Shown one piece after another: positions 1 through 64,000 of a stretch of 64,000 bases of DNA (positions are counted from its first letter, which is position 1; each line of letters starts with the position of its first letter). The translations under genes were made by a program, and so were the position numbers. Source of the DNA: a virus (Duplodnaviria > Caudoviricetes); the IMG/VR virus record IMGVR_UViG_3300020048_000002. One strand, 5' to 3'. The notes beneath the pieces were generated by a model, which worked only from the letters and a program-made list of their open reading frames with translations, was not told the origin of the DNA and made no database searches.

Positions 1-1255
1 CGTCGAGCGTGTGGATGTACCGCTTGATGCGCCCCACGGCTTGAGCCGGACACTCCGCCGTGTTGGGGCACACGAGGTATTCGCCTTCTTTGACGACATC
101 TGCTTCGCAACAAGGGCAGGTTGACGGAAATACGACGTCCCCACCCTCACGAGAGACGACGGACATGATCCTCGGGATCACATCGTTTGCACGGGCAACG
201 AGAACACGGGACCCAAGATTAGCCCCAATCTCCAAAATGTACTTCTGGTTGTACAGGCTCGCCTGAGACACCGTTGCCCCCATGAGGTTTACGGGGTCAA
301 AATGACCAACAGGCGTAAGCCTCCCCGTCCCACCAACCTGCCAGTCGATGCGACGGAGCGTGGTCTCTTTGGCCGCCGGGGCAAACTTGAACGCCACCGC
401 TCCACGGGGACGCCCATCCTTGTCGCCGAGGGATGTCTGCTTCGCTAAATCCTCAACCCGGACGACGAGGCCATCAATGTCGTAGTCGAGGGTGTCCCGG
501 TGTCCCTGTTGATAGTGAGCCCAAACGTCAACCGGGTTTTCAACCACACTCCACTCGGGTACCTGAAGACCCTTCCTTGTTAGCCACAGGAGTTGCTCCG
601 ACTCCGTTGCGAAGTCCCAGCCGTCCACCACCTGGTAGAAAAAGACGGACAGGTGCTCACACCCTTTACCGTCGTACCGCTTGGAGATCCCGGACGCTGC
701 GTTGCGAGGGTTCGCGTAGTCGGGGAAGTACTCTGCATGATCCGACTTGAGGAGTACAATCTCCCCTCGGAGTGAACCGGAGAACCCAGAGAGGGTGGTC
801 GGGACACCCTTCATCTGGATGGCGTTGAGAGTGATGTCCTCCCCCACCTTACCGTCCCCACGGGTAATCGCCTGCTCGTACTTTCCCCGTGAGTAGCGGA
901 TGTGGATACCTACCCCGTCAAGTTTTTCGGTAACGAAAAGGGGCTGGTCCAACGACCCAACCCCTTTTCGCCACGCTGCAAGTTCTTCGGGGGTGTTCAC
1001 CTTGTCGAGCGACCCCATGACAAACCCGTGCTCAGCCTTTTTCCACTCAGAGGCCGTGGGAACAGGGGCACCAACGCTCGTGACCTCGGGGGACGAAGGA
1101 GCAAGCTCCCTTAGCTCGTCCACCCAGGCGTCGTACTGGTCATCGGAGACAGTGGGGGTACCGTTGTAGTACGCCTCTCTTGCCGCCTTGATCTTCGACT
1201 CAAGCTCAGGGATTCGGTGCTCATCGGGCTCAGAGAGAAGGGCCATGAGGTCCAT
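1..1255 (-). CDS. ligA: NAD-dependent DNA ligase (partial, runs off left edge)
   Basis: Manual translation of the minus strand: MDLMALLSEPDEHRIPELESKIKAAREAYYNGTPTVSDDQYDAWVDEL...EKLDG...TRGDGKVGEDIT...LRGE, which are LigA adenylation-domain motifs. Not in the ORF track because there is no stop inside the window. Confidence 0.93.
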   Translation of the reverse strand, partial: MDLMALLSEPDEHRIPELESKIKAAREAYYNGTPTVSDDQYDAWVDELRELAPSSPEVTSVGAPVPTASEWKKAEHGFVMGSLDKVNTPEELAAWRKGVGSLDQPLFVTEKLDGVGIHIRYSRGKYEQAITRGDGKVGEDITLNAIQMKGVPTTLSGFSGSLRGEIVLLKSDHAEYFPDYANPRNAASGISKRYDGKGCEHLSVFFYQVVDGWDFATESEQLLWLTRKGLQVPEWSVVENPVDVWAHYQQGHRDTLDYDIDGLVVRVEDLAKQTSLGDKDGRPRGAVAFKFAPAAKETTLRRIDWQVGGTGRLTPVGHFDPVNLMGATVSQASLYNQKYILEIGANLGSRVLVARANDVIPRIMSVVSREGGDVVFPSTCPCCEADVVKEGEYLVCPNTAECPAQAVGRIKRYIHTLD

Positions 1256-1297
1256 GGCCCTTCTCTTACACCAGTCAGGCAGCAACCGAAAGCGACA

Positions 1298-1546
1298 CTA
1301 GGCGTTACCCTTTGCGTGAGGTACCCCATCCATCGGGATCTCCCCCGCCTCCACCATCTCGGCAATCTGGTTGATGGTCGAGAACGGGGCCACGATGAAG
1401 CGGACTTCCTCGCCCTTGTAGCGTTCGAGCACCGCTTGAACGTCAACGTAGTCGAAGCCTCCCTCGGGCCGCTCGCACCGAAGTACGAGGCGGCCCGTCA
1501 TGGGATCGAGTTCGACAACACCTTCCGCAACAACACCGAGGTCCAT
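1298..1546 (-). CDS. hypothetical protein
   Basis: ORF between RNR and ligase; likely start MDLGVVAEG just after the RNR stop. Confidence 0.6.
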   Translation of the reverse strand: MDLGVVAEGVVELDPMTGRLVLRCERPEGGFDYVDVQAVLERYKGEEVRFIVAPFSTINQIAEMVEAGEIPMDGVPHAKGNA

Positions 1547-1554
1547 GTCATCCC

Positions 1555-4500
1555 TCACAGAATCGAACAGGCACCACCGGCACACGCGACCTCGCTCGTC
1601 AAATCGGTTTCGTCCGATTCTTCGAGCATAGTCGTGTAGTCCACCGGCTTGTAGCTTTCGAGGATCGCGTTCCAACGAACCTCGTCCGCCGGGGTCGTGA
1701 CTTCTTCGTTGGGGGCGAAGGCAAAATCCTTGTCCCCCGTGCTGGCCAACAGGCTGACCCCGGTGAAAAAGTCACGGTTCTCCCAAAGGTAGTCCGCAAC
1801 CTTGTCCCACTCGTCGGGACGCACCGTGACGGTGTTGGAGACGTTGTGGTTGAGGCCAGGCGAATGCTTGGGGTCAGCGGTACCGGGAAGAACCCAGTTC
1901 TGTTGGGTGCTCTTGACCATCTCAAGGAACTGGATGGCCGAAAGATCCGACTTGACCGTAGCTCCAGCGGGAGCCTCGACCGGGAACTCGATGACGTACT
2001 TCCCGTCGGGCTTGCGGACGCACATGTGCGGGTTCACAGCCTTGAAGGCTTGGAACACATGCTCTAGTTCATCCGCCGTGACCCGTCGAATGTAACGGCG
2101 AGCGTGGTGTGGGTGGTGACCGGAACCAACGCACCCAAGCTCCAGGGACGTCGTGTTGTGGCTCTTGACGGCACCGTCATAGAACCAGTGCGTACCCTCA
2201 ACCTCGACATCAAAGGTTGGCATGATACCGAGTGAACGAACCGATCGAATCTTACCCGGGATCTGCCTGCCACGAGTCGTCTCGTTATCTAGTTGCCAGC
2301 CAGTGAAGTCAGAGCTTTCGACAAATGTACAGCACTTCACACTTTGAAGGGCGAGGTGATCAAACGCTGCACGATCAGTTGGCGAAGCCGACAAGCTGAG
2401 ATGGTAGAGATGCCGTTGCTCTTGATAGCTATCGCCTTGACTCTGCAAGGATCGCCCAAATCCCAAGCCCACCGCCCAAGCAACCTGCTGAAAGTGCCGA
2501 GCAAAGTCGTCGGAGGCCGTCGAAATTTGCGGGCGAGCCCCAGTAGTGGTTTTGTTCAAGCACCCATCAGAGTCAAGCAGGCCCGCTACAAACGATACGA
2601 TGTGCCGCCAAGACGAGGATCGGACGCAACGAGGAATACGCTCAAGGGTATCTCCCTCTGCGTACTTTTCGATCCCGTTCCGGGTCAACCAGAGCCAAAG
2701 GTGCTTAGACCCAATCTCAAGCGACGCGGCATCCCTGTCGGCAAGTTCATGAATGTTGGCCTCCAGTCCGAACTTTTCTTGCAGAATGCGGCGAGCCTTG
2801 GCCAACACGGATCGGTTACCGTCAACAAAACGAAGACGGTATTTCGTAAGCGATTGTGCCCCGTCCCCCCAAAGATAACCGATGAGCCAAGCGAGATCAT
2901 CGTCCATCACAGCGGGTTGCTGGATGGGTTTTGCAGCCGAACGCATCGTCAAAGCTCGCACGTTGACGGTCGTCATCGTCGAAGGTACTTCGTTTCGGTA
3001 GATTGACGTGTTCACCGATAGTACATCGCCAGGAGCCAATCGATTCGCAGCGACCCAGTCGTTGACTTCTTCTCGTTTCGAGCTTCCTTGGTGAGAATGC
3101 CGATACTCGACGAACCACGGGTGGTTTGGCGTGGATCGCACCACGAGCCCGTAACTCATCTCAATCTCCAACACCTCTGAAGACCCATTGTCGAACGTGC
3201 GAGTGATGGGAGACATGGTTTCCCCCTGAAGCGCCGACAACTTTTCTGGTTGGGGTGCCCACGTCTCGCCAGTCGGGTGGTGCCAGCACATCTCTTCTAG
3301 GGTCAAGATGCCCTTGTCCGTCGTTGTAAGGGCGTCCCACGGACGACAACCAGAGGGCTTCACACAAGTTGTACGAGCGGCTGGTTTGATCCCAATCTTC
3401 GCCGAGTACTCCGCGTTCCAAGCCTTGATCTTACCAGCGATCTCTCGCTGGTACTCGGGGTTGCAGGCGATGTGAGGGGCATCCAACATACCCGTCATCC
3501 CAATCCCGAGGAGAGCCTCACGCGCGGCCAACGTCTCGCTGACCCAGCCAAGGTAGGGCATCTTGGTGTAGCCCGCCTGAAGGGTACCGATGATCGTGGC
3601 CGCCTTGGCAGCTTCCTCAAAGTCAGCAAGACTCGTGAGCTTTGAGGCGTTGATCTCACAAAGGTTGCAGAAAGCCCACCCCGTATAGGTCTGCCCCACC
3701 GTAACTTGAATATTACGCTTGGCGAGCTTGGCTTGCTCCTCCTCGGTGACAACGAGCTTTGGGTTGAGCCCAATCTCACAGCAGGGGTTGGTCCCGTAGT
3801 CGTAGTCGTTCGTGAAGTAGAAACCAGGCTCACCCCACTGCCGAGTCATCCCGAAGATTCGCTTGAACTGCTTCTTCTTCACCTCGTCGCGCTTCAACAC
3901 GACCGAGTTGTTGGAGTTGGCGAGGTAGGGCTCGGTCGCCCACCAGTTTCCCGTCTTGATGTGCATCATCTCGGAATCGTCGAGCGAGAAGAGGCAAATC
4001 ATCGCCGAACGCCGGATACCACCCGAGAGAACTGCGTCTGCCGCATGACACATGATACGGTGACATTCGACCGGACGGAGCTTGCGGCCCTGAGCGGCTG
4101 CGAGGACGCCACGGATTTTCTCCAGTGAGTCCTTGAGCTTCAAGTGACCGGGAGCACGACCCCCCGAGGTACGGAGCGGGGTCCCCGCCGACCGAATCTG
4201 GTGGTAAGCAAACTCAAGGTTGACCCCATCGATGTAGCTCTGGATGAGAGCCTTGAGAGCGTCCGCCCACCCCTCGATGGTGTCCTCGATAACGTGGTGT
4301 CGAACGATCTTGGTATCGATGTAACCGATACTGGGGAGCTTTTCGATGTGGTCGAACTGTACCGAATACCCCACGCCGCAACCCGCTAGGAGGAGGAACA
4401 GGGCTTCGGAAAAGACCTCGGGGCGGTCCACCAAAGAGAACGAACAATTGAAAATCCGGTTGTTATTCGCGAGGATAGCCGAACCACCGAACTGCATGGA

Positions 4501-5049
4501 CCGCATGGAAGGGAGAACTCGCTTGTCCCGCACGCGATCAAAGGCCCAACGAATCTCGTCGGCCATCTCGGGGTACTCTCCCAAGTGCATCTCCTCAACA
4601 CGCCCGACGGTCTCTGTGTAGACCTCACGGCGCTTGTACGCTGGGACGTAACGTGCGTACTTTCCAGCGTGGATGTAGTCGGAGATTGCTTTCAGGTCAG
4701 GGGTCTTTTGGGTTCGACCTTGACGTGCCTCGGCCCGCTTGTGTCGGTAGAGGATGTACGCACGAGCGACCCCAAACTGGCCTTGCTTCATGAGAGCGGT
4801 CTCAACCGCATCTTGAAGCACTTCCACATCAACCGTCTCATCCGACACGGCGTTCAAGACCATGTTGACGACACGGTTGATGGCCCGCTCGTCCAAGGAA
4901 CCCTTGGACTCTTGCCATGCACGGCTCACGGCACCCTTGAGCTTCCCCGCATCGAACGGCTGAAGCGTTTGCCCATCCCGCTTGCGGGTATGCTTTGGCC
5001 CACGGGACGAACTATCAACAGAGAGCGTGAAATTCTCAGGTGCAAGCAT
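1555..5049 (-). CDS. nrdJ: class II (B12-dependent) ribonucleotide reductase with N-terminal ATP cone and an intein
   Basis: ATP cone (KRDGQTLQPFDAGKL), LPSMR, NCSF, GGIRRSA, GTNPCCEI, CNLCEI and CVKPSG/TTS motifs, and a C-terminal CAGGAC. Start placed at MLAPENF after a GGAGGA RBS. Confidence 0.92.
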   Translation of the reverse strand: MLAPENFTLSVDSSSRGPKHTRKRDGQTLQPFDAGKLKGAVSRAWQESKGSLDERAINRVVNMVLNAVSDETVDVEVLQDAVETALMKQGQFGVARAYILYRHKRAEARQGRTQKTPDLKAISDYIHAGKYARYVPAYKRREVYTETVGRVEEMHLGEYPEMADEIRWAFDRVRDKRVLPSMRSMQFGGSAILANNNRIFNCSFSLVDRPEVFSEALFLLLAGCGVGYSVQFDHIEKLPSIGYIDTKIVRHHVIEDTIEGWADALKALIQSYIDGVNLEFAYHQIRSAGTPLRTSGGRAPGHLKLKDSLEKIRGVLAAAQGRKLRPVECHRIMCHAADAVLSGGIRRSAMICLFSLDDSEMMHIKTGNWWATEPYLANSNNSVVLKRDEVKKKQFKRIFGMTRQWGEPGFYFTNDYDYGTNPCCEIGLNPKLVVTEEEQAKLAKRNIQVTVGQTYTGWAFCNLCEINASKLTSLADFEEAAKAATIIGTLQAGYTKMPYLGWVSETLAAREALLGIGMTGMLDAPHIACNPEYQREIAGKIKAWNAEYSAKIGIKPAARTTCVKPSGCRPWDALTTTDKGILTLEEMCWHHPTGETWAPQPEKLSALQGETMSPITRTFDNGSSEVLEIEMSYGLVVRSTPNHPWFVEYRHSHQGSSKREEVNDWVAANRLAPGDVLSVNTSIYRNEVPSTMTTVNVRALTMRSAAKPIQQPAVMDDDLAWLIGYLWGDGAQSLTKYRLRFVDGNRSVLAKARRILQEKFGLEANIHELADRDAASLEIGSKHLWLWLTRNGIEKYAEGDTLERIPRCVRSSSWRHIVSFVAGLLDSDGCLNKTTTGARPQISTASDDFARHFQQVAWAVGLGFGRSLQSQGDSYQEQRHLYHLSLSASPTDRAAFDHLALQSVKCCTFVESSDFTGWQLDNETTRGRQIPGKIRSVRSLGIMPTFDVEVEGTHWFYDGAVKSHNTTSLELGCVGSGHHPHHARRYIRRVTADELEHVFQAFKAVNPHMCVRKPDGKYVIEFPVEAPAGATVKSDLSAIQFLEMVKSTQQNWVLPGTADPKHSPGLNHNVSNTVTVRPDEWDKVADYLWENRDFFTGVSLLASTGDKDFAFAPNEEVTTPADEVRWNAILESYKPVDYTTMLEESDETDLTSEVACAGGACSIL
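2155..3348 (-). mobile_element. intein (398 aa) with LAGLIDADG homing endonuclease, inside the RNR
   Basis: KPSG|CRPWD...TPNHPW...LIGYLWGDG...FVAGLLDSDG...FDVEVEGTHWFYDGAVKSHN|TTS; removing it restores KPSGTTS. Confidence 0.93.
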
Positions 5050-5063
5050 TTGCCTCAATCCTC

Positions 5064-6032
5064 CTAGACAGCCACCGCCAGCACAGCCAACTCGACAAGG
5101 GTCCTTTTCGAGCGGGCGGCACTCTTTACATCTACATCTAGTTTTTTGAGGCGGGTCATGTGCCCCACGAGGGACTTCATGGGGTGCCTCTGCACAACGG
5201 GCAAGAAGTGCGTCTTGCATCGCCAAGGGTGCATTCCGAGTGCGGTTGCTACCTCCTCCTCAGAGGCACCCTTGTCCACCATGGCTCTCGCCATGACGAT
5301 TTTCTCAGCCTGTTTGATCATCGAGTACGATATGGGCACATGGGCTTCCTCTCCCATGACCTTGTAGACCGTCGAAAGAAGGTTCATTGCCTTCTTCCGG
5401 TCCTTCGCAAAAGCTGCTTCCGCCACTTGATAGGGCTCCGCTGTCGGCGAAGGAGAGACGACGAGCTTGACTTGCTCTGCACCAACCTTGCCGCCAGTTC
5501 CGACGAGCGTGTGGAGCTTGGTTAGCTCGTTCGACAGCCGGTACAGATTGGGGCCAACAAGCTGGAATAGAAGGGTCGCAATACCTTCGTCGAAGGCGAG
5601 TTTGAGTCGACGAGCCTCCCCTTCGATCCACTTCACGAAGTCGTTGTTCTCACCCCAAGTCTTGAGCTTCTTGTGCTCAAACAGGCGACCCTTCTTTGCC
5701 GCCTGCGACCAGACCTCGGGACACTTCTCCGAGCGGACAATAGCGACGAGTATGACACTATCGTCGTTTGCATCCTTAGCCGCAATATATGCCTTTAGGG
5801 CCTTGTCCCCTTTGACCTTGTTGGCCTCGTCTACAATGACAAGACGCTTACCCCCATCCATGTTCCCTGTCTCGCAGATCCCAACGAGTTCTCGATCGTC
5901 AATCTCGTCCCCGGAAACTTGGACAACCTGTCGATCTTTCCAAGCACGAGCGCGGGCAAGGTCAAGGTCGAGGAAGTAGTCCTCGCCTCCAAAAGAGACA
6001 ACAAAGGCTTGAGTGCCAGTTTTCGCCGCCAC
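5064..6032 (-). CDS. holA: DNA polymerase III delta subunit (clamp loader)
   Basis: FGGEDYF, RLVIVDEA, LSNELTKL, LGMHPW and LVELAVL patterns typical of HolA. Confidence 0.85.
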   Translation of the reverse strand: MAAKTGTQAFVVSFGGEDYFLDLDLARARAWKDRQVVQVSGDEIDDRELVGICETGNMDGGKRLVIVDEANKVKGDKALKAYIAAKDANDDSVILVAIVRSEKCPEVWSQAAKKGRLFEHKKLKTWGENNDFVKWIEGEARRLKLAFDEGIATLLFQLVGPNLYRLSNELTKLHTLVGTGGKVGAEQVKLVVSPSPTAEPYQVAEAAFAKDRKKAMNLLSTVYKVMGEEAHVPISYSMIKQAEKIVMARAMVDKGASEEEVATALGMHPWRCKTHFLPVVQRHPMKSLVGHMTRLKKLDVDVKSAARSKRTLVELAVLAVAV

Positions 6033-6035
6033 GAA

Positions 6036-6992
6036 TCAGACCCCCGAGAAGGTTTCCAGGAATATCGTTTTTGCGTGAAAAGCTAGCTGGATTCGAGTTT
6101 CACGGGCTAGGGCAAGGGTCGCTTGTAGCTTCTGAAGTAGGTTCTGCCACGTCCCCCGTGACGTTGACCTCATGGCCTGTAGCGACACCATGAGGTCAAC
6201 GTTGAGCACGCTCTCGGGTGAGACTTCGAGCATGAGTAGGTCGTGAAGCAGAGTAGTGAGAAACCAGAGGGTGAGAGGGAGGTCTTTTTCGAGCTGATCG
6301 ATGAGTAGGAAGAGTCCCGCAACATCGTTCATTCGAGCGAAAGTCAACAGGCTCAACGCCTTGTCGCGTAGAGCCAGTCGACCCGAACCCCAGTACTGAA
6401 TCGCCTTGCCAATCGAGCCTTGGCTAATACGAGAGTAGACAAGAGCTTTCGTGGGATTCGACTCGAAGAGTTTGACCTTATCGAGCACGAAGGCTTCAGG
6501 TAGTGGGCGGAAGTTCAGGGTGCCGCACCGAGAACGAATCGTCGGAATGACTTTCGCCGCCGACTCTGCCAACAGGAGGAAGCGAGCCGTCGAGGGAGGC
6601 TCTTCCAAGGTCTTGAGCAAAGCGTTGGCGGCTGGGGTCGTCATACGATCCGCACCGTCGATCACAAACACTCGAACACGAGCTTGCGTAGGGTAGACGT
6701 AGGCAGCTTCGATCACGGATCGAGCTACGTCGACTCCAAGGTCCTTGTCCTCGGACGCAGCGACAAGAACAAGATCAGGGTGCGTGCCATGATCGACTTG
6801 AACGCAGTCGTAGCACTGGCAAGAGGACGCCCGTCCCCCCGAGCAGAACATCTCCTTGACGGTCTGTAAGGCAGCGTACCGTCTGCCCGTGCCAGGCAAC
6901 CCCACGAGGAGTAAGGGGCTCGTTATCCCCCCTTCGACAACACGCCTGAGAAAATGTACCGCAGTCTCTTGGTGTTGGACGTCACTTAGCAC
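6036..6992 (-). CDS. holB: DNA polymerase III delta-prime subunit
   Basis: GLPGTGR, zinc-binding Cys cluster, HPDL, ADRMTTPAANALLKTLEEPP and PTIRSRC. Confidence 0.92.
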   Translation of the reverse strand: MLSDVQHQETAVHFLRRVVEGGITSPLLLVGLPGTGRRYAALQTVKEMFCSGGRASSCQCYDCVQVDHGTHPDLVLVAASEDKDLGVDVARSVIEAAYVYPTQARVRVFVIDGADRMTTPAANALLKTLEEPPSTARFLLLAESAAKVIPTIRSRCGTLNFRPLPEAFVLDKVKLFESNPTKALVYSRISQGSIGKAIQYWGSGRLALRDKALSLLTFARMNDVAGLFLLIDQLEKDLPLTLWFLTTLLHDLLMLEVSPESVLNVDLMVSLQAMRSTSRGTWQNLLQKLQATLALARETRIQLAFHAKTIFLETFSGV

Positions 6993-7170
6993 TCGAAGGC
7001 TCCGGTAGGGCTGGCAAAGCTGACGAGCGGGGGGCGTCTACCGGCACGAGCTGCATGACGAGATGAAAGTGCTGGCCGCACTTCCCGCATACGTGCCTGT
7101 GAGGCTCGACCCCACTCGCAACCAGAAGCCCCTTACACCGGAGGCAACGCAGAATGGATTCGGATTGCAC
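6982..7170 (-). CDS. small zinc-ribbon protein
   Basis: CLRC...CGKC motifs, tightly packed in the operon. Confidence 0.6.
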   Translation of the reverse strand: MQSESILRCLRCKGLLVASGVEPHRHVCGKCGQHFHLVMQLVPVDAPRSSALPALPEPSSAK

Positions 7171-7176
7171 GGACGG

Positions 7177-7392
7177 TCAGAAGTGGACGGGACCGCCAGT
7201 GGTGATTCCCCAGGACGCCTTGCACTTGACGCACTGGTACATCCGGTGGCCGCCTACTGTACCCGGGTGCTTCACCTCAATCGCCAGGATCGAATCACAC
7301 TCAGATCGCTTGCACTTCATGTGGACCCGGGGAGCGTCAGTAGACGCAGGGGAGGAGAGACCCGGAGCGGTCCCGGCAGGATCGATCGGCAT
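7177..7392 (-). CDS. small zinc-ribbon protein
   Basis: CKRSEC...CVKC motifs. Confidence 0.65.
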   Translation of the reverse strand: MPIDPAGTAPGLSSPASTDAPRVHMKCKRSECDSILAIEVKHPGTVGGHRMYQCVKCKASWGITTGGPVHF

Positions 7393-7401
7393 GGCGGCTT
7401 C

Positions 7402-7785
7402 CTAGTAAGGGGAGGTGGGGTACTCTTCGGGAAAGAGCCCCGTGAGAACATCGAGAATCCGCGTGTAGAGAGGATCCTGGACGATCGCACCGGGATCATA
7501 CACCGGTTCCACCTGATTCGTGTAGGGCAGAGGGTACTTCGCCGGAAAAAACGAGTCGTCTCGAAGGTACGGCTCGATCTTCTTCCAGTCCTCCGCCAGC
7601 ACCGCCACCTGGAAGTCTTTCGACTCCAGCTTGATTCCGTACGTACCTCGCATGTTGATCGAGCCGACCGACACAGGAAGGATGCCTCGGATGTACACCG
7701 TCATGGCCAAGGCCAGGTTGGGCAAGTCCTCTTGCCTCAACCGGCTGAGTCGACGACCGAACAGGTAGGAGAGCCGACTATCCAT
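7402..7785 (-). CDS. hypothetical protein
   Basis: 127-aa ORF overlapping its upstream neighbour. Confidence 0.65.
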   Translation of the reverse strand: MDSRLSYLFGRRLSRLRQEDLPNLALAMTVYIRGILPVSVGSINMRGTYGIKLESKDFQVAVLAEDWKKIEPYLRDDSFFPAKYPLPYTNQVEPVYDPGAIVQDPLYTRILDVLTGLFPEEYPTSPY

Positions 7786-8173
7786 CCTTGTACCTCTCTC
7801 TCGCTGGTAACAGAGGGGTCTTGCGGGGCCTTGGAGGCTCTACCACCGGGACAGGCTTCACGAGAGGTACCCGTTTGACGGGCTTCGGGATCTTGGGCGG
7901 GAGCGGCGGTTTCGCGTACGGCTTTGGGATCGGGATCGGATCTCTCGGTTTATGCGGTCTTTTCGGCTTCTGTGGCTTGCGAGGCGGAGTGGGCTTGCCT
8001 CGTTGGTGTTCGGGCTTGAGGTCATCGTGACTGACGGACTCGAAGCGAGACCCGTCCTCACGTAACGTCTCAGGGGTGACGTAAACGATACGGCCCGTGT
8101 CCTTGTTCCGGACCGGGACTTCGTTCGTCGCCTCTAGGTACCGAGCCACAACTCGGCGTGCCATCTCGTCCAT
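7778..8173 (-). CDS. Pro/Lys-rich protein with N-terminal RVVARY tag
   Basis: Likely start MDEMARRVVARYLEA; C-terminal half rich in P, K and R. Confidence 0.65.
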   Translation of the reverse strand: MDEMARRVVARYLEATNEVPVRNKDTGRIVYVTPETLREDGSRFESVSHDDLKPEHQRGKPTPPRKPQKPKRPHKPRDPIPIPKPYAKPPLPPKIPKPVKRVPLVKPVPVVEPPRPRKTPLLPARERYKDG

Positions 8174-8208
8174 GCAAGTAGAAGGGGAGCAAAAGACGAA
8201 ACGCAAGC

Positions 8209-8928
8209 TCAGGGCAGGTCCTTCTTCGACCGGGCATCGAACACGGAGGCCATGGCGCTTCCGAGAATCCCTGTAAGAACCAGCAGGATGTCCTTGACCA
8301 TCCCGATCCCCTCCGTACCGGACGCCCGTGTCATCCACTGCACCACGATCAGGACGGCCAGCATGAACACGAGACCGACCGTACCCTTGAAGATCAAACG
8401 AAGAACCGAGATCTGAGCCGTGAGTCTCCGCTCTTTCGCCAAAATATCTTCGGTCAGAAGGCGGGCAGCCTCAGCTTCTTTCGCCAACTTCTCCGACCGA
8501 GCAAGAGCCTCCGATAGCTGGCGCTCCCGCTCCAAGTCTTTTGAGCAGTCCCGAAGAACGGCTACGAAGTACTGCTGAGAGGAGTTCCGGATGTGCGCAA
8601 CGTTGATCTGCACATCCAATAGAGCACCCCCTCGGGTGACGATCTGAAGTTGCCTCCAGGCACCCATGATGCCGGAAGGCCGGATCGATGGAGCATCCAT
8701 GTAACTCGAAACAAAACCCCGATGTTGTCTCCCAATGCTATCCGGCATGAGAGTCCGAACATCGACTCCAACAAGTTCTTTTCCGCTCATGTATCCGAAC
8801 AAGCTCGCAGCCGCAGAGTTCGCGTGCAAGACACGAATATCCCCGCTGCGATCTGTCGGGACGTCTCCGACAAGCATGGAAATCTGTAGCCGATCGGCTA
8901 CAGAGGTGAGCGTTTCAAGAAGGTCCAT
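8209..8928 (-). CDS. FixL-like PAS domain + coiled coil + two TM helices
   Basis: NSAAASLFGY...LVGVDVRTLMP...H...IMG..R...YFVAVLRD PAS signature, then a coiled coil and two hydrophobic segments. Confidence 0.8.
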   Translation of the reverse strand: MDLLETLTSVADRLQISMLVGDVPTDRSGDIRVLHANSAAASLFGYMSGKELVGVDVRTLMPDSIGRQHRGFVSSYMDAPSIRPSGIMGAWRQLQIVTRGGALLDVQINVAHIRNSSQQYFVAVLRDCSKDLERERQLSEALARSEKLAKEAEAARLLTEDILAKERRLTAQISVLRLIFKGTVGLVFMLAVLIVVQWMTRASGTEGIGMVKDILLVLTGILGSAMASVFDARSKKDLP

Positions 8929-8984
8929 CCATGAGGAGCGCCTGAAAGGGACTTTCGTGCTGCTCTTCTGGTGGGCCTCTCAGC

Positions 8985-9150
8985 CTCTCCGAACCACTCT
9001 CACTTCGACGACTACCTACCGAACCACTACTCGACGTACTACTTGAACCCGTACTACTCGTCGTATCTGTTGGATGACTTGCTCTACTTGAACTTGCTGT
9101 AGGACGACTTGCTGAACTCGTACTTGCTGAACTTGTTGAAGCAGTTGAGG
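8985..9150. repeat. low-complexity tract of short CTACT/ACTTG repeats in a divergent intergenic region
   Basis: Repeated ctact, tacttg, acttgaac and acttgctgaac units seen directly. Confidence 0.65.
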
Positions 9151-9521
9151 TATGTGAAACAATGGAGGAGATGGATCTCAGGTTTCTCTAGACTCTTCCT
9201 ACTTAGAAGTAGGAGGGATAGATCTGATCGGTCTAGTCTATCCTGCTAGGTACTTCGGAGGAAAGAGAGGGGGTTTCCGATCCCTGGTCTTTCCTTCTCC
9301 TGCCGAAGAAGTGGGTACCTCTTCGGTTGCCGTTAGAAGCTCCTCTTACGAGGCATCCAGCTTCTACCTGAGCAACGGGCTTTTCGGAGGTGGGTATACC
9401 TCCAGAAGAACCTTACAACTTCTGTTCCCGGATGAGGGTGGGAGAGGTTCTAACTGGAGGGCTGGATCGGGTCAAGCGAAAATCGGTTGCCCTTCCGAGC
9501 AACCTGACGGAAAGAAGAGAG

Positions 9522-9830
9522 ATGCAACCCTCCACCCTACTAGACTTGTCGGATGTTCAGGGCACCCCCCGAGTAAAGCTCACCCTCCCACCCCTTCGAG
9601 TCGGAGATCGTGTGCGCCTTGCGTTTCGTGTCCAGCGGAACCACAAGGGGAGGCATGAGGTGCTCGATGTCTCAGGGGACTTTCGAGTGACGGCTTCCGT
9701 GACGACACTGGAGCACCAGCACCTATCGGTTGAATCTGTCGGAAAGACCCCCTCTTGGCGAGCCGTGAGGAAGGACATAGCTTTCCGGCGTCAGATACCT
9801 CCCGCCATTTTCCCACCCACCGTCCTATGA
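9522..9830 (+). CDS. hypothetical protein
   Basis: ORF 9390-9830; an A/G-rich RBS precedes the ATG at 9522. Start uncertain. Confidence 0.55.
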   Translation: MQPSTLLDLSDVQGTPRVKLTLPPLRVGDRVRLAFRVQRNHKGRHEVLDVSGDFRVTASVTTLEHQHLSVESVGKTPSWRAVRKDIAFRRQIPPAIFPPTVL

Positions 9831-10111
9831 GCACACCGGAAAGGCTACCTACCGCGATCTTCGTACCCAACGAGGAGGACTTCATCATTTACCGGGGTAC
9901 CCCGGACGAGATGGTCTCCTCGATGGCTCAAGCCATGGGCGCTGACTCCATCGAGGAAGCCATCCAGGGCCTCATTTTCAACCTAGCCTTGCACTGGAAG
10001 GTCTTCATCCGGTTGCCCGAAGACCCGTCCCTCGGAGAGAAGGACCTGGCGGCCTTCTTCGTTCACGCCCTGCTCGACACGAAGATTGCCCGCCCCATGG
10101 CTCAGGCTTGA
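9827..10111 (+). CDS. hypothetical protein
   Basis: ATGA overlap with the upstream gene; starts MSTPERLP. Confidence 0.65.
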   Translation: MSTPERLPTAIFVPNEEDFIIYRGTPDEMVSSMAQAMGADSIEEAIQGLIFNLALHWKVFIRLPEDPSLGEKDLAAFFVHALLDTKIARPMAQA

Positions 10112-10235
10112 CCGTAGAGGGCCTCTCAAGCCTTCCGAGGGCCTGGCTGCCTTCTGGTCGGAACGCCCCGCCTGTAGGCGGGCTACAGGCGAAAACGCAG
10201 GTCGCTCGGGATCCGGGTCGGTGTATAGGGACCGC

Positions 10236-10811
10236 ATGACAATCCTCGGGCTTCTTCCTGACCATGAGATCCTACGTCTGCGAACGACCCTCATCGAGCC
10301 GTTCGACGAGAAGTGTGTTCAGCCCGCAAGCTACGACTTGACCCTACACCCGGAGGCTCTTGCACCTCCGGCCACACGGTTCTCACGGACCATCGATCTC
10401 CGTACGGACCATCCCCTGGATGCGATGCGTCCCGTCACTATCGGGGACGGGTTCGACTTGCTACCGGGGGCTTGTCTCATCGCCTCGACGGAAGAATACA
10501 TCTACTGCCCTTCCGACATCGTGGCGCGTGTCGAGGGCAAATCGAGCCTTGGTCGACTCTTCCTGGCGGTACACGTTACGGCAGGATGGGTGGACGCAGG
10601 TTGGCGTGGACAAATCACCTTGGAGGTGGTCAATCACGGCCCTTGGTCGGTTCGGTTGTGGGCCGGGATGAAGATCGCGCAAGTGAACTTCACCCGCATG
10701 GCGAGCCCCTGTGCGGTTCCCTACGGTTCCCCGCAACTTGGCAGCCACTATCAAGCCCAAGAGGGACCAACCGCCGCCGTAGGGAAACGGTCGTTTGAGT
10801 CAAAGCGTTAG
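10236..10811 (+). CDS. dcd: dCTP deaminase
   Basis: VQPASYDLTL, EGKSSLGRL, TAGWVDAGWRGQITLE, KIAQ and SHYQAQEG. Confidence 0.93.
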   Translation: MTILGLLPDHEILRLRTTLIEPFDEKCVQPASYDLTLHPEALAPPATRFSRTIDLRTDHPLDAMRPVTIGDGFDLLPGACLIASTEEYIYCPSDIVARVEGKSSLGRLFLAVHVTAGWVDAGWRGQITLEVVNHGPWSVRLWAGMKIAQVNFTRMASPCAVPYGSPQLGSHYQAQEGPTAAVGKRSFESKR

Positions 10812-10945
10812 CCGTTCAACCACTGAACGACCAAGACCATGGCGCAAGTGTAAAGGCCCCCAAAGAACAAGCCGACATGAAAACCCTCTTTCCAAGCGGG
10901 CATGTCGGCTTCGTCGTTTCGGCTCTTGTGTAGGTTGTTGTCCAC
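10808..10945 (-). CDS. 45-aa single-TM small protein
   Basis: Manual translation MDNNLHKSRNDEADMPAWKEGFHVGLFFGGLYTCAMVLVVQWLNG, directly downstream of a conserved promoter copy. Confidence 0.5.
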   Translation of the reverse strand: MDNNLHKSRNDEADMPAWKEGFHVGLFFGGLYTCAMVLVVQWLNG

Positions 10946-10950
10946 CCCTG

Positions 10951-10980
10951 TAGTACGACTCAGGTGGCTCCAAAATCAAC
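10951..10980 (-). promoter_or_regulatory. conserved promoter GTTGATTTKG-N10-AGTCGTACTA, copy 1
   Basis: Same 30-nt pattern found at four loci. Confidence 0.7.
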
Positions 10981-11329
10981 CGAGATACGCGACGACCTCC
11001 ACACGATTTTCGTCGAGCTTCGTGAACTGGAAGCCCATCGCCGTGTTGGAGACTTCCACAGGGGAGAACGGGTCTTGCGGATTCGACTGGCTGACGTCCA
11101 GGTGCAGGTGCGCCGACTGGTCCCGAACCTTCCAGGAGTCGAGCATGTCGGTGAACTCGAATCCGTGCTTCTCCAGGACGTTTCCTGCCGCCGAGTGCGC
11201 GTGACCCACGGATCGGAATCGACCGTTGCCGTCAAGCCCCGCCTTCCGGAGGTCGGCGTTGATTTCTCGGATCGTGCCCTGGTCCATCTTGACGGAGGCG
11301 GCAGCGGTGCGTCGGTCGTAGCTGTACAT
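10976..11329 (-). CDS. hypothetical protein with N-terminal YSYDRR tag
   Basis: Starts MYSYDRRTAAAS; preceded by a CCTTTTAT motif. Confidence 0.7.
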   Translation of the reverse strand: MYSYDRRTAAASVKMDQGTIREINADLRKAGLDGNGRFRSVGHAHSAAGNVLEKHGFEFTDMLDSWKVRDQSAHLHLDVSQSNPQDPFSPVEVSNTAMGFQFTKLDENRVEVVAYLG

Positions 11330-11377
11330 CGTACCCACCCTTCTTTGATAAAAGGTTCACCTTCCGACTACAGCCGG

Positions 11378-11686
11378 TCAGCCCTTCTGTCCGGCGAAGC
11401 CGGAGATTTGCTCCCAGCCGGAGCCGCCGTGCGTCGGGCTAGATCCCTTGCCGTACCAACGGTCATGGGAGTTCGATCGGAACCCGCGTACCTCTCGGAC
11501 AGGCTTGCGCTCCCCGATCTTGATCCCGTAGCCCTTCACGAGAGCTACGATGGTCGATAGGTGAATCCCTACGGCTTCGGCAATCGCCTCGACCTCCTGG
11601 AAACTCACTTCGGCCCGATCTTCGTCCGAGACGTCCTCGACGAACGCCTCGACCGCTCGTTCGGCTTTTTGAAGTAGCTCGCTCAT
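11378..11686 (-). CDS. hypothetical protein
   Basis: 102-aa ORF directly downstream of promoter copy 2. Confidence 0.7.
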   Translation of the reverse strand: MSELLQKAERAVEAFVEDVSDEDRAEVSFQEVEAIAEAVGIHLSTIVALVKGYGIKIGERKPVREVRGFRSNSHDRWYGKGSSPTHGGSGWEQISGFAGQKG

Positions 11687-11691
11687 GCCCC

Positions 11692-11721
11692 TAGTACGAC
11701 TCAGGGGTACTCAAAATCAAC
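11692..11721 (-). promoter_or_regulatory. conserved promoter, copy 2
   Basis: GTTGATTTTGAGTACCCCTGAGTCGTACTA. Confidence 0.7.
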
Positions 11722-12232
11722 GCTCGTCGTCCAAGAGGCGAGAAAAATCTGTGCGTCGCTCAAACCGTCGGAACTCGTCGAGGAAGAACCTGCCGTCCAC
11801 CCAAAAAGAAACGTGGTTGAGCCCGTCACGTAAAATGTGAACTTTCCCCTGCTTGGGGTCGATGTCGAGGATCATGTAAAGTTGGCCTGACTTTGCCTCC
11901 CACTCCTCTCCCGCCCGACAAGGCAAGGGGACGACCTTGAACGGAGGTGGGTCATGGGCTCGAAAGTAGTAGCGAAAATCTTCGGCCAACATGATACGTG
12001 AGGGTTCATCTTCCGCCTGATACCGCACGGGACTCTTTGGGTCGAACGAGTCTCCCTGAACGTCCAGCACGGCGACAAGCTGCCCCGTGGCACGCTCTAC
12101 CCATCTCGCTCCCTTGAGGATGGGTCGAAACACTTGGGTCGACTCGGAAAACGTGAGCGGGCACGCACGGCAAGCCCAGGCGTTACCTTGCCTCTCGACA
12201 GAGCCCTCTTGTTCGCATCTAGGGCACCGCAT
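11717..12232 (-). CDS. hypothetical protein with N-terminal zinc ribbon
   Basis: CPRC...CRAC motifs. Confidence 0.65.
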   Translation of the reverse strand: MRCPRCEQEGSVERQGNAWACRACPLTFSESTQVFRPILKGARWVERATGQLVAVLDVQGDSFDPKSPVRYQAEDEPSRIMLAEDFRYYFRAHDPPPFKVVPLPCRAGEEWEAKSGQLYMILDIDPKQGKVHILRDGLNHVSFWVDGRFFLDEFRRFERRTDFSRLLDDER

Positions 12233-12263
12233 CGTGTTTTTCCTACTACGTGTCCTCTAGCGT

Positions 12264-12656
12264 ATGTCGAACGAGACGTACCTGTACTTGGAGCAGCTTG
12301 GGGTACTCCCCCAAGATTTGCAAACCTTAGCGCAAGTTCCTCGATCTGAAGCCGTCCGATTGCTCGAAGCATTGAAAGAAAGGGTACGTCGAAACTGGAA
12401 GCGTCTCGCTTTCCAACTCCACCCGGACCGCACGGGCAACGACCCTCAAAAGACGGCGCATTTCCAGCGGCTCACGGAAGTCCGAGAAAAGTTCGAGCAG
12501 GTCGAGCTGTTACCGGAGCCCGTCCCCACGGCGGTCTACTCCTACACGTCAGCTCAGGCCCCGTACAGTCCCGGTGTTGTGTTCCATCGAGTTCCCCGCC
12601 CTACACGACCCACAGGAGTCAACGTGGGTCGTGTAGCCTCGAACATGAAGCCGTGA
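12264..12656 (+). CDS. J-domain (DnaJ-like) protein
   Basis: VRRNWKRLAFQLHPDRTGND...HFQRLTE carries the HPD motif in J-domain context. Confidence 0.8.
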   Translation: MSNETYLYLEQLGVLPQDLQTLAQVPRSEAVRLLEALKERVRRNWKRLAFQLHPDRTGNDPQKTAHFQRLTEVREKFEQVELLPEPVPTAVYSYTSAQAPYSPGVVFHRVPRPTRPTGVNVGRVASNMKP

Positions 12657-12673
12657 CGGTGTAAACTCGTCGA

Positions 12674-13012
12674 GTGATCCGCACCGTCAAGGTACAAGCC
12701 ATTCTTCTCGACCCCCTCGGGTACTTTGACGTGATTCCCGAGCCCATCGTCGAGTTCATGCGCCTCTGGGCGTCTCGACTCGAACCCGAGATGGAGCCCA
12801 CGGACTTCATGACTTCCTACTACGTTCTCCTAGAGGACGTGCAGAAGGGGGACGTCAAAAGCTGGCTCACCCCCTGCGTAAAGCTCCACCCGTGGATTTT
12901 TGCGATCTTTCCCCACTTGCTCCCCGCTCTCCTCCCCCGAGAGGAAGCTCAGAGAGTTCATGCAATTTGGGTGGAGAGCTTGAAGGCTCTCCGGTGTAAC
13001 GAAGAAGGGTGA
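12674..13012 (+). CDS. hypothetical protein
   Basis: ORF with GGTGTA motif 10 nt upstream of a GTG start. Confidence 0.65.
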   Translation: MIRTVKVQAILLDPLGYFDVIPEPIVEFMRLWASRLEPEMEPTDFMTSYYVLLEDVQKGDVKSWLTPCVKLHPWIFAIFPHLLPALLPREEAQRVHAIWVESLKALRCNEEG

Positions 13013-13488
13013 ACATCTTCGCGCTTTCTGAAGACCCCGCCGAGGCCGCTCGATGGACCATCGACAAGCACGCAAACAAGATGGTCTTGGAGACGGCTCA
13101 GATTCTCTCTACCATCTCCTGGCAGTTCGGGGTCCCTGCTCCTTACAAGCCCACACATGCACGACACCCGTGTACCCTATGGGCCGCAGAGACTTACGCC
13201 AACTGGCGGTGGCTCCTCGAACACGGACTTGCTCTCTCCGCTGAGTATCGGCGAAGATACGAAAAGACGCACGCATCGGAGCGGGTCATCTCATGGGCGT
13301 CTGAGCATGGGGGGCACCCGGAACGCACCTTGACCACTCGGACACCCTTTGCTCAGGCCATGCCTGACGTGTATAAGCGGGAAGATCCCGTTCTAGCGTA
13401 TCGATCGTATTATCTGGGGGCCAAGCGGGACATGGCGAGCTGGAAGGCTCCCGCTGAACCGCCCCCTTGGTGGAACACCCAAACCTAG
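13009..13488 (+). CDS. pyrimidine-dimer DNA glycosylase / endonuclease V-like family protein
   Basis: MNIF...DKHANKMVLETAQILST...YKPTHARHPCTLW...FAQAMPD...AYRSYY matches this family. Confidence 0.75.
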   Translation: MNIFALSEDPAEAARWTIDKHANKMVLETAQILSTISWQFGVPAPYKPTHARHPCTLWAAETYANWRWLLEHGLALSAEYRRRYEKTHASERVISWASEHGGHPERTLTTRTPFAQAMPDVYKREDPVLAYRSYYLGAKRDMASWKAPAEPPPWWNTQT

Positions 13489-13497
13489 AGGTAGATC

Positions 13498-13602
13498 ATG
13501 CCGAAGTATCAAGTCGAAGTGACTGAGGTCAAAGAAGGTAGCGGTTGCGGCTGGCTCATCGTCATCCTCGTCATTCTCTTCTTCCTTCTTTCTAGCAAGT
13601 AA
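13498..13602 (+). CDS. 34-aa membrane peptide
   Basis: GAGGT RBS; MPKYQVEVTEVKEGSGCGWLIVILVILFFLLSSK; TAATG coupling to the next gene. Confidence 0.6.
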   Translation: MPKYQVEVTEVKEGSGCGWLIVILVILFFLLSSK

Positions 13603-13898
13603 TGGCCACGCTCGAACTCACGGACGACGAGGTTCAGGTTCTTGCCCGTTTACTCAAACGGGCGGGCAACCATGCGGTGAACCAAGGGCACAGTCCAGGC
13701 AACTTCAGCTTGCGTTCCGAGTTGCTTCTCACGGTAGGTCAAGCAACAGCGATGGCCCCAAGACTACGTGCCGAGATGGCAAAGACCGAGGGCCTCTCGT
13801 CGGATGGGGCGAACTCAACGAACGGCTACTTTGACGACTGGGCGCTGTTCCGTCATTTTGAGGTCAAGGTCACAAGACTCTTGCCGGGGGGCAAGTGA
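13602..13898 (+). CDS. hypothetical protein
   Basis: Translationally coupled ORF. Confidence 0.6.
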   Translation: MATLELTDDEVQVLARLLKRAGNHAVNQGHSPGNFSLRSELLLTVGQATAMAPRLRAEMAKTEGLSSDGANSTNGYFDDWALFRHFEVKVTRLLPGGK

Positions 13899-14167
13899 GC
13901 GATGGCGGTAAAGTCCGTGTGAAAAAGCCTTCAGCGGACACCATGAAGCTCACCAAGGATGAGGCGGATGCTCTTGTGCAGGGCATCAAGAACCACGTCG
14001 CCAAAACACCAGTTCAAGAGGAAGCTCGCAAAGAAGCCAAGAAGAAGGTCCTTTTGCAGCTACCCGAGGATGTCCACAAACAACTCAGGCATCGCTGCAT
14101 CGATGATGGTGTCACCCTCGGCACCCTCATCGAAAGGGCCATTGCGGCGTACCTGTCTAAGCCGTGA
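13895..14167 (+). CDS. ribbon-helix-helix DNA-binding protein
   Basis: KKVLLQLPEDVHKQLRHRCIDDGVTLGTLIERAIAAYL. Confidence 0.7.
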   Translation: MSDGGKVRVKKPSADTMKLTKDEADALVQGIKNHVAKTPVQEEARKEAKKKVLLQLPEDVHKQLRHRCIDDGVTLGTLIERAIAAYLSKP

Positions 14168-14775
14168 CCCTGTGGCTCCCCCTTTTACTGTGGCTGTTTC
14201 AACCCTGCCCCTTGGACATGGTTCAAGTGCGGGGTTTTTGCATTGACCGTTACGAGGCTCCAAACATCGAAGGGGCACTCCCCCTCGTCATGCAGAGCCT
14301 CGTCGATGCCGAAGCCTTCTGCGGAGCACGGGGCAAACGAGTTTGCCGAGAACGAGAATGGGAAGCTGCTTGCCGGAGCCACGACAACCGCTTGTGGAGC
14401 CGGGGGAACAAGCCCGAACGAAAGACCTGCAACAACGGTCACCAGTGGGTAGCTTACGACATCGATCGTTTTGCGAACCCTCGAACACAAGCCGATGAGG
14501 TTGCTCGGCTCTTCCGTGCAAGTCCTTCCGGTTCCTTCCATCGATGCCATACGCCCGAGGGCGTTTTTGACCTCGATGGCAACGTCGAGGAGTGGGTGCT
14601 CTCGGACAACCCCTCTTCTCCTTGGCGCGGGACACTCAAGGGTGGGTTCTGGGCCAAACCCTACACACAGTGCCTCGGATCCAACGACGTTCACGAGCCA
14701 ACGTTCCGGTTCTACGAGACAGGCTTCCGCTGCTGTGCGAGCCAGAACCCGTTGTTTCGTCCTCTAGCTCAATGA
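14164..14775 (+). CDS. secreted FGE-sulfatase (SUMF1/EgtB/PvdO, C-lectin-fold) domain protein
   Basis: Signal-like N-terminus, FCIDRYE, EWEAAC, GVFDLDGNVEEW and ETGFRCC. Confidence 0.82.
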   Translation: MTLWLPLLLWLFQPCPLDMVQVRGFCIDRYEAPNIEGALPLVMQSLVDAEAFCGARGKRVCREREWEAACRSHDNRLWSRGNKPERKTCNNGHQWVAYDIDRFANPRTQADEVARLFRASPSGSFHRCHTPEGVFDLDGNVEEWVLSDNPSSPWRGTLKGGFWAKPYTQCLGSNDVHEPTFRFYETGFRCCASQNPLFRPLAQ

Positions 14776-14781
14776 ACAACG

Positions 14782-14820
14782 AAGCCCCCTGTTGCGCAAA
14801 CCGTGCAACAGGGGGCTTTT
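14782..14820. terminator. intrinsic terminator between convergent genes
   Basis: AAGCCCCCTGTTGC...GCAACAGGGGGCTTTT hairpin. Confidence 0.8.
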
Positions 14821-14840
14821 CGACAACCAGAGTTTACGTG

Positions 14841-16879
<2,039 letters not shown>

Positions 16880-16984
16880 AGGGTAAACTTTAGGTAAAGT
16901 GCTAATGCCTTGGCCTAGTAAACGAGATGAGCTTTGAACATGGCATGGAACTAGATGAGCAACCTTGCGGTTGGAGGTTCTCCG

Positions 16985-18184
16985 ATGCCGTGGACAAAGA
17001 GTGATGTAGCCAAAGCGCAACGCATCCTAAAGCGCCATCATGTAGCCCATTTCCAAGAGGCCCTGCAAGAGATCAGCGTCGTCTTAGGCCGAGAGATCAC
17101 ATCTGCCGCACTTCGTGGCTTGTTTCAGCGGCGCAGGTTAGGCCCACCGTCGTCCTTCTGCAAGCAGTGGGAAGAAGAAAGCCAGCCCGCAAACCTGAAG
17201 CAGATGGACCCTCTCCAGGCTAAGCTGGTCGAGGTCACTCGAAAAGGCCCTATTCAGTTTTCCGCCCTGTGTGACAAGCTCAACCTGTCCCCCTCAAAGA
17301 CTCGTGAGCTAATCGGAAAAGCCAGGCAAGCGGGCGTAGCTCTGCATGTAGAGCACGATCACGTTGGGATTCGGCACGCCCACGAAGAGAAGGTTACGAC
17401 GGTCGGGATCGCGCCTGTCATCGGGGAGAGGCAGAAGGTAGCCGTCATCTCCGACACGCACCTGGGCTCGAAGTATTGTCTGAGAGAACAACTTCGAGAC
17501 TTCATCGAGTATGCGTACGCCCAAGGCGTGCGAGACATTCTGCACCCCGGAGACGTGCTCGACGGTATGTACCGTCACGGACTCTGGGAAGTGAGTCATT
17601 CCGGGCTTGAGGCGCAAACCCAAGACCTGTTCGAGACGTTGCCCAAGAAGCCAGGGCTCAAGTACCACTGCATCACGGGGAACCACGACTGGACCTTCGC
17701 CGAAGCAAGTGGGGTCGATGTGGGGTCCTACATGGTGACGTACTTCCGTGAAAGAGGGCGAAACGACCTTCACTTCTACGGGAATCGAGGGGCTTTCCTA
17801 CGGATCAAAGGGGCTCTGGTCCACCTTTGGCACCCCCGTAGCGGATCGAGCTACGCTAAGTCCTACGGGATCCAGAAGCACATCGAGAAGTACTCCTCCG
17901 CAGAAAAACCCAGCATCCTTCTTTGCGGGCACTGGCACGTCTACTGTCACGTCTACGAACGTGGGGTTCACGGAATCGCTTGTCCGACGTTTCAAGGCGG
18001 AGGATCTGCGTTCTCGAAAAGCCTGGGCGGTGCCCCTGCGATTGGAGGGCTCCTCCTTTCATGGGACCTCACGGAGCACGGGACTCTACGGAACTTCACC
18101 TTGGAGAAGCGGAGCTACTTCGAGAACGAGCGTCCTCAAACCGTAGAAGATCGCGAAGAAATCTTGGTGGGAGGCCGATCATGA
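16985..18184 (+). CDS. calcineurin-like metallophosphoesterase with N-terminal HTH-like region
   Basis: ISDTHLG, GDVLDG, GNHD and GHWH motifs. Confidence 0.85.
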   Translation: MPWTKSDVAKAQRILKRHHVAHFQEALQEISVVLGREITSAALRGLFQRRRLGPPSSFCKQWEEESQPANLKQMDPLQAKLVEVTRKGPIQFSALCDKLNLSPSKTRELIGKARQAGVALHVEHDHVGIRHAHEEKVTTVGIAPVIGERQKVAVISDTHLGSKYCLREQLRDFIEYAYAQGVRDILHPGDVLDGMYRHGLWEVSHSGLEAQTQDLFETLPKKPGLKYHCITGNHDWTFAEASGVDVGSYMVTYFRERGRNDLHFYGNRGAFLRIKGALVHLWHPRSGSSYAKSYGIQKHIEKYSSAEKPSILLCGHWHVYCHVYERGVHGIACPTFQGGGSAFSKSLGGAPAIGGLLLSWDLTEHGTLRNFTLEKRSYFENERPQTVEDREEILVGGRS

Positions 18185-18795
18185 TCGAGAACATCGAGAT
18201 CGATCCGAAGATCAAGGTCCGAGAGGTCAATGACCTCCTCGTCTGCCCTCAAGTCGTGAGGGTGAAGTCCTTCACGGAGGACGCTCTCCACCTGTTCGCA
18301 CACGAGATGAGCATGGCACATTACAGCGGCCAGCCCATCATCCCTATCGTCATCGACTCCTACGGAGGTGATGCTTACGCGCTGTTCTCCATGGTGGACA
18401 TCATCCGGACCGCGAAAAGGCCGGTTGCGACCATCGTGGAGGGCAAGGCCATGAGCTGTGGGGCCGTCCTCTTTACGTGCGGGGCCGAAGGGTACCGGTT
18501 CATGGGTCCCAACGCGACCTTGATGCTGCATGACGTTTCGACGGAGGACATGACCGGAAAGGCCGAGGACGTTAAGGTCGGCGCAAAAGAGACGGGCCGC
18601 CTAAATCGGCGTATGTGGAAGCTCATGGAGCAAAACGTCGGGCAGCCCAACGGCTATCTGTGGAAACAAGCTCAGGCCCGAGGTCGAACCGATTGGTACA
18701 TGGACCCGAAGGAAGCCCTCCGGCACAACATCGCCAACCACATTCGGGTTCCTTCGTTACGAACTGTCATTCGAGTCGACACGGTGCTCGAATGA
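18181..18795 (+). CDS. ClpP-like protease
   Basis: IDSYGGD, GKAMSCG, MLHD and DWYMDPKEAL supply the Ser-His-Asp triad. Confidence 0.87.
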   Translation: MIENIEIDPKIKVREVNDLLVCPQVVRVKSFTEDALHLFAHEMSMAHYSGQPIIPIVIDSYGGDAYALFSMVDIIRTAKRPVATIVEGKAMSCGAVLFTCGAEGYRFMGPNATLMLHDVSTEDMTGKAEDVKVGAKETGRLNRRMWKLMEQNVGQPNGYLWKQAQARGRTDWYMDPKEALRHNIANHIRVPSLRTVIRVDTVLE

Positions 18796-18905
18796 GAACG
18801 AATCCCCCCACGCACGACCCCGATGAGGACAGGGCTTTACTCGGGATGGTTTTGATCCTGATCGTAGCAACACACGTTGCGGCCAAGATCCTTTGGGGTC
18901 GGTAG
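18792..18905 (+). CDS. small membrane peptide
   Basis: MRTNPPTHDPDEDRALLGMVLILIVATHVAAKILWGR; ATGA overlap. Confidence 0.4.
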   Translation: MRTNPPTHDPDEDRALLGMVLILIVATHVAAKILWGR

Positions 18906-18976
18906 CTGGGGCGCTAGGATTCGAACCTAGATAGCAAGAGTCAGAATCTTGCGTCCTGCCGTTAGACGACGCCCCA
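18906..18976 (-). tRNA. tRNA-Gln(CTG)
   Basis: TGGGGCG...CAAGA-TT-CTG-AC-TCTTG...CTAGGTTCGAATCCTAG-CGCCCCAG cloverleaf; CCA is not encoded. Confidence 0.92.
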
Positions 18977-19011
18977 ATATGCCTCGGTTGTACTTGCCGA
19001 CAATCGAGGCG

Positions 19012-19698
19012 TCAACCTTCTTGTGGTAGGCTGTCGAGCAACGACTCCAGGGCTTTTCGTTCGTGGGCCTCTCGGAGGGTTGCTTGCAGCCTATCGGAAC
19101 GAGCTTCTCCCGGGTCGAGTAGATGCCCGGCTTCGTTCCCCCAAACATCCCAGCCGGGGGCGCACGTACGGGCAAACATCTCAAGCCGAGGCACGTCCCC
19201 AAACAACTCCTCGATTCGGTGACGGAAATCTTCGGGCTTCTGAGAGTGCGCTCCTCTAGGCGCAAACACGACTTGCCCCTGACTCTCCGTCTGAAGCGGA
19301 AGGGTTCGCCCCGTCTTGTGTGTGGAACCCACCAGCACAAACTCCGTCGTTGGCTTCACGAACGACGGACGCACACCCTGCCCATGGATGACCTGCCCAG
19401 CGTTGGTCGTTTTGACCCACACATAGGCAACCCCACGGTAGTGGAATCCCCAATCGCGGATAAGGTCCACCGCTTCGTCGAGCTTAGGCCCGGTAGCCCA
19501 CAGGAGGAGAGCGGCAGACTTGGCAGCGAGCGATCGTACCGGGAGCGCACGAAGCTCGCTGTAGTCCATCATGTTGTAGTGCTTACCGGCCGCCTGATCC
19601 TTGTCCGGATCCCCGTAGTAAGACCAACAGGGGTCGGAATAGATGACCGAATACCGGCCCTTGGGGGCCAAGGCAAGGTCTAGCGGAAGCACGCCCAT
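19012..19698 (-). CDS. MT-A70 family N6-adenine methyltransferase
   Basis: YSVIYSDPCWSY, LLLWAT, WGFHY...WVKT, HSQKPE, LEMFAR and WDVWGNE. Confidence 0.88.
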   Translation of the reverse strand: MGVLPLDLALAPKGRYSVIYSDPCWSYYGDPDKDQAAGKHYNMMDYSELRALPVRSLAAKSAALLLWATGPKLDEAVDLIRDWGFHYRGVAYVWVKTTNAGQVIHGQGVRPSFVKPTTEFVLVGSTHKTGRTLPLQTESQGQVVFAPRGAHSQKPEDFRHRIEELFGDVPRLEMFARTCAPGWDVWGNEAGHLLDPGEARSDRLQATLREAHERKALESLLDSLPQEG

Positions 19699-19716
19699 GC
19701 GAGGGCTTTTACACCA

Positions 19717-20346
19717 CTAGAGCACAACAAGGGGGCTCAACTGCACCTTGTTGACCGTGCCGGTCATGCTGGAAAGCGCCATGGGCACATCAAGGCCGAT
19801 CTGAAGCCCCTGGATGCGGAACGAGGTCCAGGCCGCCAAGGGGTCTGTCACTGACCATTCGGCAACCGGCACGAAAGCGTTGTTCACCTTGAGGGCCGCG
19901 TAACGAAGCCCTTGAACAAGCCGGGTCGAATCCCAGACCAGGCGCAGAACGAGAGGTTGCCCAGCAGGGATGGATGCCCCTGTCGGAGCCGACTCAGCAA
20001 CCGAGTTTCCTGCGGCATCTTGCACAACTACGAACGGACGATTGTTCGCATCGAGAGCAAGCGCCATGTACGGGGTGTAGACGTCCAACTGGGCACTCAA
20101 CGCAACAACGTTCTGCGTCATGCCTCCAGCACCCGTCGTCACATACGCCTCCAAGGTTCCCCGCAAACCTGCGTGGAGCACCTTGCGGCTACCCGTTCCC
20201 CGCTCCTGGATGTTGGCCCCAGCCAGGAGTTGCGTTACCCCTTGGTGGTTCTGGCCAACGCTGGGTCCTACACTCGGCTGAGGGGCCACAAAGTTGATGT
20301 CTCCAATGAGACCGGACGGGTAGATGATGGAAGCGGGCTCACTCAT
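19717..20346 (-). CDS. hypothetical beta-rich protein, possibly virion-associated
   Basis: 209-aa ORF with a good RBS. Confidence 0.6.
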   Translation of the reverse strand: MSEPASIIYPSGLIGDINFVAPQPSVGPSVGQNHQGVTQLLAGANIQERGTGSRKVLHAGLRGTLEAYVTTGAGGMTQNVVALSAQLDVYTPYMALALDANNRPFVVVQDAAGNSVAESAPTGASIPAGQPLVLRLVWDSTRLVQGLRYAALKVNNAFVPVAEWSVTDPLAAWTSFRIQGLQIGLDVPMALSSMTGTVNKVQLSPLVVL

Positions 20347-20390
20347 GCCTTTGTTCCTCGGATAATACTTTACCGATAATCAACAAAGGC

Positions 20391-20645
20391 ATGGCCTTTC
20401 AAATCGGCGACTGGGTAGCTCTTCGGCCAGGGGTCGAACTAACCAACACACCATCTACAAGTGTGTCTTACTCCGCCACGGGCTTCATTCTGGAGTTCGA
20501 TGGGGTGGACACGTACGACGTCGCTCTTGTGGCTAGTGAAACGGTTTCCGTCAGTGCTTCCGACCTTCGAGTCATCGGCTCGCTGACTCGTGCTCGAAGT
20601 GATGCGTTTGGCCTCACCCCAGAGCCTCCCTTGTTCCCCTCCTGA
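20391..20645 (+). CDS. small SH3-like hypothetical protein
   Basis: Starts MAFQIGDWVAL; divergent from 20346 with the same AACAAAGGCATG context. Confidence 0.6.
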   Translation: MAFQIGDWVALRPGVELTNTPSTSVSYSATGFILEFDGVDTYDVALVASETVSVSASDLRVIGSLTRARSDAFGLTPEPPLFPS

Positions 20646-20755
20646 AACTTTGTTGGACGGCTTCAGGCCGTTTAGGTGCGCCACATTCGGCGCACCCGTC
20701 CAACTAAAAACTGGATCCGGGCCGTGTTACCAGGGGCGTTGAGCTGCCTAATGCT

Positions 20756-21100
20756 CTACCCCTGAGCATCCCCCGCATCGTCTTGTGCGACGGGGCTATC
20801 TTGCACAAGGGCTGGGGGAAGTTGCATCGGCTCAGGGTTCGCGATGCAGTCGTCGATGTAAACCCGAAGAGGATGGGCCACGTCGAGGATGTGGGTCATA
20901 CCCTCAGCGGTCAGGCCCCCAGTGACGAAGAACCCGGCCAGATCCTTCGGTGGGACGAACGGTTTACGGTAAGGCGCGTTCAAGATCTCGTCCAAAGAAA
21001 CTGGGCTTGGCGCAGCTCCCGAGGCCCTAGCTGCTTGCTCGTCCCGGTAAAGCTCAGCCATTTTCAGAAGGTGCTTGCAGTATTCGCTAGAGGGCTTCAT
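20756..21100 (-). CDS. hypothetical protein
   Basis: GGAG RBS, 114 aa. Confidence 0.6.
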   Translation of the reverse strand: MKPSSEYCKHLLKMAELYRDEQAARASGAAPSPVSLDEILNAPYRKPFVPPKDLAGFFVTGGLTAEGMTHILDVAHPLRVYIDDCIANPEPMQLPPALVQDSPVAQDDAGDAQG

Positions 21101-21187
21101 ACTCGAAACTCCGACGTCGTGGTGTCTAGCCTAAGTCGCGGGAAAGGTGAATTCGCTAACTTTCCTTTCGGCTTTCTCTAGTGTACC

Positions 21188-21808
21188 ATGCAAACCTTCC
21201 CCGACGACGTAAACAGACTGCTCCGCACAGCGTCGGCCAAGAGCCGTACGGCCCATAGGACCTTTGAGTGCCGAGCCTTCAAGTCTGCTGAGTGGAACGA
21301 GTGGACCGAGGAATGGGCGACCCGTATCTACGGGTTCCTCGCAGAGGCGCTCGGACCGATGGGGAAAGAGCCCCTACCCACCATCCTGCCCATGTCGCAA
21401 GGGCATCACATGGCGTGGGCCACGGCGAGCTTTGAGCCCGACTCGGGTCAGATTCGACTCTCGGACTGCATCGAGGGGATGCCCGGTCAAACCCTCGAAA
21501 AGCTGACTCACGAGATGACTCACGCGAGTCTGGCTCAGTTTCCAGAGGGAGACAGTTTCTACGAGGAGGGCTTTGTGGACTATTCCGTCTGGGTCATGTC
21601 GCACGCACCCGTTTGGGGCGAGCACCGAGAAGCCATGATTCAAGCGGCAGCCTACAACATCGCCCAACGTCGAGAGCGTGCCCTGAAGCAGTTGTCCGAC
21701 TGGGATGTGAAAAGGTGGGCCGGGGGCCTGTATGCTAACATGGCCCATGGACCGTTCATCATCGCCCGTCTACGGATGCGCAAGGCCGAAGGCAACCCAG
21801 TGTGGTGA
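21188..21808 (+). CDS. zincin-like metallopeptidase
   Basis: LTHEMTHASL followed by EEGFVDY. Confidence 0.7.
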   Translation: MQTFPDDVNRLLRTASAKSRTAHRTFECRAFKSAEWNEWTEEWATRIYGFLAEALGPMGKEPLPTILPMSQGHHMAWATASFEPDSGQIRLSDCIEGMPGQTLEKLTHEMTHASLAQFPEGDSFYEEGFVDYSVWVMSHAPVWGEHREAMIQAAAYNIAQRRERALKQLSDWDVKRWAGGLYANMAHGPFIIARLRMRKAEGNPVW

Positions 21809-22062
21809 CTGAGGTCTGGTTCGTCTACGTTCTCTACAGCATCAAAACAGCCAAGCTCTACACGGGGATCTCGAAAGACCCCCAGCAACGGCTTGAGCGA
21901 CACAACGCTGGAAAGGGAGCCAAGTACACGCGCCAAGGGAGACCTTGGCGCATCGTCTACTTGGAACCGAAGGAGTCCCGAGGGGATGCCCTTCGACGGG
22001 AGTATGAAATCAAGGGCCTCACACGGGCCGAGAAACTACTCCTGGCCGGGCTCGCAGCTTAG
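21802..22062 (+). CDS. GIY-YIG nuclease (YhbQ-like)
   Basis: FVYVL...LYTGIS...RLERHNAGKGAKYTR...REYEIK. Confidence 0.88.
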   Translation: MVTEVWFVYVLYSIKTAKLYTGISKDPQQRLERHNAGKGAKYTRQGRPWRIVYLEPKESRGDALRREYEIKGLTRAEKLLLAGLAA

Positions 22063-22919
22063 AAGGCCGAGCTGTCTACGCTGGCATTTCGACTCGATGC
22101 TTGAAGATGCTTGTTCAGCACCTTCTTGATCTTGTCCTTGTAGCCGTTGGCCTTGCTCCACATGCCCATCGACACCGGGACACCTCCGGCACCCAAAAGC
22201 TCAGGGAGGTGGAGCCGCTTGGCCAGCAGCGACTCACGCCCCTTCTTCGGATCTCCGATGATCTCGATGTCCTCGTAGCCCTCCAAAACCATGTCGAGGT
22301 AACCAGGAGCCCACGGGGCGATCTTTGCGAGATCACGCTTGACCGCTCGCATGTCTAGGCGGAAGAACATTTCCTTGAACGTGTCCGCTGCATTGGGGTC
22401 GTCCAAGTCGATCATCCCAGAAGGGGATTCATCCTCGTCCGTGTCGTGGAGCGACACCTCACGACGACGACTCTGAGACTTGACTGCATCCTTGACGGCG
22501 TTGCCTACACTCGTGAGCACGAAGCCCTGAGCCGAGGTCAAAGAGGAACCCTCTTGGATCAGCTCGGGGTGGAGGAAGATCTTCGTCATGACCGTCATCA
22601 TGGCGTCTTCGACCAAGTCGGGATCGCGTACCTTGCGAAGGAACGTCAGCTCCACCTTGCGTCCAAAGTCCTCGAAGTACCCTCGTGGCAGCGTGTCCGC
22701 AGGCTTCCGTGCCTTCGGGTCCCATCGGGGACCGGGATCCGGCATCCCCTGAACGTCCCGTAGCAGGAACACGGACCCGATCGTCTGAGCAAATGGCCCA
22801 GCAATCGTGGAGAGAGCCGTGAGAACACGGGCAAAGCGAACCCCCCAAGGGAGCGAGCGGAAAATGCTCGCTCGGAGTTCCATCGCCGCAAAACGAAGGG
22901 AGGCAACGCGATCCATCAC
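22059..22919 (-). CDS. sigma-70-like factor with N-terminal RVASLRF tag
   Basis: Region-2-like DPDLVEDAMMTVMTKIF...GFVLTSVGNAVKDAVKSQSRRREVSL, followed by a degenerate region 4. Confidence 0.55.
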   Translation of the reverse strand: MMDRVASLRFAAMELRASIFRSLPWGVRFARVLTALSTIAGPFAQTIGSVFLLRDVQGMPDPGPRWDPKARKPADTLPRGYFEDFGRKVELTFLRKVRDPDLVEDAMMTVMTKIFLHPELIQEGSSLTSAQGFVLTSVGNAVKDAVKSQSRRREVSLHDTDEDESPSGMIDLDDPNAADTFKEMFFRLDMRAVKRDLAKIAPWAPGYLDMVLEGYEDIEIIGDPKKGRESLLAKRLHLPELLGAGGVPVSMGMWSKANGYKDKIKKVLNKHLQASSRNASVDSSAF

Positions 22920-22941
22920 CTCCCCCGACTTATCAAAGGAT

Positions 22942-23739
22942 TCAACCCTGTCTGAGACGTTGAATCCTGTAAGTCACAGACCGAGACAGCTTCAGCCTAC
23001 GTGCTGCCTCCAGAGCCGTGCAACCCTCGGAGAGTAGGGAGCAGAAGTCGGGTTCAGCCGGACCTAGCTGGAGTTGTTCGATCGCAGATTGGACCTCAAC
23101 ACGAGCAACCACCCGACGCGCTGCTTCGTTTACGTCGGAGACGACATCGAACAAATCCATCTCGGCCTCGTGATCGGATTTTGGCCGGATGTGAAAGTCG
23201 ATGGGTCGATCCTTGTGTCTTCGGTGAAACGTCCGACACCAGTTGGCCCATGCGTTGTGAACCGCCTGTTGAAGGTACGTTCGGAAGTGAGCCCCCGTCG
23301 AATGAGGGATCAGGCGCTCAGAATCCGCGATCTTCTCGTGGTGCTCGTAGACGGAAAACTCGTACTTTTCGACATCATCTGTCGCCCAAAGTGCATCTAG
23401 GGAGTCCACGTCCCCAGCGATCGGTGTAGGCATCCAGGAGATTGTCCGATCCCCGCTGTGGTACAACGCTTGAGCATCACACCACGAGTCCACCGAGATC
23501 CCAAGATGCTGACATACCTCCTCGGTCGTCAAAGCATCCGGACGAGCTTCCGCCGCCCGTCGGTGGAACTTCTCGACGATACGAGCCTCCACCAGACGGA
23601 GCAAGACCGACTGATGGATGTCCTCGAAATTTTCGTTCCGGCGGTTGTACCGCAGAACGAGACTCGCGATGTACCCTCCGTACATCGCGATGAGTTCATC
23701 GTTGTTCTGGGGGATCTTTCCCCCCGTTTGTTCCTCCAC
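22942..23739 (-). CDS. ECF-like sigma factor with an insertion in region 2
   Basis: FEDIHQSVLLRL...FRTYLQQAVHNAWANWCR and a C-terminal HTH (ALEAARRLKLSRSVTYR). Confidence 0.65.
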   Translation of the reverse strand: MEEQTGGKIPQNNDELIAMYGGYIASLVLRYNRRNENFEDIHQSVLLRLVEARIVEKFHRRAAEARPDALTTEEVCQHLGISVDSWCDAQALYHSGDRTISWMPTPIAGDVDSLDALWATDDVEKYEFSVYEHHEKIADSERLIPHSTGAHFRTYLQQAVHNAWANWCRTFHRRHKDRPIDFHIRPKSDHEAEMDLFDVVSDVNEAARRVVARVEVQSAIEQLQLGPAEPDFCSLLSEGCTALEAARRLKLSRSVTYRIQRLRQG

Positions 23740-23753
23740 GCTTACCTCCCCCC

Positions 23754-23783
23754 TAGTACGACTGAGACAGGCTCAAAATCAAC
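23754..23783 (-). promoter_or_regulatory. conserved promoter, copy 3
   Basis: GTTGATTTTGAGCCTGTCTCAGTCGTACTA upstream of the sigma-like gene. Confidence 0.7.
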
Positions 23784-24005
23784 CAAGCCTGTTCTTTTGT
23801 CCGTGGTTGCCGCCACAAACTAGGGAACACACGTCTACCAAAAGGCCCTAAACAAAGCAACAAAATGCCGGAACATACCCAAGACTTTACTTGAAGGATG
23901 CTTCGGACCGGTGTAAGACCTCATTGTGAAAACGGTTGCCGCCGTTCTCGCGTTCCTCCCCGCGATGCCTCCGTGCCCTCACGGAGGCATCGCCCTTTCA
24001 GCCCC

Positions 24006-24563
24006 ATGGACACCACAAGCCCCCACAAACTGCAACAGGTGTTGATCGAGTGCGAAGCGATGCACGCGATCAACACGTTCATGCGACTCGGCCCCACCAA
24101 CAAGAATGTGTGGCAGGCGGTGAAACGAGCCTACGATGTGCGCGGCCCGAGTGAAACCGTGTTGGACTACGTGACGACAGAGGCGTTAGCACACCTTGTA
24201 CGTCAAACGTCCAAAGAGCCTCCCGTAACATCCCCCGCACCGGTATCATCTTACATCGGGGAGACTTTGGGTCTCGCTTGGGTCGCTTGGAAACAGGGTC
24301 ATGATCGACTTGCCAGGGAGCTGATTGAGAAAACCCACGAACCAGTCCACAAGCGGATCATCGTATCGGGCCGGACCAGAGGGATGGACATGTTCGCCTT
24401 CTCTTTCTGGCACCGGGGGATCGAACATTTGCTCGACGGAAAGCTAGACGAAGGCAAACGCATGTGGCAACGCGCCATCGAGGTCGCCACTGTTTTTGGC
24501 TCAGAAGCTAGCCCGACTCTTCAGTGGACCCACGCTGCCTCTTTCTACACTTTACCTCAGTAG
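24006..24563 (+). CDS. hypothetical helical (TPR-like) protein
   Basis: Likely start MDTTSPHK; helical repeats. Confidence 0.55.
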   Translation: MDTTSPHKLQQVLIECEAMHAINTFMRLGPTNKNVWQAVKRAYDVRGPSETVLDYVTTEALAHLVRQTSKEPPVTSPAPVSSYIGETLGLAWVAWKQGHDRLARELIEKTHEPVHKRIIVSGRTRGMDMFAFSFWHRGIEHLLDGKLDEGKRMWQRAIEVATVFGSEASPTLQWTHAASFYTLPQ

Positions 24564-24574
24564 AAGCGAGATTT

Positions 24575-26155
24575 TCACGAGTCGAAGTAGTTTTCGCTCA
24601 GAAGCCTCGCCCGAAGGTAATCCGGGTCTGCGTAAGGCTCGTCTTCACGGATGATGAAAAGCCGGAACCGTCCATCCTCTCTTACCTGCCGTGCCTTCTC
24701 ACGATCCCGTTCGACAAGCTCCTCGTAAGTGCTTCCCTCTTCGAAGAACCATACGGATGCTGGGTCGTAGTGCTGCGAGCCCTGAAACTCACATAAGAGT
24801 CGGTACTCGGGGAAGAAACCGTCAAAACGAAAACGGCCCCCTGTTCGAGGATTGATGAACGTCCCATCGTTCCACTCGGTTTCGTAGCTCGATGTCTCCA
24901 ACACTTCGGCCAGTGTCTCCAAGAAGATAGCTTGAGAGACCGCTGTGTGTGAGATGGGTAACCCATGCTTTGCACACTCACGGCGAATCGTTACAAAGGC
25001 ATGACCGAGACCCACTATTGCACGCCCCACCGAAATCTTCCCGTTCTTGAGTGCGAAGGGGAGGAGCTGTTCGGGGGACAGGCTGACCTCGTTGCCGCTT
25101 GTCCAGTATCGTTTCTCTCGAACGGCTGCGACAGATTGGCTCATGGTTCGAATACGGCTATCCGAGCCTTTCGTGAGGCCCTTCGACCATGTAAGACGAC
25201 CTGCCATCTTGGCGGCATGACTCGCTACCCGTTCATCCGTGCCCTTTGTGAGACCCGCATTCCACCGACCCGCGTTCGCAGCCATCTTGGCTCGGGTTTC
25301 GGGGGAGATAGTGCGGCCCTTCAGGGGTGAAACTCGAACAATAGAGGTAGCCTTTGGGCGTTCGGCTTCTACACAGTCAGGGCAACGGGTTTCGTGGGTC
25401 GTGGGCGCAAAGGTTAGCCCCACCGTTCGGAGTGCCCCACAGGAGGAACACGGAACCGTGCGAGTCTGCCCTTTACGGGGAGACTCCCGATGAGCTTGCC
25501 GAGCCTGCTCGGCTCGTGCCTCCCGTAGTGCGTCGGCTTGTACTTCGGCCCCATTGAACCGAGCCCGATAGGCTTCCACGGAGAGATCGTGTTCGGCCCG
25601 AAGGTGCCCGTCGATCCGCACTCCACGGTGCCCACAAAGTCGGCACCGTAGGTAGTCCTGGCCTTCTTGTTTACCCGCCCATTCGGCCTCGGCTTGAGCT
25701 TCGAGGTAAGCTCGATGAGCCTCGGGGTCACCGTGTTGGGGACGAGCCATGTGCCCCGACAAGCCCTTCTCGCCCACGCATCCTAGCCCACACACCGGAC
25801 AAGTGCGATCGGCCCCACGCTCCTTCCCTTCACAACCAAGGCAAAGGATGCGGTTGGAACGTGCCCGTTGAAGCACGTTCAAGGTCACGGGAGCCGAACA
25901 CGAGGAGCAAAGCTCCGTCACTTCGGCGATTGTACGAGGCTTACCCGCCGTCGCACGTCCTGTCTCAGCGGCAGCCTTTGCTTGGATGGTCTTTCCTCTG
26001 GCGTCGAATGCTTCCTGCCCGAACTCTCCCACCCACCACTTGCGAAGGGTGTTGGGGCTGACACCTAACCGCTGGGCCAACGCCTTGAAAGGCTCCTCCG
26101 TATGGAAGAGTGGAAAGGTGTCGGCAGGTAGAGGGGCGTTTGGGTTTTTGGGCAT
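24575..26155 (-). CDS. putative homing endonuclease (HTH, zinc fingers, NUMOD-like repeats, C-terminal PD-(D/E)xK)
   Basis: Many CxxC, WNAGLTK/WSKGLTK repeats, and FRFDGFF...CEFQGSQHY. Confidence 0.72.
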   Translation of the reverse strand: MPKNPNAPLPADTFPLFHTEEPFKALAQRLGVSPNTLRKWWVGEFGQEAFDARGKTIQAKAAAETGRATAGKPRTIAEVTELCSSCSAPVTLNVLQRARSNRILCLGCEGKERGADRTCPVCGLGCVGEKGLSGHMARPQHGDPEAHRAYLEAQAEAEWAGKQEGQDYLRCRLCGHRGVRIDGHLRAEHDLSVEAYRARFNGAEVQADALREARAEQARQAHRESPRKGQTRTVPCSSCGALRTVGLTFAPTTHETRCPDCVEAERPKATSIVRVSPLKGRTISPETRAKMAANAGRWNAGLTKGTDERVASHAAKMAGRLTWSKGLTKGSDSRIRTMSQSVAAVREKRYWTSGNEVSLSPEQLLPFALKNGKISVGRAIVGLGHAFVTIRRECAKHGLPISHTAVSQAIFLETLAEVLETSSYETEWNDGTFINPRTGGRFRFDGFFPEYRLLCEFQGSQHYDPASVWFFEEGSTYEELVERDREKARQVREDGRFRLFIIREDEPYADPDYLRARLLSENYFDS

Positions 26156-26181
26156 GACAAAGCCTCCGAAAGTCGCCGCTT

Positions 26182-26210
26182 AGGATACGACGCTCTCGGA
26201 GGCTTGTCAA
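26182..26210 (-). promoter_or_regulatory. sigma70-type promoter embedded in an RBS-sequestering inverted repeat
   Basis: TTGACA-17-TATCCT; arms GACAAGCCTCCGA and TCGGAGGCTTTGTC. Confidence 0.7.
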
Positions 26211-26307
26211 GTCGTGCTAACTGTTCTGACTTTCTAACTCAGCTTCTTGGCCACACCTACATCAAAACCCTGCTTTTTGCGGAGGTCTTAGATGTAGGTG
26301 CGTGTAA

Positions 26308-29300
26308 TCAAAGCTGCGCTCGAACGTTGAAGGTCAAAACGATATACAAAAGCGGGAAAACAGGCTGGTAGTAAGCCTCGAACCGCAGCACGGTGGGGTC
26401 GTTGGGGTCGACTGCCGAGCTGATGCCCGTGAAGGCTGCCACGATCTCAGCCGAGACGAGCTGCTTGAAAAGGCTCGTCATGGTGAGGTTGACCTCCTGG
26501 ACGCGACCAGCAAGGAACTTCGTTCCGACGAACCGATCGAGAGTGAACCGGCTCTGCTGCTGAACGTGGTCGGAGATCTGCGTGACCGTGGGGAGGCGCG
26601 TGAGGATCGAGTCCATCTTGGTCGTGAGACCCTGACGAACACGAACGATCGGATCGAGGTCCTCTAGGAGAGTCACGCCCTTCACGGCTGTCTGGTTCGC
26701 TTCCACCGGATCCAGGATGCGGGGGATTCGGGTGAAGCCTTGGATCTGACGGCGCGTGTACGGCGTTGCCACGTCCACCGAGGGGCTCACCACCGCACCG
26801 GCCATGGCCGCTGCGAAGAACGAACCGTCGACAACCGACTCGAAGCTCTGTCCGAGTTGGTCCGTCAGGGTGACGATGGCGACGTCGGGGTAGAAGGCCA
26901 CGATACGGTTCGAGTTGAGGCTCGATGCGATCGTAGCTGCTGCCGAGGGCGTCGTGTTCGGTGCGAACCCGATGAAGCCCATCCGTTCCGCTTGGTTCTG
27001 GATGAGGCTCTGCGTCTCGCAGTGTTGGACGAGTTGGGCGTACACCGCCGTGGACGTGGCAAGCGGGATGATGAGATCCGGCTTGATGTTGCCCGGGAGC
27101 GGCGTCGTCAGCTCGTTGAGGGCTGCGATGAAGTTGGAGTCCGGTGCCTGGTTGCTGTTGGCTGCCTTGAGGACCTGCTTGATACCCACGAACAGGGCAC
27201 CGTTCAGGATCGCCAAGTAGGCCGCTAGCGTGACTCGGTTCTCCGCCGAGGTTCGACCGAAGTTCGCCTCGATGGTCTTCAGTTGCCGGAAGATCCGGGT
27301 CGTGTAGTCCTGCTTGAGGTACTTGTAGCTGATGTAGTACGGGTCCCCGTTGGCAGGCTCGATACCCGTTGGAGCAAACGTCTGAAGGTTTGCCGTGTCC
27401 TCGGGGGCGACGCCAACGGTGTTGCTCACCGTCAGCTCCATGCCGGGAACCGAGTAGAACGGGATGGCCGGGTTCACGAGGAAGGTCGGGCTCACGTTCA
27501 TCGTGAAGCTACCACCAATCGTGTAGCTCCCCGTGCTCGACGGGAGGATGGTGAAGCGTAGACCCGTCCCCGTATCCGTGTACGTCTGCCCCGGAATGCC
27601 CGTACCGGACGAACCAGCCGGGTTGTTCGAGCTGACCGTGAAGATGTCCTCTGCGTCCTCGCCAACGTCTCCATCCGTCCCGACGGTGATGTTGACCCCG
27701 GTCGTGAGGTTGAAGGCCGAGTTCGCACTGGCCACGAACCCGATGCTCGAAGTCGTTAGACCCGTGGCAAGCGAGATGATGCCCAGGTACGTGCGACCCT
27801 GGATGCTCGTCGGGAACGCTACACCCGCCGTCAGGAAACCTGCCGTCGAGTTGAGCGTGTTGGCCACCTCTTGAGCCGAGACTCGAATCTGGCTTGCGGC
27901 CTGATTCTGCACGAACCCAAGCGTTGCGTTGGCATTGCCGTCGAGGATCACGAGAGCCGAAGTATCGACATTCGTGGGGCTCATCAGACGGAGCTTGTCG
28001 AGGTTGCTCAGGGTACCCGCAGAGGCAAGGCCCGCCAGGACGAGGTTGATGGCCGCTGCTACTGCTGCCGTGGCAACCGCCGCACCTGCCGGGAGCGTGG
28101 CCGTATAGTCCACACCATCGACTCGAACCTTGAAGGTGTCGTTGACACCCGTCGTGATGGCGAACGGGCCTGCAATCTCCCCGAGGAGTGTGGCGGGCTT
28201 GTTCACCGAGTTGGGCGACCCGAGAGCCGACGAGAAGGTCGTGAAGCCGAGTGTCGATTCCGCCGTCCCTTGGGCGACGTAGACCTTCGACACAGCATCG
28301 AACCCGCCCGGAAGTGCGCCCGGGGTCGAGTACGACTTGACGATGAAGTGGATGTCTCCCGTGCCGGGACCACCAACCTGAACGCGAGAGCACAGGCTGT
28401 TCGGTGCCGTACCGCTGAAGGCCGGGTCGGCATCGATGGCTGCGTTGATTTCGCCGACGATGAACGCGGGCGTCTGGTTACCCGTCGTGAGCGTCACAGC
28501 GATCGATACACCATCGATCTCCAGGTTGAGGTCCTCGGAGCCGCTGAGGATCGACACCTTGCCGAGGTCGGGACCCGACTGAATCGGCGTGACCGCACCA
28601 CCGACGAGGAAGCCCTTCGTCGCTGCCGCGAGGTTCGAGGTGTAGTTCACCCCGTTCAGCTTGGTGACCCACGTTGCCGAGAACGGCGTGTAGAACGAGT
28701 AGGGCTCAGCACCCTTGATCACGTACTCCGCGTTCGTCGGATCTGACTGGTCGAACGTGATCGTGACCGTCTCGCTGACCGCCGTCCCAGCTCCCGTGTG
28801 GAAAGCGTCCGGCACCTGCTCGGCCCCACGCGGCCACTGCACCGTCTCGGGCAGGCCGACCTTCGTACCAAACCGGGTCTGGTAGAGGTTCGAGTTGGAG
28901 AGAGCCGACGTTACCTGATACTGACCGACGCCAACCGCTCCGGCGACCTTGTTCGTGAACGTGAACGTGTCGTCCTGGAGACGGCTGTAGTAGAACGTGG
29001 CGTACGCCTGGTAATCCGGCGGCACCGGGTCCTTGAGGCTGATACGACGGGTTGCACCATCGACCGTGGTGACCATGGCAGCCCCACGCTGTAGAGCGTC
29101 GTAGAACGAACGACCAACGTACACCTCGACAAGATCGGGGCGGTTCGTGGTGAGGTCCTGACGGCCATTGGTGACGAGGTTGTAGTCCGTGATACCGAGC
29201 GGCGTGTTGCGCCCGTTCCCCATCGTGGGGATCTCAGGGAGGAGGAAGTCCGTCGTCGAAACGGTCGCAGGGATCGTCGTCGAATCGACGACACGCTCAC

Positions 29301-30579
29301 ACTCACCGAGGTACATCTTGTCGTCGTTGAGTACGCCGACAATCTGAGCGTCGTCGAAGGGCGTTGCACCCGCACTCGTCGAACCGGCAGCCACCGTGTA
29401 GCTCGACCCCCAGTGGATGATGCTGGTGTCCGCCGTCGGGTTGCTGACTACGAAGTCCGTGTTCGCGATGTAGTCCGAACGATCCGGAGCGATACCACAC
29501 TGAACGACCTGCGTGATCAACGTGTTCGGCAGGTAGTCGAACGTGTCTTGCCAGGTGTTGGCGAAGTAGTTGACCGTGACGAGCGACCCGGGGGCCGGGG
29601 GGAGGGGAAGGGTGATCGTGCCGTTCTGGCCGTCGACCGAGCTGGCCAACACCTGCACGCTGTTCACCTTCACGACCACCTTCGAGGGGTCCGTCGTGGT
29701 GAGGCCAGAGCCCGAACCGTCCGTGATGGGGCGGTTGAACACCTTGAAGACCTTGTTACGTCCCGTCGACTGGAAGTTCGACCAGCCGAGCGGTCCGTTG
29801 GCCGAACCGTCGAGGACCTGGAACTCCTGCGAAGCGAGGAACTGGAGGTGCTCCTTACCTTCGTTGTCGATGAAGACCGCCGTCGAGAAGTTCGAGATCC
29901 CGAGGATGTCGATCTGGGCCTTGAGGGTTGCGGCAGAAACCGAACCGGCCGAGAACACCACCGTGTAGCTCGTTCCGTTGACGCTGAACTTGAACGTGTC
30001 GTTCAGGCCCAACGTAATGGCAAACGGACCCGTAGCAGGGCTCGTGAGAATCGCCTGGTCCTCCGTGACCTGATCCGACAGCTCGTCGAGGAACGCCGTG
30101 TCCCCACGGTGGAAGTAGTACGAGCACCGCACGACGTCGGTCGGCTGCGTCGGGATCTGGAGAGTCACGAGACCACGCTGGCCGTTGACCACCGCGACAG
30201 TCGTCGGGATGCCATTCACCGTGACCGTGACCGTACGGGCATCGTTCGTTACCCGACCAAGGCCCTGACCGTCGACGATGGGGTAGTTACGAACTCGGAA
30301 CTGCGTCCGAGTACCATCCTGCGCCCCAAGGACAAGGCTGTTGGGGTTGGTCGAATCAACGACCCAAGCCAGCGTAACGTCCTCGTTGTTGATGCGCTGA
30401 TCAGCCGTTGCCGACGATCCGCGAACGAGAGCCACGTTGTCCTGGTTCAGCTCTTCCTGCCCCGTGCCGATGATGACGGGAAGGCGGAGTCCAGCGACAA
30501 GCTGTGCGACGTTGGACTCCGTAAGGGTCCGCGTGTAAATGCCGGGCGGGACGTAGGTAACAAAAGGTCCGAGAGCCAT
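26308..30579 (-). CDS. contractile tail sheath protein (1423 aa)
   Basis: N-terminal YVPPGIYTRT; C-terminal sheath domain (ERMGFIG, RVRQGLTT, YQPVFPLLYIVLTFNV). Confidence 0.88.
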   Translation of the reverse strand: MALGPFVTYVPPGIYTRTLTESNVAQLVAGLRLPVIIGTGQEELNQDNVALVRGSSATADQRINNEDVTLAWVVDSTNPNSLVLGAQDGTRTQFRVRNYPIVDGQGLGRVTNDARTVTVTVNGIPTTVAVVNGQRGLVTLQIPTQPTDVVRCSYYFHRGDTAFLDELSDQVTEDQAILTSPATGPFAITLGLNDTFKFSVNGTSYTVVFSAGSVSAATLKAQIDILGISNFSTAVFIDNEGKEHLQFLASQEFQVLDGSANGPLGWSNFQSTGRNKVFKVFNRPITDGSGSGLTTTDPSKVVVKVNSVQVLASSVDGQNGTITLPLPPAPGSLVTVNYFANTWQDTFDYLPNTLITQVVQCGIAPDRSDYIANTDFVVSNPTADTSIIHWGSSYTVAAGSTSAGATPFDDAQIVGVLNDDKMYLGECERVVDSTTIPATVSTTDFLLPEIPTMGNGRNTPLGITDYNLVTNGRQDLTTNRPDLVEVYVGRSFYDALQRGAAMVTTVDGATRRISLKDPVPPDYQAYATFYYSRLQDDTFTFTNKVAGAVGVGQYQVTSALSNSNLYQTRFGTKVGLPETVQWPRGAEQVPDAFHTGAGTAVSETVTITFDQSDPTNAEYVIKGAEPYSFYTPFSATWVTKLNGVNYTSNLAAATKGFLVGGAVTPIQSGPDLGKVSILSGSEDLNLEIDGVSIAVTLTTGNQTPAFIVGEINAAIDADPAFSGTAPNSLCSRVQVGGPGTGDIHFIVKSYSTPGALPGGFDAVSKVYVAQGTAESTLGFTTFSSALGSPNSVNKPATLLGEIAGPFAITTGVNDTFKVRVDGVDYTATLPAGAAVATAAVAAAINLVLAGLASAGTLSNLDKLRLMSPTNVDTSALVILDGNANATLGFVQNQAASQIRVSAQEVANTLNSTAGFLTAGVAFPTSIQGRTYLGIISLATGLTTSSIGFVASANSAFNLTTGVNITVGTDGDVGEDAEDIFTVSSNNPAGSSGTGIPGQTYTDTGTGLRFTILPSSTGSYTIGGSFTMNVSPTFLVNPAIPFYSVPGMELTVSNTVGVAPEDTANLQTFAPTGIEPANGDPYYISYKYLKQDYTTRIFRQLKTIEANFGRTSAENRVTLAAYLAILNGALFVGIKQVLKAANSNQAPDSNFIAALNELTTPLPGNIKPDLIIPLATSTAVYAQLVQHCETQSLIQNQAERMGFIGFAPNTTPSAAATIASSLNSNRIVAFYPDVAIVTLTDQLGQSFESVVDGSFFAAAMAGAVVSPSVDVATPYTRRQIQGFTRIPRILDPVEANQTAVKGVTLLEDLDPIVRVRQGLTTKMDSILTRLPTVTQISDHVQQQSRFTLDRFVGTKFLAGRVQEVNLTMTSLFKQLVSAEIVAAFTGISSAVDPNDPTVLRFEAYYQPVFPLLYIVLTFNVRAQL

Positions 30580-30725
30580 TAGAAATCTCCTCAGCGGGGT
30601 TAGTGGGAATCTTCATCCCATCTGGGTCGTGCATCGAGACGCTACGTTTTGTGGTCTGATCCGCATCTACATCTCGTGAGCCCCGCATGAGGCTGAACTC
30701 TACAGTGGACGCCGCCAACGGAAGA

Positions 30726-31175
30726 TTATCGACCGCGACGATTTTCCTGAGCCGTTTTACTTATCTCGACGGCACGCTTCGCGATTTGCTTGCGTTTATC
30801 GAAATCCTGCTTCGACAACGGCTCGTAGGTAACGAAGTCCTTGCCCTGCTTTCGCGTCAGGGCATGGCTTCCCGTCGCTTCTCGGATGGCTTTCTTTCCC
30901 TTTTCCTTCGCGTCGTACTGAGCCCAGCGTAGATCCGCGTCCTTGCCTACGATTCGGTCAGCCGTAGGGTAGTCGTCCTTGTGGACTCCGGTGTTCCCTG
31001 GGGCAGCCTCTTTTGGTTGCGCAAAGGCGAACGCAAATCCCTCTTGGTCCAGCACTCGGGGTGCCGTGGACTCACAGTTGGGGCACTTGTGCGTCGGATG
31101 GTCTCCGATTTTGAGGGTGCGCTCGAACCGGAGAGAGCACCCCTCCTCCTGGCACTCAAACACGTACTTCGGCAT
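30726..31175 (-). CDS. FmdB-family zinc-ribbon protein
   Basis: MPKYVFECQEEGC...FE...CPNCES. Confidence 0.8.
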   Translation of the reverse strand: MPKYVFECQEEGCSLRFERTLKIGDHPTHKCPNCESTAPRVLDQEGFAFAFAQPKEAAPGNTGVHKDDYPTADRIVGKDADLRWAQYDAKEKGKKAIREATGSHALTRKQGKDFVTYEPLSKQDFDKRKQIAKRAVEISKTAQENRRGR

Positions 31176-31184
31176 ATTTTGATC

Positions 31185-32345
31185 CTATATGATTCGTTCG
31201 TAGTCGCTGTTCCGGTTGGGGATCACCGGGTTTGTCGCGAAGAAGAGCTTCGACAGGACCGGCTGAATACCCGCCGTCGTCTCCGTTGCCTCCTGTACTA
31301 CCTTGGAGAACGTGAGCGGCAACGGGATATGGATCTCCCAGTCCGCTCGAAGCTGCAAACCGATCGAGGCGTTGTAGTAGTAGTTGTCCCCCGTCTCGTC
31401 GTAGACTTCTTCGGCCTCCCCGCCCATGGATATGTCTACGATTTCAATACCTTCGGTCTCTAGGAAGGGTTTGCGTTCCCCCCAAAGGTACATGACGACG
31501 AGATCGGCAATCTCCTCCATTTGGATGGGGTCCTGAGCGATGACGTCGAAGTCGAAGCTCACCTCGAACTTTCCACCGTACGCCTTTGCGGCCTCTACCC
31601 GATCCTCGTAGATGACCACGGCCACCTTGTCCCCCGTCTTGGCTCGCTTGCCAAAAGCCATGATGACGCCAGGAAGGGTCGTGTGGTCCGACTGGTTCCA
31701 GTAAAAGTCGATCGGCCCGATGCTGGGCACAGCGTAACGGTAGTCTGCCGTTAGGGTCGAAGAAGGCGCTACACGAACGGTCAAGGCCAAAGCCCCCGTC
31801 TTGTAGTTGACCGTGTAGTCTGTGCCCTCTTTGAGCAACGTGTTCTTGTTGACCCAGAGGCGAACCGTCCCTTGGACAGGGATGTTCTGAAGCTGCGCCT
31901 CACGTTCAATCCCAGACTCAAACCGCAAGACGGCTTCATCCGTGACCGTCAACAAGGGGTCCACGATGAACTGCCCTGGTTGTTGCGGGTTTTCAGGGGC
32001 TTGTAGGATCTCGATGTAGTAGATCCCAGGAGCCAAGGGAAATACATCCCCGTTGGCCTGAACCGCCATCAGGTCCTCTCGAACCCACTCGATCGGATAG
32101 GCCATCTCACCGACGTTGGTGAGCATGACGTGGCTCGACACGGTGCCCATGAAGTTGTCGCCGGAGAGCGCCACCTTGCTGGCGGACGCTCCCTTGACCA
32201 CAATCCCGAACTGGGGTCGCTCGTCGAAGGCGTACTTATTCTGAATCCAGGGGACGAGCTTGTTGTAGAGGGGGTGACGACTAAAGCTGTTCCTAAGCTC
32301 TAGGATCAACCTACGCTTGAGCGCCCCAATCAGGTAGTAGTAGAT
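31185..32345 (-). CDS. putative virion (tail completion-like) protein; probable non-canonical ATC start
   Basis: Long ORF next to the sheath; the frame stays open past the TTG at 32309 up to ATC-TAC-TAC-TAC, 6 nt after AAGGAAGG. Confidence 0.65.
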   Translation of the reverse strand: MYYYLIGALKRRLILELRNSFSRHPLYNKLVPWIQNKYAFDERPQFGIVVKGASASKVALSGDNFMGTVSSHVMLTNVGEMAYPIEWVREDLMAVQANGDVFPLAPGIYYIEILQAPENPQQPGQFIVDPLLTVTDEAVLRFESGIEREAQLQNIPVQGTVRLWVNKNTLLKEGTDYTVNYKTGALALTVRVAPSSTLTADYRYAVPSIGPIDFYWNQSDHTTLPGVIMAFGKRAKTGDKVAVVIYEDRVEAAKAYGGKFEVSFDFDVIAQDPIQMEEIADLVVMYLWGERKPFLETEGIEIVDISMGGEAEEVYDETGDNYYYNASIGLQLRADWEIHIPLPLTFSKVVQEATETTAGIQPVLSKLFFATNPVIPNRNSDYERII

Positions 32346-32644
32346 GGCGCACCTTCCTTACTGCATGACTCGGAGAGTCAAGTAGACCCATGAGCGGGAG
32401 AGGTTGAACTTCTTAGCGATGGCCCCGTTTCCATACCAATAAATATGGAAAAAGATAACAAAAAGCATGGTTTTTGATGGGTTTTGTGTAAATTTAAGGG
32501 ATCCTAGAATATGATAAATTATGAGTATTGAGGTGGGGATGATGAAGGAATTCTTACAGGTTTATTTGATCAGCTTGGTGGCAGGCATTCCGTGTTTCCT
32601 GCTTCTCCCCCTCTTTCATCTTCTCTTTAAAAATTCACCTAGGA

Positions 32645-33073
32645 TCAGGAAGTTGGTGGAACAACGAGGTCGGTGGGTTGCTGCTCGATGTACTCCGCTG
32701 CTGCCCGGAGAAGTTGGGGGTCATCTCGGAAGTGCCCTAGCCCGACGTTGCACTTGTGGCACAGCAAACCTCGAACGCGACCCGTCCCATGGTCGTGGTC
32801 GATGTGAATGAAGCGGCCAAACGGTTCCTCGCAGATCCGACACAAGCCATTCTGTTCAGCGAGAAGTTGCTGGTGTTGTTCAACTGTGAGGCCGTACTTC
32901 TTGAGACGGCTCCGTTCACGAGTCTCCTCCGCCGTAGCCTGATGGGTGTTCGCCCATTCTTTGCTTTTCTTGTTCACTTCCTCACTGTTTTGACGGTACC
33001 AAGCCTTGCGGCAGGCAACACATTGTCCCCACTTATTGCGTTCCGCCGACCCACACTTTCGACAAGGGTTCAT
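32645..33073 (-). CDS. endonuclease VII-family (HNH) homing endonuclease
   Basis: KKYGLT...QNGLCRIC...HIDHDHGTGRVRGLLCHKCNVGLG. Confidence 0.88.
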   Translation of the reverse strand: MNPCRKCGSAERNKWGQCVACRKAWYRQNSEEVNKKSKEWANTHQATAEETRERSRLKKYGLTVEQHQQLLAEQNGLCRICEEPFGRFIHIDHDHGTGRVRGLLCHKCNVGLGHFRDDPQLLRAAAEYIEQQPTDLVVPPTS

Positions 33074-33090
33074 GCCTCTTATCCCACCTC

Positions 33091-34089
33091 TTACTCCTCG
33101 CTGGCGAGAACGAGGAGACCCTCTGCTACAGCCGTCATCGGATCGGTTGCGAGTCGGATTTCCGAGATGGGGATGGGGAAGCCCTTCTTGTTGATCGACT
33201 GGAACTCGTCCTTGAACACGTCGAGGAAGCCACCAGCCCGAGTCGTACCGCCCGATACCACGAAGGGGATGGGCTCCGGCAGATCGATGGTCGTCCGAGC
33301 GTTCTTGAACTGGACGGCAATGTTCTCCAGCGTGTACCGGATGAGGGCTCGAATGTAGAGAGCGATGGCCTCTTCATCACGTCCCTTGGGGTTCGCCAAA
33401 TCGACCCCCTTCTCCTTGATCGAGCACATGCGGGCCGACGTCGAACCCATCGCCTTGGCGGCGTTGCGGTCAATCCAGTCGCCACCACGGGCGAGAGAGA
33501 AGTCGAGACCCTTCACGGTCTGATAGGCCAGGGCAGCGTTGCACATGCCGGAGCCATAGGAGACGGCCAGGCCACTGAACTGCTCAGCAGCACACTGGCT
33601 GTAGATGATGGCCATCGCCTCATTCATCGGGTGTGGCGTGTAGCCATGCTCCGAGACGATCTTGCGGAAGACCTCCGTGTGGTAGATCACGTCCTGGTCA
33701 GGATCGTCGATGGGAGCCGCAGGCACCGAATAGTAGCAGTGCTCACCATCGGAGACCGGCTCACCAAGTACGTTGTGGATGAGGAGGCTCAGGATTTCCT
33801 GGGCTTCGATCTCACCCGCCGAGATGACACCTCGGCTGAGAGGGCGGCGGGCTTCCCGCTTGAACAGGTTGGCCATGGTCATGGCCGAGTCGCCAAGAAC
33901 GATGAGGTTGTCGTCCTTCTCAACGTAGTTGACCTTGCTTAGCCGAAGAGTCTTTTTGGCGTCTGCTTCGAGGTCAATGAAGGCGTCACGGACGCGCTTC
34001 GTCTCGACCTTATCCCCGTTCATGCGGGCCGAGACGATGTTCATGGTTCCGATGTCGAGGCCGACACCCGCTTTCATCTGTTTGCTCAT
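33091..34089 (-). CDS. actin-like ATPase (MreB/FtsA/ParM superfamily)
   Basis: GLDIGT, RRPLSRG, NEAMA, SYGSG, GGDWID, VSGGT and AVAEGL motifs. Confidence 0.82.
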   Translation of the reverse strand: MSKQMKAGVGLDIGTMNIVSARMNGDKVETKRVRDAFIDLEADAKKTLRLSKVNYVEKDDNLIVLGDSAMTMANLFKREARRPLSRGVISAGEIEAQEILSLLIHNVLGEPVSDGEHCYYSVPAAPIDDPDQDVIYHTEVFRKIVSEHGYTPHPMNEAMAIIYSQCAAEQFSGLAVSYGSGMCNAALAYQTVKGLDFSLARGGDWIDRNAAKAMGSTSARMCSIKEKGVDLANPKGRDEEAIALYIRALIRYTLENIAVQFKNARTTIDLPEPIPFVVSGGTTRAGGFLDVFKDEFQSINKKGFPIPISEIRLATDPMTAVAEGLLVLASEE

Positions 34090-34224
34090 CTGGGTTTCCT
34101 TCTTTCGTCGGCCCTTGCCCTTCGGCTTCGGCCCGTCATTCCATACCGCTGCACAAAGATCCTCGAAATCCGGATCGAAAGAATCTGCGGATTTCGAGGT
34201 CATGTGCGACGGCAATGTTCGTGG

Positions 34225-34968
34225 TTACTTGGAGGGCTGCCCCACCGCCCCAACAAAACGAGAGGCTACACGATGAGACATGGCCTCGTGTCCGGCGGTC
34301 TTCATCTGAGTGCGCTGCTTGAGCAGGTAAACAAGCTCCTCTTGCTTGTCGGCAATCCCTTGGAGCAAGTTGTCGGTCCCGTTCGAGAGCTGACCCTTGA
34401 CCTCTAGCGCGTCGTACGTCTTTTGGAGGACCGCAAGAGACGTAAGTACCGCTTGGAGCGAAAGGAGCGGCAGCTCACTCGCTTCGGGGTTGATGGGGGC
34501 CGTTGCGTAGAACAGCTTACTGAACGCTTCAACCTGTTCGATCTGAACCATGGGCTGAACGAACATGTGCCCACAAGACCCTACGACACGCTCAGCAAGC
34601 CCGTCGATAAAGCCGTCAACGGCCTCATAGATCCGCATGAAAAGCTGATGATCCCCGTAGTAGTTGGCTCCACGGGTTTGCCAGTGGTGGGCCTGGTGAA
34701 TCATCGCCTCTGCACGGATGCAGGCGAGAAGTACGGCAAGTTCACCCATGGGGGCTTCACCGTACTTCTGTAGACACCCGTCGAACAAGGCCGCGAGGTC
34801 CGGTCCGATTTCTTCCTGCGCCTTCTTGATCATCACACGCACCTCCGCCTTGGTCGTACCTGCTACCTTCCCGCCCGTCTGGTGTGGGAGGTAAGGAGGT
34901 CCGTCCGTCATGGGATCGTAGCTCAAGGGATCTAGCCAGATGGCTCGGGTTGCGTGTGCGGGGTCCAT
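34225..34968 (-). CDS. ferritin/Dps-like protein with C-terminal RVASRF tag
   Basis: HQAHHWQTRGANYYGDHQLFMRIYE...DGLAER. Confidence 0.75.
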   Translation of the reverse strand: MDPAHATRAIWLDPLSYDPMTDGPPYLPHQTGGKVAGTTKAEVRVMIKKAQEEIGPDLAALFDGCLQKYGEAPMGELAVLLACIRAEAMIHQAHHWQTRGANYYGDHQLFMRIYEAVDGFIDGLAERVVGSCGHMFVQPMVQIEQVEAFSKLFYATAPINPEASELPLLSLQAVLTSLAVLQKTYDALEVKGQLSNGTDNLLQGIADKQEELVYLLKQRTQMKTAGHEAMSHRVASRFVGAVGQPSK

Positions 34969-34970
34969 GA

Positions 34971-35279
34971 TCAGTCCTCGCCCTGGAGCATCGCAAGAAG
35001 GGCAGCCTTCTTGGACTTCTGCGCCTTCTGAGCCTTGGCGTCGTCCTTCATCTCCTTGCCGACCTCCGAGAGAGTGTCCTTCTCGGGCTTGGCCGTGAAG
35101 GTCTTGCCCGTATAGGGCGAACGCACGCCCGTGGTCTTCTTCTCGGTGAGGTAGAAGTCCTTGTTCGTCTCTGGGCAGGTGTACTTGAACAGTACGGGGG
35201 CTCCAGACTTGCCCTTGGCGGCAATCTTGGACGAGACCTCTTCGGCGTAGTTGAGTAGAGCGGCCTGGCGGGTGTGCAT
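34971..35279 (-). CDS. basic hypothetical protein
   Basis: AAGGAG RBS, starts MHTRQAALL. Confidence 0.7.
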   Translation of the reverse strand: MHTRQAALLNYAEEVSSKIAAKGKSGAPVLFKYTCPETNKDFYLTEKKTTGVRSPYTGKTFTAKPEKDTLSEVGKEMKDDAKAQKAQKSKKAALLAMLQGED

Positions 35280-35317
35280 GGAAAACTCCTTACCGTGGAC
35301 ACATGACGAAAAGACTA

Positions 35318-35911
35318 TCACTGGCCCTTGCGAAATTTCCGCAGGGCGCTCGCGGCTGACCCGAGATTCGACGCCTCCGAGGTCGATGCTTCGACCTCGG
35401 TAATACGACCCTCGATGTCCTTGGGTTTGATCTCGGTCGGAATGAAAGCGGGTACGTCCACTTCAACCACGGCCGTGCTCTTGGGCCGCAACGGAGTGAC
35501 CGTACCGGCACTCGGAGCCGCCACCACGGGGATGCCCGACTTCAAGATGCTCAGGATCTCATCGATCTTGGCTTGAGGCATGGCGGGCTGCGCCCGCTCT
35601 TGCTCCAACTGAGCAAGTGTGGCTCGCAACTGAGCGTTCTCAGCTTCAAGCTGCTTGCATCGGTCGAGCAAGAGATCTTGGTTGGGCTTCGGCAAGGAGA
35701 CAACGGGTCGTTGAACCGTCCCAGCGGCCCCGGGGTGAAGCTGGAACACCCGCCGTTGGGAGATCGCACGCCAAAGGTCCTTCGACATCGTTGCACGGTC
35801 CGCTGGAATCGTCACCACGGCACGGTGAGGCACGTCCATGCCGATGTCGTACAATACCGTGGTTGTCGTATCGAGCCCGACAACCGTCACGTCTCCTACC
35901 ATGGGTTTCAT
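35318..35911 (-). CDS. hypothetical coiled-coil protein
   Basis: Start MKPMVGD overlaps the upstream stop. Confidence 0.65.
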   Translation of the reverse strand: MKPMVGDVTVVGLDTTTTVLYDIGMDVPHRAVVTIPADRATMSKDLWRAISQRRVFQLHPGAAGTVQRPVVSLPKPNQDLLLDRCKQLEAENAQLRATLAQLEQERAQPAMPQAKIDEILSILKSGIPVVAAPSAGTVTPLRPKSTAVVEVDVPAFIPTEIKPKDIEGRITEVEASTSEASNLGSAASALRKFRKGQ

Positions 35912-36447
35912 TTGAGCTTGTTCTGGATTTGCCCGACAATGTTCTTCAGGAGCTTCTTCTGGACCACGGCTCGGGCTTCTTTCTTGGCCAAGTCCATGAC
36001 ATCGAAAATGGGACGCCCAGGGTGAATCCACTTACCGTCCGCCATCGACTTCGCCGTGGCCGAACGGAAAATGACCTGGCCCGTCTCGGTGACAATCGGA
36101 ATCGGAGCACGGGCTCTCTTGAGCCACTTCATCTGCCCCTTCTTCTGCCCGTTGACAAGGTAGTTCCAGAGGGGGTCCTTGGCGACGATCCGAATGCTGT
36201 TGGGGTAAGACTTTACAGCCAAAGCCTTGGCGAGCCTCTTTTTCGCAGCATCGGAAAAAGCCGACTGCTTGAGCTTCTGTCGAACCTTCTTCAGAATCTC
36301 TTTCCCGAGAGCGGCAAGAGCGGACTCAACGTCCACCCCGTCCACCATCTTGGCGAGGGGTGCGCTGTACGCACTCGTCACCTTACTCTCGAAAGCCCAC
36401 TTTTTCTTGTACTGGGCCTTCTTTGCTGCATCTAAGTTGAGCGCCAT
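35908..36447 (-). CDS. basic virion morphogenesis / neck-like protein
   Basis: Lys-rich, C-terminal WIHPG motif, GAGGT RBS. Confidence 0.6.
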   Translation of the reverse strand: MALNLDAAKKAQYKKKWAFESKVTSAYSAPLAKMVDGVDVESALAALGKEILKKVRQKLKQSAFSDAAKKRLAKALAVKSYPNSIRIVAKDPLWNYLVNGQKKGQMKWLKRARAPIPIVTETGQVIFRSATAKSMADGKWIHPGRPIFDVMDLAKKEARAVVQKKLLKNIVGQIQNKLK

Positions 36448-37415
36448 CCGACCCACCTCTCTAATTTCAAATGCCACAACCGAAAGATGCGCTCACCTAA
36501 AACAGCTCTCTTAAGAACCCGCTGTAAATGATCAGCCGCCCACCCTTGGTTGATCTCAGACTCAGAGTACCGGACAACCGAGTAACCCGCTGCAAAGTAG
36601 GCTTCAGCCGTAACAACATCATCCCTTGTGCGCTCTTCTGGGTTGAACATGGCCCGAGGCCCATGAAAGGCTTCTCCATCACATAGGATTACTAGCTTGT
36701 GCTCGGGGCCAACGCTAATTTTGATGTCGGCTTCTCTTGGGACCATCCGACCAAGGACAGGTAAAGACTGCCACTCATTAAGTCGAAAATCCCACCCAAC
36801 CAAGACCTCAGATAGTTTCTTCTCTAAAGGGGATGCTTTTCGATAACGCTGAAAAAAGAGAGCCTTATCTTCAGGGGACAACTTGGCGTATTTGGAGTGG
36901 GCCGAACGAATATTACGCTGGCCCGTGATGCTTTTCTTGTGGGAGGCCCAATTTTGATACCCTTCGACACCGAGAATTCGCTCCCCTATTTCCCTGAAAG
37001 TCTTGTAGGGGATCGCGTTCTGCCTTAGTATCGATTGGACGGGCTCTCCCTTTTCAATAGCAGCGCCAATTTTTGATTGGAGATCATCTTGCAACTTTAG
37101 GGGATGGTTGAACCGCCTCTTAGCCGCATCTCGATCTTTAGCTGTAGGTAATGCTTCGTAGGCACGCTTGCTCAAAGTCTCACGCAGCAATTGACACTTC
37201 AAGCAACGTTTTTTGTTGCCCTCTTGCTTCTGTGTGGACACCCACACAACACCGCATTTTCGACATTGGACTTGAACTTCGTATGAAGCTCGCCACTCTT
37301 TGGCAAATTCTTGGTGGGCCTCATCTTTATTGTGTCTGAGGTGCCCACCCAAACTGCGCGCACTACGAGTAACCTTACCGCACACCTTACAAGAGCCTAT
37401 GTACTGCATCCACAA
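36432..37415 (-). CDS. putative homing endonuclease (zinc finger + DUF559/Vsr-like nuclease)
   Basis: CKVC, SPLEKKL, EADI...CDGEAFH...GYSVVRY; AT-richer than its neighbours. Confidence 0.72.
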   Translation of the reverse strand: MWMQYIGSCKVCGKVTRSARSLGGHLRHNKDEAHQEFAKEWRASYEVQVQCRKCGVVWVSTQKQEGNKKRCLKCQLLRETLSKRAYEALPTAKDRDAAKRRFNHPLKLQDDLQSKIGAAIEKGEPVQSILRQNAIPYKTFREIGERILGVEGYQNWASHKKSITGQRNIRSAHSKYAKLSPEDKALFFQRYRKASPLEKKLSEVLVGWDFRLNEWQSLPVLGRMVPREADIKISVGPEHKLVILCDGEAFHGPRAMFNPEERTRDDVVTAEAYFAAGYSVVRYSESEINQGWAADHLQRVLKRAVLGERIFRLWHLKLERWVGWRST

Positions 37416-38799
37416 GGGGTAAGGCTAAAAGAAGAACACCGTACACCGTGTTCTCCCAAGCTAGCGTTCGGCCGCGAAGCTCTCGTTCGTCCGGAATGTT
37501 CGGCTTGTCCGTAATCGGTGTCGGGCCACCTTGCTCGGGAGGCTCCGGTCCGAACTGGACGGCTGCAAACCGGAGCGGGTCTCCCATCGGCACCTTGTAA
37601 CGGATGTCCTTCTCATCGAGAATCCCGATGTTGAAGTGCTGCTGGAGGACCATGCCACGGTTCGTTGGCATTCTCACCGCACCGATGCTGTACCGCTCAC
37701 CGTTGATCTTCACGAGGAAATCTCGTTGACTCAACAGGGGCATAGGACCTGTCCACACCTCGTACGTGTGTTCGACCGTTCTGCCGATGTCCTTCTGAGC
37801 GACTCTGCGTTCTGCATCGTCGGGGGCCACAATGGTTTCGTAAGGCCCCTCGTACCCGCCGAGGAACCCTGTCCCATAGCACCGGAGGCAATCCGCTTGC
37901 GGTTGCTTGTGGTAGAAATCCGGTACGCAAGGGCAAGGGATTCCCGTGTGCTTCTTCAGGAACACACGGACACGCTCCCCACCCTGCTCCAAGATCCAAC
38001 GGTTTCGTCGAACCGCTTCTCGCCACATGTAGTCGAGCTTCTCTTTCTCGAAGTTCGATGTGGCGACCGCCTTGTCCAAAGGAGTCTCGACAAAGTCGTC
38101 CGACGAGACACACGAAAGGTCGCAACCATGGGGGATCGCAACGGACGTGACCCGGTAGAACACTCGCTGGTTCAAGTCCGTCTTGAGGAACGAGCGCATA
38201 CGACGGTACGTCACACGTACGTCGTCCTCGGGGCTCAACGGCAGAACCACCGGATCGAGGTTCTGGGTCTTGACGTTCGGAAACCTTCGAGAGTCGAGCT
38301 GGATCTCTCCCGTAGACCCCTCGATGCTAAAAACCTTCGCCAACTGCCCCCGAATGAAAACTCGGACGTCCTCGGGGTTATTGGCTAAGAGGTTCTGACT
38401 CCCCGACTGAACAATGGGGGAGTAGATGGTGCGAAAGATGTACCGGACCATCTGAGACTCAGAGGTCGGTAACCCAAAACTCACCCACTTGTCAGGGGCG
38501 ACAATCTCGTCAGGGATGAGTTCAACATCCGTTTGGTCCCGCCAAAAAGTCGAGCCAATCGGTACCTCGTTGACACGGTAGTAGGGACCATACTCCGAGT
38601 CAAAGCTACGGTAGACATTGATCCCGACAATGTTCCACCCGGAGTTGAGGGTAAGGATTGCCGGGTCATCCCACCGGAGATCAAAAACCCCTGGCCTCCA
38701 CCCGCTTGTGAGAAACAAGTTGAGCGGGGGTGCAGGCCAGGGAGTTTTCGTCCACTCTAGCGCAGCGGTGTTTCGGTCACGGTTCGTAGAGTAGGACAT
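37387..38799 (-). CDS. putative virion (head-tail connector region) protein
   Basis: FN3-like N-terminus and CPC...CLRCYGTGFLGGY motif, within the structural module. Confidence 0.6.
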   Translation of the reverse strand: MSYSTNRDRNTAALEWTKTPWPAPPLNLFLTSGWRPGVFDLRWDDPAILTLNSGWNIVGINVYRSFDSEYGPYYRVNEVPIGSTFWRDQTDVELIPDEIVAPDKWVSFGLPTSESQMVRYIFRTIYSPIVQSGSQNLLANNPEDVRVFIRGQLAKVFSIEGSTGEIQLDSRRFPNVKTQNLDPVVLPLSPEDDVRVTYRRMRSFLKTDLNQRVFYRVTSVAIPHGCDLSCVSSDDFVETPLDKAVATSNFEKEKLDYMWREAVRRNRWILEQGGERVRVFLKKHTGIPCPCVPDFYHKQPQADCLRCYGTGFLGGYEGPYETIVAPDDAERRVAQKDIGRTVEHTYEVWTGPMPLLSQRDFLVKINGERYSIGAVRMPTNRGMVLQQHFNIGILDEKDIRYKVPMGDPLRFAAVQFGPEPPEQGGPTPITDKPNIPDERELRGRTLAWENTVYGVLLLALPLVDAVHRLL

Positions 38800-38834
38800 A
38801 ACCCCTCTACTTAGATCCGTGACAAGGAGAAGTG

Positions 38835-39158
38835 TCAGGAAGCGGGGGAGGCTTCCTTGGCTTCAGGGGCAGCAGGTTGAGGTGCCTGGGGACGTAGAAC
38901 ACGGATGTTCCCCGTCTGAGCCTCGATCTCCACGGGGGTCGTCGGAGAAAGCCCACGGTCCATGAGCACCTTCTCGAACAGGCGGCCACGCTCCTCGTCG
39001 ACTCGATTGGCCGCCACAAGGAGCTTCACCTTGTCCTGCTCCATCTCCAAGAGCCGTTCAGCGATGTCGAACCGAGCAGCACCCAGCTCTTCGAGCTTCT
39101 TGCGCGTCTCGGGGTCGACCGGATCGCTCGGGGTCAGTTTCTTCGTCTCACCACTCAT
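38835..39158 (-). CDS. hypothetical coiled-coil protein
   Basis: GGAG RBS, starts MSGETKK. Confidence 0.65.
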   Translation of the reverse strand: MSGETKKLTPSDPVDPETRKKLEELGAARFDIAERLLEMEQDKVKLLVAANRVDEERGRLFEKVLMDRGLSPTTPVEIEAQTGNIRVLRPQAPQPAAPEAKEASPAS

Positions 39159-39171
39159 TTTTTCTCCGGAC

Positions 39172-39201
39172 GTTGATTTGGAAGGGTCGAGAGTCGTACT
39201 A
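39172..39201 (+). promoter_or_regulatory. conserved promoter, copy 4
   Basis: GTTGATTTGGAAGGGTCGAGAGTCGTACTA. Confidence 0.68.
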
Positions 39202-39218
39202 GGAGGGAGGAATCCCCC

Positions 39219-39515
39219 ATGTACACGATTCAAGAGCTTTCTACAACTTTGGACGATCTCACAGAAGGAGGGCTCTACGCCCTCAACTACGTAGCCAAAA
39301 ACGAGGGGCTCACACCCTTCGTATGGGCCACACCGGATGGTACTGAAAGCGTTATCCTGTTCGTCGGGCTCGATGCTCAGGGTCGAGTCCAGTACTTCGA
39401 CTACGCTCGTACACCGAGCGACACACAGAGAGATGAACAGATCCGCACCTTGGCCACGAAACGAGAGCACACAAGTACACCGAAGAAGCGCCTGTCCACG
39501 ACAGGGTGGAACTAG
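39219..39515 (+). CDS. hypothetical protein
   Basis: GGAGG RBS downstream of promoter copy 4. Confidence 0.65.
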   Translation: MYTIQELSTTLDDLTEGGLYALNYVAKNEGLTPFVWATPDGTESVILFVGLDAQGRVQYFDYARTPSDTQRDEQIRTLATKREHTSTPKKRLSTTGWN

Positions 39516-39838
39516 ACTCGGTGGACTCGCTTCTTCAAGAGGCGTAAAAACGCGGCGAAGAAGTGAGGGTTGAGGTCATTCTTCCGGAGAACTCTGCGAA
39601 ACTCCGGTACAGCCAGGATGGCCTTAGCTGTCAGGTCCGTCGGTGCAAACCTCTTGAGACGACGGAACAGAGCTAGCCCACGAGGGTTGGGGCGGTTCTT
39701 CCAGACCGAGCACAGTCTCCGATGCTTCTGGTATTGCCGGTAAGTGGGGAACCGCTTCTCACATAGGCAAGGGTGCAGGATGAGCGGCGGCCTCGAACCA
39801 GGCTTCCGCCGCCTACCTCCCTTACGTCGTCGTACCAC
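39512..39838 (-). CDS. basic zinc-finger hypothetical protein
   Basis: CLC...HRRLC, resembling the N-terminal motif of the 39883 gene; GGTGTA motif upstream. Confidence 0.55.
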   Translation of the reverse strand: MVRRRKGGRRRKPGSRPPLILHPCLCEKRFPTYRQYQKHRRLCSVWKNRPNPRGLALFRRLKRFAPTDLTAKAILAVPEFRRVLRKNDLNPHFFAAFLRLLKKRVHRV

Positions 39839-39882
39839 GGGGTAGGTCTACACCTTCTGACGTTGGTTGAGTAGACGGCAAG

Positions 39883-41133
39883 TCACGCAAGTAACCCTAG
39901 AAACGATGTGACTCGGCGAAGCACCTCTTCTTCGCACGCCTTCACTTCACTCTCCCATACGATGAGACAGTCGATTCCGATGTCTTGGTAGGCTTCGACG
40001 AGTTCCCGCTCGTGCTCAAAGTTAGCCTTCCCTGTGAACATGCGGGAGTGCCAGTAGTTGCCGAACAGCTCGACTACCTTGGTGACACCGTGCTTCGGTT
40101 TGGAAGAGTCAGGCCCAGGGAGGATGAAGTCCGGGTTCTTGTGGTGCCCTAGTTTTGGAAGCCATCTCCAGAAACCTCCATCTCCCGTGTAAAGAAGAGT
40201 GGGGAAGTGAGCGGCGAACCGCACTTCGAGTTGGTTTGGGGTACCTTTGCCCCCGGCGTTAACCAAAGCCTTGAAAGCGATTTCCGGTACCTGCATAGGA
40301 TGCGGAACGCCGTACTTTTGCATGAAGATAGACCGTAGAGTCTCTTTCCCAATATCCGATCCGAAGTAATGAGCCCCGTAGTGATCAAGCATGGTTTCAA
40401 GCTGCTTCTGTCGCACTTCGGGAAGCATCGAAGTCCATTCAACACCCCATCGCTCCAAGTTCGTCTGGCGAGCCTTCTCATTGACCTCGGGAGAACACGA
40501 AGGGGCGGGGCCACCATACCGTTCAAGATTGGTAGCTTTGATGCGCTCTCGAATCACAGGTGCCGCCAATGCTTCCTCGGTCCCGTATCGCTCTAGGTTT
40601 GTGGCCTTGGTCTTTGAGCGTACCTCGGGCCTTTGGTTCGGGTTCTCAACACCGTACCGCTCAAGGTTTGCCTGGCGGATCTTCGCTTGAACCTCGGGAC
40701 GAGCAAAAGGATTGTCCGCTCCCCTCATTATGGGCCGATAGGGTGCAGATGCCGCTTGAACCCCATCAAAGAGTTTAGACTCGCGGCTAAAGACATTCTC
40801 TGCCCCATACCGCTCAAGGTTTGTGGTCTTCCGCTTGTCTTCCGCACCGGGAACACGAGATGGGTGCGTGACCCCCTCCCCGTACCGTTGCTCCAACGTA
40901 CCGGCAAGACGGGACATCTGAACCTCACCGCGATCCCGTCCCTTCCAAGTCGAGCACACAGACCGGTGCCGCTTCATCTGCGTGAGCGACGTCGTCTCAT
41001 GCCCGCAAAGACACGAAAGGGGTTTCGTGTCACCAATCGTGAGCCGCCATCCCGCACACGCTGCTTTGTGTCGTGAGTTGATGGTGTCGGACTTTGGAAA
41101 ATGTGTCTGACAATGCGGGCATGTGACGGGCAT
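39883..41133 (-). CDS. putative homing endonuclease with TNLERYG repeats
   Basis: About five (T/A)NLER(Y/W)G repeats plus NPDF...VVELFGNYWH...IVWESE nuclease; TTGACT-17-TATCTT promoter 7 nt before the ATG. Confidence 0.75.
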   Translation of the reverse strand: MPVTCPHCQTHFPKSDTINSRHKAACAGWRLTIGDTKPLSCLCGHETTSLTQMKRHRSVCSTWKGRDRGEVQMSRLAGTLEQRYGEGVTHPSRVPGAEDKRKTTNLERYGAENVFSRESKLFDGVQAASAPYRPIMRGADNPFARPEVQAKIRQANLERYGVENPNQRPEVRSKTKATNLERYGTEEALAAPVIRERIKATNLERYGGPAPSCSPEVNEKARQTNLERWGVEWTSMLPEVRQKQLETMLDHYGAHYFGSDIGKETLRSIFMQKYGVPHPMQVPEIAFKALVNAGGKGTPNQLEVRFAAHFPTLLYTGDGGFWRWLPKLGHHKNPDFILPGPDSSKPKHGVTKVVELFGNYWHSRMFTGKANFEHERELVEAYQDIGIDCLIVWESEVKACEEEVLRRVTSFLGLLA

Positions 41134-41201
41134 TAACCGTAAGATACGACCGGCACAAGCAAAAGTCAACCGACTTTATGGGGTTACTACCCCACTACCA
41201 A

Positions 41202-42086
41202 TCAAAGGCCCAAAAACTTCCGGGGAGAGAGGACCCCTCGACCCGAATACGGTCCGAAACTCGACCTTATACCCACACCGTACTTAGGCTGTTGTAGACC
41301 ACGCACGATGTTGACCGTGGCCTTGGCCTTTTCCAGTTGCTTGTCGAACTGGTCGGCGGCGGTTGAGAGCGCCCCTTCGTACTTGCTCGATTTGTCGATG
41401 TCGAGGGACACCCCACCGATCGAGTACGAAAACTCGTCCGCGATCCAGTTGAGCCGTAGGGCTTGAATGGCGTGGATCATGGCCCCGGTGAGCAAGAGAG
41501 TGCGCCATGCCGGGTAACGGGTGGCAAGGTTATCCAGGGTCCCGAAGGGGGTGTACGGGGGTGCTAGGGAGATAGAGTCCAGGGACCTTTCCAGGTACTC
41601 CTTCATCTCCTCGTCCTCCCAGATGTACCCGAAGACTCGGTTGAACTGGTTGATCGTCTCTTCGTGAGCCGGGGGCCTGAAGTGGTAGTTTCGGTCGGGG
41701 CTATTTGAAACGAGCATCCCCGACCGCACGAGGACGAAGTTGTGCCAATCCGCCGCCGTGAGGTCGTACATGTACCGGCGAGACGGGAGTCTCTCGACCG
41801 AGAGAACCGCCACGGGAGTTTCGTGCCCGGCCACCAAAGTACCGACGGAAAGTGTCTCGGCTTCGGCCTTTCGGGTAGGCGTGAGGAACACCCGATGGCC
41901 CCCCGTTAGCACCGAGGAGCCGCGAGTTGTGGTGACTCGAAGAATGACTTCACCCTCTACTTCGGCGCGGTGGACCCTCTCGACTCGTTTCCAAGCGACT
42001 TCCCCGGTGGGAGAAACGGAACGAACCCGAAGAGTGCCCTTAGAGAAGGCCGTTTTTACTCTTTCGCGTTGCGAGTCGGTCAACAT
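41202..42086 (-). CDS. split gene, C-half: 128-aa IntC + C-extein of a probable virion protein
   Basis: Block B TGGHRVF, block F MYDLTAADWHNF, terminal VSN|SPDRNYHFRPP. Confidence 0.85.
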   Translation of the reverse strand: MLTDSQRERVKTAFSKGTLRVRSVSPTGEVAWKRVERVHRAEVEGEVILRVTTTRGSSVLTGGHRVFLTPTRKAEAETLSVGTLVAGHETPVAVLSVERLPSRRYMYDLTAADWHNFVLVRSGMLVSNSPDRNYHFRPPAHEETINQFNRVFGYIWEDEEMKEYLERSLDSISLAPPYTPFGTLDNLATRYPAWRTLLLTGAMIHAIQALRLNWIADEFSYSIGGVSLDIDKSSKYEGALSTAADQFDKQLEKAKATVNIVRGLQQPKYGVGIRSSFGPYSGRGVLSPRKFLGL

Positions 42087-43002
42087 GAAAGTCCTTCTCC
42101 GTCCAAATAATGAAGTCCCACCCCATTAAGGCCGCATAGGTAGAAGCTACACGCAGGCGGACTTGGTGTCGATGTTCAGGCGGTTGTTGCAAGACCCAAC
42201 TCGCCTTGACTTCAATAAGTGTGATACTTTTGTCGTGGTGCGTCACCACAAAATCAGGCAAAATCCAACGACCGTTGGGTAGCTCGACCCGAGGCTCAAA
42301 GGCGTATTCAAGCACGTCGGGATCTCCATCGAGGAGAGCCGCAACCACCCTTTCGTAACTACTCCGTGTCCAAATGCGCGGCGTCGTACACTTTAGAGGT
42401 GTGATCCAAGCCCCACGACCCCACTTCTCGGGACTCTGCACCATCCGTTCTACTTGAGCTTTAGACCGCTCTAAGCGAACATCTTCCCGTTGGTGGTAAG
42501 CTAATAGTGCCGCCCTCTCTTCGGGGCGCTGCCATCGTCGAAGTGCTGCTATATGCCGACGCTCCCGTACTTCGGGACGGAGATTAGCTAATCGAAGTAC
42601 TTCTCGTTCAGCGGTAGACCATATCCGTCCCTGGTGGAAGTCGAAGTCACCCGCATCCCACGCCTGCTTCATTCGCAATGTAAGCCAAGGCTTTTTACGA
42701 CCTTTGCCTTGCCGCCCCACCCTTGCAGCGTTTTCTTGACGATTTCGCTTTGAAGCCAGGTTGCCCGTAGCTCTCGTGCTTCGTTGAATCGCCGCCAAAG
42801 AAAGTCCCGTTAGCTCAACCATACGAGTCCACGGCATTCCTGTGCCATGAAGCTCCGTGATGAGGTCGTGTCGCCGCTCTAGGATCCACTCGGAACCCTT
42901 AGAGGGCCTCCCCTTTTTCGAGAACTGTTCCCACGTCAACCCGTGACGTTCAAGTAAGGGTAGAAGCTCAAGGGGTGCCGCCGATGGCGTCGTAGAGATC
43001 AC
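42040..43002 (-). CDS. free-standing endonuclease (TnsA-N-like PD-(D/E)xK) separating the split intein halves
   Basis: TRSSYER...YAFEP...ILPDF...LIEVKA...WDFIIWTEKD. Confidence 0.78.
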   Translation of the reverse strand: MISTTPSAAPLELLPLLERHGLTWEQFSKKGRPSKGSEWILERRHDLITELHGTGMPWTRMVELTGLSLAAIQRSTRATGNLASKRNRQENAARVGRQGKGRKKPWLTLRMKQAWDAGDFDFHQGRIWSTAEREVLRLANLRPEVRERRHIAALRRWQRPEERAALLAYHQREDVRLERSKAQVERMVQSPEKWGRGAWITPLKCTTPRIWTRSSYERVVAALLDGDPDVLEYAFEPRVELPNGRWILPDFVVTHHDKSITLIEVKASWVLQQPPEHRHQVRLRVASTYAALMGWDFIIWTEKDFHVDRLATRKSKNGLL

Positions 43003-43468
43003 GGAAAGAAACTACCATAATATCCCCATCTACGTCAAGTTCGACTTCTTCCTCTTCCCCGATGCAGTTGTCTCGGGTCAGAATACGGAGCCGTCGAATG
43101 AGGTCCGTCTCGACTGGAGAATACGTTGTCGTCGGGGTGTTCGTTGTCGGGGAGGTCCGATCAAGGATGGCGAACTCTTGGACGACTTGTTGAATAGGGT
43201 CTCCCAAAAGCCCTTGGAAAGTCCACCGAATACGGTACGTGCCAATGTTCGCATCCAGGGGGATGATAAGACTGGCGTAGTACTCCCCTACGGACGGGTT
43301 TTGTGGGGCTCGTTGATTGGAGCCAAGAAGAGCTTCTTGCCCCGTCGTAAAGTCGTAGAGGGCATACGAGATTTGTGCAGCGTTCGCGGGTACACCGTTG
43401 GCGTTCGTAAAAAAGATGGTCAAGTCATTGTGACCAAGTTGTTGACCACGGTAGAATGTAACGCTCAC
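42968..43468 (-). CDS. split gene, N-half: Ig-like N-extein + 32-aa IntN
   Basis: ...RRLRILTRDN|CIGEEEEVELDVDGDIMVVSFRDLYDAIGGTP* resembles intein block A. Confidence 0.82.
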   Translation of the reverse strand: MSVTFYRGQQLGHNDLTIFFTNANGVPANAAQISYALYDFTTGQEALLGSNQRAPQNPSVGEYYASLIIPLDANIGTYRIRWTFQGLLGDPIQQVVQEFAILDRTSPTTNTPTTTYSPVETDLIRRLRILTRDNCIGEEEEVELDVDGDIMVVSFRDLYDAIGGTP

Positions 43469-43477
43469 GATAGCCTC

Positions 43478-44218
43478 TCAGTCCCAGCCCGTGGGGGCAC
43501 AGCCGCAAGGAGGTTCCATAGGAGCCCCAGCTTCCAACACGAAGGGTTCCTCGACTTTGCGGCAAACTCCGTTTTCTACGTAGGTCCAAATAATCATCCA
43601 GTTCCCTGGCTGACCACAGTCACCTAAGTACCCCGTGGCATGGTAGTGCCCGAGGGAAGAAGACGAGGGAGTCCGTCTCGAAGGGCCTCTAAGTTTGCGC
43701 GAACCACCGGGCAAGATCTCGTAGATTGCGTAGGTCACTTCGGGTGGTCCGTAAGGATTCCCACTGGCGTCAGTAATACACAGGGTCAAGTCATTGACTT
43801 GCAGCATGTGCATGTAGGAAAATGTCTTGATCGGCGGTGCGTCGCAAGGACAGGCCGGGTCCGGAGCTTGTCGAACTTCGACATAGGCTTGAAGGTCCCC
43901 GAAACCGGAGAGGGGCATCGGGACGGAGATCCCGATATTCCCAACCCCACGAAGAACTCCGGTCATGTTGTAGGTGGGGGAGAGATCTCCGGAGATGTCC
44001 CCCACCCCAGCCATGTTGCCGCCAAGCAAGACGGAGAAGTCGGCCACCACGGTTCCAACCCCGTAGACCTGGCCGCCCATCAAAAACGAGATGGTAGGAT
44101 CCACAGAAACGGACGATGAGCCGTCCGTATCCCCGCCAACGAAAACCCAGGCGACTAGGGGCGCTAGAACGTCCCCTACGCCATCGAGTGTTCCGTCAAG
44201 GTCAACAAGGGCCATCAA
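43478..44218 (-). CDS. putative virion protein (Gly/Val repeats + Ig-like domain)
   Basis: C-terminal domain resembles the N-extein of 42968-43468. Confidence 0.6.
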   Translation of the reverse strand: MMALVDLDGTLDGVGDVLAPLVAWVFVGGDTDGSSSVSVDPTISFLMGGQVYGVGTVVADFSVLLGGNMAGVGDISGDLSPTYNMTGVLRGVGNIGISVPMPLSGFGDLQAYVEVRQAPDPACPCDAPPIKTFSYMHMLQVNDLTLCITDASGNPYGPPEVTYAIYEILPGGSRKLRGPSRRTPSSSSLGHYHATGYLGDCGQPGNWMIIWTYVENGVCRKVEEPFVLEAGAPMEPPCGCAPTGWD

Positions 44219-44598
44219 ACCTCAGAGGCGATGAGCTGCCCCACTGGGAACCGAACTTGATCGTTGATGGCAACGGTACGGGGAACGGAGAGGAGGTTGA
44301 AGTAAAGCAAGTTACCTCCAACCGACTGATCGTAGAGCCCAAACGCGACAACCGTGCCCCAAGATGCAGCGGCAAGGGGGAACACCACATCCGTCGTGTT
44401 TGACGCGAGCCCGTTCACTGGGCTCGAAAACGTCACGGTCTGACGCGAGTAGCCTCCCCCAGAGACTTCCGTCCCGCCCCCGCTGGCCGTGGGGGCAGCA
44501 GTAAAGAGAGCGGCGTAAATGGTGAGGGGGGATGCAAACGGTGTTTGCCGGAGAGCCGCATTGATGAAGGCGTTGTCTAGGTAGTAGGTCTTAGGCAT
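44215..44598 (-). CDS. small phage tail-associated protein
   Basis: YAALFTAAP...GTEVSGGGYSRQ...FP...WGTV family; paralog of 52404-52805. Confidence 0.72.
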   Translation of the reverse strand: MPKTYYLDNAFINAALRQTPFASPLTIYAALFTAAPTASGGGTEVSGGGYSRQTVTFSSPVNGLASNTTDVVFPLAAASWGTVVAFGLYDQSVGGNLLYFNLLSVPRTVAINDQVRFPVGQLIASEV

Positions 44599-44605
44599 GG
44601 CATCC

Positions 44606-45007
44606 TCAACAATGGGGCTTCATGAACGAGGGCTTCAACCCACCCGTTGCCTGCGCCGACGTTTGGATCACATCGTAATCTTGGCCGACAATCTGCTGGC
44701 CCGCTGGGTACGTGATGATCAGCCGCCAGTAACCGATGGCGTTGGGCCGCCAACGAACGTTGTAGATTCCAGGACTACCTGGCACTTCAACCCAGTAAAT
44801 TCGACCGGAGACGATTTGGGAGTCTGTGATCCCAATCCCCGACACGAGTGGCCACGGCTGAAGTTGGTTCTGGAAAAAGAGCTGGGACGTGATCTGAGCA
44901 ACGTTGAGCCCAAAAACGCGCGTAAATCCGTCAGGCAAGAAGAAGTCCGCCTGATCCAAGACCGTTTGGTTGTTGTCTACGGTTCGCCCGCGTAGGGTAT
45001 TGCTCAC
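44606..45007 (-). CDS. putative virion Ig-like protein
   Basis: PGIYNVRWRPNAIGYWRL; late-type motif upstream. Confidence 0.6.
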   Translation of the reverse strand: MSNTLRGRTVDNNQTVLDQADFFLPDGFTRVFGLNVAQITSQLFFQNQLQPWPLVSGIGITDSQIVSGRIYWVEVPGSPGIYNVRWRPNAIGYWRLIITYPAGQQIVGQDYDVIQTSAQATGGLKPSFMKPHC

Positions 45008-45040
45008 GTCCGCCTCTCCCTATGCCTCACGATAAGAGGA

Positions 45041-45745
45041 CTAGGTGTTCTCGAACCAACGGTACGTGACCCCAAGGTTCACGGACGCTCCACCAGAGTT
45101 CTCGTAGGTAAGCCGTAGAAACAAGCCCGCAGGGATGTTTCCCGCCGTGGGGGCGATGATCTCTTGCTGGTTGTCCCAAGGTGCAACCGGGAGGCGCTTC
45201 ACGTACTCGGCGACGACGAAGCCAGCCCCAAGGCCCAGGACGTTGTTCACGTCCACGACCGAGAAACTCACCCGGTCCCCCACGGTTGCCCCACGGACCC
45301 AGTAGTACCCGCCCTGGAGACGGATAGGCTTCGTCGTCTCCTCGTCGTGGATTGAAGTGCCGGGGTCACACGAGTACAGGTGCCCTATGAATCTCGTTCG
45401 CTCAGTCGAGTAAGCGTACGGACTCTGCGTTACGACCGTGGAGCCCCCGTTCGCCCTGGGAGAGATGACTCCGTTCGATGAGGAAAGGTAGTTGGCCTCG
45501 AAGTCAGCGCGGTCAGCGTCGTTTTCAGCTTGACTGTACCCACTCGCTAGCACGCCGTCTGGCACTAGCTCTTTCCAAATTGTACATAGGTGGACTTCAG
45601 GGCCGTCGTAAAACCAGACCGTGTATGTGTCCCCGTCGTCATCTGACTGATACTGCCCACCCTTGGTCGCGTTTTGACTCTTCCAATCGGTCCAACGACT
45701 TGGGCGTTGAGTGAACTGCGGAGCAAGTTGAACGGGCATAATCAA
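45041..45745 (-). CDS. putative tail-fibre-associated protein
   Basis: Beta-rich ORF in the fibre cluster. Confidence 0.55.
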   Translation of the reverse strand: MIMPVQLAPQFTQRPSRWTDWKSQNATKGGQYQSDDDGDTYTVWFYDGPEVHLCTIWKELVPDGVLASGYSQAENDADRADFEANYLSSSNGVISPRANGGSTVVTQSPYAYSTERTRFIGHLYSCDPGTSIHDEETTKPIRLQGGYYWVRGATVGDRVSFSVVDVNNVLGLGAGFVVAEYVKRLPVAPWDNQQEIIAPTAGNIPAGLFLRLTYENSGGASVNLGVTYRWFENT

Positions 45746-46707
45746 ATCTCGTAGTAATCAAAGCTGCCGTAAGTTGTCATGGCAGCGGCAGAAGACGGTT
45801 GAACGTACATGATTACTCGTGACGGCCCGACAATGCAAATGGGCTGTGAAAAGGCTCGAACAATACTGGCCTGTGCTGTGGCGGAACGAATCGACTCACT
45901 TACTTGTAGGTTTACGTTAGCTGTCAAATTTCGTTGAATCAGGGTCAACACACTAGCGTTCGCAGTTACCGCCCCGTTCATCTGCGTTATATAGGCCACT
46001 CGACCCGAAGCCACATAATGATGAGTGAACTGAGTCACCCCCGCTGAAGCTGCGATGGAGGCAATCGCTCCAGCCCCACCTGTCGTATTTGTGAACAGGG
46101 TGATGACTCCGGCGTTTGTGCCTCCAGCCCCCGCAGAGGTAACTTTCATATTTTCAATGAAGCATATATTGGTTGCCCCCGTGGCAACCGCAGTAGCTCC
46201 GTTCAACGCAACCGTATCCGTAAACGGGCCATTCATCGAAGCGTCGTAATAGGTGATAGTTACCTCTCGCGCTCCGGTGCTTACTGCACGGTCATTGGCC
46301 GAAGAAGAGGAAACCGACCTTTGCGCTGCTACGGTAGGTTCTGCGTATGTGGTGCCCCTCAGAGGGACGTTCGCTGTAGCTGAGGTGGAAATCTGCCCAA
46401 ACGCAACCCCACAAACAAACGACTCTGTGGCGGGAGCCAGACTTGTGACAGAACCAGATGAGTTTAGTTGCAACCTAGGAGAGTTGGAGAGCTTTTTCCA
46501 GTTCTGCTCAAAGTCTTTTTGGTCAAGACTTACAGGGTCATCCTTTACCACCGAAACAAGCCGAGGGAGGTCCGTATCCAGGGTCGTTATTGAGTAAGCT
46601 CCTGGGTCTTCGCTCCAAGTGTACGCACAGCGAGCATACGTTCCGTCTAGCCACTTGCGAAACTCGGCCCAGTCAAAGCCATACCTGATGGGATCCCCTG
46701 GTTTCAT
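45742..46707 (-). CDS. putative tail-fibre-associated protein
   Basis: Ala/Thr/Ser-rich; N-terminal DFE.N[WY] module shared with 45041. Confidence 0.55.
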   Translation of the reverse strand: MKPGDPIRYGFDWAEFRKWLDGTYARCAYTWSEDPGAYSITTLDTDLPRLVSVVKDDPVSLDQKDFEQNWKKLSNSPRLQLNSSGSVTSLAPATESFVCGVAFGQISTSATANVPLRGTTYAEPTVAAQRSVSSSSANDRAVSTGAREVTITYYDASMNGPFTDTVALNGATAVATGATNICFIENMKVTSAGAGGTNAGVITLFTNTTGGAGAIASIAASAGVTQFTHHYVASGRVAYITQMNGAVTANASVLTLIQRNLTANVNLQVSESIRSATAQASIVRAFSQPICIVGPSRVIMYVQPSSAAAMTTYGSFDYYEI

Positions 46708-48557
46708 CAGAATACCTCCCGCATCTGAATAGACCCCACATAGTCCTCACTCGTAGACCCCGATAGTTGCTGCATGGCCAAGACGTACTCGTCTCGAACA
46801 CCCGCGACTGTAGCCCCTAGTGACAAAAGTCTCTGAAACAACACAACAGTAGTGTTCGCAAATCCGTACCCAGAAGCGACCTGATAACCCGCCGAAACGG
46901 TACCCGTCCTTGCAATATCAAACTCCAACCCAGAGTTGGTGATAGCCGTCCATGAGGCTGCCGTGCCCCCCGTGATGGTGGGGTTCAACAAAAGTGCCCA
47001 ACGAAACGCATTGTTGGAATTTGTAACGCACACAACACCAATTTGTTCGGGGAAGGCGGTCATTCTCGTGTACGCCGTCTTCGCTCTGACACTAACAAGT
47101 GGGCGTAGGGCTGTTCCGACACCAGCCGAAAATGTCTGCACCGTTACACCTCGGTCGATGCTTGTCAGTGTGCCCGGGTAGTCGTTACCTCCTTCCGAAG
47201 CCACCGACGCGCAGTTACAATTTAAGGTTGCTCCTGCCGACGCTGCTGTGTTTCTAATTTCCCATCGAACGGGAAGGGCCGCCGTCTGCATGTACACGCC
47301 AGTCGAGATGTTCGCGTGCTTGAACGTGTGGGCGTAATACACGTTACCGTCGACTACGAACCCCATCCGAACAATGCCGACACCTAGCCACTCAAGGTCG
47401 GTGTAGAGAATTTGAGCCTTGGTCAGGTCAAGGGAGACTCCACTTGGCCCCGTCCCATTGAATGGGTCCACGTTCCACGAGGCTTGCGCTACAGCGGTAT
47501 CAACAGCCGCACCGCTTGTCGATGTCCGCATGACCAAAGACGCACCTGCCGAGGTCTGCTGCAAGAAGATGCCGTTACTTCCATCAAAATAGCCGACTCG
47601 ACGAGTGACGTTCACGACGGCTGCTCCCATCGTGAACGTCATCAGAACTTGATGGGACTTGCCCGCTTGATAGGGGAAGTACCTACGAGTTTGACGAATC
47701 GCTGAATCGGCGGCATTGGCCGTAACCGTCAGGAGTCGAATGGGTGAGTTGGCAACATCTGCCGCTGTAGCTGAACCAGTCAGAGACTCTACGAAGTCAA
47801 CGTCTCGATTGCCGTAAAGGCTCTTGCCATCAAACAGCGTCACAGGCTCGCTCGTGCGAAGCCGGGCAAAGGAGTCGAGCAAGTAGTTCTCTTGCTTGAC
47901 TGGCACTGCCTCCTGATTTGGCGATACCTGTACCACCAACGAAGGATTGGAAGCAACTGCCGTAGACGATGCAGCAACAACCCCTACTGTGTTGGTCCCG
48001 TCGTTGATCTTCGTGGTCTGGCTACCGAGCGTCGTTTGGTTCGCCGACGTTGCGGCTCCGGTAGGTAGTGAAACCGTGCCAGAGACGTTCGTGATGTTCC
48101 ACGTCCCGCTCTGAACCGCCGCTATCGAGTCCGTACCCGAGGCAAGGGCTCGGATTTGCGTCGGATTGATGGCCGCCCCACCGTGGTAGACTTGCACGTC
48201 GAGGGCTTGGTGATCGGTGCCCTCGGTTGTACTCGTCACGTCGGCCGCTGAAGTAGCGCCTTTGGCACCCCCTCGGACAATCGCCTTCTGTGTGCCCCCA
48301 GTAAGGGTGGCATCCAGAGCAAGCGACCCCGATGTGCCGATGTTCGCTGTGACCGTCCCGCTAACGGGTTGAGTGACCCCCGAGCCGTCAACCTTCAGAT
48401 CGCCAGAGGCGTTGAGGTTGAGGAACTGAGTGTTGTTCGACGGATCAAGACCCGCAGCAAGGTTGCCACGAGCGTTTACCGGAACCGCCGTGTTGTCCTT
48501 GACGGCAATTTCGACGCCATCGGTCGTGAATGGAATGCTGACGGGTGACTTCGCCAT
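46707..48557 (-). CDS. putative tail fibre / receptor-binding protein
   Basis: VTQPVSGTV and LPTGAATSANQ stalk repeats plus a lectin-like C-terminal domain (DLEWLGVGIVRMGF). Confidence 0.68.
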   Translation of the reverse strand: MAKSPVSIPFTTDGVEIAVKDNTAVPVNARGNLAAGLDPSNNTQFLNLNASGDLKVDGSGVTQPVSGTVTANIGTSGSLALDATLTGGTQKAIVRGGAKGATSAADVTSTTEGTDHQALDVQVYHGGAAINPTQIRALASGTDSIAAVQSGTWNITNVSGTVSLPTGAATSANQTTLGSQTTKINDGTNTVGVVAASSTAVASNPSLVVQVSPNQEAVPVKQENYLLDSFARLRTSEPVTLFDGKSLYGNRDVDFVESLTGSATAADVANSPIRLLTVTANAADSAIRQTRRYFPYQAGKSHQVLMTFTMGAAVVNVTRRVGYFDGSNGIFLQQTSAGASLVMRTSTSGAAVDTAVAQASWNVDPFNGTGPSGVSLDLTKAQILYTDLEWLGVGIVRMGFVVDGNVYYAHTFKHANISTGVYMQTAALPVRWEIRNTAASAGATLNCNCASVASEGGNDYPGTLTSIDRGVTVQTFSAGVGTALRPLVSVRAKTAYTRMTAFPEQIGVVCVTNSNNAFRWALLLNPTITGGTAASWTAITNSGLEFDIARTGTVSAGYQVASGYGFANTTVVLFQRLLSLGATVAGVRDEYVLAMQQLSGSTSEDYVGSIQMREVF

Positions 48558-49051
48558 TAGACAATCGTCCTTGTCCGACTCGTCTCGAACACGCCGGAGT
48601 AGCTGATGGTGTCCGTCACGGTAGCGAGAACCGTCGTACCATCGGTGTCATACACCTTCCACTGGTCCGTTGCGATGGTGTAGTTCCCGTTGTAGGTGAT
48701 CGCTTCCTCGACGATCTTCTTCAGCTTGGCCGAGGACTCCCACCAAATGATGCTCGTCGGAAAAGGGTTCGCCGAGGGGAGCGTCTCCTGGTAGACCCCA
48801 GAAGGGAAGCCCTCGAACGGCCCACCTTCTTCCGCGAGGTGGATGAGTTGCCGAAGCGTCTTGTGGTCACCGGCTGAGATCCCACCGCCGCTCGACCGGG
48901 GATTGAAGTTCCCAATCGAGTCCCGCATGACGAAGTTGGTGCCGTCATAGTTGAAGGCACCTCCGACCGTGGGGCCGGTCGGATTTGTCCCGAGACGGAT
49001 CTCGTCGTCCTCGATGAGGGCTCCAGGACGCCTATCGGGAGTACTCGGCAT
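48557..49051 (-). CDS. putative virion protein
   Basis: Translationally coupled ORF in the structural cluster. Confidence 0.6.
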   Translation of the reverse strand: MPSTPDRRPGALIEDDEIRLGTNPTGPTVGGAFNYDGTNFVMRDSIGNFNPRSSGGGISAGDHKTLRQLIHLAEEGGPFEGFPSGVYQETLPSANPFPTSIIWWESSAKLKKIVEEAITYNGNYTIATDQWKVYDTDGTTVLATVTDTISYSGVFETSRTRTIV

Positions 49052-49054
49052 GGG

Positions 49055-49639
49055 TCACGCCTTTGGCTTACGTCCGCGCTTCTTCGGTGCAGGCTCCGGT
49101 GCAGCTTCCGGTGCAGCTTCCGGTGCTTGGCTCACGGGTTCCTGAGCAGGCGCTTGGGTCACCTGCTCGGCAAGCCGCTGCTCTTTGATGGTCATACCCG
49201 GATGCAGCCCCATCGATCTCCTACCGGGGTCCTCTCCCGACTGGAGCTTCTCGTAGGCTACTCGTAGCGTCTGAGCCTTGGACTCCTCGGCGTCTCGGAA
49301 CTGCTTGGCAAGCTGGACAGCCTGCTGCATCCCCGACACCTTCCCGGTCTGAGCAACGCGGTTGGCATCTGACTGGATGCCGAGGTTCGTCATCATCTGG
49401 TGGGCACGCTCGACGTACCGCTTGATGTGACGGGCCTGTTCGAGATCGAACTTGCCCTCGTCCATCTCCTTGTCGATGTGCTTGGCAAGCCCCTCTACCG
49501 CTTGGGCGGCTTGCTTGAAGGCCGTGACAGCCCCCTCCAAGCGGTAGAGGTCTTTGGTGCTTGCTTCCAAAGCATCATCGAGGCGGCACCCGATCTCGTG
49601 TGCCGCCACGACCTTGATTTCTGATTTCTCAATACTCAT
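49055..49639 (-). CDS. coiled-coil hypothetical protein (possible fibre chaperone)
   Basis: Helical, with PEAA repeats and a KKRGRK tail. Confidence 0.6.
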   Translation of the reverse strand: MSIEKSEIKVVAAHEIGCRLDDALEASTKDLYRLEGAVTAFKQAAQAVEGLAKHIDKEMDEGKFDLEQARHIKRYVERAHQMMTNLGIQSDANRVAQTGKVSGMQQAVQLAKQFRDAEESKAQTLRVAYEKLQSGEDPGRRSMGLHPGMTIKEQRLAEQVTQAPAQEPVSQAPEAAPEAAPEPAPKKRGRKPKA

Positions 49640-49662
49640 CTGGGTTTACCTACGGGTTAGGC

Positions 49663-51237
49663 TCAGGGCTTACGGTAGGGGATGACGCAGATCACGTCGT
49701 TCAGCTTCAGGATGAACTCGAACTTGAGTTGGGCCGCCGGGGTGAGCGCCGTACCGGGGTAGTAGTCATGGTTGGCACCCGAGTTCGCACCCGGACGGAG
49801 GAGGGCTCCGTTCAGGTACACGTCGTAGTCCTCCGTGAACGTACCGCCGCTCATGTCGGGGAACGCCGTATCGACGTTGGCGTCCGCAAGGCTCACGTCG
49901 TTGTTGGCGGTGATGGCAGCCGCCGTGACGACCGAGTAGACCTTGGGGGCGCGGTCCTTGTTGTAGGCCGACGTGATAGCCGAGAGGAGGCTCACCTCGC
50001 TGCCGAAGGCCGTCTCGAAGGCGTCCCACTCAGCGGTCGTGTCGGAGAGCTTGATGCCCGCCGTCTGTGCCCACGTCGAACCCGTCTGGTTGCCGTCGTC
50101 GAGGTAGAGTTCACCGAACGCACGGACTTCGAGGTCGCCCGCCGAAGTGTCGAGGATACCATCCGAGACACCGACACGGATCGGACGGGTCAGACCCGAA
50201 GCAACCGTGACGCCTGCAACGAAGTCGTTGACGACGGCGTTGTTGTCGAACGTGTCCACGTCCGAAGCGAACTGAATCGTCGAGGTACCGCCACCGGAAC
50301 CCTCAGTGATCTTGAAGAGATCACCGTTCGCGAGATCACGGATCGACCAGTAGATGCCCGCCGAGTTGAGGTCGAGGATGGCGTTCGTGGTGAGTTCGAC
50401 CGGGGTCGTCCCCTGGTTGTTGTACGCCTGCTGACGAGTCTCGGACGAGGCCGAGGGAACGTCTAGCTCTGCACCACGGAGGAAGTCCTGCTCGTTCAGG
50501 TCTTCGAGTGCCTTGCGGGTGTTCGACGAGTAGTGGATGACCTTGTTCTCGATGTCCGCAACCGGGACCGCTTCGAGATCGTTGCCCGCCGAGTTGACGC
50601 GAACGAACGAAAGCTGGGCACGGTTCGGGGTCGTCCCCGTCATCGTGGAGCCGTCCGTGTTCGATTCCGTCTGGAAGAGGGCGTAGATCTGACGGTTGCC
50701 CGAAAGGATCGGGTCGTGGGTCACAGAGTCCACGACGATCCCGAGGTTCTTCGGGCTGATCGAAGTGCCGCCAACAACCTCAGCAAGCGAGTGCGATCCG
50801 AACGAAGCGTTGTAGGCTGCAACCGTACCAAGGGTCGTTACTGCACCGATGGCCGCCGTCGTGTTGGAGGGAAGCTCACCGAGAGCCAGAACGACGTAGT
50901 TGTTGCCTGCGCCGACCGTGACATCGACGATCTCGTAGGCCCCAACAAGAACACGCTTGCGTTCGAGGTCGTGGAGGTTCTGGTTGAGCGACTGAACACC
51001 ACGCTCGACGCCGTTCTCGAACGTGATAGGAGCCGTGAGATCCTGGTACCAATCACCGCCAGGGAACGTCGCACTGGTACGGTTGATGATGCTCGCAACC
51101 TGCGAACGCAGGTTGTTGAGATCTTCCTCGATGTTGGTGGGGTTCGTCTCGTACGCCGCGAGATTCGGAGCGATCGTGTCGTCGTAGACATCCGACTTGC
51201 GGATCTGCGTGTCTTGCCTAATGAATGTACGGCCCAT
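49663..51237 (-). CDS. putative virion structural protein
   Basis: 524 aa, Thr/Asn-rich, C-terminal DVYLNG...DY module, AGGAG RBS. Confidence 0.7.
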   Translation of the reverse strand: MGRTFIRQDTQIRKSDVYDDTIAPNLAAYETNPTNIEEDLNNLRSQVASIINRTSATFPGGDWYQDLTAPITFENGVERGVQSLNQNLHDLERKRVLVGAYEIVDVTVGAGNNYVVLALGELPSNTTAAIGAVTTLGTVAAYNASFGSHSLAEVVGGTSISPKNLGIVVDSVTHDPILSGNRQIYALFQTESNTDGSTMTGTTPNRAQLSFVRVNSAGNDLEAVPVADIENKVIHYSSNTRKALEDLNEQDFLRGAELDVPSASSETRQQAYNNQGTTPVELTTNAILDLNSAGIYWSIRDLANGDLFKITEGSGGGTSTIQFASDVDTFDNNAVVNDFVAGVTVASGLTRPIRVGVSDGILDTSAGDLEVRAFGELYLDDGNQTGSTWAQTAGIKLSDTTAEWDAFETAFGSEVSLLSAITSAYNKDRAPKVYSVVTAAAITANNDVSLADANVDTAFPDMSGGTFTEDYDVYLNGALLRPGANSGANHDYYPGTALTPAAQLKFEFILKLNDVICVIPYRKP

Positions 51238-51260
51238 GCCCTTCTCCTGTAGCTAAAAGA

Positions 51261-51569
51261 TTATTGCGTCACCACGTAGTCGGCGAACACTTTATCCCCC
51301 GGCTTTGGGGCAATCGCCAACACAACGGTATCGTACCCTGTGCCGCCGCCACCGCTCTCTACTAAGAGGTAGTCGTCGAGCCAGAGTAACCTCGTTCCAT
51401 TGTAGTACACCCCAATCTGAACGTAGGGTGGGTCATGCAGAAACTTGTCCCCCGAAGGAACTGAAAAAGACGAGTTTACGCCATCGATGGGACCAGAAAG
51501 GATGATCCCAGTTCGATAGCGTCTCGTCGGTATGTATCGGCCAAGGAAGGGGTAATTTAGGGGTCGCAA
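51261..51569 (-). CDS. small virion protein (DGVN..F / VYYNG..DDY module)
   Basis: Motif typical of phage baseplate and fibre beta-modules. Confidence 0.6.
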   Translation of the reverse strand: MRPLNYPFLGRYIPTRRYRTGIILSGPIDGVNSSFSVPSGDKFLHDPPYVQIGVYYNGTRLLWLDDYLLVESGGGGTGYDTVVLAIAPKPGDKVFADYVVTQ

Positions 51570-51624
51570 TCATCCCTCCCCCTCGACGACTACCGCATCG
51601 ATTAGACCATACACATCAACCACA

Positions 51625-51825
51625 TCACGATCCCTTCGTGAGGCTGAAGTCCGCAATCTTGAGGGTCGGCTTGGCCACAGGATGCGCAGGACGGGGCATC
51701 GGCTTTACACCAATGCCCTGCCCCGACGAGCCTACCATCGCTATACCGAGCCCTAGCGTTCGACCTAAACGGACTTGTGTTTCCGACGTAGCCGATAGGC
51801 TCGCGTTCAAAGCGATGTCAGCCAT
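51625..51825 (-). CDS. hypothetical protein
   Basis: AAGGA RBS; resembles the neighbouring repeat protein. Confidence 0.5.
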   Translation of the reverse strand: MADIALNASLSATSETQVRLGRTLGLGIAMVGSSGQGIGVKPMPRPAHPVAKPTLKIADFSLTKGS

Positions 51826-51828
51826 GGT

Positions 51829-52389
51829 TCATCCTTCCGTGGTCCGCCGCCTTCGAGGATTTGCGTTTACCGATAGGCGTGCGACCGCAGGGGGTTGAGG
51901 TACAGCTCGTAGCACAGGTGGTTGAGGCGGTGCAACGAAACGCCTCGGAGGTCGCTTCTTGATGCTGAGTGTAGGTTGGGTCCAAGCCGAGTTTGCCGAC
52001 ATGGAACATTGAACCGGAACACCCGCCATCAGGAAGGCCGCCTGAGACGACCCACCCATGAGCACGTTCGACAACGGACACGTCGCTGAAAGCAGAGCTT
52101 GCAGGTCCGAGTCTGCCATCGCATCCGACCCAAGTGCCCAGCTTACCTGAGCCACAAAGACCGTGCTGGAGTCCGCTGAACAGGCTCCGCTAAGAGCCCG
52201 TTCGACGTACGAGGTCGCCAGCATCGACGAGTCTGCCAACGTAGAACAGTTGACAGCCCACTCCACTTGCGCCGTTTCCGACGTTGAGGAGTCAGCCGAG
52301 AACGATCCTACAATGGCATATTCGACGCCGAGTCCGGCAGAGTAAGAAGCGTCGGCCACAATGGCCGCATCCAGAGCCACTGCGGGCAT
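51829..52389 (-). CDS. ADSS-repeat putative virion protein
   Basis: Repeats of about 21 aa, each containing AD(A/S)S. Confidence 0.6.
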   Translation of the reverse strand: MPAVALDAAIVADASYSAGLGVEYAIVGSFSADSSTSETAQVEWAVNCSTLADSSMLATSYVERALSGACSADSSTVFVAQVSWALGSDAMADSDLQALLSATCPLSNVLMGGSSQAAFLMAGVPVQCSMSANSAWTQPTLSIKKRPPRRFVAPPQPPVLRAVPQPPAVARLSVNANPRRRRTTEG

Positions 52390-52403
52390 GACTTCTTACC
52401 CCC

Positions 52404-52805
52404 TCACTGCTCGGTCACGGAGAGCTGGCCGACTGCGAAGCTCGCCGTGTCGAGGTCGTCGATGGTCTTGGACGAACCAAGCGTACCGTAGTAGAGCAGC
52501 GTGCCACCAGCGAGCGAGTCGAAGATACCCGCAGCGACAACCGTGCCCCAACCACCAATGCCCATGGCCTGGGGGAACGAGGCAGGGGCCGAGTTCGACG
52601 CAACACCGTTCGACGGAGCACCAAAGGTGACAGCCGTACGAGCGTAGTTGTTGCCCGAAACCTCCGTACCTGCATCACCGGGGTTCGTCGGAGCCGTCGT
52701 GAAAAGGCCGACGTAAACCGTGGCGGGCGACGTAAGCGCACCGGGGTTCGCACGGAGGAAGAAGTTGATGACGTTGTCGTCGTGGGTATAGGACTTGGCA
52801 GCCAT
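52404..52805 (-). CDS. small phage tail-associated protein
   Basis: YVGLFTTAP...GTEVSGNNYAR...WGTV; paralog of 44215-44598. Confidence 0.72.
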   Translation of the reverse strand: MAAKSYTHDDNVINFFLRANPGALTSPATVYVGLFTTAPTNPGDAGTEVSGNNYARTAVTFGAPSNGVASNSAPASFPQAMGIGGWGTVVAAGIFDSLAGGTLLYYGTLGSSKTIDDLDTASFAVGQLSVTEQ

Positions 52806-52918
52806 GTCGAAACTCCTGGAAAGAGACCGGGGTCACTTTCTATCGGATACAAGGAAAGTATCGACCCCCAAATTTCCAGCAAGTGCAAGTGAGTCGGCTT
52901 GTCTCAGATCCAAGCCAA

Positions 52919-53437
52919 TCAGCCGAGTCGGTCGAGGTAGGCCGCCGCCTGACGAAGCAGAGCGGCGTTGTCGTTGGCGTACCCCAAGATGACGTTACAC
53001 CGCCAATGGATCATGCCTCGGACGCACTCGCCACAAGATGTACTCCCAGCACAACATGATCTGTCATGGTCCACGACGGCTGAGAGCTTCTCGCGACCTT
53101 CACGCAACATAGGCTCTCCGCAACATACACAAAGACCCTGTTGTTGTTCCCACAAGGTCTGCCAATCGACCTTGAATCGTGACCGCACCCGGTTCGCCCG
53201 AGAACGTTCGGGGTCACGATGATATGCAGCCAGCGCAAGTGAGGCGGCCCGTTCCGGGTTAGCTTTTCGCCAAGCTCGGGAACGGGCCGCAGTCTTCTCG
53301 GGGTTTGACTTCGCGCGGGCTAGGTTGTCAGCGTTGGTACAGGACCGGCACCAAGCACGGGCTTTCCCCGTGCGTGAATCCTTGTGGAAGTCGGTTGCCT
53401 CGTCCTTTTCGACCTGACACTTGGAGCACCGCTTCAT
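52919..53437 (-). CDS. endonuclease VII-family homing endonuclease
   Basis: KRCSKC, QQGLCVCC, VVDHDRSCC...CGECVRGMIHWRCNVILG. Confidence 0.85.
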   Translation of the reverse strand: MKRCSKCQVEKDEATDFHKDSRTGKARAWCRSCTNADNLARAKSNPEKTAARSRAWRKANPERAASLALAAYHRDPERSRANRVRSRFKVDWQTLWEQQQGLCVCCGEPMLREGREKLSAVVDHDRSCCAGSTSCGECVRGMIHWRCNVILGYANDNAALLRQAAAYLDRLG

Positions 53438-53476
53438 GCTCCATCGTTCGCATATTATGCGAACGAGATCAAGTCT

Positions 53477-53740
53477 TTATCGCATGTGGCACAGGGATTT
53501 GAGCGTTTTCAAATTGTGGGCGTATGGGTTCGCCGCCACCTTGCCGGTGTTGTTGAACCACGCTGATTTCAACTCGTCGACGTTCGTGATGCTCGTATCG
53601 AACACGAAGAAGACTTTGCCGCTATCAGCGTGTCGATCCGTGCGCTTCAGCTCTACTCCGGCAGTCTGCAAATAGGCTGCGAAGTAGAGGTCTGAAGTCT
53701 TGAATTCCGCCGAGTTTTTGCCAGACATTTCCATCTCCAT
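53477..53740 (-). CDS. DUF5659-like protein
   Basis: FKTSDLYFAAYL...KVFFVF. Confidence 0.65.
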   Translation of the reverse strand: MEMEMSGKNSAEFKTSDLYFAAYLQTAGVELKRTDRHADSGKVFFVFDTSITNVDELKSAWFNNTGKVAANPYAHNLKTLKSLCHMR

Positions 53741-53763
53741 CTAAGTTTGATTTGGCCCTCGGA

Positions 53764-54864
53764 TCAAACGAGGGTGAACTGGTTCGACACGAGGCTCGTG
53801 TATTGAACCTGCACCTTCGTACCAGCGGCTACGCCTGCGGGGACGAGAGCGGCAGGAATCACGATGCTCGTTGCCGAGACCGTTCCACCAGCATCAACAA
53901 TGAAGTACTGGTCGAGGGTCACGGGGACCGGAAGCATGAACTTCACCTTGGTCGCTACGACCTCGGAGTTCGGCGTGCCTGCACCAGCTAGGCCCGTACC
54001 CGTGAGCGTCACTGCCCCAGGGGCCGGTACGCCGAACTGAGCGTTCGTGAGCGTGGGTGCCGTGGCCACGAGACCGAAGAGGCTCACACCGTCGTCCTGA
54101 ACGACCGTGACAGCGGGGCCGCTCACGATCGGAGGGAACCGGTTCGGGTCCGGGTTGAACGAGGCACTCCGGAGATCGTGGAGGTTGCCTACCAAGAAGC
54201 ACTTGATCGCCGTGTCCGTTTCGATGAACTGGGGGGCAATGGCATCGGCTGCCTCGGCCACCTGAGCCACCGTGAGACCGGCTCCAAGCGAACCCTTCAC
54301 CGTGGCGGCACTCACATTGAGCGGGCCACCAACGGGAAGCGTTGCAGCGATGAATGCCGCAGGAGCGGGAACCGTGAAGCTGCCACCACCGGCACCGAGA
54401 GCGAGGGGCGTGTTGGCCGTCGAGCCACCACCCACCGAGTCGATCTGGATGTACGTACCCTCACCCTTGGTCTTCGTCTGAAGGGCAAGGGTCGTCGCCG
54501 AAATCCCAACAGCGACGAAGTTGGAGGCCACCAGGACCGAGTTGATCGCCGTCACCAGGGCTGCCATGCTCGCGTAAGCAGCCGCAGGAATCGTGAACGT
54601 GGTGTAGGCCCCAGCCCCCGAATCACGGAGCTTGAGAGCGTCGTTCACGCCGAGGTTGATGGCCACGGGGAACGCAATGGCTCCGCTCAGACGAGAGGCC
54701 GGAATCGAGGCCGACATCATCGCACCAACGGTCACGGCCGTCGGACGCGAAATGTAACGGGTCTGCCCCTCGGGCTCTGTGGGGAAGTTCGTCTGCGAAG
54801 TGGGCTCAAGATCAGCCAGGAAGATCGGGCCGGGGATGTCCCCACGGATTACACCAACGCGCAT
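53764..54864 (-). CDS. putative virion decoration protein with C-terminal Ig/IPT-like domain
   Basis: Ala/Gly/Thr-rich; C-terminal domain shared with 55249-55851. Confidence 0.65.
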   Translation of the reverse strand: MRVGVIRGDIPGPIFLADLEPTSQTNFPTEPEGQTRYISRPTAVTVGAMMSASIPASRLSGAIAFPVAINLGVNDALKLRDSGAGAYTTFTIPAAAYASMAALVTAINSVLVASNFVAVGISATTLALQTKTKGEGTYIQIDSVGGGSTANTPLALGAGGGSFTVPAPAAFIAATLPVGGPLNVSAATVKGSLGAGLTVAQVAEAADAIAPQFIETDTAIKCFLVGNLHDLRSASFNPDPNRFPPIVSGPAVTVVQDDGVSLFGLVATAPTLTNAQFGVPAPGAVTLTGTGLAGAGTPNSEVVATKVKFMLPVPVTLDQYFIVDAGGTVSATSIVIPAALVPAGVAAGTKVQVQYTSLVSNQFTLV

Positions 54865-54876
54865 TGTCAGGCTCCT

Positions 54877-55245
54877 TTAGGCATTACTCGATGGGATTTT
54901 GCCCCGGTTCGAGTCTTCTTTGAGGAGCCGAAGAACGGCCCCATAGTCACTGTAGAATCCAGCAACGGCTCGAACGAACGTGAGTTGGTCGCCTCGCCAG
55001 TTGAAGTGGGCTTGTCGAAGCAAGAGCCGCATTCGAGTGAGGAGCTTGATGTACAAGCTCCCTCGATCCAGTGTGCTAAGTTCTTCTCTTGCTTTGAGGA
55101 TGTAGCTGTATCGGCGGTCCAAGTCCTGGAGGACCAGTCTCGCTTGGGGCATGTAGAGCAAGTCATTGGGACGCCACCTGTTGTAGACATCCTCAATGTC
55201 TTCCCGCTCCTGTTGGAGCACCCAGGGAAGGACCCGATACTCCAC
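54877..55245 (-). CDS. hypothetical protein
   Basis: Fills the gap between two structural genes. Confidence 0.55.
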   Translation of the reverse strand: MEYRVLPWVLQQEREDIEDVYNRWRPNDLLYMPQARLVLQDLDRRYSYILKAREELSTLDRGSLYIKLLTRMRLLLRQAHFNWRGDQLTFVRAVAGFYSDYGAVLRLLKEDSNRGKIPSSNA

Positions 55246-55248
55246 ACG

Positions 55249-55851
55249 TCAGACCAGGGCAAAAGCGTTCGAGAGCTGATCGTCGGCGATCACTCGAACA
55301 AAGGTCGTCGCAGCCGCCACACCGGGCACCAAGGCAGCCGGGATCACGATGCTCAGGTTGCCCACGGACCCACCAGCGGCTACGATTGCCGACTGCGTGA
55401 GGGTGAGCGGACCGCCCGTACCCGTGACGAGAACCGAGGACTCGTTCGGGGCAAGCGAGAGGAGGTTCGTTCCCGTGATGGTGATGTCACCCGCACCAGG
55501 AACACCAAGCTGGGCGTTCGTGACGGCTGGAGCGGCTACGTCGGCCATCGTGAAGCTGACGACCGTCACGAACCCCGCATCAGCGAGCTTCTTGATCTTG
55601 CCCTTGCCAGCCGAGAAAGCCACACGCTCCGTCTGGCGAAGATCGATGTACCCGTTGATGGCCGGGTTGGTCGGCTTCGTTTGCGGAATGTAGCACGGCT
55701 GCTTGGGGTAGTTGGCGTACCCGTCACGATCGTAAGCCTTGGGATCGGCCGTCGAACCAAGACGGTGCGTCATCTTGTTGGGGAGCCCATCGTCGATGTC
55801 ATCGACGAGCAGGGGCGCATTGACGGTCTGGTTGTGGATGAGCCTGAGCAT
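55249..55851 (-). CDS. putative virion protein with Ig/IPT-like domain
   Basis: AGGAG RBS; late-type motif upstream. Confidence 0.65.
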   Translation of the reverse strand: MLRLIHNQTVNAPLLVDDIDDGLPNKMTHRLGSTADPKAYDRDGYANYPKQPCYIPQTKPTNPAINGYIDLRQTERVAFSAGKGKIKKLADAGFVTVVSFTMADVAAPAVTNAQLGVPGAGDITITGTNLLSLAPNESSVLVTGTGGPLTLTQSAIVAAGGSVGNLSIVIPAALVPGVAAATTFVRVIADDQLSNAFALV

Positions 55852-55899
55852 GACGGATCTCCTGTCGATTTCGCGTCCCCATAAAAGGAACCGCGACTT

Positions 55900-56550
55900 T
55901 TACCTACCGTTGGCCACTGTCGCTTGAATCGACAACGTTGCAGTTCCCCCGTCCCCTCGGACGAGAATGCTGGCCGACTGCCCCGTGAACGTAAGATACT
56001 GAGGGAGGGTCGAGTTCTGCTTGAGCCTGAACTCAGGACCTCCGGGCTCAAACGCGACGTACGCATCCCGAGCCGACTCCTCGTTGAGGATACGCCAGTC
56101 GGTCAGCAACCGTGGGAGGTCGAGCTGAAGTGAACTGGCCACCGTCGCTCCCGAGGGGGCCGAACCACGAATCAGGATGTGCCCAATCCCTCGGTGGAGG
56201 AACTGCGTATCGTCAGGTAGAACGAGCGTAGGAGCCGAGACCGCCGTTTCAACTCCAGCTCCGTCAACGTGAAAGAGCTTGAGCCAAAAGTGCTGCGTGT
56301 CCGTGAGAGCGTAGGTCGCCGGGTTGAACACCATCCGGACCTGATCCCTCGTCGGCTGAGCCTCAATCTTTCGCTGGTCCACCCCGACCGTATCCATGAA
56401 CCCGAACTTGGGCGAGGTAAAGATCGTCCCAAAGACAGCATCGAAGTTCGTAGCTGCCTTGAACCGATAGCCCTCCACCCCATTCACCCGTGGGGTGAGA
56501 ACGTCCACGATACCGGGGCGACGTCGGATGACGGAGAAAATGCGATTCAT
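55900..56550 (-). CDS. putative virion protein
   Basis: Beta-rich, translationally coupled ORF. Confidence 0.6.
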   Translation of the reverse strand: MNRIFSVIRRRPGIVDVLTPRVNGVEGYRFKAATNFDAVFGTIFTSPKFGFMDTVGVDQRKIEAQPTRDQVRMVFNPATYALTDTQHFWLKLFHVDGAGVETAVSAPTLVLPDDTQFLHRGIGHILIRGSAPSGATVASSLQLDLPRLLTDWRILNEESARDAYVAFEPGGPEFRLKQNSTLPQYLTFTGQSASILVRGDGGTATLSIQATVANGR

Positions 56551-56984
56551 CGTGAACCTTCCTGCCTAACAAGGGGATCATAAGTAGACGAAGCCTCACG
56601 GGCGGCTGACACGTCCTGCGTTTCGGTCAACGCCTTGTCAAAAGCCGCTTGCCGAGCATCCGCCCACGTCCCCGTCTGTTCTCCCGCAAAGTTGGGAACG
56701 AGCTTTGGGTTCGGTGCATGGTCACGTTGTCGACGCTCCATGACCCCTTGGCGATTTGCTCGGTACTTATTCTCCTTCATCGCCTTGGAGATCCAGCCGC
56801 CAGACTCCCCGTCCCGGAGGACGAACTTGACATCTCCCGGATCAAAGACGAGCTGAACTGCCCCTTGGCAGGTCGAACACTCCAGGACTTTGGTCCCGAG
56901 CTTGACTGCATCGTAGTCGCCAAATGAAAGGCGGATGCTGTTGTCCTTCTGGCACGTCTCACAACGGGTAGCGTAACGAGGCAT
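56547..56984 (-). CDS. FmdB-like zinc-ribbon protein
   Basis: MPRYATRCETC...CSTC. Confidence 0.7.
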   Translation of the reverse strand: MPRYATRCETCQKDNSIRLSFGDYDAVKLGTKVLECSTCQGAVQLVFDPGDVKFVLRDGESGGWISKAMKENKYRANRQGVMERRQRDHAPNPKLVPNFAGEQTGTWADARQAAFDKALTETQDVSAAREASSTYDPLVRQEGSR

Positions 56985-56993
56985 ATTTGATTC

Positions 56994-57851
56994 TCATTTC
57001 TTCTTTTTCTTGGGGATGGTCCACCCTTGAATGTGGTCCATCACGGCCGCAACGTGCTTGCAAACACGGTTGATTCGCTTCGGATCTCGAATGTTGGGAG
57101 TCGAGGCCGTGCCCCTCGGCTTCCCGTCGATGTAGCTCTTTTGCTTTGCGTGGTACTCAGGTCCGAGCCACTGCCAACCAGGGCAGGAGCAAGTCACCTC
57201 TAGCTCCAGCTTCGACATCGCAACGATGTTGCCCTTGCGTTCAGCCTTGAGCCGAATCGCTTTTGGGCCGTTGCCGCAGTCCACAGCAAAGATCCAACGA
57301 AGGTTGGGGACATCCACACGTTTTACGGTGACGTTGCACTTACGCGCACGGTCCACCGTCTTGGGATTGAGCCCCTCAAGAATCTCCCCCAGTCGAACGG
57401 CTACCTTGACGTTGGCCTCCGGCGGGAGGGTCAACGTGTGGGCGGTCTTGAGTCGAAAGAGGGCAACAACGAACTCAGGATCAACCGAGGCGTAATGCTG
57501 GTTGGGTCGTTTGTCCCGGTACGGGTACGTCGTAACCGTAGGATCTCCGGGGGGCCTCCCACCAGGAGACTCGTAGCGGGGCTGAATCCACCGGTTGTCG
57601 CGTCGATCCCCTTCGGGATTGTCCTGCTTCTTTGCTCGATCGTCAGGGCCATCCTTTCGGTAGATGGACCCTTCCTCGGCCTTATCGAACTCGCGAACAT
57701 CCCCCTCGGGCTTGGCGTACGTCGAAGTCCCAGGGATCTCAGGATCAAGAGATAGCCCTTTCCCCCCAGGGCTACCCGAGGGGAGCTTCGACTCGGCCAC
57801 GGTGGAAAGCCCCCCGTGACCATAAGCAGGTCGGGTCACGAGGGGCTGCAT
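56994..57851 (-). CDS. SWIM zinc-finger protein
   Basis: VTCSCPGW...VCKHVAAV. Confidence 0.72.
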   Translation of the reverse strand: MQPLVTRPAYGHGGLSTVAESKLPSGSPGGKGLSLDPEIPGTSTYAKPEGDVREFDKAEEGSIYRKDGPDDRAKKQDNPEGDRRDNRWIQPRYESPGGRPPGDPTVTTYPYRDKRPNQHYASVDPEFVVALFRLKTAHTLTLPPEANVKVAVRLGEILEGLNPKTVDRARKCNVTVKRVDVPNLRWIFAVDCGNGPKAIRLKAERKGNIVAMSKLELEVTCSCPGWQWLGPEYHAKQKSYIDGKPRGTASTPNIRDPKRINRVCKHVAAVMDHIQGWTIPKKKKK

Positions 57852-57854
57852 AGA

Positions 57855-59561
57855 TCACACCTTCCAGGGGTCGTTCGAGGCGGCAGACTTGAACTTGTCC
57901 TTCTTCTTATGGTCAGCCCACTCGTCTTTGGTAAAAGAATCGTCCACGCTCAGGACGAGTCGGTACATCTGACCATCGGACAGTCCCTCGCCCTCCATGA
58001 GGGAGATAGCCTGGGACAGATCCCCTTTTGCCAAACCGGATTTGATGGCGGCCTTCAAGGCACTTACCGATGAAGCAGACTTGAACTTGTCCTTGTTGGC
58101 CTCGTTCATCGCCTCCCACTCGGCGGCATCCTCTTCGGACATGTTCTCGGTGGGGTCAGCAGGCACGCCCTTCTCAAAACGAGCGGCCTTCCAGTCCTCA
58201 GCCACGGGATCAACGGACGCCAAACGCCCACGAGACTTGGCAAACGTGTAGTCGGCTAGCCACCGCTCGACGTCCATTTCCAAAGTCTCCGAATCCGAAA
58301 CACTTCGGAGAGCCTTTTGGGCCATCATGGGAAGCTCGTCGAAGAACATGGGCGTGTGCGACGAACCCGAGACAAGGAGCTTCTCAAGAAGCATGACCTG
58401 GCGACGATGGAGCTTAGCCGTCCGCGAATCCCAGTCAGACGCCGATGCCGACTTCATCGGAACGCAGTTCGGAACCATCTGACCGCCCTCACCGGGCTTC
58501 ATGCCGTAGGCTTCGTAGCCTTCCCAGCAGGCATCTTCGAGTCCTTCGGCCATCTGCTCCGAGGCAGCACGGAAGCCGTAGTCTTCGTCGAACGCCATCG
58601 CACCGAACTCACGCGACGCCTTTTCAGCCTCGGGGCCGGTCAGGATGGTCTTGGTGCGTGGGTAGTAGAACACCTTTTCGCCCTTCTTGAAGGGCTTTCC
58701 GTTCTTATCCTTGCCGGGGTACTTGGCCGTCATCCAGTAGGGGTCGCCGTAGGCGGCCTGACGCTGAAGCACGTCAGCCTTGCCAGCGTCCTGCTTCACG
58801 ACGGTGCGGAGGAGGGCGATCTTCTCCCCGAGCCCAAGGAGCTTGTCCTTGTGTTGGGGGGCGATGTGCCCAAGAGCCATCGTCATGCTCTGGATGGACT
58901 CAATCCCGTTGAGTGCAGCCATCTTGTCGTTCCCACGAGACGCCATCGAGTAAGCCGTCTTGGCTTCGAGCATCGCCGTTTGGAAGGCCGTGAGGGCTTC
59001 GGACGGGGCAGCCGCCGACTTGTCCTTCACGACGTCCTTGTTCTTCTCGTGCATGGCGTCGATCTCGGCCGCTTCTTCGTCCGTGATCTTGGGGTTTTGC
59101 TTTTGGAACTCAGCCCCAGCACCAGCCAAGGTCGAATCTTCGTCGCTGGCCCACATGGAACGATAATCGTAACGGCTCATATCCGATGACCTCCGCTTGA
59201 GGTAGTGGAGGCGGATGTCCTCAAGGACGCCTTCCAGTTCCTCTGCTTTCTCGGGCTTTAGCCCCTGCTTGATTTCCTCGTAATCCATACGAGAGGCTGC
59301 CATGGCAGCAGCCTCCAAGGCTTTTTCTAGCTTGAACAGAACGTCGGGCATCCCGTGGATGATGTGCCCAGCCACCTCAAATAAGTGGTCACGCTGGTTC
59401 GATTTCTCGACGAGTTCCAGCGCCTTGGCGACGTACTGCTTGAGCTGCAACGAACGAAGTCGGGCGTCTCCAAGCTCTTCGTTGAGGTAAACAATGATGC
59501 CGGACGCAGTTTTCCCACGTCCGGCATTTCTCTTTAGGCACCCGCTCGACATAGATCCCAC
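57855..59561 (-). CDS. modular repeat protein, putative internal head / scaffold-like
   Basis: Repeated acidic modules ending (N)KDKFKSA; many [KR]xA junctions; a CWEGY...VPNCVP module. Confidence 0.6.
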   Translation of the reverse strand: MGSMSSGCLKRNAGRGKTASGIIVYLNEELGDARLRSLQLKQYVAKALELVEKSNQRDHLFEVAGHIIHGMPDVLFKLEKALEAAAMAASRMDYEEIKQGLKPEKAEELEGVLEDIRLHYLKRRSSDMSRYDYRSMWASDEDSTLAGAGAEFQKQNPKITDEEAAEIDAMHEKNKDVVKDKSAAAPSEALTAFQTAMLEAKTAYSMASRGNDKMAALNGIESIQSMTMALGHIAPQHKDKLLGLGEKIALLRTVVKQDAGKADVLQRQAAYGDPYWMTAKYPGKDKNGKPFKKGEKVFYYPRTKTILTGPEAEKASREFGAMAFDEDYGFRAASEQMAEGLEDACWEGYEAYGMKPGEGGQMVPNCVPMKSASASDWDSRTAKLHRRQVMLLEKLLVSGSSHTPMFFDELPMMAQKALRSVSDSETLEMDVERWLADYTFAKSRGRLASVDPVAEDWKAARFEKGVPADPTENMSEEDAAEWEAMNEANKDKFKSASSVSALKAAIKSGLAKGDLSQAISLMEGEGLSDGQMYRLVLSVDDSFTKDEWADHKKKDKFKSAASNDPWKV

Positions 59562-59585
59562 GTCGATAGCGCCCTCACAAGAGGA

Positions 59586-60725
59586 CTATGCACCAAAGAC
59601 GTTGGGAAACTCTTCCAGGAGCTTCGCCTTGAAGGCGTCCGACTCAGCCGCAAACACCGCCCGGAGAATGTCCTCCCGGTCCTCGTAGTCCGCCGCCAGT
59701 CGAGCGAGCTTCTTGCGATCCGGCATGTCGAACTGGTAATTTGAGGGGAAGTCCTTGCAGAGCGCACGGGCAACCTTGAGCCGAGCATCAGCCGTCCCGT
59801 CCTTCAGCATGACCGGCTTGGAGGCATCCTCCGATCGGGGGTGAGGTTCCGCCCCACGCTTCTTCGGCCCGTTCGTCATCTTGAAGACGATGCCATCCTC
59901 GACGTGCTGGGTGATCTCCGTCTTGTCCCCCGGGTCAATCGGGTCGGCTGTCTCGATCCCGCCACCCGTCTTCACCTTGGAGGTGATCCCCTCACGGGTT
60001 TCGGTCTTGGCAGTTCGGACCTTGCCCACCGTCTTCGCCGCCGGAGTCACGTCTGCGTACTTCGCACGAGCGGCCTCCTTCTTGGCAAGGTACTCCTCTC
60101 GGTCATCGTCCGATAGGCGTGCGATGTAGTCCGCTTCCGACAACCCTTCCCCAGCTTCGATCTGGACGTTCTGGGCCTTGCGGATCTCCGAACCCAAGGA
60201 CTCGGCCGTCAACACCGTACGAGACTGCTTGGCTCGTTCACCAGCCGCAGTCTTGAGCTTGCGGACAGGTACCCCGTCCTGCATCTCCACGGACCCGCCG
60301 ACTTCGTTTCGCAAGGGTTGACCGTGCCGGTAGCCCGTATTCGCCTTTCGAGCCGCAGCCGCATGGGAGGCAGCGTTGCCCACTTCGCGCTCGTCCGTCT
60401 CGGTAACGACAATCGCCTTCTTCTCAGGGGTCTTGCCTTCAAACGGGTTCCCGCCCTGCGTTGGATGACGGACCTGGATGTTGGCGGCGATGGGGCGAGC
60501 GTCCTCCGCATCCTCGTCGTAAACCTCCGACAAGACCAACCAACCCGAACGGACTGCCCCACGGAGCTGCGGCATCGCCACTTCCGTACCGTCCACTACC
60601 ACCTTGGTCCCATCAAAGAGGAGATCCATCCCCTTCGAGATCTGAAGCCCCGTGCTACCAAGGGCAAACCCACGAGTTGCAATAAAGTGCTGCATCTCGC
60701 CGGTACGGTACTTGATCTGATCCAT
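59586..60725 (-). CDS. hypothetical protein (late)
   Basis: AGGAG RBS, 379 aa. Confidence 0.7.
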   Translation of the reverse strand: MDQIKYRTGEMQHFIATRGFALGSTGLQISKGMDLLFDGTKVVVDGTEVAMPQLRGAVRSGWLVLSEVYDEDAEDARPIAANIQVRHPTQGGNPFEGKTPEKKAIVVTETDEREVGNAASHAAAARKANTGYRHGQPLRNEVGGSVEMQDGVPVRKLKTAAGERAKQSRTVLTAESLGSEIRKAQNVQIEAGEGLSEADYIARLSDDDREEYLAKKEAARAKYADVTPAAKTVGKVRTAKTETREGITSKVKTGGGIETADPIDPGDKTEITQHVEDGIVFKMTNGPKKRGAEPHPRSEDASKPVMLKDGTADARLKVARALCKDFPSNYQFDMPDRKKLARLAADYEDREDILRAVFAAESDAFKAKLLEEFPNVFGA

Positions 60726-60814
60726 GTCTTATCTCCTAGAGGGCAAAAGTCCCCTCTCTATCAAAAAGGGATAAGAAGAATCGCAAGCCCTTGGACGAGA
60801 ATCGGGCAACAATG

Positions 60815-60845
60815 AAAAAGCCCGCTCCCATGTAGGGGCGGGCTC
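60815..60845 (-). terminator. intrinsic terminator
   Basis: AGCCCGCCCC...GGAGCGGGCT-TTTT on the minus strand. Confidence 0.75.
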
Positions 60846-60863
60846 AATCGGTACCTCGGTTAC

Positions 60864-61139
60864 TTAGACGGCTGAAGTGGCCTCTTGCTTAGCACGCTCT
60901 GCGAGAGCCTTGTCCTTCACGTCCTTGCGCCAGATCTTGAAGAGGCCAATGACCTTGTTCTGCTTCCGGCCTTTGGGGACTGGCTCAATCTCGACGGTCG
61001 GATTGCCGTGCTGGTCCTGGCCGAATGCTACGATTTTGCCGACGTGGTTCTTGTACTTCCCGTACAAAACTAGGTCGCCCACGTTCATGTACGCTGCTTG
61101 GAGAAAGCGTGCGGCGACTCGAAGGCTACTCGGCGGCAT
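60864..61139 (-). CDS. small SH3/KOW-like protein with RVAARF tag
   Basis: MPPSSLRVAARFLQAAYMNVGDLVLYGKYKN. Confidence 0.7.
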   Translation of the reverse strand: MPPSSLRVAARFLQAAYMNVGDLVLYGKYKNHVGKIVAFGQDQHGNPTVEIEPVPKGRKQNKVIGLFKIWRKDVKDKALAERAKQEATSAV

Positions 61140-61204
61140 AGGCGTACTAGGGGAAATCGAAAAGTAGATTTTTTGTTGACCTCACTCCTGGCTTCGGGTA
61201 CTAG

Positions 61205-61372
61205 GAAGGGGAGACGGCAAGAGGAGAGTGGCCCGTAGCAGGGCCGGGGATCCATGGGCACCTCGACGGGGGTACCCCCTCGGTAGCCTCAAAGGTGTGG
61301 CTCCTCGGGACTGATCACCCCCCGTCTCCTTCGCCCTCGGCGGCTTATGGGCCTCCGGGGGCGCAGTCTTTT
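61205..61372 (+). ncRNA. putative structured ncRNA 1
   Basis: 5' GAAGGGGAGACGG pairs with CCGTCTCCTTC; inner GAGGAG/CTCCTC and GGCCC/GGGCC stems; upstream TTGACC...GTACTA; downstream hairpin plus T tract. Confidence 0.5.
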
Positions 61373-61377
61373 GTGGG

Positions 61378-62049
61378 TTACATCAACCCCGACTGCTGGC
61401 GGACGGCTTCGCCCCAAGGTGGGGGGGCGTGGGGCTCAAAGGTCGTGTCCGTGAGATCTGCGAAGTCCGGGTAGTCGCTGGTTCGAGTGACGAGAGCGAC
61501 CTCGTAGAGCCATCGCCGGGTGCGGTTCATCATCCGATGACCCAAGTGCGAGACGATCCATCCGTACTCGAACCCAGGCTCAACCCCCGGATTCAACCGA
61601 ACCCAAGTGCCCACGGGGAGCTGAGGCTTCTCTTGCTCGGCTGGCGGTAGCTCCTGCTCTACCCAAGTCGAGATGAGAGCGGGGACGTGCGTAAACCCGC
61701 GTTCCTTCGAGACGTTGATCCGATGGATCCCGTCCTCCACCTCTAGTCGGCCTCTGACTTTGGTTAGCCGAACAGGAGGGAGAGGGTGACCTTGGTCAAA
61801 CGCCTCTTGGAGCTTGTCGGCTCGACCCGGATTCCAGACCGAGGGGATTTGAATCGCCCGCAAAGGGACCACCTCGAACGTCATGTCGTAGTAGCCGCCG
61901 TGGGCAGCCACAGACTCAGCACGGATGTCCGGATCGTTCGTGCGGGCTAGCTGCTTTCGGACAAAGCTCTGATCGACGGGGTAGTGATTCCGCGAAGCCA
62001 CTCGGTTCGGCCTCACGGGCGTTCGCCGGTCGTAGCTGTAGCGATCCAT
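61378..62049 (-). CDS. ParB/Srx-like domain protein with YSYDRR and RVASR tags
   Basis: LPPVRL...VEDGIHRINVS...THVPA. Confidence 0.72.
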   Translation of the reverse strand: MDRYSYDRRTPVRPNRVASRNHYPVDQSFVRKQLARTNDPDIRAESVAAHGGYYDMTFEVVPLRAIQIPSVWNPGRADKLQEAFDQGHPLPPVRLTKVRGRLEVEDGIHRINVSKERGFTHVPALISTWVEQELPPAEQEKPQLPVGTWVRLNPGVEPGFEYGWIVSHLGHRMMNRTRRWLYEVALVTRTSDYPDFADLTDTTFEPHAPPPWGEAVRQQSGLM

Positions 62050-62113
62050 GCCTAGTGAACCCGAAAGGTAGATTTTTGTTGCCCCTTGGCTCACCGTTTT
62101 GTAGGGTCGGATC

Positions 62114-62448
62114 AAACGGGACAAGCCCCGCCCGCAAGGTGGTAAGCGCCGGACCTCCTCGATGGAGGTTGTGCGGTAGAATGGTACACCCGCCGTCCCA
62201 CCGTCAGGGGTGGGCGAGGCCGAGCCTGAACTCTTCGGCTAGTACCCTCTGGTTCCCTCGCCGGATTAGCGTGCCTAGACGCAGGCGAGGGGGCGACCCC
62301 ATGAGGCCCTCGACATCGAGACGAGGGCCACTAAGCCGTCACCTTCGGTTCTCCCGGTCGGGCCGTAGGGACGTAATATCGAACCGGGTCCAGGCCCGAC
62401 TCCCCCCTGCCTTCGTGCAGGACCAAGGAAGTCGGGCCGACGCTTTTT
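62114..62448 (+). ncRNA. putative structured ncRNA 2 (about 330 nt)
   Basis: TTGCCC-17-TAGGGT promoter, at least 7 hairpins, a closing stem, and a terminal hairpin plus TTTTT. Confidence 0.55.
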
Positions 62449-64000
62449 AAGCCTGATTTGAACCCATGCGCCCGTAGCTATAACGGACAGATTCCACGGG
62501 GCTTGGACGACGGATTTGGGAAGCAACTCGAACGTCACCCGGCATCATCGTGTCCAGCCACCAACGAACCCTCTCGTGAAGCGCCTTGGGTCCGTAGGCG
62601 ACAAGCAACCCCAGAGCCTCACAGAAGGCTTCTTCGGAGTTCTTTGCGGCGTACCCCGTGATGGGCGTTTTGGGGACACGAATCGTCCGAACTCCCTTGT
62701 CGTAAAGGGCTTGGAAGTCCTCTTTCGTCTGCTTGTCCTTGTACTGGGAATCCTGAGTCAGTGTCTCGACTTGGAGGCCCATGATGGGGTCGTCCATGTG
62801 CTTCGACATCTCGAACGCCCATTCATTTCCGGGCCACTTTGCAAGCAGCTCGGCTAAGTCGAGATCTCCGAAGTCCCCTCGGATCGTGTCTGACCAGAAG
62901 GACTGAGCTTCCCCACTTAGAGACGTCCGGTAGAGGTGGTGCCCCATCTCATGAGCAAGGACATGGGCAACCCACTTGAAACCCTTCCCCATTACAGAGG
63001 AAGCCCAGAACTTGACAAGGCCCTCAGCGTACTCGCCGCCCTTGTCTAGCGCCCCCTCAAAGTCCACGATGATCGGCACCTGCTTTTTCAGCAGGATGGG
63101 GGCAACCTGAGAGGCTCGTTGACGGTAGAGCTTGAGCCCCGCCTTCAGCATCTCCAATGCTTCGGCGCTTTCGTACCCCGTGTCGTAGCCGAGCAAGATA
63201 ACCTTGAAGCCCTCTAGCTCCGTCTGATACCGCTCAGGGACTCGCACCAAGGGACCCGGAGCGGACTCACTCTTGTACTTCTGGTACCATTCGATGACGT
63301 CCTTCATCGCTGTCCAGAAGTCACGCGCCTTTCGTTGGACCCGAGCCTTCCACTTGGGGGCTTCCTTTTGGTAGTCCTGTAGGATTCTGGCTTCCGAGCG
63401 GTACTCGTCAGGGTACCCTGCGGGCACACTCAACTCGATGTTGAAACTCCAAGCCGGGCTTCGGAGCTTACTGTTGATCCACTTCGCCGAGTCGGCGCTA
63501 AGATCCCGGTTGTTCTTCAGCTCCTTGTTCAGGAACCGGTCGAACATCAAGTAATCGAAGTTCTTTCGGTAGGTGGCGAACCCTCGCCGAAACTTGTCGA
63601 GATCGTCGTACGTGCGAACTCGGTCGACGTTCTTGAGGAGCGTCAGAAAGTCTTTCCGCAAGCCCTCGACCCAGTCTAGGTCCAGGACCTTCGTCTCCGC
63701 CGTCCGATCGGAAGCCGTCCGCACCCCGGGGAGCACCTTCTGGAACATGTACCGGACGACCTCGGGGGTACGTCCAGGGCCATCGACGACGTAGAACGAA
63801 AAGACCTCGGCAAACAACTCCTCAGCGTTCTTCGTGCTGTAGGCGCTTACCGGGTGCAGGAACACCTTGAGCGAAGCCCTGTTCTCGATCAACGTGTCCA
63901 AGCCGGGCTTCGAGCCCTTCTTTGGTGCCCCTGTTATCTTGTCGAAGTTCTCTAAGTCGGGGAGCTTGGAGGCGATGATCTCCAGCCACATGAGCTTGTC
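62447..64000 (-). CDS. zincin metallopeptidase-domain protein (partial, starts beyond the right edge)
   Basis: LAHEMGHH...TGYAAKNSEEAFCEA, plus a second SAYSTKNAEELFAEVF; frame is open to the window end. Confidence 0.7.
   Translation of the reverse strand, partial: DKLMWLEIIASKLPDLENFDKITGAPKKGSKPGLDTLIENRASLKVFLHPVSAYSTKNAEELFAEVFSFYVVDGPGRTPEVVRYMFQKVLPGVRTASDRTAETKVLDLDWVEGLRKDFLTLLKNVDRVRTYDDLDKFRRGFATYRKNFDYLMFDRFLNKELKNNRDLSADSAKWINSKLRSPAWSFNIELSVPAGYPDEYRSEARILQDYQKEAPKWKARVQRKARDFWTAMKDVIEWYQKYKSESAPGPLVRVPERYQTELEGFKVILLGYDTGYESAEALEMLKAGLKLYRQRASQVAPILLKKQVPIIVDFEGALDKGGEYAEGLVKFWASSVMGKGFKWVAHVLAHEMGHHLYRTSLSGEAQSFWSDTIRGDFGDLDLAELLAKWPGNEWAFEMSKHMDDPIMGLQVETLTQDSQYKDKQTKEDFQALYDKGVRTIRVPKTPITGYAAKNSEEAFCEALGLLVAYGPKALHERVRWWLDTMMPGDVRVASQIRRPSPVESVRYSYGRMGSNQA

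Follow-up and report, generated by a model that had tools for sequence, protein, structure and literature searches.

An atypically split intein and a TnsA-like endonuclease gene in the broken gene of a probable phage neck protein

How can a phage obtain one virion protein from a gene that lies in two pieces, each ending or beginning with a fragment of an intein and separated by a nuclease gene? This question is raised by positions 41202-43468 of a 64,000-nt stretch (the window, meaning the whole stretch that we analysed) of the IMG/VR record IMGVR_UViG_3300020048_000002, which comes from an uncultured freshwater phage (Duplodnaviria; Caudoviricetes) of ~311 kb. Here three minus-strand ORFs overlap, and an earlier note, made from the letters of the window alone, had interpreted them as an intein with an atypical split, located in a gene that a free-standing endonuclease has fractured. 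All of the coordinates and motifs quoted in it are present in the sequence, and the reading itself is supported by junction-spanning homologues, an empty allele, contiguous cis alleles, the position of the break and invariant catalytic residues. We thus consider it very likely that a neck gene has been broken by a selfish split-intein element of 1,364 bp, and that its two products trans-splice into a 300-aa adaptor.

Layout of the interrupted locus

The upstream ORF (42968-43468, minus strand, 166 aa) ends with ...LRILTRDN/CIGEEEE...IGGTP, where the slash marks the predicted junction, and its stop codon occupies 42968-42970. It comprises an N-extein of 134 aa (43067-43468), predicted to form an Ig-like β-sandwich and the first adaptor helix and sharing one start, MSVTFYRGQQLG, with its homologues, and a 32-aa IntN running from Cys1 to GGTP (42971-43066), which contains ten Asp or Glu residues and a single Arg, with a net charge of -9. 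The downstream ORF (41202-42086, minus strand, 294 aa) opens with the 128-aa IntC (41703-42086, MLTDSQ...MLVSN, net charge +6), which carries block B (LTGGH), block F (YDLTAADWHNF) and a terminal Ser-Asn, and then crosses the junction ...LVSN/SPDRNYHF into a C-extein of 166 aa plus stop (41202-41702) that starts at Ser+1 (SPDRNYHFRPP...) and, judged from its homologues and fold matches, provides the helical core and the C-terminal arm of the adaptor. In the third frame, an ORF of up to 320 aa (42040-43002, minus strand) shares 35 nt with the IntN ORF and 47 nt with the IntC ORF, and encodes a free-standing TnsA-like PD-(D/E)xK endonuclease (PF08722). The two intein halves are separate translation units, since IntN is followed by a stop codon and IntC has its own Shine-Dalgarno box, GGAGAAGG, at 42093-42100, 6 nt upstream of an ATG (42086) whose Met is kept in ~60 clusters of homologues. 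Intein and endonuclease are each present in a single copy within the window, and together they make up the mobile element (41703-43066, minus strand), in which a scan for promoters and terminators gave nothing persuasive.

A further free-standing homing endonuclease gene lies outside the intein at 39883-41169 on the minus strand, and encodes DUF7487 repeats (Pfam DUF7487, 3e-48; phrog_3339, 'homing endonuclease') and a Vsr-like C-terminus. This gene comes and goes among relatives independently of the intein, and in the freshwater metagenome run X3 its cover is patchy, with loose ends at 39869 and 41218.

The arrangement of three ORFs is not due to chance: at 41-77% identity it is found again in LR745208.1 and in contigs from IMG/VR and JGI. 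It is also seen in the loci L002, L003, L005-L007 and L011. Both intein ORFs are intact in all of the split loci examined, even in L004, where the endonuclease has decayed to 96 aa. Forms with an apparently short IntC (P0091, P0116 and P0119) were tried as canonical or three-piece split inteins and rejected, as L003 and L004 show a full IntC when read from stop to stop; because the endonuclease overlaps the IntC start, the gene callers had picked a later Met. The window is itself an assembly from an uncultured metagenome, so that a chimeric contig might have produced such an arrangement. However, 0.91-0.95 of the words of the stretch occur in two sequencing runs, a part of it is found at 100% identity in run X5 from another study, and the layout is shared by independent GenBank, IMG/VR, JGI and ENA assemblies, which leaves an artefact with practically no likelihood.

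Empty, continuous and dispersed forms among relatives

We then searched the joined exteins for contiguous homologues, one of the checks proposed in the earlier note, and found that P0069, P0088, gp319 of Tunturi_5 and an allele in run X3 all span the RDN/PDRNY junction without an intein. P0069 and P0088 read ...RDN/NPDRNY... and are 84-90% identical to the window's protein, including their C-terminal halves against its C-extein, and besides these two, ~30 IMG/VR loci also lack the intein. The allele in run X3, which stems from another study, belongs to a near-identical phage and is devoid of exactly the 1,364-bp element: on a contig of 1,299 nt, position 41700 is joined to position 43066 with one letter between them, giving GAC AAC TCC CCC GAC, and the flanking pieces differ from those of the window at only 4 and 7 other positions. 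The presence/absence polymorphism is thus observed directly, and the empty allele reads ...RDN-S-PDRNY..., precisely the predicted spliced product.

At the same site, the relatives P0040, P0043 and P0076 carry contiguous cis mini-inteins, which the window halves span from end to end at 50-53% identity, with IntN corresponding to residues 1-32 in the alignment. In L042, a sister intein occupies a second site (site b) of the gene, where it is split at the same structural position and accompanied by a Vsr-like nuclease. At least three pieces make up the gene in one relative, and the third piece is non-adjacent in L047 and L048; with such a three-piece gene, two orthogonal inteins of the atypically split kind (Cys1/Ser+1 and Ser1/Ser+1) would have to work in one cell. 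A quick tree of the IntC region separates site-a from site-b inteins (SH-aLRT 99), and settles neither where the three cis forms branch relative to the split ones nor, in consequence, the order of splitting and re-fusion.

In one relative, an IMG/VR contig with the loci L029 and L046, the intein halves are located ~67 kb apart on opposite strands, although this assembly is incomplete (CheckV 30%) and possibly misassembled. With the halves so dispersed, only protein splicing could rejoin the pieces. This arrangement bears on whether the middle ORF might instead be lost at the RNA level as a group I or group II intron, or be passed over by ribosome skipping, so that a contiguous mini-intein would splice in cis. 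Phage introns often house free-standing endonuclease genes, and the cis alleles demonstrate that a contiguous form is workable. On the other hand, a search of Rfam with 39000-45000 returned no match at E<=1, and the endonuclease ORF overlaps both halves, so that no room is left for intron ends. In addition, the stop codon after IntN and the conserved start Met and good ribosome-binding site of IntC speak for two translation products. RNA-level removal, which the earlier note had named as a finding that would refute its reading, is therefore extremely unlikely; no RNA runs are listed among the sequencing runs containing the stretch.

Fold, catalytic residues and conservation of the intein

Pfam Intein_splicing matched the window at 24-29 bits, below the curated cut-off of 35.8 (E 1.5e-6 for IntC), and a precomputed PF14890 match is present in some members of the family. 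The evidence on the fold is drawn from a cis relative. The AF2 model of the P0040 intein (residues 125-292, pLDDT 93.8) is a HINT domain, and its best 50 matches in the PDB are all inteins or BIL domains. The closest solved relatives share only 13-20% identity with it, and the best match in the Foldseek search was the VidaL intein 6vgv (E 3.8e-9, TM 0.68/0.77, 19% identity). As the window halves align with such cis mini-inteins over their full length, the prediction that they fold into a Hint domain is borne out as far as the cis homologue can tell, and the modelled relative supports the assignment of the joined halves to the class-1 inteins. In this model, IntN corresponds to the N-terminal strands and helix α1, and the break falls in the loop between helices 27-34 and 41-49, which places it directly after helix α1, that is, at the S2 site as defined previously (PMC13014065).

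The window carries the catalytic set C1, TGGH, YDLT...HNF, a terminal Asn and Ser+1. Across ~60 clusters with a mutual identity of 36-70%, Cys1 is found in 61/61 family sequences, while the block B Thr and His, the block F Asp and the terminal Asn are each found in 60/60, and position +1 is invariably Ser or Cys. Fragment lengths are similarly uniform, with 30-41 aa for IntN and 123-136 aa for IntC (32 and 128 aa in the window). The opposite charges that the earlier note had observed extend to the whole family, where the mean net charge is -7.4 for IntN and +2.6 for IntC; that they assist the assembly of the halves is our inference. The note had also pointed to Ser in place of His at the penultimate position, and this is indeed the norm in the family, with Ser in 50 of 60 sequences, followed by His in four, Lys in three and other residues in three. 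Penultimate His is usual in block G and not obligatory, and Ser in its place slows the cyclisation of Asn in some inteins.

This Ser would also fit a scheme in which the intein halves associate without splicing and serve only for non-covalent dimerisation, so that the adaptor would be a two-chain protein. Indeed, intein-less genes fractured by endonucleases can yield working two-chain enzymes, as in the case of NrdA of Aeh1 (PMC2677866). However, residues that are needed solely for catalysis have remained invariant in the ~60 diverged clusters, and the intein-free allele matches the spliced sequence exactly. Furthermore, splicing is a necessity for the cis alleles of this site, whose product would otherwise retain ~155 extra residues within a conserved motif. 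We therefore regard a non-splicing role as improbable, and infer that the window halves are active in trans-splicing.

The gene might alternatively be a decaying pseudogene, broken by the endonuclease and replaced in function by another adaptor. The shortened endonuclease genes of some relatives and the non-adjacent third piece in L047 and L048 would be in line with decay. In contrast, the intein ORFs are intact not only in the split loci but also in ~60 clusters each of N-fragments and C-fragments in the protein collection, and dN is equally low in the intein halves (0.13-0.33) and in the exteins. The dN/dS values, where computable, are 0.05-0.2, and are rough because the synonymous sites are saturated. 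Moreover, no second adaptor homologue is encoded within the window, where only a paralogue of the Ig domain was found (43520-43825). Decay of the gene is therefore very unlikely.

On the basis of these results, trans-splicing of the two products may proceed as follows. The free-standing TnsA-like homing endonuclease gene would divide a class-1 intein in the loop that follows the first helix, so that two polypeptides would be made separately, one consisting of the N-extein with the acidic 32-aa IntN, and the other of the basic 128-aa IntC, translated from its own ribosome-binding site and ATG, with the C-extein. The short IntN would then dock into the near-complete IntC, probably helped by the opposite charges, to complete the HINT fold, and Cys1, the block B Thr and His, the block F Asp, the terminal Asn and Ser+1 would carry out standard protein trans-splicing. 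The predicted product is the adaptor of 300 aa with the sequence ...RDN-SPDRNY..., from which the junction peptide ...ILTRDNSPDRNYHFR... would be expected. The endonuclease would have no role in splicing itself, and would carry the element, during co-infection, to alleles that lack the intein or the nuclease.

Host protein, nuclease and known split inteins

The host gene sits in a virion module, adjoining a Gp80-like gene and genes for virion structural proteins, and gp319 of Tunturi_5 is annotated as a 'head-tail connector protein'. No sequence family in Pfam or PHROGs matched the exteins. A Foldseek search of the extein model against the PDB gave nothing at E<=1e-3, and the same model retrieved only unnamed phage proteins and gp165 of Bacillus phage G from BFVD. 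The model of the intein-free homologue P0069 consists of a β-sandwich (residues 1-104) and a helix (116-128), and its part from residue 115 to 272 resembles chains in many portal-tail and neck complexes of phages, with Z-scores of 8-11.6, although Z-scores of such size are no proof of homology for helical domains. Within this set, phage adaptors (9nwi, 9k09, 7wmp, 8jov and 8vb4, and gp13/gp14 of T4 in 9lu4) superpose on residues 115-272 with Z-scores of 9.3-11.6 and an rmsd of 2.8-4 over ~100-115 residues. The C-terminal arm is flexible, and the window's protein has an extra N-terminal Ig-like domain. The fold thus suggests that the host protein is a head-to-tail adaptor of the neck, in agreement with the earlier suggestion of a structural gene.

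The endonuclease matched Pfam Tn7_TnsA-like_N (PF08722) with 8e-7 and 30 bits over residues 228-302, above the curated cut-off of 26.5, whereas phmmer against solved structures gave no match. Its motif ..ILPDF..IEVK.. is conserved in L002, L003 and L029. The start codon is uncertain: a GTG at 43002 is backed by N-terminal conservation with L002, while an internal Met chosen by another caller would give 260 aa. In all of the split site-a loci examined, the halves are separated by a TnsA-like gene. The endonuclease family is small, with 164 representatives at E<=1e-3, many of which are shortened, and its remote TnsA-like relatives P0331 and P0345 have unrelated genes on either side, in which no intein motifs were found. 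The presence or absence of the element in near-identical phages, its patchy distribution and the frequent shortened endonuclease copies are indirect evidence of homing, and the nuclease presumably spreads the element as a homing endonuclease, with the empty site as its putative target.

The literature already contains natural split inteins of the atypical S2 type, as well as a terminase gene that is fractured in this way (PMC2677866, PMC13014065). The fractured terminase locus described by Dassa, London, Stoddard, Schueler-Furman and Pietrokovski in 2009 (PMC2677866) has an intein of the same shape with opposite fragment charges. However, the hosts of the fractured genes in that study are eight enzymes of DNA synthesis or repair and their endonucleases are of the GIY-YIG or Vsr-like types, whereas the window combines a probable neck protein with a TnsA-like nuclease. 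Dassa et al. also reasoned that phage proteins of low conservation are unfavourable sites for inteins, but the element of the window resides in a structural protein, within its nearly invariant motif PDRNYHFRPP.

Among the few known short-N natural split inteins (AceL-TerL, GOS-TerL, VidaL and PolB16, with published IntN lengths of 15-37 aa; PMC13014065), AceL-TerL and GOS-TerL are also of phage origin, with IntN of 25/37 aa, IntC of 104/115 aa and an S2 break (Thiel 2014; Bachmann and Mootz 2015; via PMC11766414 and PMC13014065). The window intein resembles them in the modelled position of the break and in the combination of a short IntN with a long IntC, a likeness that is not based on sequence; their host is the large terminase subunit, whereas the window has a Cys1/Ser+1 intein with penultimate Ser in a different host. 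VidaL (6vgv) and PolB16 are likewise natural atypically split inteins with a HINT fold, but their split follows strand β2 (S1) and their IntN parts measure 16 and 15 aa (PMC13014065), so that the window intein is split one element later.

The locus is thus a well-supported and widespread new example of a known trick, and not a new type of system. With respect to the literature searched, what is new is a structural protein as host, the gene-fracturing role of a TnsA-like nuclease, Ser at the penultimate position and the extent of the family. Since the halves ~67 kb apart, the site-b intein split alike by a Vsr-like nuclease and the three-piece gene all point in this direction, one might further speculate, with considerable reserve, that trans-splicing is an obligatory and possibly timing-sensitive step of neck assembly, and that unrelated endonuclease genes repeatedly land in the loop after helix α1.

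Short-N split inteins are in demand for semisynthetic protein labelling, as their short fragment is accessible to chemical synthesis, and this family, with its IntN of 30-41 aa, its unusual Ser at the penultimate position and its matching alleles in cis and intein-free form, offers a ready comparative set on the requirements of S2 splits. The TnsA-like nuclease joins the types of endonuclease that fracture genes, and, as predicted here, even a multi-copy structural protein of the virion can depend on trans-splicing.

Architecture of the split intein

Three ORFs overlapping head to tail were located on the window's minus strand, where the coordinates and motifs described in the earlier note were confirmed. 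The N-fragment ORF (42968-43468, 166 aa) ends with ...LRILTRDN, a 32-residue IntN starting with Cys and containing 10 Asp/Glu against 1 Arg, and a stop codon; the middle ORF (42040-43002, 320 aa) uses a third frame; and the C-fragment ORF (41202-42086, 294 aa) begins with IntC as residues 1-128, which contain LTGGH, YDLTAADWHNF and, immediately before SPDRNYHF, ...LVSN. The junction codons, read from the DNA on the minus strand, are AAC for Asn134 (43069-43067), TGC for Cys1 (43066-43064), AAT for the last Asn of IntC (41705-41703) and AGC for Ser+1 (41702-41700). The C-fragment matched Pfam Intein_splicing only below the curated cut-off.

We then compared these fragments with the homologues P0040, P0043 and P0076, in which this site is occupied by an uninterrupted mini-intein of ~150-155 aa. 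The N- and C-pieces of the window share 53% and 50% identity with P0040, and in an alignment of intein fragments with the cis forms, the N-fragment ends and C-fragment starts fall in one short loop. An AlphaFold2 model of P0040:125-292, built on this alignment, reached a mean pLDDT of 93.8, and its best 50 Foldseek matches in the PDB were all inteins or bacterial intein-like domains, led by VidaL (6vgv, 3.8e-9), the hyperthermophile intein 7oec, Ssp DnaB and Aes123 PolB1. The model, in which Cys1 has position 7, places the N-terminal strands ahead of helix 27-34, which a loop connects to helix 41-49; both the IntN end and the IntC start of the window lie in this loop. Since natural atypical splits occur after strand beta-2 (S1: VidaL, PolB16) or the first helix (S2: AceL-TerL, GOS-TerL), with an IntN of 15-37 aa (PMC13014065), the window thus holds an S2-type split of 32/128 aa.

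The splicing residues are conserved among ~60 clusters with mutual identity of only 36-70%: Cys1 in 61/61, and the block B Thr and His, the block F Asp and the terminal Asn each in 60/60. The +1 residue is Ser in 54 and Cys in 6, and the penultimate residue is Ser in 50 and His in 4. IntN and IntC show pairwise dN values of 0.13-0.33, matching those of the exteins, and dN/dS is 0.05-0.2 where dS is unsaturated. The fragments range over 30-41 aa (IntN) and 123-136 aa (IntC). The opposite charges of the halves, pointed out in the earlier note, are present both in the window (IntN -9, IntC +6) and in the family, in which IntN is acidic throughout (mean net charge -7.4, range -11 to -5) and IntC mildly basic (+2.6). 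They fit an electrostatic capture between the halves, in which they may take part.

Predicted joining in trans and intein-free alleles

The sequence data support the proposal of an atypically split intein in a fractured gene, whose products would be joined by trans-splicing. The IntC start Met occupies the same alignment position in ~60 clusters and has a good RBS, with a GGAGAAGG box 6 nt upstream of the ATG at 42086 in the window, and no RNA families were matched over the region. Furthermore, one 134,706-bp IMG/VR contig carries the halves ~67 kb apart on opposite strands (L029:3193-4942 and L046:1501-1992): the TnsA-like gene and IntC/C-extein lie on one strand near 129-130 kb, with no N-fragment upstream of them, and an N-extein with a 31-aa IntN (...LRDH|CVAGEEVVEV...) lies at 61,653-62,132 on the opposite strand. 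If this incomplete assembly (CheckV 30%) is right, joining is therefore possible only between proteins.

Uninterrupted homologues across the RDN/SPDRNY junction proposed earlier were found at three levels. Tunturiibacter phage Tunturi_5 gp319 is a distant contiguous homologue (...SDE-DPDRNYHFRPP...), and the closer P0069 and P0088 (297-298 aa; ...LRILTRDN-NPDRNYHF...) share 84-90% identity with the C-extein; about 30 of 41 IMG/VR loci are of the intein-free kind. A nearly identical allele was found in X3, a freshwater metagenome run from a study other than that of the runs covering the window best. Its 1,299-nt contig aligns to 41428-41700 (4 differences) and 43066-43812 (7 differences), with a single letter in place of the 1,365 bases between 41700 and 43066, and reads GAC AAC TCC CCC GAC (...D-N-S-P-D...) on the minus strand. 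The contig thus represents a sister phage lacking exactly the 1,364-bp element (41703-43066) and encoding exactly the predicted spliced protein. Since another run, X5, yielded endonuclease-gene pieces at 100% identity, both allele types exist in nature. At the Ser+1 codon (41700-41702), the intein-bearing allele has AGC where the X3 allele has TCC, and this difference at two positions could mark a nuclease target or co-conversion tract.

Host protein and a second intein site

In the model of intein-free P0069 (pLDDT 74.9), residues 1-104 form an N-terminal beta-sandwich and residues 116-128 a helix ending at the insertion site; a low-confidence stretch with the invariant PDRNYHFRPP motif then leads to a helical core (162-261) and a flexible C-terminal arm. 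Foldseek gave no match to this model in the PDB at E<=1e-3. In an exhaustive VIA-align search, chains of ~180-250 residues from phage portal-tail/neck complexes aligned with residues 115-272 at Z 8-11.6; among these were Pa223, cyanophage A4, KHP30, GP4, SU10, VP1, the PhiM1 portal-adaptor, T4 gp13/gp14, the phage 812 neck and the P1 connector. Because of these consistent fold matches, the neighbouring virion genes and the annotation of Tunturi_5 gp319 as 'head-tail connector protein', the host is best read as a probable head-to-tail adaptor. The upstream neighbour (ORF 43478-44218) has in its C-terminal part, at 43520-43825, a paralogue of the Ig-like domain found at the N-terminus of the adaptor (E 9e-7, 29.5% identity over 105 aa), and this match recurs in most related loci.

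In a related locus, L042:3599-5934 (IMGVR_UViG_3300017528_000567), the adaptor gene carries an intein at a second site, b (NWIADEF|S...AHN|SYSIGG). It is likewise atypically split, with a ~32-aa IntN starting with Ser1, a different nuclease between the halves (Pfam MTES_1575/DUF559/Vsr) and an IntC of 32-34% identity to that of the window; according to PMC13014065, PolB16 is the one cysteine-less case known among natural atypically split inteins. N-fragments of the site-b kind are numerous (P0142, P0156, P0176, P0191 and others). One relative (L047:1756-4007 and L048:309-3392) has the adaptor gene in at least three pieces, with N-extein+IntN(a), a TnsA-like gene, IntC(a)+middle extein+IntN(b) and a Vsr-like gene; the expected third piece, IntC(b) with the C-terminal extein, was not adjacent, the next gene being unrelated. 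The empty site b of the window (~41420-41440, ...NWIADEF-S-YSIGG...) has Ser, which the site-b intein uses as its +1 nucleophile, whereas many intein-free alleles have Asp (ADEFDYSIGG); this Ser may have been left behind by an intein since lost, or it may mark a site ready for homing. Contigs from X3 and a further run, X9, have loose ends at 41428.

The TnsA-like nuclease and known fractured genes

The middle ORF matched Pfam Tn7_TnsA-like_N above the curated cut-off, and combines an N-terminal half resembling a helix-turn-helix with a C-terminal PD-(D/E)xK core (..ILPDF..IEVK..), which is kept in the related loci L002, L003 and L029. Every split site-a locus examined has a TnsA-like gene between its halves, and the intein-free loci have none. 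Our exhaustive search yielded only 164 representatives at E<=1e-3, with 31 full-length at E<=1e-30; many of the others are short C-terminal remnants, and remoter TnsA-like relatives are free-standing, flanked by unrelated genes. The protein is a putative homing endonuclease of the element. Immediately downstream of the adaptor gene follows a second free-standing homing endonuclease gene with DUF7487 repeats and a Vsr-like end (39883-41169), whose presence in relatives is independent of the intein; in the X3 sister phage, coverage of this stretch is patchy and shows loose ends at 39869 and 41218. A copy of the gene's Cys/His motif, located at its N-terminus, recurs in the small ORF 39512-39838 (37% identity over 48 aa).

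Dassa et al. 2009 (PMC2677866) described this arrangement as the 'fractured gene'. Since their terminase locus, whose C-part has 122 residues, is 'fractured at an unusual point', the combination of an atypical break and a free-standing nuclease was already published, and inteins in phage structural proteins (portal, minor capsid) are also known. The fracturing nuclease is TnsA-like in the window, whereas those of Dassa et al. are GIY-YIG and Vsr-like (PMC2677866). In the literature searched, we found no neck or adaptor protein with a split intein, no TnsA-like gene-fracturing nuclease, and neither the present penultimate-Ser intein family nor its abundance in huge phages. The fractured-gene arrangement itself is thus known, and splicing and homing are predicted here. 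Finally, at L004:4418-4708, decay has left only the last 96 codons of the TnsA-like gene between two intact intein ORFs, so that the split intein is maintained there in the absence of a functional nuclease.

Follow-up and report, generated by a model that had tools for sequence, protein, structure and literature searches.

A candidate non-coding RNA of about 335 nt in a GC-rich intergenic spacer of a huge freshwater phage

Introduction

Does the long, GC-rich gap between two minus-strand genes of a huge freshwater phage give rise to an RNA of its own? The phage is known from metagenomes alone, and the window analysed here is a stretch of 64,000 nt of its genome of roughly 311 kb. It occurs in lakes, and contigs of its DNA stem from JGI 3300036770, ENA ERZ27262919 and the runs SRR22077880, SRR22077886, SRR22077900 and SRR22077906. 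Long GC-rich intergenic regions are the profile by which structured RNAs are found in the GC-IGR approach (PMC8632094), and the gap in question, gapB, fits that profile: it is long, the third-longest of the 15 gaps in the window, and it has the highest GC content among them (63.5%, against 58% for the window as a whole). The body of the putative RNA reaches 65.5% GC. A first-pass annotation, made from the letters alone, had described the region as a large, densely structured non-coding RNA with its own promoter and terminator, antisense to the flanking genes. We followed up this description by folding, by comparison of strains and relatives, and by searches of protein and RNA collections.

Results

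The genes on either side of gapB

GapB separates the genes of a 223-aa and an 834-aa protein (Table 1). In the family of the 223-aa protein the residues D-G-I-H-R are invariant, and one member passes the Pfam threshold for ParB_N; the copy in the window itself matched no Pfam model. More than 180 proteins of huge phages, with an invariant HEMGH, make up the family of the 834-aa protein; in P0002 this motif lies in the C-terminal half. In the closest relatives with gene maps, a CN_hydrolase gene is followed by two adjoining genes of 414-419 aa and 399-412 aa, as against the one 834-aa gene here, which looks like a fusion of these two middle genes. In other relatives, the C-terminal half is fused to topoisomerase IB or lies beside it.

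Some strains carry an extra 128-aa gene of unassigned family between a 91-aa and a 379-aa gene (L085:3181-3755, and L086), in place of window positions 60787-60885. This strain-level indel brings its own terminators, each a hairpin followed by a run of U. They point along transcription, from which it follows that the phage uses such terminators elsewhere.

Table 1 Features in and around gapB, in window coordinates.
Feature	Position	Strand	Description and basis
Non-coding spacer (gapB)	62050-62446		Between two minus-strand genes; 397 nt; from the ORF list
Downstream neighbour (gene direction), 223-aa protein	61378-62049	-	DGIHR motif, ParB/Srx N-terminal-domain type; without Shine-Dalgarno sequence
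Upstream neighbour (gene direction), 834-aa protein P0002	62447-64000 and beyond	-	C-terminal 514 codons inside the window; HEMGH motif
Shared upstream motif CGAAAGGTAGATTTTTGTTGCCC	62062-62084	+	23 nt; AT-rich tract and -35 box
Promoter-like pair TTGCCC-17 nt-TAGGGT	62079-62107	+	From sequence and strain alignment
Predicted RNA body	62113-62448	+	About 335 nt, predicted start to end of U-run; placed from promoter and terminator positions
Hairpin H1, GACCUCC/GGAGGUU	62152-62170	+	Pair probability at least 0.74; consensus fold
Three-way junction	62177-62251	+	Closing helix GGTAC/GTACC (62183-62187/62242-62246) with H2 and H3
Hairpin H2, CCCACC/GGTGGG	62197-62214	+	Inside the three-way junction
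Hairpin H3, GCCGAG/TTCGGC	62219-62239	+	Inside the three-way junction; extendable to 62218-62240
Long hairpin H4, CCCTCGCC/GGCGAGGG (62255-62291)	62252-62294	+	11 bp and inner 4 bp; pair probability at least 0.90
Hairpin H5, GGCCCTCG/CGAGGGCC, also given as GGCCCUCG/CGAGGGCC	62305-62329	+	Pair probability 0.98
Hairpin H6	62337-62373	+	Sequesters GUCGGGCC(G) at 62357-62365; from pair probabilities and repeat families D7 and I18
Intrinsic terminator	62388-62448	+	Branched GC-rich hairpin (62388-62441), then GC, then U5 (62444-62448)
Sibling unit in the next gap (gapA)	61155-61372	+	Shared motif, TTGACC-17 nt-TACTAG(G), body of about 160 nt, hairpin and U4

GapB encodes neither a protein nor a known RNA

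One frame is open across the entire gap, at 62055-62450 on the plus strand. It counts 131 codons, or 89 from an internal ATG at 62181, and its product would be rich in arginine, proline and serine. The GC content by codon position is 0.65/0.66/0.59 in gapB, against about 0.74/0.40/0.60 in the flanking genes, and thus lacks a three-base periodicity. Changes between strains in this frame are mostly non-synonymous. An exhaustive search of 1.84 billion representative proteins yielded no real homologue of the spanning ORF; its sole match, P0133, is a eukaryote-like protein with 17 tandem repeats that match 22 residues, which we rejected as a repeat artefact. The ORF matched nothing in Pfam or PHROGs. 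A tblastn search of gapB with 5152 ORFs from the loci of relatives, aimed at pseudogene remnants, returned noise only. Lacking periodicity, homologues and traces of the relatives' proteins, gapB is non-coding, and the initial remark that it holds no convincing ORF is borne out.

Rfam 15, which includes models for tmRNA, RNase P, group I and group II introns, 6S, ROOL, GOLLD, OLE and riboswitches, found, at gathering thresholds, a tRNA at 18906-18976 and nothing else in the whole window. With E-values up to 10, the region 61900-62600 gave a single match, to Giardia RNase MRP; its 12.5 bits, where the gathering threshold is 60, are noise. ARAGORN detected no tRNA or tmRNA in the candidate region. 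The Rfam scan suggested in the first-pass annotation therefore agrees with that annotation, which did not recognise the element as a tmRNA, an RNase P RNA or a group I intron.

A string of hairpins ends in a strand-specific terminator

Each hairpin originally listed was recovered in its place, by folding or by a repeat finder (Table 1). The most robust helices are H1, H4, H5 and the terminal hairpin. In windows chosen post hoc, the terminator hairpin has a folding energy of -31.9 kcal/mol (z -3.8 against shuffles), H4 of -23.7 kcal/mol (z -3.2) and H5 of -15.2 kcal/mol (z -4.1); the domain of the three-way junction alone reaches a z of only -1.2. The two strands of the proposed closing stem, CGGGACAAGCC at 62117-62127 and GGTTCTCCCG at 62347-62356, are present in the sequence, but the stem does not appear in the minimum-energy fold and is one of several near-equal folds. 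Imposing it (62117-62121/62352-62356) costs only 0.4 kcal/mol.

At the 3' end, GGCCCGACT and AGTCGGGCC (62393-62401/62430-62438) are followed by T5 at 62444-62448, as first read. The U-run overlaps the stop codon of the convergent 834-aa gene. On the minus strand the terminator has no U-run, and gapB contains no minus-strand terminator. The alternative partner suggested for the terminal hairpin was found too, a second GTCGGGCC(G) at 62357-62365. This element is a 9-nt direct repeat of the 3' arm of the terminator and could pair with its 5' arm: GTCGGGCCG occurs at 62357 and again at 62431, both copies being complementary to 62393-62400, so that an alternative terminator/antiterminator pairing is possible. 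Forcing the alternative pairing costs about 9 kcal/mol.

Folding is strong against shuffles and ordinary for the genome

The whole RNA (341 nt), compared with dinucleotide shuffles, has a z of -1.96 on the plus strand and -2.37 on the minus strand. With pairs limited to a span of 50 nt, the values are -3.0 and -2.7, respectively, a level matched by 1 of 200 shuffles. Folding on the minus strand is at least equal to that on the plus strand.

Windows tiled over the 64 kb provide the background of this genome, with a mean z of -1.24 to -1.34 and a standard deviation of 1.4-1.6. Between 30 and 34% of these windows reach the global z of gapB, and its local z stands at about the 10th percentile. Comparison with shuffled controls, named at the outset as a possible refutation, thus gives a double answer: gapB folds better than its shuffles, but since ordinary sequence here has a mean z of about -1.3, its value is unremarkable. 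Such ordinary, mostly coding windows of 340 nt average about -1.3 on both strands, and some fall below -5 (for instance at 21701, minus strand). Shuffle-based fold tests therefore overstate the support for RNA candidates in this genome. The absolute local folding energy of gapB, -142.8, lies below that of all 138 background windows, largely because gapB is the most GC-rich gap. The fold ensemble is diffuse, the minimum-energy structure having a frequency of 0.0001. Of the large, densely structured RNA initially described, the stable hairpins remain; the ensemble is diffuse as a whole, its z is ordinary for the genome, and no defined conserved architecture emerges.

A promoter-like module is shared with a sibling unit

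The sequence contains TTGCCC (62079-62084) and TAGGGT (62102-62107), 17 nt apart, just as initially noted. In all five other strain contigs the -35 box is TTGACC (62082 C>A). The -10 box is weak, with three of six positions matching the consensus, and a scan for consensus sigma-70 promoters did not call the pair.

The -35 box forms the end of a longer motif, conserved in all strain contigs, that has only two copies in the 64 kb; the other lies at 61155-61182. Two minus-strand genes, starting at 62049 and 61139, also have the motif 13-40 nt upstream of their start codons. Of 15 minus-strand genes inspected, these two alone show no Shine-Dalgarno-like sequence; in each, CTAG precedes the ATG by a few bases.

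The claim of a promoter and terminator of its own hence divides. The terminator, a hairpin with U5, is strand-specific; the plus-strand promoter is one that we infer from the geometry of the site, and the motif may belong to the minus-strand genes instead. The promoter-like site and the terminator both lie on the plus strand and the flanking genes on the minus strand, which upholds the antisense orientation first proposed.

The second copy of the motif opens a sibling unit in gapA. Its TTGACC-17 nt-TACTAGG resembles a recurrent promoter of this phage, TTGATT-18 nt-TACTAGG; the minus strand of gapB gave no match to that promoter. The recurrent promoter takes the form GTTGATTT-N-GTCGTACTAGG-(A/G)GGGAGG at 39171-39210 (plus strand) and 23753-23792 (minus strand), and the -10-like box TACTAGG is found in the sibling gap at 61144 and 61198. 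The sibling unit shows no excess folding (z -0.15). Its body (61210-61372) is 100% identical in five strain contigs, and the promoter spacer and -10 box of gapA are replaced in strains by unrelated sequence of equal length. The distance from the motif to the plus-strand body is kept, whereas a 30-nt indel shifts its distance to the minus-strand ATG; the indel adjoins that ATG. Beyond the shared motif, we found no paralogy between gapB and gapA.

Strain variation leans towards the plus strand

Three near-identical haplotypes represent this one phage species: the window, which equals an ENA contig, L006, and L085-L088. The second haplotype differs in the RNA core by five substitutions and a 2-nt deletion in a loop. 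Three substitutions fall into stems, at 62224 (G>A), 62240 (T>C) and 62245 (C>T), where they change G.U to A-U, G.U to G-C and G-C to G.U. All three preserve pairing on the plus strand; on the minus strand, each would mean an A.C mismatch. They fix H3 in the register given in the first-pass annotation. The three are one-sided changes, and the number of double, compensatory ones across the three haplotypes is zero. On the plus strand, and there only, the minimum-energy topology of the three-way junction is shared by all three haplotypes; minus-strand folds differ. A strand bias of this kind has a chance of about 1 in 8, and five transitions placed at random would disrupt nothing in about 18% of cases. 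The variation between strains favours the plus strand in a manner that is suggestive only.

GapB diverges by 2.8% in the second haplotype, against about 1% for the flanking genes. L006 alone had given 1.0% against 1.6%, an apparent excess of conservation over the neighbours that the second haplotype reversed.

The candidate is an orphan of one species

BLAST, a covariance model and exact words, applied to about 50 related huge-phage records and three public collections, revealed no homologues. A blastn search of the phage collection returned nothing similar, and BLAST against five related records no homologue. The covariance model R1 (62176-62330, 45 bp) scored at most 16 bits in 46 related IMG/VR records. 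Above 16 bits it retrieved from the relatives' loci only self-matches: scores of 18.6 and 16.7 bits came from the opposite strand of the candidate's own terminator/H5-H6 region, in L085 and in the window. Exact 18-25-mers, sought in viral, metagenome and genome collections, met only chance matches in AT-rich bacteria, and the promoter motif stayed at chance level in 50 related records and two collections. Elsewhere in the window, the RNA has no complementary sequence beyond chance level.

Relatives of the ParB-like gene (at most 49% identity) have other neighbours and no large gap, and those of the 834-aa gene have flanks without similarity. In syntenic relatives, CN_hydrolase, a 414-aa gene, a gene of about 400 aa and a ClpX-like gene follow each other with gaps of 3-28 nt, none of them like gapB; synteny with the relatives ends at gapB. 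The L007 locus was considered as an 'empty site' and rejected, the 394-aa gene beside its ParB-like homologue not being homologous to the 834-aa gene.

By all these searches, the candidate RNA is an orphan confined to one phage species. No homologues with covarying pairs came out of them, and selection on the RNA is therefore not demonstrable.

Discussion

We propose, with about even confidence, that gapB produces a lineage-specific, independently transcribed regulatory non-coding RNA of about 335 nt from the plus strand. Transcription would start some 6-8 nt past TAGGGT and proceed head-on to the minus-strand genes. It would be driven by the -35 box (TTGACC in most strains) and the AT-rich tract upstream, a module common to the otherwise unrelated unit of gapA. 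It would stop at the hairpin and U5, right where the convergent gene has its stop codon; a terminator in this position would make the RNA a discrete one and keep antisense transcription out of the 834-aa gene. The product would be a string of stable hairpins with a three-way junction, and not one defined global architecture.

Since gapB has no minus-strand terminator, any read-through on the minus strand would yield a transcript whose intercistronic part this RNA complements perfectly. The RNA is not cis-antisense to a gene in the strict sense: only its U-run touches the stop codon at 62447-62449, and the body faces the intergenic spacer. An overlap with an opposite-strand transcript would arise only if a read-through mRNA exists. 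The role is most likely regulatory, we infer; the RNA may uncouple the ParB-like gene from the upstream gene, or tune or time the one against the other, by duplex cleavage and/or head-on interference. A trans-acting role is equally open, through the few single-stranded stretches of the RNA, such as the AU-rich one at 62373-62387.

The main rival, which we regard as possible but distinctly less probable, places the meaning of gapB on the minus strand, as an intercistronic spacer of the late-gene operon. The hairpin would then end or stabilise the mRNA of the 834-aa gene, the AT-rich motif would be the promoter or leader of the next gene (for example an A/U-rich translational enhancer), and any plus-strand RNA would be incidental. 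Read in the direction of the genes, both gaps indeed share a layout of stop codon, hairpin, spacer, motif and start codon, and the two genes behind the motif are those that stand out among the 15 inspected by having no Shine-Dalgarno-like sequence. The slightly better folding of the minus strand, and a conservation of gapB that does not exceed that of the flanking genes, fit as well. Yet a minus-strand terminator would need its U-run on the other side, and the recurrent promoter of the phage is not matched on that strand. A leader at a fixed distance fits poorly with the 30-nt indel that other strains show between motif and ATG, and the G.U pairs at the three variable stem positions work on the plus strand only. 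The upkeep of a 300-nt GC-rich spacer would also be left unexplained. If the orientation is instead that of the proposed RNA, gapB might still be a decayed promoter-ORF-terminator cassette, its ORF degenerated into non-functional DNA at a mosaic junction. The end of synteny at gapB, the cassette indels by which strains differ nearby and the frame open across the gap suit such an origin, as does the sibling promoter, which has a ribosome-binding-like AAGGGGAG/GAGGAG and no usable ORF. We think it improbable: neither residual protein similarity nor codon periodicity is left, and the sibling body, identical in five strain contigs though its promoter spacer has been replaced, suggests that the bodies are kept.

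Three further readings carry little weight. A riboswitch-like conditional terminator would have 62117-62356 sense a ligand or protein, the closing stem freeing GUCGGGCC (62357) for the 5' arm of the terminator, with read-through antisense to the 834-aa gene. The 9-nt repeat lies 74 nt upstream of the terminator 3' arm that it duplicates and is held in H6, the 5' strand of H6 overlaps the closing stem, and the fold with this stem lies only 0.4 kcal/mol above the minimum. Repeats of 9 nt are, however, not rare by chance in a stretch of 400 nt, and the antiterminator has its cost of about 9 kcal/mol. There is no plus-strand gene downstream, where the sequence is antisense to a conserved minus-strand gene, and neither a riboswitch family in Rfam nor homologues to define an aptamer were found. 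We judge this mechanism very unlikely, and hardly less so its fuller form, in which 62117-62356 would be the sensor of a species-specific riboswitch-like controller that gates antisense transcription into the fused metalloprotease-like gene on a host or phage signal. An equally slim chance goes to a site acting at the level of DNA, where the hairpin-rich gaps or the shared motif around the ParB/Srx-like gene would bind its protein in a centromere- or packaging-like manner. The motif brackets that gene and occurs nowhere else in the 64 kb, and the family carries the DGIHR motif of the ParB N-terminal type; but the motif is no palindrome, the hairpin arms each have a different sequence, and CCCTCG, considered as a repeated DNA site, is not enriched. 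Moreover, relatives of the ParB-like gene are without such gaps, and the domain type is commoner in nucleases than in partition proteins. Least credible of all is a small, very basic plus-strand protein of 89-131 aa, read from ATG 62181 or GTG 62055 to TAA 62450. Its open frame and a GGAGG 12 nt before ATG 62181 are set against the low complexity of an arginine/proline/serine-rich product, the missing codon periodicity, a sole database match that is a repeat artefact, mostly non-synonymous strain changes, and a terminator hairpin that would fall inside the ORF.

With the plus-strand RNA as the preferred reading, the candidate appears fairly ordinary; judging from the promoter-like site and the strong terminator, a non-coding RNA of about 335 bases is the probable product of gapB. 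If the RNA is made, it is one more free-standing non-coding RNA in the small set from huge phages. Taken with the sibling unit, it would point to a promoter module that can be reused to drive RNAs in the direction opposite to the late-gene block, and that could serve as simple insulation or for the timing of neighbouring genes. Its confinement to one species means that it tells little about general phage biology and that comparative validation is impossible.

Among known systems, ROOL, GOLLD and OLE (PMC12286853) are also large non-coding RNAs of undefined function, often in a phage or prophage context. They measure 500-800 nt, are widely conserved with strong covariation and form defined multimers, in contrast to the candidate, which is smaller, has a diffuse ensemble and is without homologues or a match to an Rfam model. 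With riboswitch and attenuator platforms it shares a duplicated 3' arm that can pair alternatively with the 5' arm of the terminator, and a hairpin that sequesters this arm; unlike them, it is neither followed by a gene on its own strand nor conserved, and no aptamer can be recognised in it. In T4-type phages, Arbiol and colleagues reportedly described in 2010 promoter-stem-loop cassettes (PeSL) that flank small ORFs and point along with them. These too are repeated modules of promoter and stem-loop at sites of gene-content variation, whereas the module seen here encloses non-coding sequence and points against its neighbours.

The closest parallel comes from virulent and jumbo Pseudomonas phages, whose discrete RNAs, intergenic or antisense, have starts and terminators of their own (PMC10914365). 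These include a 141-nt intergenic transcript of phiKZ, ncRNA1 and ncRNA2 of PAK_P3, and twenty antisense RNAs with a defined start (PMC10914365). Like the candidate, they are phage-encoded and non-coding, have a start and an intrinsic terminator, in some cases run antisense to gene flow, are conserved in close relatives only, and have no defined function. They are detected transcripts, mostly of 70-210 nt and many of them derived from UTRs, while the candidate is a prediction of about 335 nt, more GC-rich and set as its own unit between two co-directional genes. By analogy, the candidate would work most like these intergenic and antisense RNAs of Pseudomonas phages.
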